A stretch of 55,509 bases of DNA, counting the filler, from Sphacelaria rigidula (Eukaryota), in the NCBI GenBank assembly GCA_964200075.2. It is 4 parts of 4 records of this genome, joined end to end, with 100 filler letters (N's around TTAATTAATTAA, not from the genome) between each part and the next. Parts side by side here need not be neighbours in the genome. Positions count along the whole stretch, not along the records: positions 1 to 13,804 come from CAXNAA020002656.1; 3 more parts are not named here. One strand, written 5' to 3'. A program made the position numbers and the translations under genes. Each line of letters starts with the position of its first letter. Position 1 is the stretch's first letter. The notes under the pieces are model-generated. The model ran no database searches, had not been told where the DNA came from, and saw nothing but the letters and a program-made list of their open reading frames with translations. This document shows positions 1 to 55,509 of this stretch, one piece after another.

Positions 1-228
1 ATTCATCACAAGTCAACTTATTATACTAAAACCAAGTAATTTCCTGACGCATCATTATTTGTCCTAACCGTGATACGTTCACTCTGGGGTTCCGTGGTGT
101 CTTCACGTCCGTACCAAGGGTTTGATTCGCAGAAGATACACCCGGCTCTGTCTTCTTACATCGTACCTTTTTCAATCTCATGTCTTCTTTGCCCTCCTCT
201 TCAATTGCAATCGCCCAGAAGGCTTAGA

Positions 229-669
229 ACGCGGGATCTTACAAAATGGGATGGATGTTTTACTGAGGGTGAGAAACCCGGCGAATTAAAATCTTCGTAT
301 CCACACCAAACCTTCAAAATATGGTTCCACTTCTTCACCTACTGATAGCTATTGACAATCTCTACACGCCATAGAAATTTGGATTTCGATCACCGAAATG
401 TTGGGGTCCTAGGTGAAAAATCAATTTTGAGGAATTTCGGGTGTCCGAACGGACGCCAAAATCGTTCCGAAATTGGTTATCCACCTAGCACCTCAAATTT
501 TCGGTGATCGAAATCCAAATTTCTATCGCGTGTAGCAGTTTTCAATTGCAATCACTAGGTGAAGAAATGAAACCATATTTCGAAGATTTGTTGTGGATAC
601 GAAGATTTGAATTTTCTGGGTTTCTCATCCTCAATAAAACATCCATCCCCAATTCGTAAGATCCCGTGT
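229..669. mobile_element. ~441-bp palindromic (foldback/MITE-like) element, copy 1
   Basis: The left arm ACGCGGGATCTTACAAAATGGGATGGATGTTTTAC... is the imperfect reverse complement of the right arm ...TAAAACATCCATCCCCAATTCGTAAGATCCCGTGT over ~200 bp. Homologous copies at 5038, 34628 and 27641. Confidence 0.85.
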
Positions 670-1165
670 TTTCGCTTGCGTGTGTCCCCCGGCACTTGTC
701 ATGGCTCGATACTCACTGCCTAGGTGGGAAAGTTGCCAGTTCGTGAGCACAGGGCTATCGGGCCCAAACACAATCATGCGTATCGAATCCATTGAGTTCG
801 ACTTTACCGAGTGCGGGGTCACCCCATATTCGCAGCGTCGGGCTGCATACTCGATGAGCCGCTCGGACGCCAGAACAACAAATGTTGCATGGAGGTCGGG
901 CTTACATTGGGAAAAGACCAGATATCCCTCTGATGCCGCAGTCCGTGATGGCGTAGATGCTCTTGTATTATTGGCGTACAGGCTAACTTCTGCGTTGCTA
1001 TTCAGAGATGCTAGTCCAGAACGTTGTGACACATGAGGGAAGACAGCTCAAATCTACCTCAAAATATTGTACGACCCATCAAGTACCAAGCATGACAAAG
1101 TATGACACATGGAACCTAGTCGACTGGAAAATGACCAATAAATCTGTAATATCCTCATACTCTCG

Positions 1166-2233
1166 TCACTGGCTTGCTTGCGCCAGATCCGGTAGCCCAT
1201 CAAGCCGCAATGGAGGAGTTGGAAGATGCCGGGACGTGTCTGGAGGAGACGGGCGAGCGAGCCTTCGACCTCTCAGTGCACTGGTTTCCATCCGTGGACA
1301 AAATGCCTTCCGAGCCGACCTTGGCGGAGGTCCTCCTGCAGACGACTCATTCAGCACTGACAGCAGCAAATTCCCGGTCTCATCATCTTCTGATGCAGAT
1401 AGCGATAGCACGGACGACGATGAAGCGGATGGTGGTAGACGGGACCGGCGTACAACAAGGGGTACGGCCGGGCGACTTCCAGCACGAGATGACATCGCTC
1501 TCGCCAACGGCGGTTGTTCAGACCGAGATGGCACGGATGACGATGAAGCGGGTGGCGGTAGACGGGGTGGGCGTACAGCAAGGGGTACGGCCGGGAGACG
1601 TCCAAGACGAGACGACATCGCTCTCGCCAGCGACGGTTGTACAGACAGAGATTGCATGGACGACGATGAAGCGGGTGGCGGTAGACGGGACCGGCGTACA
1701 ATAAGCGGTACGGCTGGGCGACGTCCAGCACGAGACAATGACTCTGTTGTGGAGAAATATCGTTTTGTCTTCTTCATCGACACCGGGGCACCCTTTTTCA
1801 TCTGAAAGGTTTTGGCGAAGCGTGTTGGCGACGACGAAGAGAGTGGGGTGGATCTGCATTGGATACGGCCGTGCCGGGATGCCATTCTTTGCCGTGCCGC
1901 CTTCATGAGCCTTGACAAGTACGGGGAGGTCGCGTTCGCGGAGAGCTGCGTGTTCTGTGAGACTCGTGGTGGGAGCGGGGAGTGCTCTAAGCGGAAGCGG
2001 AAAAAGGAATCCAGGTGGGAACCCATATCTAGAATTGTTGCGACGTGCACCGCACTCATCGGCAGAGGGGAGAAGATCTCATCTAAGGTTTTGGCGACGT
2101 TAAGGGCTGCGAGTGAAGACAGGGAGGGACGAGGGGGGGGGGGGCGTAAAAGTCGAGGCTGGGAGGGAAGTGGGGTAGGAAACGGGGCCTTGTGGTGTTG
2201 GTCGGACGGCGTCGATTGAGTGATGAGGACCAT
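1166..2233 (-). CDS. Hypothetical Ser/Pro/Arg-rich protein (355 aa) with three ~40-aa repeats; possibly the first exon of a spliced gene
   Basis: Longest ORF in the window, ATG in an AAAACATGG context. No recognisable domain. The opposite strand is also partly open, so coding status is uncertain. A protein-like frame at ~714-995 (-) ending in a GTGAGT donor could be a second exon. Confidence 0.35.
   Translation of the reverse strand: MVLITQSTPSDQHHKAPFPTPLPSQPRLLRPPPPRPSLSSLAALNVAKTLDEIFSPLPMSAVHVATILDMGSHLDSFFRFRLEHSPLPPRVSQNTQLSANATSPYLSRLMKAARQRMASRHGRIQCRSTPLSSSSPTRFAKTFQMKKGAPVSMKKTKRYFSTTESLSRAGRRPAVPLIVRRSRLPPPASSSSMQSLSVQPSLARAMSSRLGRLPAVPLAVRPPRLPPPASSSSVPSRSEQPPLARAMSSRAGSRPAVPLVVRRSRLPPSASSSSVLSLSASEDDETGNLLLSVLNESSAGGPPPRSARKAFCPRMETSALRGRRLARPSPPDTSRHLPTPPLRLDGLPDLAQASQ
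1400..1745. repeat. 120-bp tandem repeat, ~3 copies
   Basis: GACGATGAAGCGG(A/G)TGG(T/C)GGTAGACGGG recurs at ~1415, 1535 and 1660 with a period of about 120. Confidence 0.9.
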
Positions 2234-2765
2234 GTTTTAGCGGAATGTCAAGCAGTAATAACATCTACAGAGGGCGTGGTAGCTGTCCGCGATTCCGAAA
2301 GACAATATATGTGAGTGAAGGTTGATAAATGCGAGCTTCAAAATAGTCACCCTACGTTCAATAGAGATCGTACGTTCTTCTCGTGGTTCCGTGGTGCCAC
2401 TAACCACTGGTTGTTACACTGCTTATCGTAGAAGGGGTGCCCTTCAGCAATTGCCCGCCTGGGACACCTACCAACTTACGTGGTGGTCGCAGTGTACTGA
2501 TCGCGGTGGTTATGACGAGATCGGTGCGGGGGTGAGAAATAGTAGTGGGGACATCAAGCAACTGTGTGTGTGCACTATGGTCATCATATCGGAAAGGGTG
2601 GGCATGCCCGCGCACAAGAAAGAATGGCGCGGTAATAGTGAGTACAGTAAGTAGTAACTTAAATGACAGCACGGAGTACGGAGGGATAGATGGTTGATGG
2701 TTGATGGTTACAGACTTCGAAACAACCAATACCACGCTGAATATCAACATTAGTATCAGTTAATG

Positions 2766-3433
2766 CGAGGGTGGGCGAAAAAAGAAAAATGTGGACCTCC
2801 CCACCCCCCACCCCCCTTGGCCGGCACAAGGGTTTTTCCCGTTTTTTGTATAGTAATTGGTGTAGTCTTTCTGTTACTATGGGCTTCAGATTTTTTTGAA
2901 TTTTTATTTTTTTATTTGTCTCACTTTAAATTCCTTCCCTTCTTCGGGGCGAGCGCGTGGTCTCAAAAGATTAACCCATCTCTCCCCGTACACGTCTTGC
3001 ATTCTGGTCTCGCAGATAGGATCAGCACTCCCGCACCGCGTCAACCCCCGTCGAACGAACTCAGTCGGCAACTTTGTTTACTCACGTTCTCACGCTTTCC
3101 ACGGTGGAAATCACATGCTACGAAGAAAAACTCAACACATATCGGGAATCGAACCCTCGTTCTCTGCACCCTGATGGCGACAGTCGGGCCACCAGACCAC
3201 AGGGGCGCGGCTTAGTATCAGTGAAAATACCCCCCCACTTCCTCTATTCCACTACTTTCGTCCCCACCCTAAGGTCAAGTTACTCGTTCTGTTTAGGGAA
3301 CCGTGCTGTATCCTTGTTTAGAATTTAGTGTGCTGTGAACAATACCACCCCCCGCTCCCCCTCCACCCCTCGGCCGGCCCAAACTGAGGAAAATGGGGTG
3401 GGGGTCGAGGTCTTTTTTTTTCGCGTACCCTTG
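2766..3433. mobile_element. Degenerate TIR element hosting a SINE
   Basis: Imperfect inverted ends CGAGGGTGGGCGAAAAAA...CCCCACCCC and GGGGTGGGGG...TTTTTTCGCGTACCCTTG. No target-site duplication recognised. Confidence 0.35.
2891..3211 (-). mobile_element. tRNA-derived SINE, family B (copy 1)
   Basis: A-box-like TGTGGTCTGGTGG, B box GGTTCGATTCC and A-rich tail. Colinear over ~300 bp with the copy at 44043-44398. Confidence 0.8.
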
Positions 3434-5037
3434 GTTGCAACAACGAATCTCGTCACCGTGTTATTGAAACGCGCTGCCACCAATAATAAGTAGTTGACAC
3501 TGTTGGTAGTAGGGGCGGCATGTTCAAAAATGCCTGCCTGGGACATCTGCTTGTCGCAGTGAATGCGCCAGGGCGATATCCGCGGGACGATGCCATGAAC
3601 TGTACGACACGTGCATACAGTACTGCAGCATAGTACTAGAAGTGCGGAACAACATAAACTCGGCAGAAGTCAAATACGTACCTTCGCTGAACGCCGTCCG
3701 AGACTTCGGGCGACTATCAGACAAGTGACAGAACCATATTTTCGAGAAATATACGTGGTATTTTTTGGTCCAACTTTTGACCTCGTCCGTTCCCAATAAA
3801 CGATCCACCCCCAACTTGCTCTGTCCCGAAAGGGATGCGTGGTCAATGGTCACACGACTAAGGCAAGCAACAAATGAGTAAGCCACGGCAACCCACACCC
3901 CCCACCCCAACACAAGGGANNNNNNNNNNCCCGACTTTCTTTGTCCCCGAAAGGGGGCGGGGTTGATTGCCCCCCACATAAGGCAAACAACAAAGTATTC
4001 CCCCCCCCCCCCCCCCCCCAACTTGTAAATGCCATGTTTAGAGCCTATACAGGTCACCATGAGAATAACATGATTATCCTGTCCTAACATACTCTTCCTG
4101 CCATATGTCACCAGTCAACGAACTACGCATATACGACTTGTTCGACCACCGATTTCAGCTCATACGCTTTCGCCTGACCATCTCCAGTGGGACCAAAACA
4201 CGTTCTTTATTTTAGTAGTGGCATCGGATATACCTATCATCAGTGCCCATCAGTGATGCAACATGACCACATCTAATGCCTAGAAACGAGAAAAAATAAT
4301 TGGACTTCACGCTCGACGCGAACGCCCTGGCCTTTGCTTGACCATTCCTCGAAAGTGACAGTGCAGCATCACACTTAGCTAGGTTCTAGCTCGAATGTGG
4401 ACCTCGTTGTGCCGAGGGTTTCATACTTTCCAACTCACGCACGGCGCGGTACACACTCGAACGGCATACATTTCATCGTCAATCGGAGAATGATGGCCTC
4501 TTGCTAGTACTTCATTACACCCTAAACTGAAGAGTAGATGTTTCATCGACCAGACCAACGCTTTTGAAAATGATATCGTAGCCTAAACTTCCTCAAGCAC
4601 TACTTTGCTCGATCTCCCCTCAAGTGACAGTTGTACATTTTACCATCCTCCAATTCGAGCGTGGGGTTTGCTCGGCCAAGCCTTGACTGACGGCATCGCA
4701 CCTCACTCTTGAGGGTATAATGTGTCTTTGCTTAACATGTCTCAGGGAAATTCTCAGTGTCCTTTGCGTCTGACGACTATTAGTGTACTCCCCAATTTTT
4801 GGAACGTGAACTCATGGGAACAATACCATATTGTATACCAAGGACTTCAGAAAAGTCCCATCTTCGACACATCGCGATAGTTTCATTGCAGCCTTCGCTA
4901 GATAACAAATCATGCGCCCCCATGCGCCCCAGGCCAAGTCCCCATACTCTTGCAACGGTGTGTCCGTATCTCCTTTCCTGTGCTCATCCGAGGTAACTTG
5001 CACCTCAACAGGTAATTCAAAACTCAACCCAGGTATA

Positions 5038-5478
5038 ACACGATATTTTACAAAGTGGGGGTGGATTTTTTTATTGAGCATGAGAACCCGGGGGCTTCAA
5101 ACCTTCGTACCCACACCAAATCTTCGACTAATAGTTCCACTCCTCAAAATACTGGTAGCTATTAACAACTACTATACGCCATACCAATTTGGATCCTGAT
5201 AACCGACATGTTGGGGTCCAAGGTGAAGAAAATATTGTGGGGAATCGAGATGATCCGATCAGATCGCCAAAATTCCCCAAAATCGTTTTACACCCATGAC
5301 CCGAACATTTCAGTTACCGGATTCCAAATTTGTATGGCGTGTCGTAGTTGTCAAAAGCTACTACCAAGTGAAGAAAAGAAGCCATATTTCAAAGATATGG
5401 TGTGGATACGAAGGTTTTCATTCTCCGGGTTTCTCATCCTCACTAAAAAATCCATGCCCAATTTGCAAAACCCCGTGT
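5038..5478. mobile_element. ~441-bp palindromic foldback element, copy 2, flanked by TA
   Basis: TA|ACACG...CGTGT|TA. Same length and internal motifs as 229-669. Confidence 0.85.
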
Positions 5479-6479
5479 TATGTGGGCAAGCTCCCATGGC
5501 CACATGACACACAACTTGCAGTAAATTTCTCTGCCAACAAACGCGTCACCCGGAACGCATCACGTTCAAACATGGATCGAACGTAGCTCCCGAAGAAGAC
5601 ATTGGCCAACCTTTGGAAGCAACCCAAACTTCTCGAAGGAAGGGCATTTGCTCGCACAGCGTCTTATCACATTGTGCGTGGTACCGTCCGGCAAGCATAA
5701 TCATAACGCCGTGACTCTTCGCAAGCCCAACGCTCCGTCCATTTTCCGCTGCCTACGCCGGAGACCGAAAAAAAAACCCACAGAAGCCGACCACATGGCT
5801 TTTGTCACTGCTTTTTCCTTCCTTTTTGCTGGCGCTACCGTTCATGCCTTACCCAACTCTTACACTCCTGCAACCATAAATGCCACATTCTCCTCACTTG
5901 TCACCAAGCTTTGCGCAAGTCCACCTGCTTCCCTCTCAGACCCCCCTGGACTCAGAACAAGGTCAGAGGACTGCTCCAAGGGCTTCCTCATCGGGGCTTG
6001 GAGACTTCAAGGCAAATACTTTTGAGAAGCACACATGAAAAAAATTCAGCCTTCGTGATCGGAAGAAACCACGTACCTCCTTACATCATGTCACGCGTGA
6101 AGCAGTCATGGTCAGACTCCACGGGATATTCCATGACCTAATGCCATGGAACTCATATCCAAGTCGCTGTATCAACAGACACGTAGCATGCACTCGCGAG
6201 TGTACTACAGGTGCCGTAATTCACACCCCTCATAAAGCAGTTCACCCCGCCTTCGTCAGTATGAGACTAGATCTTGTCCTGCCAACCCGCAATCGTTGTT
6301 GAATCGTACCGGTTGCAGTTCTCCGTTACAGCGCTTCAGACACTCCGCTGTATCTTCAACCGCACCCATACCCACGCCTTTGGCGCTAGACAATCTCGCA
6401 GTGCCTCCAGTAGTACCATTGGCTACCGCCGGGAACTCCCGTTGCGTGGTGATTGTACATAATTCAGCACATTTGTCCG

Positions 6480-7981
6480 CTGTTTGCATCCATGTCCCCG
6501 AGGCAGCTGCTGCGGCTGTGCGAGCACAAGAAACCCTCGACCAGCGTGTTGAACCATTTCCAAACATGAGCTTCTGCAGTGATGAACGCTATGCAACGTC
6601 TTGGATGCGCTTGTTCACTTTTTCTCAAACGTCAGCTGCTGCAGCGACGCTGGTCACAATAACCCTAGATGGCCTGGTTGAAACAATTTCCAAACGTCAG
6701 CCGTTTGAACGACACAGGTCACATGACGCCCTTGACGGGCTGGTTGTTCTGTATCCAATTGTCACCCACTGCAGCGACGCAGGCCACGCCACATCCTGGA
6801 TCGGCTGGTTGAAGTGATGCCCGAACGTCAGCCGCTGCAGCGACGCGGGCAACGTCACACCCTCGATCGTCTGGTTGAAATCCTCTCCGAACGTTAGCTG
6901 CTGCAGCGACGCAGGCCACGTCACACCCTCGATCGTCTGGTTGAAGTTATTTCCGAACATCAGCTGCTGTAGCGACGCAGGCCACGCCACACCCTCGATC
7001 GGCTGGTTGAAGTCACCCCTGAACGTCAGCTGCTGTAGCGACGCAGGCCACGCCACACCCTCGATCGGCTGGTTGAAGGCATAGTCAAAACTCAGGTGCT
7101 GCAGCGACGCAGGCCACGCCACACCCTCGATAGGCTGGTCGAACATCGTCCCCAACCTCAGGTGCTGCAGCGACGCAGGCCACGCCACACCCTCGATAGG
7201 CTGGTCGAACATCGTCCCCAACCTCAGGTGCTGCAGCGACGCAGGCCACGCCACACCCTCGATAGGCTGGTCGAAGGCAACTCCGAACGTCAGCTGCTGC
7301 AGCGACGCAGGCCACGCCACACCCTCGATAGGCTGGTCGAACATCATCCCGAACCTCAGGTGCTGCAGCGACGCAGGCCACGCCACACCCTCGATAGGCT
7401 GGTTGAAGTCAGTTTCGAACGTCAGCTGCTGCAGCGAAGAAGGCCAGACCACCTTCGTGATGGGTTGATTGAAGCCTGCTCGCATTGAACTACCATCGCT
7501 CCGGAACACCATTTTCCTCACTTGCGGGGGCCAGATAATATAGTCCAGACTACGGTCAAACATACGGTCAAAGTACCAGTTTCGCACGTTGGACAAAAGA
7601 TTGGTCTTGCATAACATGATTGCCCGTCAGCACTCAACGTCCACACGACACTGTGCGCTCGTAATAAAGGCACTCGAGGTTTATCATTGCTACCCATCCT
7701 TCCAGCTGTCACAGTCGGAGATTGCTCGGCGGGATCGGCCCACAGCCTGCGCGGCGTAGATCCATCAAATTTGACCAATAGGGTGCTTACGCCGCGGCAA
7801 GCGATGCAGAGCTGCAGTGACGCCAGCTGTAATTGTTTTGTCGGCAAATACGACCTTCCCCCTGAGGAAGCCTCGTTGAGGGCCGTGGTGAAGGCGTCCA
7901 GACAAAGGTTGCTGCCTGTGTCACAAACATGGGACGAGCGCTGTGCGGTTGAGCTCGTCTGGGATTATCAAGCAGAGACGT
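6480..7981 (-). pseudogene. Intronless F-box-like + FNIP-repeat gene, disrupted
   Basis: The 5' part reconstructs as (ACG)SLLD-IPDELNRTALVPCL-DTGSNLCLDAF... with frameshifts near 7965, 7922 and 7620. Repeats below ~6750 carry frameshifts and stop codons. Confidence 0.7.
6697..7617 (-). CDS. FNIP (LRR-like, 22-aa) repeat ORF, the intact core of the disrupted gene
   Basis: Eleven consecutive units of F(N/D)QPIEGVAWPASLQxLxFxxx with a 66-bp DNA period. Confidence 0.8.
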   Translation of the reverse strand: MLCKTNLLSNVRNWYFDRMFDRSLDYIIWPPQVRKMVFRSDGSSMRAGFNQPITKVVWPSSLQQLTFETDFNQPIEGVAWPASLQHLRFGMMFDQPIEGVAWPASLQQLTFGVAFDQPIEGVAWPASLQHLRLGTMFDQPIEGVAWPASLQHLRLGTMFDQPIEGVAWPASLQHLSFDYAFNQPIEGVAWPASLQQLTFRGDFNQPIEGVAWPASLQQLMFGNNFNQTIEGVTWPASLQQLTFGEDFNQTIEGVTLPASLQRLTFGHHFNQPIQDVAWPASLQWVTIGYRTTSPSRASCDLCRSNG

Positions 7982-10176
7982 GAAACCCGTCGCGAGTTGA
8001 TGACGCAACCTGGGTCGGTGCATATCCTCAACGAACGACGAAGGAATCGGACTACAGCATGTGAAAACAGACGCTGCACGCTATTCAACATCGCAGGCAC
8101 GTATTTCTCAGCCTTGTCCCACCTCCAGATGAATCGCGGAAATGCCATCATGTCGAATTATCTGCGGATTTTACCGACTTGCCCACGATGACACCATATA
8201 TGCGTACTACTCCAACGTACTGCGGCTTTGTCCACAGGCAGTGAAGGAAATCCTGAACGTTGACTTCGCGGTGTTGTATAGCACCGGCTATTCACCAACT
8301 TGCACTAGACCACTCTTGTAATTGCGTCGGTACGCCAGTCGGCCATAATTCGCCGTGACGGACGAAAGTATATTGGCAGAGAAGTGCTCGTGCTCAAGGG
8401 CTACAATTCGCTGAGCTGTAGGTATTGTACAGCAGTACCTACTATATGCGTCATGTTTTCGCTATATATATTTTCATTGCTCAAGACCCGTCGCACCTGC
8501 TGTCGTTTCGAAGCCCGTGTCGCACACGCCAGTCCGCGCAATGCTGTGACTGTTTGCAGTCGAAATGACTGTGCCGCAAGAACGCGCCATCACGCAGCAC
8601 TCCACGCCGACAAATTTACAGTGAAGACTGAGCACACGTGTAGACCTTCTCGTGATGTTTCTTCACTCGTGCACACCTGCAATCGGATAGACGTAAATCG
8701 ACATTGGGAGATTGATAATGAGTGACTGCACCATTCTATGCATATCACTTTCCACAGAGATTAAATCCACAAGCTGGGGATGCTTAGCACTTGTACCGCT
8801 GTAGCTAGAAGTACAGCGTGGCAATCGCGGCACGAATAAGCGGAAGGCAACTATCAGTACATGGTTGTATCACGTGCCTTCATGCCAAACGTTGACAGAC
8901 GGTAGTGGTAGCCGCCTACAGCACAGTTGTGAAAGCTGTACATGTGAATCGATAGGCTTCAATATCGCCAATCGGTAGCTCAACCAGTGGCGTTACCGAT
9001 GCTAACCGTGACGTTTCTCTCCTCTCGAAGCTCCATCTCGAGCAACCAGCGTACCGATCCAAAGCACTAGAGTGCGTATCGTATTGTTCGCTTGTCGTCA
9101 ACACCTCGAACCAACCCGCACCAACAAGACAACAGGCTATATCGTGGAAAATATTGAAAATGCTGCCTGTTCGACCAGACTTGGATTTGTACAATATGTC
9201 GAACGCTACTCTCTTACAAACAGCACCAGCCCGGTTGCGATCTGACCCTGCCTTCAGTCGCTCCCCAACGTCGCCCTTACTTCTCCTTTGTACCCTCGCT
9301 GGGCCGACACATCCGAAAATAAACCGCGTATCGCGGAAAGTTTCCAGGTCTTGACCTTCATGAGATCAAGGCAATTAACCCATGTATACACACAAGGTTG
9401 ATATTCCAGTGCCCCCTGGTCGGGACAGACGGTAGCCAACACATCGCCACCTGTGCTGGTGTTGTTGCAGCTCTTCATCGGGATAATGACCTCCATGTAC
9501 AGAAGCATGAGACACCTTGGTGTACCCTGCTACATGTTTCAACTGTAAGACAACTTTCCTGGTGTCTTCCGCGTTGTGTTAAACACTACACCCGAGGAAA
9601 TACGCGGTAAACCACCGCAGTTCAGGGAGCAATACCCCATACTAACTTGTGCACATTGGTACCCAAACCTCTGGCTTCTTCATATTTCGGTCAGAGTTCT
9701 GGACCCCTATAACTTACATTGTGTCTTTTTCCTACCACCGTCCTACAAAATCACAAATGCCGTTTTATCGTTTGGGGGTGGGGTATTTGGATGGTCAAGC
9801 TGCGGGTAACGACGCAAATCGTTACGCTGCTGGCGTAGAATATTAGATTTTCATCTTCTGAGCATCCGACGGAACGTTGCTGAGCCGGTGACGGCCTTAC
9901 GACGACATCAAGATCTCTCGGAGTGTAGTCCTCGCTGTTGCACTGGCTGTTGGCTATGCGCATGACTTGCCACGAGCTCGGCGGGGTGCCGCAGAAGCCG
10001 AAGCGATATCACAGGTGTTCGGTGCCAAATAACACTCGAAACGGGCTGCCTTCCGTACACTTGTTCGACACATGACACTTTCATCTATCCTCCGATGCAT
10101 TTTATGGAGATCGACCACAAACCATTCCGCTGTAGTAAGTTCGACCTGGATGTTGAGCAGAAAAGGAGTTTCGCTA

Positions 10177-11692
10177 CAGGCCGGTTCACGGAAAAGTCTG
10201 CAAAAACACTCATCGGCAAGACTTCACGCCGTTTCAAAGAGTTAGGCCCTAACATTTTGCACAGGTGTTCTATGGGTCATGACGCAACTTTCCAAGGTCG
10301 AGGTTTGTTTACCTTCTTATTTTGTTCACCGTTTTTCCGGGGTCTCAGGTTTTGGGGGGGAAACTTCGATCCAGACGGACCCCATGAAACTGTAAAATAA
10401 TAAATAAACAAACCTCGTTCATCCGAAGTTGCATAATGACCCACAGAACACCTGTGCAAAATTTCAGGGTCTGACTCTTGAAACGGCGTGAAGTGTTTCG
10501 TGTTTGTGGGATGGACCTTGCCGTGCGACAATGAAACGGCAAACTAATAGATTAAAGTATAAAAATATCGTTTTTGGGCCTTCTTTGACGTGAACATGAA
10601 AATTCAAGCACCAGTTTCTCAAGTTCAGTCACGAAACTTTGTGGGGTTCTTCCTTGGGTTTTGCGGCGAAAGAGCGTTCGCGGAAAAATGAAAACATTAG
10701 CGTAGTGCCGCTTCCCCGGGGTCCCAGAATGGACGACTTCGGAAAACCGACTTGGATCCCGTCGGGCCCCCGAGAAACGGTAACAAATTCAAGAAGTAAA
10801 ATAACCTCTACGATCGAACCTTGCGTAATGACTCATTGCACATTCGTTTCAGGGTCTAGCTCCTCATAAATGCGTGAAGGTTTGCGCGTTCGTGCGAGGA
10901 TGTGAGGTTAAAACGTGCAGACTCCCCACTACTTGGTTTTAGTATGAAAACGTCATATTTGGGGTGAATTTCAAGTCAAAGCGAGAAAAACTGTATGAGA
11001 TTTTCGAGTTTGTCCACCAAACTTTGTACATGTGTTCCTTGGACTATCCCAGGACGCATCATGGTTTTCTTTTTTTTTTCTGAGTCATTCTGTACCGCGT
11101 TCCAGTGTCTTTGTACTTGGACCTCCGAAAGCCTATAGAGAACGGAGAAAACTTTGAAATCTTGCCAAGAACACAATTTTTCCATCTGAGGCATCAATAC
11201 CTACGCAACTACCAAGCTTGAGGATGATCTGAGCTTTTCTACAACGGATATAAGGGAAATCGTTACGAGGCTTCATGAGTCTTTCGTACGTATCGTGAGT
11301 GGAAATTGGACGACGCAAACCTCCACATCACCGATATATATTTCGGTTTCAGGTAGAGTTCGACTCCTTTGGAACAGATTCCCAATCTGTTTCCCCCGTG
11401 AGATTCCTGCGGTGATGACGGTCCCTACGATTTGAAGCATGTGGAGATTCGGTGGAAATTGGGCTGGGAATTCGTATTTTTATTTTCAGAACAAGTTGGG
11501 AGGCACTGATTGGTCGATATACATTTTTGTTCATAGCGCCACCGCTATAGCCTTTAACAAACATCCGGCTATGTCACCCTCTTCGTCTGTTCATCGCGGT
11601 CAATATTATACCATGTATGCCATTATCGGGTGCGTATTGCAAAAGGCATTTGCTGATGACAGAATTTTGGGTCTTTTAGGTGAACCAGCCTG
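10177..11692. mobile_element. Non-autonomous Tc1/mariner-type TIR element (~1.5 kb), copy 1
   Basis: TA|CAGGCCGGTTCAC...GTGAACCAGCCTG|TA. Internal inverted repeat at ~10225-10490. Colinear with 47575-50571. No transposase ORF. Confidence 0.85.
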
Positions 11693-13346
11693 TATAAAAG
11701 TGCAAATGAGAACCAGTGCAATCCCTAGTAGGTGTACGATTGTCCAGCTGCCAATGCCAGGCCTTCCTGAACGGCAATCAACTCAGATTTCGAAGAGCTA
11801 CGATGCACTGCGTTCGCTGCTGCAGTGACGCAGACTATCGCATCCTTCAGCGACCGATGCACGAATAGGGTATATTACGGACTCGTGTACCAACTCACGC
11901 GGAGACTGCTCTGGTGCTGCCGTTGCGAATACAAGGAGATCTCGTCATCTTCGCTGGCACAAACTGGGGACACACTGCTAGTCATGAGCCCCAGAAACAG
12001 CAGTGTAGTGTGGTAGCGCTTGTTGGGTGCAATGTTCGAGAGTGCGCTGTGTGGGTAGCTTGGTGCAGATAATGTAAACATCGTCACATCGCGGTTTGAA
12101 TATGCTCAGAAGGTTCCAACACAATTGCTCGAAACATATATCCTTTTTCGCAAGCACCTCCCTGGCTTAGTAGTTAAAAAACCAGGTTCGGGATCAGGCT
12201 CCCATCACTGTCCAGACCAAGAGAGGTTGTAACTCCAGTGCCACAGGCTGACTTTACAAAATACCTTCAGCGTGAGCTTCCTACATTCGGCGAAAAAGCG
12301 CCAACCGCTGGACGATCCAACCCTCCACTAGTTTCCTGAGCCCCTGAATGTTTCCGTGACCGCCGGGTATGCCCAGTATTCGCCAAGTGATTCTGACGTC
12401 GATGTACATGATGCGCCTGAACAACAATGACGCTTCCCCTCGCAGTAGAGAATGGGGTTTGTAGTAATCTCGATGATCAGAAGGCAAGGTGTCCTGCACT
12501 TTCTCCATGTTCGATACATCAATTCGCGGAGCCATGCATGAATCCAGGGCATGACTCCTTTGGCCTCGTTTATTTTGCTCTGTCTCGTTCGTTTGTGTTC
12601 CCTCTCCTTGTACTGTCTTCTCGCCTGAAGCTACGCGGCAGAGGGCGGTCGTCGCTCAGTTTTTCATCGGGACTAGTACCAGACATGGTCTATCTAGCCT
12701 TCTTCTCTTTTCTTCTCTTCTCTCTTTTGCCTTGTTGATCGCTTTTAGCTTACTTTGTTCCATTTCGCTTCATCTTTCCCCCATCTCGAACTTTTTGTAG
12801 CCATGCACAATCCGTACGCAAAGCCAGAAGCTGTAACGCCTCGCGTGCTTTGTTCCTGTGCCAGGAAGCATGACTGTCATCGCAGGGGAGGCATGATACT
12901 GCGGGGCAAGCGTACTTGTCTGTCATAAAGGTTTGCAAAGTCCCCTAACCGAAAGGTCCGTATGAACAACATGTCGACCCGAGCACGAGAGCTTGCAATG
13001 TGAACTGCCAACTCTCCAAACCATGAATTTCCTCTTGCGGCATTAGGATTTCCACATGCGTGGAGCTTGCGGCCAAGGCGCCATGTCCATATCTTGACAC
13101 GAGGTACAGTTACAGAGGCACCGGTTCGCTGCGAACTGAGCGGCACTGTTTTACATCGTTGAAATGAAGAGACACAAAATTCCTTCACCGGAGCCTTTCT
13201 TTGTTTCTCGAGGCCACCAGGGGTAAGATATACGCTGGAACAGGTCCACTTGGCGTTAGGGACGGCGTAAGCTGAACGCCGTCGGTAAATCGGGGCTCGG
13301 GGCTGCTGTTTCGATCGGGAAAACGAATCTCAGGCTGTGTGCATTA

Positions 13347-13730
13347 GGGTACGGGTATGTTCTGTATGGTATGATAGTTCTTAGAGAACTCACAGAGGTA
13401 TCGGGTACGGGTATGAATGTCATACAGAAATTACAAAACTGTCGGGTAACGGTATGTAAGTATTACAGAAACTACAGAACTTGTCGGGCACGGTATGGGA
13501 GGCTCACAGGGAACCGTACCACCAACCGGGTTTTTCTTCAAGGGTATATCCGCGACCCGCGTGAGGGTAAACGTTCTGTGCAGAACTCACAGAAACCGTC
13601 GGGTAGGGTATGGAGGTTGCGCAGAGAACCGTACTCGCAAACCGGTTTTTTGTCAAGAGCATACCTGTGCCCCCCGTAACCGTGCGGGAGGCTTACATAG
13701 CTCACGGAACTATCGGGTGAGGGTATACAG
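13347..13730. repeat. Degenerate ~43-bp minisatellite
   Basis: Recurring motif (A)CAGAA(C/A)(T/C)(C/T)ACAGAA...TCGGGTACGGGTATG at ~13390, 13430, 13470, 13580 and 13700. Confidence 0.7.
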
Positions 13731-13804
13731 TAGTCAGCGTCAGAAGTATGTTTCTTGGACCATTTACGGTCAATAACACCCTCCTGATAAACGGGGTCTT
13801 TACC

Positions 13805-13904
13805 NNNNNNNNNNNNNNNNNNNNNNNNNNNNNNNNNNNNNNNNNNNNTTAATTAATTAANNNNNNNNNNNNNNNNNNNNNNNNNNNNNNNNNNNNNNNN
13901 NNNN
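13805..13904. other. Artificial scaffold linker
   Basis: N44-TTAATTAATTAA-N44, giving stops in all six frames. Confidence 0.98.
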
Positions 13905-15314
13905 CCCCCCCCCCCCCCCGGCCCCTATCGTAGGATAAATCTTCAGGCTCGGCGATCGGTACGTCATCCATTGTAGTGCATATCTACAACAAATCACCCT
14001 GCCTGGTGCATTGAGAAACTGTTTCTTCCAACGAGGGAATTTTGTGACACTGCCCTAAGACGTTAGATTCATGGGCAAGCGGGATAGTCTACCCCCAGCA
14101 AACATGTGCCCCCACTTGTTTTCTCTGCGCCCACAAATTCCATCCTCTCCCACTACTCAGCTGTACCAGGCGTCGGACCTTGAGAGCGAGAGTGCCCGTC
14201 AATTCTCGGGGATCTATGGTTTGCAGAACCTCCGTTGTTGACGGCATCTTGCTGCGCACTTCAACAGGTCCCGCTCTAGATGCTCCCGGTGTTCGAACTC
14301 GTGCAGGGGCTTCATCGCGACCTTCTTATTGGTCGCTGTTCCCCCATTAAATTTGACTCCGTGTAACGAGGTTGCTCAACTCTTTGATGAAGTCTTGAAG
14401 TTGTTGATTCCGATTGACGAGTCGTTGATTCAAGCCGCACCATCAGCCGGCTGATGCGCTAGCGTATGCAGTGATAGGTGCCTGCCCCATGCAATGACTT
14501 GTCATTGAAGAAAAAAAAAAATAGTGCTGGGGAACGAACGAAAGTGTGCCCAAGTGGATATCACCACTCCGCCCTTCCTATCTTCGTTTATTAGAAATCT
14601 ATCCAAATCCAAGACGTTTCAACTCTTCAGTCAAAGATTTCGAAATAAAAACATATCAACGAGATTCATCTGGACATCCCGTACCGAAAATATCAAAATA
14701 TAACAAGCTGCAAAACCAAAGCATATATTGCAGTATCCAGATACGTGTCGTACACCACGTCGGTGATGCTGACGTGGCACTCGTAGCCGACCGAAGTATC
14801 TGCAAACCAGTCAAGACAGTCTCGAACGCCGAAATTCAGACCACAGGACAATCTATACCACCGAATTACTCTCGCTCCTTTTTTTGAGCCCCTACCGACG
14901 ATCACAACAAATCACTCCACGAGATAACTTTTATCTTCAATTCCAGCACAACGAACTAGCTAAGTCACTCTCAAACGTCATGATTCAGACCGCATCATAT
15001 CAATCCTCCTGGAGGCTCGTCCTGTTCCCCATTCCTGTCTTCACTATTAATACCTAGAAAAGCGCCTTGTGTGCATCTGCAATCACTCGAGGGTAGTGAC
15101 CCTCTACAGCCACTGAAGCCCTACATTTTTTTCACAGTCGGGGGTGTTACAGCACAAAGGCTGTGTTCACTGCCGAACTGACGGGTTGAATGGTTTTGCG
15201 GGGGGTATCCCGGTCGCTTTTCTTCTCGTCATTTTTGTAACATTTATGGGAAAATGATGTGTGCCTGCTCTGATCCAAGACCCGCATCCTTTGCCCGTCA
15301 TGTATCCTCGTTCA

Positions 15315-15892
15315 TCCGCGTGTACTCTGGGTATCAGGCAACGGACTGTGTACATCACAAGAGAAGGAAATAAAGCAGGTCAAGATAACGGAGAGCCTCG
15401 CCCCCCCCCAAATGTGCACTAAACTAAACTAAAATCTAACTGTCTAGCACAGGCCACCGGGGTTCGTGGTTACTCTGAGTATCAGGCAACCGACTGCATG
15501 CATCGCAAGCGGAGAAAATGACAGCAAATCTAAATACCGGGGAGTCTCGCTGCTCTAGAAATGTGCACTAAACTCAAATCTCAATGCCTAGCACAGGGCA
15601 TCGGAGTCCGCGTGTACTCTGGGTATCAGGCAACGAACTGCATACATAGGAAGAGAAGGAAACAACAGCAGATCAAAACACCGGGGGATCTCGCTCCTCC
15701 GAAAGGGTGCACTAGACTAAAATCCCATTGCCTACCACAGGACACCGGAGTCCGCGTGTACTCTGGGTATCGGGCAACGGACTGCGTACATAGCAGAGGA
15801 AGGAAATGAAAACATATCAAAATACCGGGGAGTTTCGCTCCTCTAGAAATGTGCACCAAACTCAAGTCTCATAGCCTAGCACAGGGCACCGG
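15315..15892. repeat. 144-bp tandem repeat, 4 copies
   Basis: TCCGCGTGTACTCTGGGTATC(A/G)GGCAAC-type unit starts at 15315, 15463, 15607 and 15751. Confidence 0.92.
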
Positions 15893-16441
15893 ACAGAAAC
15901 TACCTACTACTGTGCCCGTCTCCTACTTCTGTCACTAAAACGTTGTGCACATATCCTAGTTAGTTCACTAAACCCTAAAATACAGTCTGCCTAGCACAAT
16001 CACGCAGCCATGCCAACAAAACAAGACCGAACATTTTCAAAATGTTTCCCACGTCCCACGCCAATAACCCTGCCCCGGCGGCGGTGTCACATGCAGGCCC
16101 GTTCACTTGCCATTCGGGATAGCCTGCCTGACTCGGCTACAAACGTGGCGGCTGTCCCCAACGCCCCCGCACTCGTCATGGGTCCTGGCCCTGACTTAGT
16201 CTGCCCAACTCGCGAAGAGTTCTCCAGAATACGACGCACACCGGATCAAGATCCCTTCCGAAACAAGTTGAAAGCAAAAACGTAGCTATATTTTCTGAGC
16301 CGCGCTATCGGAGACGCCCTTGAACGGTCAGGAGGGCCCCCCGAACATCACCAGTACAAGAACCAGCCAAACCGCGCCCGTCGCTGCGAAAAAACCTCAA
16401 GAAGAAGAACTAATGCTTTCTGACGAAGGCAATAGTCAACA

Positions 16442-16763
16442 TCAGATGCCGCGAGCGTGAATGGCAGACGACGAGCGGCCACCGACCGGCGCCGGCGGGA
16501 TTACGCCGTTGCGGTAGCGCAAATCCCCCACGCCTCCCGTCACGCATATTCCTTGACCAAACACCTCCCGTCCCTCTCCTCCGTTCACTCCAGCGATCTC
16601 CGCCTGCGCTGGCGACGGCCCCTGAAGGGAGTGCACCTGGCCCGAGCTGATGCGACTGTCGGCGCTGACCATCGAGAGCGCGGCGAACTCATCCTCGTAG
16701 AAGAATTTTTCCTGTCCGAACGCTGGTCGGAGATCGTCCAGCCACATCGCTTCGTCGTCGAAC
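16442..16763 (-). CDS. kamA: KamA-like exon 9 (terminal)
   Basis: CAG|G FDDEAMWLDDLRPAFGQEKFFYEDEF followed by an ~80-aa Gly/Ser-rich tail and TGA. Confidence 0.88.
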
Positions 16764-19700
16764 CTGAAACGCGCACGCAAGCAACGAAACCAGCAGCGTT
16801 TGCACACCGAGTATGTATGGCCTTGGTCCTTCCTTCCTGGATCGCCCTTCGTTTTCCCCGAGGTCGTATCCTCTTTTACTCAGTACGAGCAAACGGCATA
16901 TTTTTACATTTCGGCTCTCGTGAAAAAAAACAAGAATTTGCGCTCCGTCTCCATGAAGACAAGGTGCACAAATGATACGTGGGGGTGCTCTTGCCTCTCT
17001 CGCCCTAGCTCTTGCCCTTCCACATACGAGAGTAAACTAAAATTACTCACTTGGCGAAGAAGACCTCCTTGCACCACTCCGGGTTGCGCGCCTGAAGGAA
17101 GCGCAGCACAAAGACCTTCTCGCCGGCGACGTGAGTGATCCCGACCACCTGCACCTTCCCCGGCGCGGCCGACATGGACGGGCCTCGCACCGTTCGAACG
17201 GTGCCGGAGGTAGCCATGCTCGCCTGAATGTAGATCTCGTACGCCTTGGCAAGCGGCACCTGGAGAATTGATTCGAAGAGGTAGCATTGCGGGAAGCAAG
17301 GGAACCAATCCTTCGTTGCTTACGAGATTACGGGTTATGCCGATATCGTGTGCATGTGCGGTCGACGCGGTGCAGGACAGCAAATATCAGCGCCACCCGT
17401 GGGTGCAACAGAATCGTAGAGCGAGAGAGCAGGTGAAGGACGAGAAAACACAAAAAAAAAAGTACTCGTACGGAGAACGGAACACCGCACAAACCATCAG
17501 TAGAGCAGACAAACAGGAGACTACCGCCCCGCCCCCGCCACTGATGCACGGCGTATGATGTGCATGTGTACCAGGAGCAAGCACACAATATCGCTTCACA
17601 TCAATGAGAGACGCACCTCGAAGTAACGCCGGGCGCCCGTGTCCCTCTCGACGAACATGTAGTACGGGATGGCTCCCAGTCGGGTCTGCATTCTCCACAT
17701 GTGCGCCCAGGTAGCCGGGTCGGCGTTGACGTGGTTGATGAGCGGAGCCTGGGTGCGGACGTTAGCACCGGTGGACCGGATACGTCGAATGGCCTCCTGT
17801 AAGTCGACAGCAAAACGATTTGAAGCAGACAGACAGACAGTCAGTCGTGGCGCCAACACACCACATAAATATCACCCGATAGTTCCGGAAGTATCGAAAA
17901 AATGTGTGCATCTCGACATGAAGCGAGACATTGATCAAGATAACCACTCATTTTTGGCATCGAAAAACACGGGAGTACCGCTGGTCTTGATCAATCGACC
18001 AAAGCGCCCCGACACCGTAAGCGTCAGAGCAACAATAATCTACGGTACCAATCTCCCCCTTAAGTTCTGCGCTTGGGCCAGTAGACATCGTCTTTGGCTT
18101 TCTCGTCAATTTTCGTTCAGCACAGCAACAGCTTTTGAAGGCAGCTCCTATCATCATTCGACGCCACCACCACCTCTCACCTGAGGAACGGGCCCCGATA
18201 GCTCGTTCGGGTGCGAAAAGTGCGCCATGATCGAAATATGCCTCCCACTTTCCACAATGCGCTGGAACAGCCGGAGGGTCTCGTCAGCGTCTGGGTCGGT
18301 GACGAAACGGTATGGCCAGTAGGCTACCGCCTTGGTCCCGAACCGGATGGTGGCGATGTGGTCGAGTGTGGGGTCGTTGAGGATGGGGTCGACGTACGCG
18401 GAGAGTAGTTGGGAGGTCATCACCATTGGGTCACCCCCGGTGAAGAGCAGATCGCTAACGTCCCTGAAGTGTTAGTTTTTATGGCAGCGGAATGTTTCAA
18501 GGAAGTTGTTTGGGGTGGCGTCGTCGTCGCCGTTGCGTTGCTGTCCTCGGTGCTTTGTTTTGTTTCTTCCGTGTGACTGCCGCCACAAAGTATGTGAGTA
18601 TTGCAGTTTGCCGTGAATACAATAACAACACGAACACAACGATGAGGTTGATGCTATGCTATGCTTCTCCATCACTACATAAATCTCCAGCTGGGCAAAG
18701 GCAGTGGTTTGAGATACATTGCCACCATCTTCGTCACGGTTTTTGCCTGGAATAAATCATCAAGCATGCCCACTCGGCCCTCTCATCAGCTCTCGCCCAT
18801 CTCCACTCATATCATAGGCTGGAGGCGACAGTGGAGGTGGGCGATCCCGCAACCATCGCTCATGGGTGTTAAACCGGTATCGCAGCAACTAGTCCGCGAC
18901 GAACCCTGCGGTGGCCACAAGGGTTGAAACGGGAAAAAAATGACTACAACCTACCTGTTTGCTCGCAAGTAGTCTCTGAGTTGCTTGGAGTCCTTGGAGG
19001 CGAACTGCTGCGAGCTACCGACCGCGGTGAACTGCGCCCACCGGAAGCAGTAGGTGCAGAAGCTGTGGCAGTACTGAGCCTCTGTGGGGAAGAACAGAAC
19101 AGTCTCACGGTACTTGTGCTGCATTCCCTTGACCTGATCATGTTTGCACATTAGGGTACACGAGGGCGGGTGCGACGCGTAGGGTACCATGCCCGATCGT
19201 AGTGGCGCGTGTCTGAATGCATCCGAGGAGGTACTGTTGCGTTCTCCTTGCTCATGCTCTTGCCTCGGACAGGCCCGGTACCGTGCACAGATTCGTTCTG
19301 CAAACAAAAGCACTACATCGCAAAGTGCGGCACGATCCAAACGTACGCCATCGACCGACACCTGAAGACACAGGACAACTACAACGAACTACAGAGCGAA
19401 AGTCCCACGCCGGTGTCGGGACGGGAATAAATGAAAAAAAAAAGTCCACAAACCTCTTCTCCCGCGTGCGAAGGAACGTTCAGAGTTTTCTGCCCGGCCG
19501 GGTGAGGATTGAGGCCTGCTCGGATAGCCTCCATCTCGGCGCGCAATTGCGGTCCAGTGACCCCATCATCGAGAATCGACAACTGCTCGAATACCACGGG
19601 ACAGAGTACGAGCAGAGTGTTCAATCAGGATACAGGGGGGGAGGGAAGGTCTCTGGCCGACGTGTACACTGGTGTCGCACACGGATGACATTCGTGACTT

Positions 19701-21898
19701 TACATCTCTGCAGAATCAGATCGCAGCCCTCAGCGCAGCATGGTTTCAGGTTAAAAAAAAAAGACAGCTCCTGACCTATACCATCACGCGGCAAATAGAG
19801 TACAGCCAAACCTTTCGGCGTGTCTTCCCGTGGATACTCACGCTTCACAACACACCACATTACCGTACTTCTTTTCTCAATCCCCGTTCGCTCTGTAAAC
19901 ATGACACGGGGCACTCACAGATCGTTGCAGGTCCGCCGGTGACAGCATGCCTGGCTGTGGGAATACCAGCTGGAACATAGGGTCGTCGGGCACCTTTTGC
20001 CAGTCGATCAGATCCTCCACCTGATGTCGCAACCCCGAAATTATTCAATTGGTTCCCAAGTCAGAGCCAATATGATACAACGGACGGACAGGACGTACCA
20101 CGATTTATATCGCATGTGCCATACACCACGAAAACAGAGCCTGAGCCTGCCGTGGGTGCCACACTGGCATACACCTACTGCGCTGCCCTGTAGTATACGG
20201 ATACGTTGACCCCTGATTGGCAGGTGTGGAAGTGCCAGGTGAGTGAGGGTTGTACAGTTGAAGGCAAACAGGGGCATGCATTATAGCGACGGGGCGAATC
20301 GTCTACAGCAGGGTGCTGAGCTTATCGGCATGCGATCTACGGTTGGTTATTCGTAGGTCTATCATGCTCGGGTACGCTCATCATGTGGATGATGACCACG
20401 ACTGGACCCCTGGGGGATCAGCTGATGCGAGAAAATCGATCTATCGCATCAAAGTCAAATCAAAGCATTATGGAAAAAATGTCAGCTCGAGCGAATCAAC
20501 ACGCTAAAATACGTTTTTGGGTTTATTGGGCTAAATGTCATCCAAGGGTCGAAGAAAACGCGCGGCGTTTATCCTCGAGTTGTTGCAATTCATAACCCCT
20601 CCTCGTACAGTAGCGCGAGTGGGTGGATTTTGAACATCTTGGGTACGTGAGGCACTGATTTATCATCAGCTTTTTTAAGTTCCCGTCTTCTAATAATTTC
20701 ATCTGGTATCCCGTCACATCCGGTTTCGGTCCTTTCCGCTAAGCGTCGAAATTTCAACGGACGTTTCAATACACCCCAAGGTTCTACACCTTACTCTTTC
20801 CAAGGGAGGAACAAGTTACCCGTGCACAGCGCTCTATCTTGCCTTGCTATCGACTTCGAGTTTTCCTGCCAGTCATATCTCGGGTGAAAATACCGTGAAC
20901 GCTGGAATGGGCCGCAAACGTACTTGAGCGTCGCTGCGTTTCATGAGGCTGCATATCATGCCGTTATGCCTATCACTCTGTGGGGGTGAACGCACGCGGT
21001 ACTCGACAACGCGTTTCACTCTGCTATCGGTTCACGGACCGGAGGGCGATCGAGGGAGCGAGCGAGCGAATCTAGCGATTGAAGGTCTTGCAAGGAATTT
21101 CGATACAGTTTGCTGAATCAGTAATCGACATTGTCGCCGCAAAGCAGTACAGCAACGGTGACTACAGGGGGGGGGCGGGAAATGATCACGGGTGTTGGTA
21201 ATACAGATATGCAGCATAGCGCAGTTCACATCAGCTCATTGCAGGGGGGGGGGGAGGGGAAAGGTTAGAGTGGTCTAGAAGCATGGAATAACAATCCTGC
21301 CGAACTCACGTGTACCTAGTGGCCTTCGCAGGCTGATGGGGAGGCGTTTGCAAGCGCAAGCAGCAACGGGCTGGTGCGGTTGTGCGCAGCAGTACCCGCA
21401 ACTCATAACAGAGGGTGAGGAAGTAGCGCTCTGCCGCAAACGAGGAATATCTATTGAGCGGCAGCTCCAAAATTCTCGGTCTCGGTCACCCATCCAGGTG
21501 CCGGCCGGCCATCTCCATTCGCGTCCATGTACCGGTTGGTTGGCTCTCAGCCCCAAGCAGGGAGCTGGGGTAGCGTGCGCAGGCGCAGCCGGAGGGAAAA
21601 CGAAACGAGGGGGTTCTGAACCCGAAGCCTCGGCTTCTTCGATAGGCGTCTAGATTTCATGGACCTGCTGCATATTTTGGTAGTGTGCATTGGTCACGGG
21701 GATGAACGTGGTGGCATAAGTGTAGGGGCCGGGTGAGTTGGCGTGCTCTTCCTCGGAGGAAGATTTTTTTTCCCTGCTGCGTTGGGGATGCTTTGCCCTC
21801 ATGTTTTCTTTTCACGGCGTTTCTTGTCGTGTGATAGTTGCTGATAGGTTATCCGTTGTTTTGATGCTTTTGCTACTTTCGCATTGCCCTCCGTTTTC

Positions 21899-21960
<62 letters not shown>

Positions 21961-24900
21961 TGTGTGTGTCTTTGACCATCTAGACATCATACTCGTATTT
22001 ATTGGGGGTCAATGGTTCATGGCTCCAGACGAACGTCGATGAAGAAGAGTCAACAGTGGTAACTATTCGTGCTCGTAGTAGCTCTAGCTCTCCTGTCGGA
22101 AAAAAAAACAGTTGAACTTTTTATCACGCTCTAGCCTTGCGCACAAGGAAGTAGGCGCTACGCAGTCGAAACCCACCTAGCCTACCAAACGGCCTACATC
22201 TTAGTCGTGCGGTGTGCAATTGACGCGGCCGTTCGACGAATACCCAGGCGACACCGGCGAGCAACCGGCAGCCAGGCGGCCGGGCGATACGCTAGGGGAA
22301 CAAAAGTAATGATGACGTAAGCTTGAAAGGCTTCAAACGTGAAAAGATAGCTGGCTCCCCGAAGGCTTTAGGGAGGTGCTGATGGGTGTCGGGCGGATTT
22401 CGTGCGCACAGGAGGGGGCACACACAGTACAGATGAACTGTGGGAACAAATCAACAAAGCATTTCCACAGGCGCAACCGTGGCTGTCTACCCGAGGGCAA
22501 CTATGCATACGCATTTTTCGACAAGTTATGATGAAAAAAGTGTACAGTAGATATGGAGTATTGGTAGACTCTGGATTACAGGGGTTTTCAGCATTGGGAG
22601 TACAGCAACAGCGACGACTCGAGGTTTTCGACCTTGAGCCCTTGCGTCGGACTTGTAGCTTTTATTTTGATAATATTTGAGTTAATTGCGTTCATTCATG
22701 AAATTAGGCTGGAGTCTCTGAAAAAATGATGGGGGACTCTGTGTCTTGTAAGGAATAGCAGGGACGGTATTGGAAAAGACGAGCCTACGTCTGTGACCAC
22801 GGGTTCCAGAGATCGGACTACTGTGCGGAAATAATAATAATAATAAAATGTAGCTGAACTATGGGTACAGTGAGGGTAGGGGGTTGACATCCAAGTACTT
22901 GTTGGTTCGGTGTTGACATTACACTACATGCGAGCTTCATGTTGACGTTGGATTACTTGTGAATTTGTGAAAGTGGTGCCGACATTAAACTCCTTGTGAC
23001 GTTCAACGACTCGAGTTCGGGCTGGGCTCTCCACCAGATGAAAAAAAAACAAGAAGCGGGTAGTGGGCAGAGTTTCAAGGTGTCCCTGCGCAGGGCTTGC
23101 CGACTAACTTCGTCCAGGGTTTCACCACCCTGTCCTGTCAAATGTGCATATTTACCCACCATGTACAGGTATCGCACAGGTTGTCAAAAGGGTCATCGGC
23201 GTGCCCCAGTCAGGGTCGGCCCGAGGCAGCTATCTGTCCGCGTACCTTCATTTTGCGATGAGATCAGGGGACCAATAGAACCGGCCAACTCCATTATGGG
23301 CTTACCGTACCGCACATTTCGTACCGTAGTGCTGTATGGGCTGCACAAATGGCGCTCACCGAAAGTCATCTACACGGTCTGATTGAGCAAGCACGAGAGC
23401 AAAGGGTGAGTGTGTATAATGACTGCCTCGATGTGCTATTCGTATTTTTCGACAGTTGGGAGGGTGCCATCGTGTCGGCCGGGTCGGCTGTGAAGTCGTA
23501 CGGCTAGCTCTGCTCATTGTGCCAAGTGAGGACACAGCATAATGTCAAAAAGGAACCAACGTGAAGGACATCACGCAAAAGTGTCGTTCATCTCGGTTCT
23601 TTTGGTGATGAACCAGCGGACGAAAACAAATGGACGCCCACACCAAACTTAGTACAGTGTTTCATATGTTCCGATCGAAGCTGCCGTTGTTTAAAAGTAA
23701 TGCGTGAACTCTGCAATCGCTTCGAGTTTTTTACAGGGAGGTGCTCGGTGCTTCATGTCCGCCTAAACTTCAGCGGGGACCGTGAAAAGGGTTCAATTTT
23801 CGTTCCACCAGAGGGTGTTTGGATCCGAGGTCAAGATACTCTGTGAAGCGTGCTTAATATTTTCCCAGTACCCCCAGAAACCGGTTCAAGTAAATTTCAC
23901 GTCATCAAGCGCGAGAAGGTTTTGACACTGGTGCAGTTGCACAGCGTGCTGTCTGCAGTGAGTTATTTGTTGTTCAAGTTCCCGTGTTGATGTCCGTCCA
24001 ATGGTTACACCGACTTGACATATTACCCAAACGCGTGTTCGAGACCGGAGAATTGGCATGTTATTTGCTTCATCTTCTCGCCATATTACTGTTAAGTTTT
24101 CAGGATATCAGGTCCGCACTGCTCTCAGGCATGCCTTCAGTTGTATTTACTACTGCGATTGGACACAAAAGAACATAAAACCACGGCAAATAAAAGAAGT
24201 ATCAAGTATCGCTCTCATCAAGCGCGCGTGCTTCCCCCGCACCGGGACCAAACAAGCTCTTCGAGGTTTCCGCTCCTTACTGTTCGGGACTCTTGTATCG
24301 TCGGGTCGGGAAATTCCGTACAGAATTCTTAACCATATTAGTGGATGGCACCCTGTCCTTTGACGGCGACGAGCTCCTCGACTTCTGGGTGCCCTCATTG
24401 GAACAACTCGTGCTAAGAGGATGGCGATTGTTCACCAGCCTCCCACGGAACACTCTTCCCGATCTCTTTCCATGAAAAACATTGTCTTCTCGAGGTGTCG
24501 TCTGCTCTCCCCTCTCGCGGGGAACGTCTCTTGTAGCAGGAGATTATGATCCAAAGCAGTTACGGTGTGATCACTGAGGTGGTTTTGATGAAAGTGGATT
24601 TTATGGCATCACCTTAACTAACCTTGTGGGATTTCGGTCAGGTTGATTGTCAACCTTTAGACCGCGGTGCGGGTAGTCCATCTGGATCATGTATACTCTT
24701 TTCAGGTGAATATTGATGCCGATTCAGCAGATGACCTACCCTCGCGGTCGGAGGGTTAAACGTTCGGCGTGTCACCGGGAGGGGGGGGACATGAGGACGG
24801 CTACGCCAGGAAAGCACAAAAACCCCGGCAACGCTTTGGCCAAAGCCGGCATATAATTGAAACGACCTTATTCTCTCTATCTGCACGTCGATATCGACAG

Positions 24901-26618
24901 CTCTGTTGAATTCCAGCTGCAGCATGAAGGATGACCAGAAACAACAGGAGGAACTCAGAAATAACACTGTTGCAGGAAAAAAGAATTTCGCATGGTGCTG
25001 ACAATCACGACCGTAAAGTTACGTAGTCTTCTATGTTGTTCTGTTTGACTCTTTCTTTTTCCCTCTGTTCCTTCTTTTCTTCAGAGCGTATTTCAGTTTC
25101 GTTTTTCTTGGGTACGTCTATCATGACACCACGGCTGGACCCCTGGGGGGTCAGTTCAAGTGCGACAAGCAACCGATCAATCAATCATCAAAGTTGACCT
25201 GTCCAACGGTTTTGCTCACAACTCGACAGCCGCAATGCCTATGCGGGGGAGACTAGGTTTGTCTAAAAACAGGCCACAGCGATGCCGATCTGCAGCTTGC
25301 GCGAGCTGCTTACCCCGCTCGCTGTACACGGAGTTGGGATTTCTACCGGCGCCCGCGATTCCAAACAGGAGTCAACTTAAGGTGGAGGCTAAAACGGGTC
25401 AAATCAGTCACTAAACATCTCGTTGATGATCGTGCCTCAGATGCAGGGAGGGGCGAACTTGAGGGCTGGTCGGTCGAGTCCTCGGAACAAAAATAAAAAA
25501 GAAGGTAATGATCTGTACATCTATCTCGGTTTGAGCGGACGATCCTTTCGTTGGATCGCATAAGGTAATCTCACGCTCGGGTGATTAGGCGAGACCGGAC
25601 ATTTCAGATCCAGGTCACCTGACTCGGGAGTCAGCCTGAATGATTCTTGTCGGTCCTGCCAAAAGGCTCGACGCACCACTTCACGTTGCATTAAGAACTG
25701 ACAAGCGGGCAGACATTGAATACGCAAGGTAACTAACCCCTGTGCATTCGTTGCATGTACGACATATATATACCGTCGCTGTATGCCAATCAATAATGTT
25801 TGCACTTTGTCGTGTCCCGACTGCGTTGTCATCTCCCAACTCACGACGTAGTTGTTGGTGCGCATGGGCAGCACGCTGGCGGCGGCCAAGTAAGGGCGGT
25901 GGTCCAAGACGCCGGGGCCGATGTGCTTGTCGAACACGTCGCCGATGCGGCTCTTGGTGACGATGGTGTAATCGCGAGGTTGCACATCAAGGCCTGCGCG
26001 CGACGTGCAGTTACGTACGATTGCAGGGAAAGTTTCAATCAGTGCATTGCGGTGATCTCGAAAAATAGAGATAACTGGGCATCGCACGCACATGCTGGAT
26101 GATGGACGCAAGCAATGCCTCAGCTACATGTGCAGCCCGGGACAAACTTCAGTACACTCGAGTGCAACGTGCGCGAGCTCACGGAAACGACCGACCCACC
26201 GCCCGATCGACCCAAGTGAAACCGAAAACCACGCGCAACGACCAAGGCTATCTGCCGTTCGCCGAAGGTTTTCTTCGGGATAATACCGCCGTCTTTTCGT
26301 GTCCTCACCTAGCCACATCGGGTAGGTTTTCTGAGTGACGACGTCGGTGGTGGCTCCAGGCACGGTGCGCTCGTGGGGTCTAGGCATGAAGTCGCTAAGA
26401 ACTTTTTTCTTCCGCTCGAGGGGCTGCGAAGGAAGAAGGCCGTTCGTCGGACGGCGCGTGACATCGCCGTTGACCGGAGGAACTTCTTCGACGTCTGAGG
26501 AAGGCATGCCGGATGGGACAGCGGAGGCCATGCTACGCCGAAGTGATGCTGGAGAAATGCCGCCGACGGAGAGCGGCTTGCTGCAGGCTTTCTTCAACAT
26601 GACTGCGGTGATCTTCAT
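16442..26618 (-). CDS. kamA: KamA-family radical SAM protein (lysine 2,3-aminomutase-like), 9 exons, 620 aa
   Basis: Exons 26618-26309, 25993-25845, 20020-19919, 19582-19454, 19133-18955, 18463-18181, 17796-17617, 17259-17051 and 16763-16442 join through GT-AG introns with matching phases into 1863 nt. Motifs: LNPHPAGQ, GMQHKYRETVLFFP, CHSFCTYC (CxxxCxxC), LFTGGDPM, IRFGTK, AHFSHP, PYYMFV, RGPSMSAAPGK. Confidence 0.93.
17051..17259 (-). CDS. kamA: KamA-like exon 8 (probable PLP-binding lysine)
   Basis: CAG|VPLAKAYEIY...VRGPSMSAAPGKVQV...FFA AA|GTGAGT. Confidence 0.95.
17617..17796 (-). CDS. kamA: KamA-like exon 7
   Basis: CAG|EAIRRIRSTGANVRTQAPLINHVN...PYYMFVERDTGARRYFE|GTGCGT. Confidence 0.95.
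18181..18463 (-). CDS. kamA: KamA-like exon 6
   Basis: CAG|G DVSDLLFTGGDPMVM...IRFGTKAVAYWPYRF...AHFSHPNELSGPVPQ|GTGAGA. Confidence 0.95.
18955..19133 (-). CDS. kamA: KamA-like exon 5 (4Fe-4S CxxxCxxC motif)
   Basis: CAG|VKGMQHKYRETVLFFPTEAQYCHSFCTYCFRWAQF...AN AG|GTAGGT. Confidence 0.95.
19454..19582 (-). CDS. kamA: KamA-like exon 4
   Basis: CAG|LSILDD...IRAGLNPHPAGQKTLNVPSHAGEE|GTTTGT. Confidence 0.9.
19919..20020 (-). CDS. kamA: KamA-like exon 3 (not in the supplied ORF track)
   Basis: CAG|VEDLIDWQKVPDDPMFQLVFPQPGMLSPADLQRS|GTGAGT. Confidence 0.92.
20369..20463 (+). mobile_element. Retroposon (LINE/SINE) 3'-end fragment
   Basis: GGGTACG...GACCACGACTGGACCCCTGGGGGATCAG...(TCAA)-like tail. 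Homologous to 25040-25191 and 37180-37303. Confidence 0.6.
21901..21956. repeat. (GT)28 microsatellite
   Basis: Perfect dinucleotide run. Confidence 0.98.
22700..22848 (+). mobile_element. Probable retroposon 3' end with (AAT)n tail
   Basis: TACGTCTGTGACCACGGGTTCCAG...GTGCGGAAATAATAATAATAATAAAA. Shares the TACGTC..GACCACGG..GTGCG layout of the other tails. Confidence 0.45.
25040..25191 (+). mobile_element. Retroposon 3'-end fragment with (ATCA)n tail
   Basis: Pyrimidine-rich tract, then GGGTACGTCTATCATGACACCACGGCTGGACCCCTGGGGGGTCAGTTCAAGTGCGACAA...ATCAATCAATCATCA. Confidence 0.7.
25845..25993 (-). CDS. kamA: KamA-like exon 2
   Basis: CAG|GC CTT GAT ... AASVLPMRTNNYV|GTGAGT. Confidence 0.88.
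26309..26618 (-). CDS. kamA: KamA-like exon 1 (N-terminal extension, probable mitochondrial presequence)
   Basis: MKITAVMLKKACSKPLSVGGISPASLRRSMAS... has no acidic residue in the first ~40 aa. Donor G|GTGAGG, phase 1, matches exon 2. Confidence 0.75.
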
Positions 26619-26685
26619 CGTAGTTGGTAGTTGTCGTGACGCTATCCAAGAGGAACATGCAAATGCGGGCAAGGAGACGACGAGG

Positions 26686-26793
26686 AGGGGGTGTACTCAT
26701 GATCATGATCATGCATGCCATAGTCATCAGACCATTGACCTTGCATCCCTACAAAGCCGGGACGGAGCACGCCGGGTTTTCGCCGGACCAGGC
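26686..26793. repeat. ~105-bp dispersed repeat just upstream of the kamA-like start; second copy at 51245-51347
   Basis: Shared ATAGTCAT(C/A)AGACC(A/G)TTGACCT...CCCTACAAAGCCGGGACGGAGC(A/G)CGCC...TTTTCGCCGGACCA. Confidence 0.8.
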
Positions 26794-27137
26794 TCGCACT
26801 CAATCACCGAATCACCAATCACCAGGGGGGGGGGGGGAGCGTGTTGGGTTAGTCACGGTCCGTTCGGGGATGTTCCAGGTGACAAACAGTCTCACGATCG
26901 TACGACATAACAATATGATGGACTCCGCGCGCAATAGTATAAACGCATTGATGAAAAGAGTGAGAATAAAAATGGCGTACACAGGAACAAGAGGAACGGG
27001 AGGGTAATAAAAAGCGCGAAGGACCAAAGTGTGTCTGTACATCAGTACCTGTTTCAGCCCAAAACAGGAAAAGCGTCCAAGTTGAATCCCTCTCAAATAG
27101 GGGCATACTTTAAGTGCTGATGTACCTACTTTTCTCT

Positions 27138-27139
<2 letters not shown>

Positions 27140-27194
<55 letters not shown>

Positions 27195-27306
27195 NNNNNN
27201 NNNNCTACCAGCCCCCCCCCCCCTGGAGGCGCGCTAACTTGCTGTTGGTCTCTCCGTTCTTTCCCCCCCCCCCCCCCCCCCCCGCCCCCGCCCCCGCTCC
27301 CCTCCC
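27140..27306. repeat. Poly-C tracts around a small assembly gap
   Basis: Runs of more than 50 C and ~22 C flanking N10. Confidence 0.9.
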
Positions 27307-27640
27307 CTGAAGTAGAGATCGCTGTGGTCAAGAAGAATCCGGGGGTTGATTTCCCGAAGAAAGAAAAAAATGATCCTGAGGTTCTTGAAATCTGTCACAA
27401 GGCGAGAAACAACAGCCAACCAATAGGCAGATCAAGCGTCGAAAGAACCGAGCGGACGAGGTAGCGCTAGTGCTGCTGCACCCGCCAGGTGCCTTGAAGA
27501 CGGGGCAGTAGGAGAATAGTCTGCTGATATTAATATTCCCACCATCACTAAGGGTGAAAAGTATGTGAGCAATCGGTTCATGGCGCTTCCGTGGGCGTCC
27601 CATGTATGTATGACGCCGATCACGTCATTGTACACGTGCA

Positions 27641-27707
27641 CGATCGCCGAAATACCCCGAAATTGGATTTTCCCGTAGGACCCCAACATTTCGGTTATTG
27701 ATATCCA
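27641..27707. mobile_element. Truncated copy of the foldback element at the scaffold end
   Basis: GATCGCCGAAATACCCCGA...GGACCCCAACATTTCGGT matches 34853-34915. Confidence 0.65.
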
Positions 27708-27807
27708 NNNNNNNNNNNNNNNNNNNNNNNNNNNNNNNNNNNNNNNNNNNNTTAATTAATTAANNNNNNNNNNNNNNNNNNNNNNNNNNNNNNNNNNNNN
27801 NNNNNNN
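27708..27807. other. Artificial scaffold linker
   Basis: N44-TTAATTAATTAA-N44. Confidence 0.98.
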
Positions 27808-28151
27808 GGCTATACCCCACCCTTTCTCTTTGGGCCAATTTTTTACTGAGGTTTTCTCTCCTTGGGGTCAATTTAGTCGCTGGAATGACAAGTAAGCGCT
27901 GACTGGTCAGTAGTCTAGTTGGTTGTCTCTTAAACCGTCACAGATCACAGTCGATTTATACACACAATATCTAGGGAATTGGGTATCAAATTTTCTGGCG
28001 TCGCGTCAGCGGCGAGAACCCCCTCCCCTTAGAGCGCAAAACACCTCATTTTTGCACCTTTGGGTTTACTGCGGCTCAGTGTCACGCTCAAAAGAAAACG
28101 TGGGATGAGTTGACCTAGCAGGGCGCCAAGAGCGACATGTACTTTAGATTA

Positions 28152-29350
28152 CGTGCTGGGCCAGCCTAAAAACGGATTTGAGCTTTAAGAGCAATATTTC
28201 ATCGTCACAGACGAGTTGAGCCGTGATCCGCATATCATATCAATCGTCTAATCAAGGCAGAAGGGAAAAGTGCCCATCTGCTCAAAAATCTGGGCCAGTA
28301 TTTTCTCGTGGATTAAAGCCCATGTCTAGAAATTCCTATACCGCACGGAGATAGCGTCCACACTAAAATCTATATGATACCCCGAACGATACACTCAGCG
28401 GATGATGACGATTTTTGGGTATGAGTCTTCCCTAGAGCACGGGAAGACTGTAGATACCCTCACCTTCACCTAATTGTTAATCCATCTCAAGATATGGCGC
28501 ACATAAGGTTCCGTGTACTAAAATCAATATATCACGAGCAGAGGCCCAAGATGCCTTAAATCTGGATATCGCGTCTCAGTTTTTGAGAGTTGTGCTGTGA
28601 AATTTCGTATGGAGAACCGCCAGTGCAACACAGCTGTTCACCTTTCTACATTCTTCTTCTATTTTTTTCGTTTTTTTAGTGGGGTTTTGAGGAGAAATGA
28701 ACTTTGCTTCTAGGCCTTGTCTCATTTTTTCAGCTCCATCTTTAGAACTGTGATTTGAAACTTAGCATGGGGAACCACGAAGGTGTGTCGAATAAAAAAA
28801 AATGGGCTTTCAATATTTTTTCTTCATGGAGGTTCGGGCGTTCTCGTGAAAAAATGGTCTTTACTATACTTAAGCTCCCTAAACCAGTGAAAAAAATCAA
28901 AACAAAAAACCTGACCCACTGAGTTTTGTTAATTATGCCTTAGCGAGGGCCTACGAAAAAAATTCAATACACGAAAACCAAACGTGGGCCGGTGAGTGGC
29001 CTGGGAAATACTGTTCCGAATTTATACCGACCCGGTTTTCAAAAGGCGAATACGTCGGTAAATGTTTAGATTTGTAACGTAAATATTGGTGCGGACAATG
29101 CCTCGGGCATAGAAAAGATATTACGAGTGTACCATTTGTTTTCTTTTCTTCCATTAGAAAGGGGCAATAATCAGTTTTCAGGTACCAGTAAAATGCCCTC
29201 AACTCATGGAATCAACGAAAAAAAATGGTACACTCGTTTTTTTTTTCTCACCTACGCGTTTTCCATACCGAATGTTACGCTCCTACTCTAAATATTGCTC
29301 AACGTATTCGCCTGCAAACTTCAAATCCGCCTCTAGGCTGGCCCAGCTCG
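28152..29350. mobile_element. Non-autonomous Tc1/mariner-type TIR element (~1.2 kb)
   Basis: TA|CGTGCTGGGCCAGCCTAAAAACGGATTTGA ... TCAAATCCGCCTCTAGGCTGGCCCAGCTCG|TA. AT-rich interior with no long ORF. Confidence 0.8.
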
Positions 29351-31523
29351 TACGCACTGACAATGTATAAACAGGACGGACGTTTTCGAGACAGAACCGA
29401 AGGCATGCGCGACGCTACTGGTCATGGTATCCAAATCTCCGCACTTTCTCGTTGTAGCATGCTGTCAGACACGCCTTTCACTGCAGATGCGTTGGTGTGT
29501 GGCGACCACAACTGCTGCTGTTCGTGTTCTTGTCTTGTTATCTTCGCAATGGTGGAAACGGGATGGCAGCTCGGGGGCGTGCGCTTCCCGAGTAGTACAG
29601 CAGCTCCACACTAGTGCACCAAGAGTTTCCACCCACCGATCTGGAGCGACTTATCCGGAGAAACAATCTCATCTCAACACCGAAAACTCACAGGCTTGAA
29701 GATATGTATCATGTTTTTAGTACATTTCATATGAGCCAGGTCGTCGTTGTTAGGTGACGCGTGTATTTTTATTTGATATGATTCGCCTGATTATGGTCCA
29801 GTTCTCACGCATATAGCGTTCGTGATCCATTTTCCCGATATATAGTTCCCAGAATCGGGCCCCAGTCCCACTCAAAACAGTAGTATAGTGCGGTGTTTCC
29901 GCAGACGAATTTCGGGTCAGGACTTAGACTTTGTAGTTCCCCCGAAGTCCGGAGTCAGTCCAAAGTCCGATACTTGCGTTTCGCTCGGTTTGGACATCTA
30001 ATAAGGGATGCTTTTGGCCAACAGGCGTAACATGTAACGTGTAACCGTCCTCCCGACAACACACACCACACCAGCCACGTCCCTGCTCGCGCAAACACCA
30101 GAGCACACGCCCAGAACACGGCGAATCAACGGATGATGGTGTGGCAGTGGTGCTCTTGAGAATTCAGTGCAGCAACATATGCCCAAAGAAATAGTATGTT
30201 GAGCACAACGTGACACAGACAGCGATCGACATGACATATCTGGTTGCAGAAGTCGTTGCAGACCAGGAGATCATTTTGATCACAAGTCACATATCACAGG
30301 CTCAAACAACGTACGTTTTACTCGTGGCCTGTCTTTGCCGCCTGCCTGAGTCCTTTTGTGTTGCCAACATAGCTTCACGATGTAGTGTTGTTCTGGAACA
30401 CTAAGCAGAGACAATAGTAGTGTGCAGTAGATCATGTTCAGCGCAGAACGATGCACGCTCACTGTCTCTTGCCGCTGAGTCCAGCGAAGATATCCAACAT
30501 ACAAGAATCTGATAGATACGGACTTTGTTCGCACTTGACTGCGGGTGGGTGTAAACTCGTGAGGGTTTCTCCTGTAGTATTTTTTCTATATTTGCGGAGC
30601 ATCCAGGTAAACTCTAGGTTACAGACAGTACGTCGTATGTAAGTTGTATTATCTATGCCCAGTCCCAAACCGAGTACAGTATGCTTCCTCGACAGGGCGA
30701 TAAATGCTTTGATCCCACCCCAATTCTGTGCAGACTGAAAGGCAGCATGCCGCACTACAACTGTTCAGGCACTCTCCAGCGCACATCGCACCGTGATCGT
30801 CGTAGAGTGTTGGTGTGATATGCACAACAGGACAGCGACAATCACAGCATAGACATGATGGGTGTGGGGAGCGCCTTGTTCGTTAAACTCGAGGCGAAAT
30901 AGCCAACACGCTACGAAGGTGTCAAAAGTGTCTAGAGAGCGCTGCGTGCCGACAGCTTTATTTTTCGAAGCAAACGCCATGACAGTAATATAGCAACTCA
31001 GGCAGTCAGTCCCAGCGGGGACCAAAACGTCTTCAAACGGCCTGGAGACACAGAGACAGCTATAGCACAAGAGACAGCGCACGAGTGTGTTTGTGCTGCG
31101 GCACAGCGATACAGGACATGTCCCATGCGATTGTTCTTCCCCTGATTTTGAATGGGCTCGATTTTGGCCGAGTGGTGGTTCTCAAACGCTGGGAAATTGT
31201 TGCGCTTCGCGCTAAAATTGATTTTACCTTGGGTTGTCTCCTTGCTTGCTGCTTCATCGACGACAAGCATAACCATAGCACAAGGGGATTTGCTGCATAA
31301 CAGTAGCACTACAGTAGTATGTACAGTTTTATAGCTGCCTTGCGGGGTCGGATGATCAACGGTACGGTAGCTCCCTTGCGGGATTGGATGATACACCATA
31401 ATTGCACTGCAAGTTGTCTGCTGTCTGCTGCGCGGTATCTGTATGTACAGTAGGTTCTAAAAAGCACAACACTGCAGGACTCCTGTGTTGTGTTCAGTGT
31501 AATACTCTGTACTGCTATATATG

Positions 31524-31970
31524 TACATGAATCATTTCACATTTTTCACCACTTTTGCCGAGTTTTTTCTGGCAGCAAGGCATTTTATCCCGCGCTTCCT
31601 TTTGCAGCGCACGCAGAAGGCGCAGCGGTACATTACCATTCAGGTTTGGGCGTCATCTGATACCTGTGGCGCGTGTTCTGGCCACCGAAAGTTGGTCAAA
31701 CTGGCTCTTTTTCGCGGGGTGTCGATCCCAAAGCACAAAACCCTTGAGGTTATGGAGAACTTCAAAAAGGAACCAGAACCACACAAGCCTGTTCGTGGCG
31801 GGGTATTTCTTTGCGTTCTCGTTAATTTGGGAGCACGAAGTCAGCGGTGAAGTAACGAGTATCACGAGAACATGAGAGCAAAGCAGTTGGGAACAATTGA
31901 ACATTGCCTTCACCTTAGTCACCAGCAAACACAAGACCGTGCAATGAGCCGTTGGCGAGTTGAACAAGGC
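31524..31970. repeat. Dispersed repeat (probable transposon end), uninterrupted copy
   Basis: Colinear with 34487-35690 once two insertions are removed from that copy. Confidence 0.8.
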
Positions 31971-34627
31971 ACACACGTGGGCAAACGACCCCACTGGGGG
32001 TCACCTGTGTTGGAACAGCACAGCTGGATGCCGAACTCCCTGTGATCATGCAACCTGTAAGAGAGAGTTCCCTCACAGGATGCACCTGTGAAGTACCGGC
32101 GCAGGGATTTGCTTGTGACAGGGATGACAGAGATATCCTTGTGACAGGGATGCATCCCTACGCAGGTACTTCACAGAGGGGACCTAAAGAAATGTACGTG
32201 AACAATGGTTGGTACTATGGAGATGCCGTCAACCCTATCGCTAACACCGACCAAGGCATAACGAGAACCCTCGGGCAAGGGGGGTGCAGAATGTTTCTGA
32301 AGTCAAGCATGCGTTGCAAGAGCTCAAATTGACGTCTTCGAGCCGATTTTGGACCAAAACACGTTCAGGACGAGCTGGGTCTACTGCTCACCACTGCTCA
32401 CCTGCCCCAAACCATGATTTTTTTTCAGATTTTTATTCAATCTGAAATCAAGTGCAATCGAGTATAAATTGTTGTTTGCGTATATTTCTTTAGATCTACC
32501 AGACTGGTAGTTTCCGTGAAATTTAGAGTAGAGCGCGGATTGAGAGTTGCTTTGATCATTCGCTTGAACTAAGCCAATATTTCATTCCGTGTGTGCTCTT
32601 CTTTTCCTTCATCACTGCCGTGTGCTTACAGCTACACGTCGATACCCTACTCAGGGGTATCAAGCGCCTAGAGAAAGAACATCGGGCCTGGTGGAGGGGC
32701 ATTTCGGCACTAAAACGACTCATTCACTGATCGAACGCTGTTCATCTACAATCGTATTCTCTTCTCTCAATCTCACGAAAACATTGTTTGGTGTTGCGCC
32801 AAAAAAAATAGTCAAATGTGTGCCGAATTTCGCACACAAGAGTCATCGCAAAAATTATCAGCTGGAATCATCCGCAAAGTAGGTGTAGTCCACACGAGCG
32901 AGGTGCCCCAGAAGGAGGACCTACGGCCCAACACGCGGCATATCTGGAAAGCTATGTTCAAGGCCGGGTTGTCGGCACAAATTGCAGGCTGAGAACGTCA
33001 TCATGTTCCGCATTGAGTAGTATGCATGATGTTGCTCGGTACGGGTGCCTTGTTGGCCCCATGGTACGACGATAGGTGGCGACCAGCAGCGCATCACCGC
33101 ACGCCTAGGACGTTGTTTATGGAGTGTGCGATCAGCCTTGAAAATAAGCATCCCAATTGCTTTTTTTCGAAGAAACCGAGAACGGCACGATCGTTTGCAC
33201 CGATGTCTGGCGGCGCAGCTGATGGATTCAAATTTGAAAACCCCGTCATGACCAACATAAAGTGCAGCATAATCTGTGATAAGCTGATGCAGTGTATGGT
33301 CTACAGACAGTACCCGTCCCGAAATACTGCGTAACTGCGTCACCGCATCTGATATGCGGCGTAACCAGGGCGTAATCGCACCTCATATTTATTTAGATAC
33401 GTTCCTAAGGTAAACTGCCAATTTCCAGTGCAACTTTGCTTGTGGGTTTCTCGCCTGCGACAGCGCGTCTGATGATGAAACTTTGCACACTAGTTACAGA
33501 CAACACAGACAGCATATGCGCGAAGCATCCGCACCATTCGGCTCGATACGTTCCCACAACATAGCCACGAGCGATCTCGGGGAATATCGTCCATGCGCCC
33601 TCAATACAGCAGCCCAGACTTTGCGCACTACAGGCGAATGCATATATCCACGCGCAGAAGCATTAACTTAGACATGTTGAGCGGCTGGGCGTCCGATGCG
33701 GTAGCAAACTGGCACCGGTCTGTACTTCAGCCTTTTCTGGGTATGAAAATCTGTAGTGTACCGATCGGCATACAGTCTGTAGAGCTGCGCAATTAATGAC
33801 GCACGGCCCTACGCGCGCTGCAGCCGCTGAGAGGCGCTGAAACTTCGCTCATAGGCTGTGCAAACCACAGTCAACAGTTCCAAGTCCCTGTATCTGGCGC
33901 TGTGCGCTGCAGCAGTGCGCATGAGAGGGAAAATCGGTCAGATTCTATTCGATTTTTTTTTTTGGCTCAACACTGACTTCACAGGACCGGGACGTCACAG
34001 GTGAATCCCTGTGAGTTAACCCGCTTCTTCGGTAAGCATATACACAGCAGTGCAACTGTGGAGTAACTGTGCAGGGATGTCCCTGGGGGCACTCGACAAG
34101 TATAATCGCACACATGAGGAATACAGTAGTTGGGATCCATACATGTGCGCAGTCTAATGAGCACACAAGACAGGTTGTGATCCTACATGTATAAATTATG
34201 CTATATACTACAGACAGTATATTGCGTTCCCATGCAGCGGGCTTGCATTCTAGAAGTCTACATACTACAGTGGAAAATGCGGGTGTATAATATAATAAGT
34301 GAATCGCGGCCAGAGGTGTCTATTCGAAGTCGTCACCTGTGTAATTGGAGGCTCCCTCATCAGTTGCGTTCGTCTGTTTACGTTTGTTTATTGCCGCGGA
34401 GGGCGATATATACCTGCTCGATCGTTGCGGACAAAGCGATGACTCGCGGGCGTTCTTTTCTCTTCATTCAACCAATGTATATTTGGTACAATGTATTATT
34501 TCACATATTTCACCACTTTTGCAGAGTTTTCTCTGGCGGCAAGGCATTGTTGCACACGATTCCCTTTGCAGCGCACTGATAAGGCTCGGCGGTACATTAC
34601 CGTTCAGGTTTCGGCGTCATCTAAGCA

Positions 34628-35069
34628 ACAGCCAATCATCGAAAACGAGGATGGAGCTTTTCATCGAGGATGAAAGCCCGGAGGTTTCAAATCTTCATAT
34701 CCACATCAAATCTGCGAAATATGGTTCCATTCTTTCACCTCCTGGTAGGTATGGACAATCGCTACAAGCCCTCCAAGTTTGGATTTCGATAACCGAAATG
34801 TTTGGGTCCTAGATGAAGAAACAACTTTGGGGAAATTAGGTGATCCGATTGGATCGCCGAAATTCCCCGAGATTGATTTTTCCCCTGGAACCCCAACATT
34901 TCGGTGATCGAAATCCAAATTGTGATGACGTATAGTAGTTGTCAATGCTCACCAGGAGGTGAAAGAATTGAACATTATTTCGAAGATTTGGTGTGGATAC
35001 GAAGATTTTAATCCTCCGGGTTCTCATCTCCCGTGAAAATGTCCATCCTCAATTTTGATGATGAGCTGT
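34628..35069. mobile_element. ~442-bp palindromic foldback element, copy 3
   Basis: ACAGCCAATCATCGAAAACGAGGATGG ... CCATCCTCAATTTTGATGATGAGCTGT. Interrupts GGCGTCATCT|GATACCTGTGG, which is intact at 31649-31669. Confidence 0.88.
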
Positions 35070-35405
35070 TTGATACCTGTGGCGCGTGTTCTGGCCACCG
35101 AAAGTCGATCAAACCGGCTCTCTTTCGCGGGGTGTCGATCCCAAACCACAAAACTCTCGTCAAGATGATGGAAACCTTCAAACGAGAACCTGAACCACAA
35201 ACACCTGTTGAAGATCATGCCAAACGTGGAACAGGATCACTTTTTGCGGAGTATTTTTCCCCCGTGGTTCTCTGTGTCGCGTTCTCGTTCATTTGGGGGC
35301 ACGAACACACCGGTTATGCCGCCAATGTCAAGTGAGCACGAGAGCAAGACTGTTGAAAACAATCCAACATTGCCTTGGCCTTAGTCAGCAGCAAACACAA
35401 GATCG

Positions 35406-35661
35406 CGCGAAACTTGCCAAGATAGCCCCCCCCCAAAAAAGTGCCTAGTTTCGGGAGGGAAAATCTTTACGTAATTCGAAATGGAAAACGCCGAGCACAA
35501 CGAGCAGCTGGGCATTCCCACGCTTGAGTCCGTCCTCGCGAATGTCGCCCGTATGAGGCGCTTCATGCAGCCTGAACCTAGCATCAGGCGCTATCTGTCC
35601 ATTTTTTCGTCAGACGTTTGTGCTGCTTTGGAGGCAGGGAGCTATCGTAAAAAGTGTCGTG
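35406..35661. mobile_element. Small (~255 bp) element with imperfect TIRs
   Basis: CGCGAAACTTGCCAAGATAGCCCCC and GGGAGCTATCGTAAAAAGTGTCGTG. Absent from the paralogous site at ~31938. Confidence 0.55.
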
Positions 35662-37179
35662 CAATGAGCCGTTGCCGAGTTGAACAAGGTACAGCAGCAC
35701 GCTGCACAGGAATGTTTTGCCGCAAAAAACAAAACTGTTTTACAAAAACGCCCGGTGATGTGGAAGCCACAGTGATGTACAAAGAACATGCCGAGAATGT
35801 TCCACGCACTCAATTTTTCCGAAAGTGCCTCCCTCTACAATGTCTTTGTGCCACGAGGGCTACTTCGCACTCTGGCACCTCGGGTATACCACACATGTCC
35901 TACGCCGGCGGTTCCGTCGTCGACCTCCGTCCGAATTATCGTATTTCCGAACGACATCCGGTAACAAGTGCCATGCTTTGTACAGCCACGACCACTGCTG
36001 TATATTTTTATGCAACAGTAGCTTGCTTCCCTTGACCATATATTTTCGACTTGTGTCACCCCCGGGAGGCCCGGATCTACCTCTCGAAGGCAAACCTTGT
36101 ATAATGTGGGATCTCTGTACTTAATCAAAAGGGATTAAAGTATGTGGGAGGGGTCACGTTTTGGGCAGGCTCTTGAAAATTTCTGATTGGTTCTGAAAAT
36201 ATATTCTGAAAAAAACGAAACACTTTTCTGTCACAGAAATCCAATGCCGAATCTGAAATTGCCTGAGACAACAACCAATTTGAAAATTGGAATGGGTAGG
36301 GTGAAATGGAACTTCTGCGGCGAAATGAGGTGGTATGCCACGTAAGAGGACGTGTGTCACTGGTTTGGTTTTGATCACCCCCTCGCACACGCGGGTCAGG
36401 TCCGTGGTGTTGCGATATACTCCCAGCAACGTTTTCGCCAGATTGGGTCTAGTATTTGATTGGAAGTGGGTTTCAAGATTTGTTCCGACCTGACCAATTG
36501 TTAACTTCATGTGGGCTTTCTCCCTTGTGACAATCTCGTATGCAATGATATTTTTCCCAGGGATACAAGGGTTCGGCAAGCTACTACAGGAAGCATATAG
36601 AGCCTCGTACAAGAAACCCCTGGTGAAGCATTTCGCCAGTGAAACTGTTTCAGGCCATGATCGGTCATTCCTGGATATCTGAAGTTCTAGATTCCTGCCG
36701 ATTAATGAGACCAATGCAGTACAGGTTAACATTAGGTTCATCGCATGGCCAGGAGCTTTCACTCCCGCTCCTTGCCTGGCTCGGCGAAGTATTCCCCGGG
36801 AAAAGCCAGTCGATGGATGGATCAGAATTTCATTTTCGATTGGTACTGACTCGACCAAATGCTAGACCCTCAATCTGACGAATAACCCGTTTGCCGCTCT
36901 CGTGCTGCACTAACGTGTGTCCCCTACCTCGGTAAGGCATGCACATAAACCCAAGGGTTATCAACATTCCATCAAAAAACATATTTGCGGATTTACTTAC
37001 GCCTCGTCGACTAACCACCTTGTTGGCAGTTCGTCAGCGCGCCGAAATAATGCCTTGAAGCCAACTTGACTTGATTTTAGTAGAGAGTGTGCCTATGCAG
37101 CTGATTTCTGAATACCGCTGTGCCGACATCAAATGCAGAATTCTCCTGTGCTACGGAGATTCTTGGATGAACAAAGATA

Positions 37180-37303
37180 TGTCCTTCTTTTTCCCATTTC
37201 CTTAGAGCGTGTTCAAGTTTCGTGTCTCGTGGGTACGTCTATCATGAGACCACGGCTGGATCCCTGGGGGGTCAGTTAAAGTGCGACAATCAATAACAAA
37301 AAA
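37180..37303 (+). mobile_element. Retroposon 3'-end fragment
   Basis: GGGTACGTCTATCATGAGACCACGGCTGGATCCCTGGGGGGTCAGTTAAAGTGCGACAATCAATAACAAAAAAAA. Confidence 0.7.
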
Positions 37304-38549
37304 AATGTACCAACGTACAGAGGATGAAGAAAAAAAAAAGTAATCCGTTGCAGACATCTTGACCGGAGTACATCCATGCCGCGAATGAAACAACGTGGCA
37401 CAAGTTAGAACAACTCTTGCAAATGCCAGGACGTCACGGGGTCCTTGACTTTCGGTATAGTAGACGGCCCGTGTGTAACACTGTAAAGGTGTTGTGCTGA
37501 CTTTCCGGACCGGAAAAATGGCTGCCAACAGGATCCAGACTACAAGAAGTACGGAAATGACGTGTCATCTGCCTCAAGTACAACATGAGGCAAGAATGTG
37601 AACCTGTGCATGAAGCTCCGAGAGCTTTGACGCGTCAGCAAGAGCCATGTGCGGCTCAACCGCCGTGATTTCAACATGTGGCTTTTAGTGAACGCTTCAG
37701 CCGCATTCGACTGTGCTCTGACACCCGGTGAAGAAGTTGATACTCATCCTTATTCACACAGCACCTGATGTAGCAAGCTAACTCGACATGCATAGCTTGG
37801 GCACATGCTCCCCAGTGCACCACGCTCCACCGTGACGCGCAGTTTCCGCGGATGAAACGGCTCAAGTCTCGCCTGCTCGATTCCGACTTGAATCGATGAG
37901 AAATACAAAGTCCGTCTGGAGATTAGGTGGCCAAGATGCCCTTTGCGCCATCAACCCCTTATTCATGAGAAAAACGCCGTGGAAACTTTCCCACCGCAAA
38001 CTCGGGGAAAGGCGAGTTATCAATATGGGCAACCCGAATATCGATTTCATGCTGTCGAATCAGTGGGGGTAGACACCACTCCTGCCGAAATTAGGTCAAG
38101 ACAGGCTTGGCAAACGCACCGTGAAGTGTCAGCACTTGAATCGACCGGTCCTGACCAACTCATGTTATTTTGAAAATAAAATGCGCGCTGATGTTGCTCA
38201 GCTGTTGTTTTGACTGTTTCAGTACATTCAAGACCCCATCAAGTGTCGAAAAAGTACTGCATGGCACGTACGACGACTACGACGAAAACATCCCCAATGC
38301 ATTTTTCGTTTCCAGTTAAACTCCAGTTCCAGCTCAACTGCCAGTTCAAACTGGTCCAGTTCACAGCCCTATGAAAAAGGAGTCTTGTGTAGCGAGTAAA
38401 GAGCAGTTCTGAACCCCAAATGTGGCATAGTGCGACTCAGTCCACCTACGAGGGGGTCACTGTCTAAGGGCTAAGTGAAACAATCCATCGGTTTTTCGCC
38501 TTTCCCTGCTGAGTTCAGATATTCTCTGCCGTAAGTCCCTAATTCCGTA

Positions 38550-39164
38550 CGAGCTGGGCCAGCTGACTGATTTTTTAACGAAGAGTGGAGATGCCATTAG
38601 TCATTCGAAGAGTCAGGCGCTGCAAAATTGACACCACATTTTCATCATCAACCCGCGAGACCCTACAGTATGAGTAGCGCAAAGTAAAGAAAAAAAAACA
38701 GGAAGTTAGAGCGAGTTGAAGTTTCAGCAAAAACAGGGAAAATGCTAAAACAGGGAAAATGCTAAAACTTGCTCAAAAATTGATAAAAACGACGACAACG
38801 CTTCAACACATACGGCTACTCGCGTCAACGACATCCTGGTAAACGTTTAGGCCGAAAATAGCTCAACTTGGGCTTTGCGTCGCACTTTTCGTGTGACACG
38901 GCTGCGCAAGTTTTATTCAAGTGATACAGGAAAGTACAATTATGGAGGTCATGAATTCAAATCCCGGCAAAATCTCATTTTTTTCGTCCGTCGTTAAGGT
39001 CATATATTATACAGTGTATTTCTTTCTCTTCATTCAGCGGCGGTGCCATGTGTTACCAGGTTGGTCAGCACTGCAAAACGATATGCTCAACTCGCGCTGT
39101 TTTGGAAAACTTGAGAAGCTGTGGTGTGAAAAGCGAATGCAGGATTTACTGGTGGCCTAGCTTG
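38550..39164. mobile_element. TA-flanked TIR element related to 28152-29350
   Basis: TA|CGAGCTGGGCCAGC ... GGTGGCCTAGCTTG|TA. Confidence 0.55.
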
Positions 39165-41609
39165 TACTCACATCAGTATCTGATCTGCTCGCGGCTGGAA
39201 AATACTGATCGTCAATGTGTGCGCAGCGGTGCGTGTAATTTAGCTGGAGTTCTTGGGGGAAGGAGCAACCATTTTTTCCTACAGTTGGATGCGAACATGG
39301 CTGTAATTTCCTGCTTCGTCAAGTTTGCTACTCGCAATCCCACCGTGTATAGTGTTTGAGCGGGGTGGTGAAAAACGTGACACGAAACCACGAGCAGTTT
39401 GGGGCGCCGTTGGTGGGATATCATTCATGCGTTTCGCGTGACAATCCACGAATAGCTCTAAGTCCACGCCAACGATAGCGCAGGAGCAGCTTCTGCAGCA
39501 AAGTCCGTAGAGTGCAATGGTAGGAGTACTGTCTGGAGCGACAGCGTGCACCATCTACGACCCCGTTGAGGCTACAAGACATGTACGGAGTGTTGATCAT
39601 TGAATTGAGGACCAGTCTTCAGTGCAGAGGGATGTGATGTGACGTGCCTTCTGTGTGTGCAGTACTTCCTCAAATGGGCCGGACAAGCGAGTGTTTGTGC
39701 TGGCTCATCGGACGCATCCTTCGCTCGTTGTTCTTCTTCCATGGCACATGAGCTCTGTCAGGCAATTTGCTAAAGAACTGACTGCCCGCCTACGCTTGTA
39801 CAGAAGTTTAGGACAAAGATAGGAATATCGGCAAGACAGGTACGGACAGACCAACAGTACGAGTACAACAGTGTACAACAGCACGACAGCTCTGTCTACG
39901 CCAATGAACTTTTTGGGCTCTACACTTGGTATGATACAACAGCAGCATCGCACTTCAAAAACGTCCATGTACATCATATGATCTCACCTGATATGTACTG
40001 CAGTAGCTTGACCAAGCGCCGGGCCTCGGAGCCCTGCCTGAGCTGATAACTACGATACAGTTACGACCCAGACTCGCACATTGACATTGCCTGGCCAACA
40101 TGAGGCAGGTAGCAGTGTGACGCCGGGGGTTAGTGTCCCACCACCACCCTCAAAATAAAGACGCGACGGAGTCTAAGGAGTGTACAGAACCTCATATCTA
40201 ACTAAATCGATACAAAGCTGTAGTATATGTCTGAGGCTACCTTCTGATTACAGTCTGGCTCGATTCCACCGAGTACAGCTCACAAACCAGCGATGGATAC
40301 CCCTAAAAAGAGTTGTAACTATTTGTACAAGCAAAATCGTCATTCTCCAACATGCACGTCCTTCACACGACAGAAGATTACTCACTACTGACGAATGTAA
40401 CGGAGCCGTAACTCTACAGACAGGTACTGTTAGACACTAGCCATCGCTCAAGCTCTGGAAGACTTCAATTGAGTGTCGAAACAGTGCAATATCTGTAGTA
40501 GATGATCTTCACTTCACCTCAACTTCCAATTTTTGGACAACAGTGTTGGCCGCCAAGAAGTCAAGGACTGGTAGGTACACGTTTTATCTACACAGAGTAA
40601 TTTGATTTGTGTCGCTAGCTGCCGTTTGCATCGAGATATTGCCATCTCGGTGAGGGGTGTTACAACATGTGAGGTGCGGGTGCGGCATTAAAACCCATCG
40701 GGTCACATGTGATATCCACGTTGAGCAGGCCGCGTCCACCTGGTTTGTTGCGTGGGGATTATTTTCTCCCGCAAGCATGCATGCAACAATTGACATTGCC
40801 CGCCAGTGGGAAAGACGTTCCAGACGTGTGCTTGTCATTGTCGCCGGGGCGGCGCATGAAGCGTGCTTGCTGGATCGCCGCGCAAGGTATAAACGCACAC
40901 TCAAGGTCTGCTGATTCCTTGTGTCGTCAGTGATTCTGTAAGCTGTCGGAAACAAAGGAGAGATTCCACGGAAAGGGCGTCAGGGTTTGCTCCGAGGCAT
41001 AGGTGCAGTAGTCACATCGACTGTCCGGTGTGATGGGGACCGAAGTTTGGTGGGCAATAACTAAGGGTTAGGGACGGAGAATATCGTCCGATGTTCCTCC
41101 AGCGTGCAGCACTTGGAACCACTGTCCTGCGACATGGAGGGTGGCTTTACGTGTTCCATTTTTATCACGTACCCCCCCCCCCCCATCAGCACACAACATA
41201 TACACATAGGACGCCATAAATTCGGTTATCGGATTTCAATTTTGTATGGCATGCAGAAATTGGGGATAGCTATCGGTACGTGAAGGAATGCAGGCATATT
41301 TTAAAAAATGGTCCACACATATGAAGATTGTAATAAACCGACTTATCATCGTCAATGAAAATCGTTGTCCTCATTAATCACGATCGGTTGTTATCAATCA
41401 CACCAAATATTCGTGGCGGTTCGCCCGCTGTGCAGAGCGCTATGAACGCCGCCTCACGACTGGAGTCCACGCGCGTGTGGTGGTCGTGTTGCACAGTAAT
41501 TTATAAGGTTTTCTGCAGCACCACGTCTTGATCATCATTCAACAACAAATTGTGCGAATTGAGGTTTAACTCCGAGACAAGGTTCAAGCCTAAAACAAAC
41601 AATGTTTTC

Positions 41610-41709
41610 NNNNNNNNNNNNNNNNNNNNNNNNNNNNNNNNNNNNNNNNNNNNTTAATTAATTAANNNNNNNNNNNNNNNNNNNNNNNNNNNNNNNNNNN
41701 NNNNNNNNN
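41610..41709. other. Artificial scaffold linker
   Basis: N44-TTAATTAATTAA-N44. Confidence 0.98.
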
Positions 41710-43066
41710 CAAAATGATGCCGATTCACGAAGATTCACAAAACAAGAATCAGCACTTTAGTTCCCAAAGGGTTAAACTGGACTGTAGTGAAGTGCGTTCA
41801 CTGACTAATTGTAGTTGGGTTAGGCTGGTTGCGAAAGGCTGTCCCGGTCGGTTGTCGCCCGTTTGCTAGTATATCGCCTGTCTGGACGCTTGCAATCACA
41901 TCCGCCTGGTGTCTCTTACATAATCCTGTATGCCTCGCAGCATTCTCCCCTGCCGCGGTTACTATGTTGACGTTCGGTAGGCAAGTGAGGGGGGGGGGGG
42001 GGGAGTACACCGGGGGGCAATAAGCTGCCCCGACCGCTCTTACAGCTTCTTCTGCGGAACGTCTAGCAGCATCCTGGCCGTGCTTCTCAGCCATCTCTTC
42101 CAGCTGAACATTAATTGCATATGGGCAGCTCTTCAGCTCTTTCACATGTGGTGACGGGATTTCCACTTGCTCGGCCGTATCATTGTCGCCGTGTGGTGTG
42201 GCTTCCTATGCTCGCCAAGTCTTGATGCAGCCCACCGGAACGGTGCACCATTTAATTTCAAGTATACCAGTGCATGAGTGTAAGTTCAAGTACACTTATG
42301 TGGCATATTCGTCCACCGAACTCAAATTGACGTTTTTTCCCACTGACGAAGATCACATATGGGAGATTGTACGGTTTTGCGAGAGATCTATCGATGCATA
42401 CAGTTGGACACACTTCGCACGTTGCGTGGTATTATTGGACAAACCCAACCCGACCGCTCCGGGGCTTCATTTTTCGGTGCATCCATGACGTATGCTTCTG
42501 GAGTCTTTTTTGGTCTTCCACAATAAAAATGATTGCCGTCGGTTTTTCTGTTTCCATCTTTTCTTCTTTGTCAGAACTTGAAATAATGAGGCGTCCGGCC
42601 CGGGGACGGGGGAGGGTTCCGAAAGAAATTATTAACGTGATCGCACACGCCCGTCAGGATTCATACAGGAGTTATATTTGAAAGTCACCTAAAACGCCTT
42701 TTCAAGACGCCGCAAACGCTCAGCGTTTTGTTACATCACCGGAAGAAGTGGTCAAACGCAAAACTATTCATGCTTTCGGGTCAACAGAAATTGATTAAAA
42801 ACGTTATTACTGAGGATATTTTTTGTTTTCAATGAGAAAGGACCTTAAACAAGGCAACGAATCCCGGAATCAACTACACATGCTGCCGTCAACAAGTACT
42901 ATATGAGGCATGTGTAGTACCACTAGCTGTACCCGCCCTCTCCGTGATTTCATTCCTAACTCTGAATGTGCTGGCTTCGCGGGACGATCGGCTGATATCC
43001 CTCCAGTCCTCTCCCTCCGGTTTCATAGCTACTTCCGAGTACCTGCTCAATGCGTCAGTTTCTTAC

Positions 43067-43195
43067 CTCACCAGACTTGTTCATGGATCGCAGAGCACGA
43101 TTGACCTCCTGGAAGATAGAAGCAGGGCTAACACCCGCCGCATGCATCAGCAGCGACCTCCTCGTGTAGTCGTGCGCCTCTAGGGAAGTCTTTGC
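43067..43195 (-). CDS. Ankyrin gene exon C (frame not in the ORF track)
   Basis: AKTSLEAHDYTRRSLLMHAAGVSPASIFQEVNRALRSMNKSGE|GTAAGA. Confidence 0.75.
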
Positions 43196-44837
43196 CTGGT
43201 GAACAACGAAGGCAAATACACACCACAGTGACAGTGACGTGGCTCACAATACATGAGAAGGAGATTGAAAAGTACGAAATACTGGCACTCTGTGTTGTAT
43301 CCAGCCGACAAGCACGCATCAAACCTTGTACTTCACTGTCAACTAGAAAGACCGGCTCGAAAAGTGTGTACGTAGACATGTTGTACATGACATTTCGATG
43401 GATTAAGTCAATAACGAGCGTAAACGTGCTGCGTACCTATACCCAAGAGGTAGATGAGTATCCTTGATTCTTCTAGCTGTCGTCTACATAGCCATGACAT
43501 CAAATACTCCTCAAACGGATTCGTGGTATGATAAATATACAACGGACGCGATACGCACACACGTAGAGGTGTTGTTTATTCCAAGGGTAAGTCATGTCGA
43601 AGGAATCGTGTATCGCACTCATCGTACTAAACACCTCGGTCTGTTCGATCTCCTCCATAATGGACACCACTATGGCCACGTTTCCGCTTTTGACCCCGAG
43701 CATAGCCACGGTCATCCCGAACCGATCTCGGTTGGCAAGTTGCATTCGCATTTCCACGTCCCTCCGCAGCTGTTCGGGTGATCAGACAGGTGGCCGATCC
43801 CAAAAAGCAGAAACAAACGAAAGCATCGGCAACAGAAAGTTCGCCAGGTGGAAAAAGATTCGTCAAGTAACCCAGCATTCTCCCCAGACCTCTACATTGA
43901 TCACCGCGTCGACTTCTTGCAATGGTATACAACGGCCCCGAAAATGTCCACATGGTGTAGTGGCAACATGCGTCGAAAAAGGAAGTCCAATGCGCTCGGC
44001 CGGGAGATGTTGGTTCTCCATAGGTAGTATGCAATTCATGCCGCCGCGCCCCGGTGGTGCAATGGTCCGACTGTCGCCATTAGGGTGGAGAGCACGAGGT
44101 TTCGATTCCTGATGCGCTGGTTTTTTTCTTCGTAGTATCTGATTTCCACCATGGAAAGCGTGAGAACGTGAGTAAACAAAGTAGTTGACTGAATTTGTTC
44201 GACGTGAGTTGACGTGGTGCTGGAGTGCTGTCCCAATCCTCGAGACCAAAATGCAAGGCGTGTACCGGGGAGAAATGGGTTGATCCCTTGAGATCACGGA
44301 GTCGTCCCGAGGAGGGGTAAGGGTTCGAAAGTGCGACCAACAAAAAAAAATGAAGAGTGAAAAATAAAAATAAAAAATAAAAAATGAAGAATAAAAATTG
44401 AAATTCACGCGGCACCGAAACACAGTTCTCCCGCGCCAACCTATATACGTAAAAGGTCGGCTACGGCATTCTTTCTCAAGATGAATGACTTGTTCCCGAG
44501 TGTGCGTGTGAAAATAAAACTACATCCGGATGACAATCGCATTAAAAAAATGGCCAATTGCAGTACGAACCTTGTTGGTGAACTGTCGATCGAAAGCGTT
44601 CAGCACGGCCGACCACTTGGCCGCCTCTCCAGTTGCCGCGGCCGCCATGAGGGGGGTTCGAAGATTATGTTTCATCAGCAGGCTGGGCGTGTTCAAGGCG
44701 GACGTGATCCCTTCGGGAATATTTGACAACAAGGAACGCACATCATCGACGCTGCCTTGCTCAATCACAGTGAGCAGGTCGTGTGAGGTGTCCATCATTT
44801 TAGCGGAAAACTTGCGCTCGTGCCTTAGGTTCGGGAC
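43067..44837 (-). CDS. Ankyrin-repeat protein, partial (three phase-0 exons; 3' end not found)
   Basis: Exons 44837-44571, 43769-43635 and 43195-43067 are all CAG|...|GT, multiples of 3 and stop-free. A possible 33-nt first exon at 45052-45020 (MRERRWADSKQ) has a weak donor. Confidence 0.75.
43635..43769 (-). CDS. Ankyrin gene exon B
   Basis: LRRDVEMRMQLANRDRFGMTVAMLGVKSGNVAIVVSIMEEIEQTE. Confidence 0.75.
44043..44398 (+). mobile_element. tRNA-derived SINE, family B (copy 2), antisense in an ankyrin-gene intron
   Basis: A box GGTGGTGCAATGG, B box GGTTTCGATTCC and long A-rich tail. Homologous to 2891-3211. Confidence 0.82.
44571..44837 (-). CDS. Ankyrin gene exon A
   Basis: VPNLRH...LLTVIEQGSVDDVRSLL...HNLRTPLMAAAATGEAAKWSAVLNAFDRQFTNK. 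Confidence 0.75.
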
Positions 44838-47800
44838 CTGCTGAGCGTTCGCGAAACAAAACGAAATAGAGGAAACGAGATAATAAAAACAGGGGGAAAG
44901 CGCCCGCATCGCGGTTCGGGTGGTTGGAACAATCAAGCACCGGCTTAGCGTGGTCATCAAAAGGGTGGACGCCACGTAGTTACAACAGTAAAGTAGCAGG
45001 ACTAAGAATTTAGCATGACCTGCTTGCTGTCGGCCCAGCGGCGTTCGCGCATATCGGATGACTCCGTTTGCCGTTGATGACGTCTCTTACATCATTCGTG
45101 TGGTGATCCCGCTCGAACTAGTAAGCACGAAGGCTGATCATTCACGAATCGGACGAATCGTCGCCGGTTCGAATGACCAAATCTAAGGTTTTTCAGGCTT
45201 GATTGCTCGAAAGAGAGAAAAAAAGGTTGACCGCTAGTCAAAAAGGTCTCCACGCAAGTTTTGGGCCATTCCACGTGCCTGGAGTGCGCGTACCTGGGTT
45301 GCAAAGCTGAAAACAAAGCCTAAGGATTGACTCGTACGGTACGAATCAATGACACTAAAATCAAGTAATTCCCCGACGAATCATCAATTTGTCCGACCCT
45401 TGTAGTCATTCATTCCTCAAAATCACTGAGTAGTTTTACGTACTTCAGTACGAAGTAGTGGGAAGGAGGCGTGTCTGCTTGCTCAGGGCACTTCTTGATC
45501 CTCTCAACGCCAGGGTGGATCACACGATCCCTATATTCTTCGAGTGAAAATAATGCAGAGTTTTCGTCAGGGTCAAGGACTGAAATTGCTAGGCTAACAA
45601 CACGAAAATTCAACCCCAGACTCTCCTGTGGTCGTGGATACGTTGAGGGTCGACATTGGTAAGGTCATACTACCTCTGTTCACGTTGCAGCAAGCAACAA
45701 TATGCCGATCGACACTGTTCCTACCTTACTTGGGCTGACATGAATTATTTTGTAAATTTTACTCGTCGATCTTCACGATCTCGACAATACGCTCGACACC
45801 CGGTAAGTATCCATTTATCAGTCTCATCAGGCTGACAAAAGCTGAGCTGAAAAAGTTGCGGTAAAGAAAAACAAAAAATGCCTTTCCCAAAATCTCAATT
45901 GTGCGACGTCGACATACAACATGTGCAGGGCAATTTTGGACGCAATAAGTGCATCGTCCCACAGCGCATCAGAGGGAGAAAGACGGTTCAAAATTATCGA
46001 GACTGGTTTCGACGTCGAACCTCAATCGCGAAAGTTCTACCCGTTTAGCGTCCACGCGCCAGCAGACGGCATTTTTTCGCCCGCCGAGGGTTTGAACTTG
46101 TTATTTTAGCGCAAAACACACCGCCTTCATGTTCACTGTTTTAGCCGTCACGACCTGCTGCGGCTCCTGACAGTTCCGTGGAGGATGGCAATCTCGCAGG
46201 AGATAAAGATAATGGCAGGACTCTCGGACATTAAAGCAATTTCGGATATATATTTTTTTCAACAATTATAGAATCGCAGGAGCCTGACATGGTATAGCAG
46301 TCAAGTCGGGGTTTCATTGCCGGCTAGCCTGTGTGTGTGCAACGCTATAGCAGATCCGATGGCTGCGCCTGTGTGCCTTCGTAATCCCCTAGTGTTGCCG
46401 TGGACAGTTACACCAGGGGAGCGCGATTGCAGAGCAGCTACTGGCGGTATGCGAATATTACCATGAAGGGGTACGCGCTATGTGCGTGGTGAGGGAAAGC
46501 CGGACTCCCTCCTCGTTGGTTTCCACACGGAGGCGTTGTCTCTTCGGCGAAAAAACGTCCCGAAACCCCGGCGGAGAAGAGAGAGAAAAACGGCCTGCTG
46601 GCATATGAGCAATGAAGGAGTTACAAACTCATCTGCTGCTTTTTGCGAGGTTTGACCACCACCAGCTCAGTTATTGAAGATAGCCGCGGTTATGACGTGA
46701 AGGGGCCTCGGTACCGGCGAAGACAGAGCGCAGCATGATGGCACCCCTCTATGTTGTTGTGCACTGACTTTGTTGTCAGTTCAAACTGCGCTTGGCAGAG
46801 CTGGGAAAGCGAACTCAGGTACCTCTCCTCTGTGAACGTTTGAGGCATGATTACCATCTGAATGACACCCCGGAGCCGAAACCTCCCCGCACCGGGATAG
46901 ATATCACCGTTCAAGTCCTGTTACTTGAAAAGGCGTGCTGCTGTCGGAAGCCACGGACGTAAATGGGACCGTGTATTGGCATAGTACACAAGTGCGCTGT
47001 GCTTGAGTGATATCGTGCTCATATTATCGGACATTGGTTAGCTTTCTAGTTACTCTAGAATGCACTCCGGGGAACCGAGATATTGGACTAGTACAAATTC
47101 TATAGCAGGCATGGAACCTACCCAAAAGCTACCGAAAAAATAATTGCTTGGCCGACCAGTATTTCACCGATCATGGCCAAAGACGTAACCGACCTGTAAT
47201 ACGAAGTATTGCACTGGAATATGGCAATATGAAATGCCGCATCCCGAGATGCTATTACCTAGTACCCAGTCTCATCCTACGACAGAGCAGGGGGGGAGAG
47301 GGGGGGGGGGGGGGTTCGCAATGTATCAGTCCAGTCTGGCGTCGTGGCTCGTTCCACTTTGCAGTTTACACTTTGGAATTTTCGGTTCACGATCGTGGCA
47401 GCCGCGCCACGGGATCAATCCGCTCGTGCCCTGGGCGCCTAGTCTGCGGCCTGTAATGTATTCCCTTGACCAATGTGTGAGTGTCGTCTTTCGAATGCAG
47501 CGTGTAGCACACCTCCCATCTCTCTTGTGGTGGAATACGACAAAAAACAGCGGAAGCAAAACTTCATTGGCCTACAGGTTGGTTCAGGCTCACCACCCAA
47601 AAAACACTCATCGGCAAAACCTCACGCCGTTTTAAAGTGTTGGACCCTGAAATTTTGCACAGATGTTCTATGGGGCTTTACGCCACTTTCGAAGAACGAG
47701 GTTTTTCGATTTTTTTCACCTTTTTCACCGTTTTTCGGAGGTGCCAGTATTTTCGGGGAAACATTCATCCAATCGGACCACCATAAAACGGTGAGGAAAA

Positions 47801-48787
47801 GAAACTAAGACAACCTCGTTCATCCAATGTTGCGCAATGACCCACAGCACAGTTGTGCAAAATTTCAGGGTCCAACTCAATTGAACGGCATTAGGTTTTC
47901 CGCTTTTGAGCGATGAACTTTGACGTACCGCGGTGAAACCGTATACCACTTGATTTTGGTACGAAAACGGCGTTTTTGGGCCTTCTTTGACGTGAACATG
48001 AAAATTCGAGCACCAGTTGATCGAGTTTTGCGACGAAATTTTGTGGGACCTTTCCTTGGGTTATGCGACGACAGCTCGTTCATGAAAAAATGAAAAAAAA
48101 TACTGTAGTGCCGGTTTTGCGGGGTCCCATAATGGAGACGACTGCGAAAAACGACTTGGATCCCGTCGGACCCCCGAAAAGCGGTGAAATACTCACGAAA
48201 TAAGAAAAAAATCGTCCATGGAAAGTTGCGTAATGACAACTAGCATATTTGTGCAAAGTTTCAGGGTCTAACTCCTAATAACGGTGTGACGGTTTACGCG
48301 TTTGTGGAGGACGTGGGCTTGAAACGTGCAACGCCTAACTACTTGGTTTTAGTATGGAATGTCTTTATCGGTGAATTTTACGGCAAGGCAAAAAAAATGA
48401 ATGAGGTTTTCGACTTTCTCCACCAAACTTTGTACATGTGTTCCTTGGACTACCTCCGGGACGCATCATTTTATCATTTTCTTTCGGGATCTTCTGTACC
48501 GCTTTGATGGGGTCTTCATACTGGGGCCCCCGGAAGCCGGTAGAAAACGGAGAAACCATGAAACATTGGCAAGGACACAATTTTTCTATTTGGAGCATCA
48601 ATATCTACGGAACTGCCAAGTTTGAGGACAAATGAGCTTTTCTACAACAGATATCGGGGACACCGTCGCGAGGCTCCCTGGGTCTTTCGTGCGTATCATT
48701 AGTGGGAATAAGACGACGCCAACACCCGACATCACCGAAACATCACGGTTTCGGGTATAATTCGACCCCCGGGGTAACCGTTTTCAA

Positions 48788-50255
48788 CGAGGGGCCCCAT
48801 ATCGGGAAATCCATGCACCATCCCCTCTTTCGCCGCACAAACCTCATTCTGGGGTTGGAGGAGGGGGGGGGGGGTACCCGGTTTATTGGGGGGTACCCCC
48901 CTGATCTCTGGATGATGGCGATAGTAGTTGCTGTACAGCACCGCACGTGTTTGCCGGTAACGTCAGCCTGCGCCGGTTGTACCGAAACGGTAGGTGGTAC
49001 TGTAGGGGTAAGTCGAAGCAAGTAGAGAAGAACATGTCCGCAGAAGCAGGGAGTGGAGATCAAAGCGCTGAGGGTACCGGCGCTGGAAGTGTGACGCAGA
49101 TTCCAGAAGTCTTGCAAGGGGTGAACGTGAAGTGGGCACGCACGCCTGGCACCCAGGAGTTTGCATGGATCTGCCCTTGCGGACATAACAATACATTAAT
49201 TACATTTCATCACTGCCGCTACCTCCATGTTTGATATTCTTTTTCGCAACACCACGGCCATAACATTCCCCTTCGCAACCTCTCCCTCTATTGTGTCGCA
49301 GTGCAGTATGAATTGCGATATGTAGATATAGGCGTTGTACGAACACGGCTGTCTGCCCAAACACGGGCAAAGTACGTGATTCTCTGCAACTCACACATTG
49401 TGCACGTCGCTAATATCAGAACATTTTCGTATCGGCTGGTGACATCACAAAGTCAACTTACTGCATGTACGTTTCAGTCATTTGGTAGAGCCGGTCGCCC
49501 CGGTGGCTCAGTTGGTAACGTCGAAACCTTCTGACAGTTGGGTCGTGGGTTCAATTCTCGGAGCGATCTGGGATTTTTCTCACACAATGCCCAACAGTGG
49601 AGAGCGACTATGTCGTGGGTACACAAAATTCGACCTGACGCTCGACGAGGGAAAGGGACTGCTGAGCGCCTCTCGCAATAAGAAATGAAGGCATGCACCG
49701 CAGAAGGACGGGGGGGGTACTAAAAACAAATAAAAAAGAAAAAGCTGCCGTGTTGATCTTCCTCCTGTGTGACCCCGGCTGGTGCGCCCACATGTACCGA
49801 AAGGTGTAGACCGGCGCCCAGAATAGATGAGATGAAAACACACATAACACAACACAGTGGCAGTACAGAACTGTTCGTCGTACACCGCCCTCCTTAGCAT
49901 GGCGGCCGTATCACTGCGATAGTACCAGGTCGGTAACAACCGATCTTGCAAAAGCCAGCGGCACTCGGCATTCATTATCCAGTAATCACCGCGACTCAAA
50001 AGTCATTTTCCAGTCGGCAAAATTGCTCCCCGATCGCCACAAGAACAAGTGACACACACCAAAACTCCTCGATTTTGGGTTGCTCACGTTGAGGCGAACC
50101 TGGAGATATCTAAATGATCGTTCAATTCCGTGTACTAGTGGAGAAATAGGAAGAATGAGGTTTTTCCCAAATGGATTTGGCAATTTCCTCATTCTCGACC
50201 GCGGGTAGGGGGGGGGTAGCGGTGGTGCATGGATTTCCCGATATGGGGCCCCTCG
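48788..50255. mobile_element. Non-autonomous DNA transposon with perfect 33-bp TIRs and 8-bp TSD (hAT/P/Merlin-type TSD length)
   Basis: TIR CGAGGGGCCCCATATCGGGAAATCCATGCACCA at both ends. TSD GTTTTCAA at 48780-48787 and 50256-50263. Confidence 0.92.
49490..49840 (+). mobile_element. tRNA-derived SINE, family A (copy 1)
   Basis: GCCGGTCGCCCCGGTGGCTCAGTTGGTAAC (A box), GGTTCAATTC (B box), body, and AGATGAGATG tail. The head is repeated at 55438. Confidence 0.78.
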
Positions 50256-51244
50256 GTTTTCAAACATATTTTTCACGTTGGATCCCCGAGCCCATGACGG
50301 TTACGCCGATTTGAAGCATGTGGAGATTGGGTGAAAATTGAGCTTGGAATTCGTAATTTCGATCTCGGAATAATATGACGGGCGCTGATTGGTCGATATA
50401 CCTTTTCGCCCTTAGCGCTACCACTACGGCCTTACACACAAATCTGGCTATGTCACGCTCTTCAGTTGTCCATGGCGGTCAGTATGATATGATGTATGTG
50501 ACTTTTGGGTAGGTATTGTGAAGGGCATTTGCTGATGACACAATTTTGGGTGATAAGCGTGAAACAGCCTGTAGCTTGACCTGAACAGAAGAGGATAGAA
50601 CACATCTCCCGTCTTCGCACAGTCAAGACAAGTTCATGTTCCGAAAAGACAGGAGAAACGAACAGCGCAATCTCCCCTATGCATCAATAGCCCGCAGAAG
50701 GATGAAGAGTAAACAACGATAAGAGCAGTTAAGTTCTGCATCTGACATCCAGAAGCTGCTATCATCGGCGTCAATCCACCCGACACCGCCATCTCCTACC
50801 TAGTACGCAGCTCATCAAGTGACTAAACAAGGAATGAATATAGTCGGGAAAAAATAACTTTTGGACCCCGTTCCATCCGAGTAGTACATGAATGCAGTAT
50901 TGAGCTTGTCTTTTTGTTTTTCGGTAATACGAAAGTAATGACACCATCACAGAGTGGAGCAGTCAGGCGGTCAGCGACGAAAAAACGGCCATCTTCTTCC
51001 CGTTCACGAAGGAAAAGAGTCCCAAGGGGTGAACATACCCCACTCAACAATCAAGCAATTCTTCAAAGAGGGGCGTTCGATTGACTCATCCCGAGCGAGG
51101 TCAAAGATATCAATCCACTGAGAAAAACATAACGTGCAAGGCAAATGGGCGTCTACCGACCATTCAGCTGGGCATGGTGTGAACATAGGAAACCGTCCAG
51201 TGTTGCCGAGTAGCAGCAATTCGCGTGGCTCTCAAAAACCGTTA

Positions 51245-51347
51245 GGGGTGGTGCATCCATCATCTTGCACGCGATAGTCATAAGACCGTTGACCTCATAC
51301 CCCTACAAAGCCGGGACGGAGCGCGCCACGTTTTCGCCGGACCAAGC
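51245..51347. repeat. Second copy of the 26686-26793 repeat
   Basis: Direct sequence similarity to 26686-26793. Confidence 0.8.
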
Positions 51348-52420
51348 GAAAATCAATCACCAAGCGCAAAGCGCCGTGATATGTTCGGCGAGTCGTATGA
51401 GGGGTGACCTGTATCCTGCCAAGATTCTTCGTTCCGAAGCGCACTGCCTATCTTGCATCTGGATGACAACCTCGAGTTGCTTCATTTTCACGTATCGCCA
51501 CTTCCGGAGACAGTCACGGGTTACACCACCTCATGGACATCTCACCATTTCAACATTACGTAGTATGATCATCCTCTTCGCATGGAACTGAGGTTCTCCA
51601 TCCCGCACAATATGATCCAGCATGACCACCATCATGGTTATCACAAAAAACGCAAGCGAGAAGAAAGTGGTAACCTGGCTGCCTAGCTAACGTAATGAGT
51701 GGCGTTTCTTACACTAATATTTGCGCTGAACAGTACCTAAGCTGCTGCACTGTTGCTGTGTCTCCCTCTGTTAGAATTGGGTTGGAAACACAGTTCTGTA
51801 TATATTTACGAAGTTGGAAAGGTCACGTGATGGCTGTGCAGCAGTTGTATTTTCTTCGGGTGCTGCTGTCCAGGTGCGAAACCCCTCCTTTCCAGTTTTG
51901 TGTCATGAGACATTTTGTTTTTCCTCTCAAATTCATAGAAGAGAAAAAACGGTATCGAAATCGGACACAATTTTTGTGTTGATGTTGTCCCACAAGAGTT
52001 GGCCCGAGGCAGTGAGTTTTCACCCCGAGCCTCCCAAGCCACAGATTCAGGTAGGCAACGTGGCGCCGAAAGATCGAAACGTTTCGGCTGCGTATTGTTG
52101 AAGAACGCGAAGATAACCGTTACTGTTTGATGAAAGAAAAGAATGCAGGGATTTATATCAGCAGCAGCACCAAGCATGGAGGGAACAGCAGTTCATGGAA
52201 AATGTGATGCACTGGAAAAAATGGAGGGGGTATCGCCACCCACAACAGCAAACAAAGTTGTCATGCCGCATGCAACCGCATCACATATCAACAACAGAAG
52301 AATACGCATCCCGGGAAAGACGTTAAAGGGGTCCTGCTAAAACTGAACAAAGTCGATGTGCAGCACTATACAACACCGCACACCGACCGATGACACACAC
52401 GTTCTGTCGGAAGGGCTAAC

Positions 52421-52614
52421 GCAGCGTTCAGGCCCGGGCTCAGTTAGTAACGCTCGACTCGAGCGATCCGAAGGGCTGCCGGGCGTATAGTTTGCATCTG
52501 GCGCTCCCAAAAGCCCTGAAAGGCTGCAAGAGGTATAGGCACCGGCCAGGTAATCCGTTATGTTGTTGTATTCAGTTGAGGATCCACGGGAGGTGGGTTC
52601 GAAGCTTGAACTGC
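52421..52614 (+). ncRNA. Degenerate tRNA-like / Pol III element with a structured insert at the anticodon loop
   Basis: A-box-like GGCTCAGTTAG (52437) and B-box-like GGTTCGAAGC (52596) with several nested complementary segments between them. Confidence 0.3.
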
Positions 52615-55437
52615 GGATTGCAAGGTGGAAACATCCAATCTCAACAGGCTCGCATTCGGTTTAGGATCTAAGGCAGATTCCGCCGGAGAACGCCATATCG
52701 ACGTTTGCGTGCAGCAGATCATAGCTGCTCGAAAGACGTCGGATATCTCGCAAAATCATCTTGCCTACACGGATCCATCAAGTGCCGAGAGCCCTGCAAT
52801 GTAGACTGAGATCAGCTTTCGGAAATAGATCAATCAAGGGGTTACCGATCGGTAGATCATTATTTCCGTCACATTATCTCGATGTCTCGAACCTGTGGTC
52901 ACAGAGTGCAAAGAGCATATCATCCATATCCATAAATTAAGCAGTGATCAGAGGAAGGCGTATAAATATGACCGTGAATTAATCGTATCTCATTTTAGGG
53001 TCTGCAGCAGGTTTAGCGTTTCTCCTGCCGTCTGAAAACGCAACATCGACTTTTCGCTTGCCGCATGAGACGATAGCTGCTGAAGGGACATGGAAGAGCT
53101 CACGAAATAATTTTGCCTTCAAGGATACGTCGAGTGACACGAACATTGCACTGTGAGCTGAGATCAGCTTTAGAGGGTCCATCCCATCAAGTGGTGACCT
53201 CTCGAAATAAAAATGACACACTTTTGCTATTTCGGATGAGGGAGCCCCCAATGTCCTACCGGAGCTTAGGAGTTTGTTGTTGGGTACAGCAGTACAGTGT
53301 AGGCTTAAATCAAGAAGAGCGGGCATATTTTGAAGAGCCTGGAGAGTAGACCCGTATGAGAAAACGCTTGAAAAATCTGCTGATCGTCCATCTTCTCCGG
53401 GGAAAACCTTGACGAGTGCACTCGAGTTGGAAAAATAACGCATCTCACCGTCTCCCCAAACAAGGAAGCGAAATTTATTCCCACAACTTCCATGAGAGTG
53501 TCGTGTGCCCTACCGCTCTCTGTGGGCGAGTGAGCAACGCTGTTCGGTACGGCACTACAATGCGGGGAAGAGCAATAACGGCAGGTTTTGAGGGGCTTGG
53601 AGAGAGGATCCGAACGGGTAAAAATCTGAAACTAACGCTCATTGTCTGCCTTCTTCGGATAAAAAAAAATCACGAAGTAGATTCTTGCTTTAAGAACATA
53701 GCACACACCTCACCGACTCTCCAAACAAGAAAGTGAACTTTACTTCCTACAATTATAGCCTTTCGTCATCATCTGCTGGGTCGTGCTCGGTGGCCGAGTG
53801 GGCAACGCTGTCGGGAAGTACGGCAGTACAGTACGGGGCAGCGCAAGTCTACAGAGGTGTGTGAACCCGACGTCGAAGTTCTTGCAAAAAGGACCCACGC
53901 ACTCTCCCTACAACGGGCGTTCTTTGTCGGAAAAGCGGTGCCGGGTGCCGGGCGATGTCATGATGTCCTTGACGCGATGGAACCGTTCGATTCTGGACCA
54001 GTTTGTTCGTCGGTGAGAGAGCCGCGAAACGAGAAAACTGAACCGCAACACAGTTCCCGCGAAAAAGCCGACAAGTTGGTTGACGCCGAGAGCGGATGGG
54101 TTCGGATGTACATGTCGAAAACGAAACTGTACGTTGAGTTTAGCCGATGTGTTTGCCGGTGGGGAAAATAAGCTGGTACAGAATTAATTATGCGGGTGCT
54201 TTTGTTGATATTGCTGGGGGATTTGGCAGCGGGCGTGCCGACTGCATGGGGTATACGAGGCGCTCGCACCCGCTTCGAGAAGGTTCATCGTCCAAGTACA
54301 GATGCTGCGACTTCGACAAAACCTCTCCCCAAATAAGACACCAACAGCTGATGAGAACTTTCACCGCCAGGGGTGGTCATCCATCCCTTCTCAGGTAAAA
54401 ATGATTGAGGAGTCAAATAAACTTCCCCAGTGGCTAACGGCCCCGACGCGCCTGAAGGGAGGTTGGAAAAAGTGGAGAAAACACCTTCAGATTAAAACAG
54501 GGATATCTGGGTCTGCTGGGCCGTTCGCAGCGCGTTGTCACACTCATCAAGGCACGTGTCAAAGTTCGGCAATCTTGCTGACACCTTCTCTTAGTTTCGC
54601 ATACACAGCTAAGATTGATGATGCACGAAAAAAGAAGACAAGTGCACAAATCCTGACCCCCCTACTCAACATACTGTAGACCTACCCCACTGCAATCCCA
54701 TCAGGGAAATTTTAAAACTCGAAAAACTCGGTTCCGTGCCCTTCCTACGACCTAATAGCGGACATGTATACATGTACCTTCGCCATGATCCACAATAGTG
54801 GAGAGGGACCGTCATGGGAATATCAAAGGACGGTGTGGGTTCAAGCGACATCGATGGTAACGACCATGGTGAAAGTTCGACCGCTGCCCATGGATTTTAC
54901 TCCACCACGAGAATCTTTTCTGTAGAGTGCGAATCCTATGACAGCGATTCGGAGACGATGGATTCGGGATCTGGCCCCGACGTGGAGCCGAACGATGATA
55001 ATTTCAGGGTTCGATTCTGCAATGTTGTTCGATGAGAGGAACGACTGTTGTCCACGGTTCATGTGTCACGTCACAAGCGATATGGGCGAATGCTGTTTCC
55101 GAAGAAAACGGAGGGGTCTACATGACGGAGTCTTCGTTTGTTTGTGTACATGGTTCCGGTGTTTCGCTGCATCCGTTGGCACTGTAGGGGTGGCTCACGC
55201 TTGAATTCACCCCTCGAGAGAGTCATGAGTGCATGGAGAAATGTCGATGGGGAACCCAGGGTGTTTATAAATGCGGTGAATGTTACGGTGAATGTCCTAC
55301 TCTTGCGAAATATTATGAATGCATTCGGTATGTTTCCTGCACTGAACGCTGGAAGCCCGTAAATATCCGCAAGTGCAAGTCAAGTATTTCGAATGTACAC
55401 AGAGTCGACGCGAACAATGTATATGATGCATAGTCTA

Positions 55438-55509
55438 GCCGGTCGCCCCGGTGGCTCAGTTGGTAACCTCGTAACCTTCTGATGGTTGAGTTGTGGGGTT
55501 CGATTCCCG
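55438..55509 (+). mobile_element. tRNA-derived SINE family A head, truncated by the window end
   Basis: GCCGGTCGCCCCGGTGGCTCAGTTGGTAAC...GGTTCGATTCCCG. Confidence 0.78.

Follow-up and report, generated by a model that had tools for sequence, protein, structure and literature searches.

How can a tandem repeat array keep one part of its unit nearly frozen while another part differs from unit to unit? The question is raised by an array of FNIP repeats within a 55,509-nt stretch of Sphacelaria rigidula DNA (assembly GCA_964200075.2; hereafter the window). An original prediction, made from the sequence, had proposed an intronless gene in which a fixed 39-nt framework serves as a handle for swapping hypervariable 21-nt cassettes among FNIP loci in the manner of VLRs, with an F-box-like N-terminus coupling recognition to ubiquitination. 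All 11 units lie within a single 309-codon open frame on the minus strand (Table 1), which scores 192 bits for Pfam FNIP (PF05725) against a cut-off of 21, and the repeat-unit consensus has the FG-xx-FN motif with P13 and WP. Units 2-6 carry the proposed framework without a mismatch, units 7-8 with 2 mismatches, units 9-11 with 3-5 and unit 1 with 11, and the ten heptapeptides listed for the adjoining segment were all found in their stated order. Units 4 and 5 are the same at 66/66 nt in the assembled sequence. The variation in the 21-nt segment is real but uneven: among units 2-10, the framework differs at 0.056 per base, codons 16-19 at 0.20, the Gly codon at 0.36 and the final two codons at 0.685. 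Variation is therefore centred on two codons per unit, the xx of FG-xx-FN, and is not spread over the whole segment. The reading that we favour, with a probability of about 0.6, is that concerted evolution homogenises the scaffold of a large, intron-containing brown-algal FNIP family while selection keeps distinct residues along a binding edge, in a manner resembling fungal HNWD genes.

Table 1. Features of the FNIP gene, listed 5' to 3' along the minus strand; positions are those of the window
Feature	Position	Strand	Remarks
Predicted upstream coding exon	8497..8590	-	ATG 8590-8588; 31 codons + one base; open frame in phase with exon 2
Predicted intron, GT...AG	7916..8496	-	581 nt, phase 1; GT donor at 8496, acceptor 7917-7916
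Conserved N-terminal domain	7626..7915	-	two helices, then degenerate LRR strands
Missing base relative to closest paralogue L068	7624..7625	-	alignment with L068
Two degenerate, non-homogenised cap repeats	7474..7623	-	translation; AF2 strands 14-17 and 36-39
Internal ATG within cap-repeat region	7617-7615	-	
FNIP/FGxxFN array	7473-6748	-	11 units, 66 nt (22 aa, WP subclass) each, as assembled
xx codons (last 6 nt per unit), units 1-6	7413-7408, 7347-7342, 7281-7276, 7215-7210, 7149-7144, 7083-7078	-	
xx codons (last 6 nt per unit), units 7-11	7017-7012, 6951-6946, 6885-6880, 6819-6814, 6753-6748	-	
Short C-terminal tail	6697..6747	-	further unit read out of frame; stop 6699-6697
Three dead repeat units 3' of live array	6556..6746	-	out of frame, with stops

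The gene departs from the original prediction in containing an intron upstream of the repeat exon, although the repeats do all share one exon. Three observations point to this intron: an in-phase AG at most 14 nt upstream of the N-terminal domain, preceded by a pyrimidine-rich tract, in 42/42 in-frame paralogues; a GT donor joined to an in-frame upstream exon; and a contig from run X5 (of unrecorded kind) that stops at 8496 and carries a loose end of 13 letters identical to 7902-7914, where exon 2 begins. As a single contig with a short side, the last of these gives a hint of splicing. Reads cover 7998-8462 in X1 and X4 and not in X5 and X6, a hole that proves nothing, depth being no measure of expression.

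The spliced frame terminates after 163 aa, ahead of the repeats, so that in the window allele the N-terminal domain is out of frame with them. A 134-nt contig spanning the frameshift site is exact in X1, X5 and X6 (three of the four runs compared, from two studies, one run possibly being the source of the assembly), and an assembly slip is therefore unlikely. The allele is probably null, as expected for a birth-and-death family. In run X4, an 8-letter loose end at 7624 fits the in-frame version of the site, which suggests either a null/intact polymorphism or a paralogue outside the sample. At the other end of the gene, the three dead units are recognisable by nhmmer (E 4e-11, 6e-12 and 6e-8), and the C-terminal tail is common to the window, L068 and L066, with a 65-nt spacing before the 12th unit in all three. 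A one-base frameshift shortening the 3' end of the array was seen in the window (6556-6747), L068, L066, L050 and L074. Given this shared frameshift, the out-of-frame repeat that forms the tail and the trailing dead units, it seems that arrays lose units at their 3' end.

We then placed the locus within its family. A Pfam search of the same genome, in which 150 of 822 candidates were scored, gave 49 other loci with 993 units as a lower bound; the window locus is thus one of at least 50 paralogues in an assembly fragmented into 27,214 contigs. Units stand at 66-nt spacing in one frame in the window and its paralogues alike, arrays comprise 4-38 units, and in 11 of the 49 loci at least 5 units lie behind a stop or frameshift. 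Statistics were computed on 47 arrays, including the window, with 794 interior units; excluded were the short arrays L039, L054 and L079, any unit containing a stop and, in every array, the first and last two units. Identity to the array's own consensus, on a measure of our own that is not T-REKS Psim, is 0.80 in the window array and at least 0.7, the internal conservation used to define HIC repeats, in 37/47 arrays. The closest paralogue, L068, is 92% identical over 2 kb upstream and 89% over 1.8 kb downstream, and has 20 live units against the 11 of the window array. Between the two, edge units correspond and middle units do not: the first 45 nt of unit 1 are the same, and the penultimate windows, encoding HH, are 1 nt apart. 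The older arrays L056 and L075 are colinear and retain most xx pairs, a stability that speaks against the favoured reading. On these sequence comparisons, the repeat exon behaves as a coding minisatellite of high internal conservation, in which units are gained, lost and combined into mosaics from one close paralogue to the next. Three very homogeneous arrays (L049, L061 and L046) show a higher-order, 3-7 unit periodicity of their xx pairs, which points to duplications of multi-unit blocks.

Related sequences are known from other genomes. The named database relatives are brown-algal (Scytosiphon, Undaria, Pylaiella), and among database relatives xx are again the positions of highest entropy (365 units in 111 of 150 proteins). 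Previous work counted 104 brown-algal FGxxFN sequences (PMC9525666) and 121 FNIP proteins in Saccharina japonica (PMC4421812); brown-algal FNIP genes are also on record in PMC2373305 and form an orthogroup that ranks among the largest of those with a putative viral origin (bioRxiv 10.64898/2026.04.27.720984). In Cafeteria virophages, FNIP genes constitute a hypervariable region (PMC10945749).

Modelled with AF2 (pLDDT 81), the repeat frame forms a single short strand in each unit, at codons 16-19, and xx lie in the turn immediately after it. The best fold match in the PDB is CroV539 (7ZAL; TM 0.78, 42% identity, E 3e-14), in agreement with the proposed LRR-like character of the units; a PDB sequence search returned two CroV proteins as its sole matches. 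The equivalent residues (positions 8-9) are located on the edge of the concave face and vary more than any others in CroV, mavirus and Dictyostelium (PMC9525666). It is on this published placement, and not on coordinates of our own model, that the exposure of the xx residues depends; together, the model and the publication put the variable residues directly after the concave beta-strand. In L068, residues 138-147 (the second cap-repeat loop; about 7500-7474 in the window) form a lengthened loop at the xx-equivalent place, where pN/pS is 1.2-2.3 at most positions (disjoint pairs; the alignment is uncertain there).

Units of the window array do recombine, as had been proposed: 6 of 21 informative site pairs fail the four-gamete test. 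Concerted evolution within loci is also seen in neighbouring units being slightly closer than distant ones (a difference of 0.156 at offset 1 rising to 0.186 at offset 9). Frameworks are also unusually alike between loci. Across eight homogeneous arrays, framework silent difference between loci was below that of the unique part of the same exon in 28/28 pairs, with bin means of 0.13-0.21 for the framework and 0.17-0.55 for the unique region. In the framework consensus, P11 is CCT in 41/42 loci and V8 is GTG in 42/42, even though roughly one single unit in five deviates at such silent sites; without exchange between loci this constancy has no explanation. Rare-marker tracts shared by distant loci showed no excess (4 vs 7.0; 23 vs 17.2), leaving the slow framework clock as the one sign of exchange between loci. 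Because single-locus simulations failed to slow the drift of the consensus, the simplest cause is ectopic conversion that copies short stretches of framework. Conformist expansion, that is, unequal crossover needing perfect matches, was also tried and was rejected, giving a consensus drift of 0.33-0.45 against the observed 0.14. Base composition differs between framework and unique regions, and slow framework divergence may instead come from constraint at the DNA or RNA level.

The xx codons behave differently. Pooled over the 47 arrays (794 interior units), pN at xx was 0.65-0.66 against a pS of 0.44 at codons 1-20, within-array pairs being non-independent; pN at xx exceeded pS in 43/47 arrays, with 0.71 vs 0.14 in the window array. 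This contrast stems mostly from the homogenised framework and not from very fast change at xx. In the 13 most homogeneous arrays, framework silent difference is 0.06-0.25 and xx difference 0.50-0.70, and silent third-position difference in the same arrays is higher near xx (G20 0.42, T18 0.34, F19 0.33, F1 0.29) than far from it (L14 0.11, S13 0.12, Q15 0.08). Since silent diversity peaks beside xx and drops within about three codons, xx variants are older than the frameworks surrounding them. The variation at xx is also greater than chance would give: across the family, unit pairs with at most 3/60 non-xx differences differ at 2.1-2.25 of the 6 xx bases, compared with 0.5-1.1 in six control two-codon windows. 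Two codons per unit, lying just after the concave strand with a peak of silent diversity alongside, thus escape homogenisation.

Does selection hold these codons apart? In line with the original prediction, the variable codons change no more slowly than silent sites. For unit pairs that separated recently, the ratio of point changes at xx to silent changes is 1.26 (locus bootstrap 0.80-2.05). A further comparison, made on 11 disjoint paralogue pairs and not as a tree-based per-site test, and excluding three loci with extra cap repeats, gave a ratio of 1.66 for first-unit xx relative to silent sites of the unique region (p=0.025), 1.18 for the xx of the non-repeated cap (p=0.35) and 0.28 for the first-unit framework. 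With the point-change interval including 1 and the cap ratio at 1.18, positive selection appears only weakly. The xx composition is strongly filtered, with D, Y, E and N enriched 2.2-3.8x over a uniform codon expectation and P nearly absent (0.08), and for this reason a ratio near or above 1 exceeds what relaxed constraint would lead one to expect. We also ran toy simulations of conversion under simple models, taking as target a framework difference of at most 0.25 with an xx difference of at least 0.5, the state of 13/13 homogeneous arrays. Neutral simulations reached it in 1/70, 0/13, 3/34 and 9/106 cases, and simulations with selective retention of xx in 23/46 and 22/23. Neutral models with strong mismatch rejection reached it in two narrow settings (3/4 and 3/3 low-difference arrays), the last series consisting of 15 neutral settings only, and unequal crossover alone with selection gave not a single homogeneous array (0/108). 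Selection at xx is favoured by these results, and not proven.

The same peak of silent diversity would be expected if xx were simply the least constrained loop, its six free bases forming a cluster of mismatches that conversion tracts rarely cross. This neutral explanation is unlikely, though it accommodates several of the measurements: both the interval on the point-change ratio and the cap value of 1.18 are compatible with it, and simulations with mismatch rejection of 0.5-0.7 give an xx difference of about 0.62 at a framework difference of about 0.30. It does less well with the most homogenised arrays, since neutral settings with a mean framework difference below about 0.2 give a mean xx difference of at most 0.28, whereas five real arrays at 0.06-0.14 hold 0.55-0.68; the first-unit ratio and the filtered composition also speak against it. 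Targeted hypermutation of the six bases, either DGR-like or through error-prone repair at a recurring break, would account for the 26 of 72 spanning-tree edges that join near-identical units differing at 3-6 of 6 xx bases, and for several in-frame indels at xx. We consider it very improbable, given that the silent rate in recent pairs is 0.08 within xx and 0.12 in the framework (5 events), that single changes are ordinary and largely transitions without a one-base bias, that dead units of close paralogues differ at 1/6 xx bases, and that xx are stable in old colinear arrays.

Frameworks common to the whole family and recombining units are also what one would expect if variable 21-nt cassettes were swapped among FNIP loci by their identical frameworks, as originally predicted, in a VLR-like and possibly somatic process. 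The results nevertheless leave such swapping quite improbable. None of the array's 11 windows of 21 nt was found among the 993 units of the 49 other loci, and identical windows between distant loci amounted to 2 pairs only. Sharing of xx hexamers across all loci is above its null (600 vs 382-434), but the excess comes from close relatives, distant loci sharing 162 against null means of 186 and 210. No exact match of 66 nt or more joins different loci among the 47 arrays; the longest is 61 nt, and most of the longest (53-61 nt) run through the framework and stop at xx, those few that cross xx being between close paralogues. Within the 55.5-kb window, which contains N gaps, the search for donor cassettes returned only the three dead units directly 3' of the array and one weak 23-nt match, although donors may lie among the candidates left unscored (150 of 822 having been scored). 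An artefact, in which collapsed or chimeric paralogues of a short-read assembly produce both the frozen framework and the mosaic unit order, is improbable as well. The assembly is indeed fragmented, frameworks are the same over 53-61 nt between loci, the array contains an exact repeat of 119 nt, and short-read assemblies of HNWD repeats can drop, invent or chimerise units (PMC12222747). Against this, both flanks and both edge units match one paralogue, L068; no window is copied from another sampled locus; frameworks carry locus- and clade-specific silent markers; and the variability of xx recurs in independent database proteins.

Concerted evolution of the scaffold with selection at the binding edge could proceed as follows. 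Within the framework, short tracts of gene conversion together with unequal crossovers would homogenise units, mostly within a locus and partly between paralogues, and exchanges that overwrite the xx pair of a unit would tend to be purged by selection. Ordinary point mutation, at a rate between neutral and mildly positive, would supply new xx variants. Every intact paralogue would then display its own row of polar or aromatic residues on one edge of a CroV539-like solenoid, and may bind its own putative partner, most plausibly a fast-changing foreign protein. It is doubtful that matters go as far as brown algae having made a giant-virus-type repeat into a recognition repertoire spanning the family, a system of more than 50 genes given one scaffold by ectopic conversion, with selected two-residue tags, reshuffling by unequal crossover (perhaps mitotic) and a degenerate F-box routing targets, possibly viral, to SCF.

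The last element concerns the N-terminal domain. In an alignment of 42 paralogues, L28, Q29, C36 and R40 are invariant, and the helices, predicted by AF2 at 2-16 and 25-42 (pLDDT about 60) ahead of the first strand, have a pN/pS of 0.42. The position and pattern of this domain recall the F-box of viral F-box-FNIP proteins. The Pfam F-box was absent from 6 N-termini at E up to 10 and from 66 relatives at E up to 1. A fold search with the N-terminal model matched mainly over residues 33-191, and was thus dominated by the LRR part; it gave no row linking the two helices to an F-box, an absence that excludes nothing. The ESM Atlas offered only leads below 0.9, the top listed clusters being mostly FNIP and some having an F-box in 13-16% of members. 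Skp1 genes are present in this genome, and a complex prediction for the N-terminal 140 aa of L068 with a brown-algal Skp1 standing in from a different species (P0167) scored 0.10 against a mark of 0.34, in an alignment-free run with uncertain partner fold, and so carries no weight for or against binding. Fusion of F-box and FNIP is on record in viral proteins (PMC9525666). That the N-terminus might link targets to ubiquitination is a lead only.

How does this family compare with known systems? It shares with the CroV539 (WP) subclass of FNIP/FGxxFN proteins the 22-residue LxxLxFGxxFNQPIExVxWPxx consensus and the fold (PF05725; 7ZAL), and differs in that the window gene is a host gene with an intron and a conserved brown-algal N-terminal domain. 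Huyton et al. 2022 already draw the VLR comparison for the FGxxFN repertoire (PMC9525666); the data on DNA-level homogenisation, selection and between-locus sharing come from the present analysis. Reports on the same family in brown algae (PMC4421812; bioRxiv 10.64898/2026.04.27.720984) treat it, in their available text, as a sign of viral origin and leave repeat dynamics aside. A parallel is Podospora HNWD, in which concerted evolution acts within and between paralogues and a few codons of the binding face are hypervariable (PMC1805685, PMC13449251). HNWD/NWD genes likewise combine near-identical tandem repeats, hypervariable codons, changes in repeat number and pseudogenes (PMC1805685, PMC12222747, PMC13449251). 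The FNIP arrays differ from them in having LRR instead of WD40 repeats, two adjacent variable codons instead of four positions, and about 1,000 units instead of 69. Only FNIP passes the Pfam cut-off, both in the window frame and in 66/66 relatives, so that Pfam detects no signalling domain in these genes, and neither NACHT/NB-ARC nor a death domain accompanies the window frame; a recognition role for them is putative. With these differences, the arrays appear to resemble fungal HNWD self/non-self sensors rather than a cassette-swapping immune system.

Other repertoires are more distant. The VLRs of jawless fish carry their diversity on the concave face of an LRR fold, and PRDM9 zinc-finger arrays and the repeat-variable diresidues of TALEs are homogenised coding minisatellites with variable contact residues. 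Unlike VLRs, the FNIP locus has neither an incomplete germline gene nor, in the 55.5-kb window, flanking donor cassettes, and unlike PRDM9 and TALE arrays it gives no sign of a one-unit-one-base code. The ROCO-LRR and NB-ARC-TPR genes of Ectocarpus (PMC3341825, which also summarises the concave-face diversity of VLRs) are similar in that they too are repeat genes that undergo birth and death and repeat reshuffling, and whose ligand-facing residues are diversified; they have one repeat per exon and a fused GTPase or NB-ARC, whereas the FNIP repeats share one exon. The word 'FNIP' occurs 0 times in the main text of that paper. On the features tested, the window gene is not VLR-like, and it is neither an NLR nor a repeat-per-exon gene.

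The FNIP family, its variable positions and, in HNWD genes, the mechanism are already known. In a mostly non-subscription literature, supplements aside, we came across no account of algal FNIP repeats undergoing concerted evolution or selection. Because the window allele is probably dead, the value of the locus lies in its family, for which a viral origin is putative. If the two variable codons are under selection, this family would represent a third, intron-independent recognition repertoire, fungal-HIC-like, and would offer a simple test system of about 1,000 units differing mainly at two positions. If the family-wide repertoire reading is true, it would extend HNWD-like generation of diversity beyond both NLRs and fungi.

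The remainder of the window contains further repeats. Seven other long frames had no Pfam match. At 1396-1736, a 123-nt tandem repeat of 2.8 copies lies inside overlapping open frames on both strands, of which the 184-aa plus-strand frame has no Pfam match. A 144-nt tandem repeat occupies 15315-15893 (4 copies, 77% matches). At 5035-5481 is a 447-nt MITE-like element whose long inverted arms match imperfectly (37 nt at 81%, 146 nt at 72%), and copies related to it are located 3' of other FNIP loci (L068, L066, L071 and L045).
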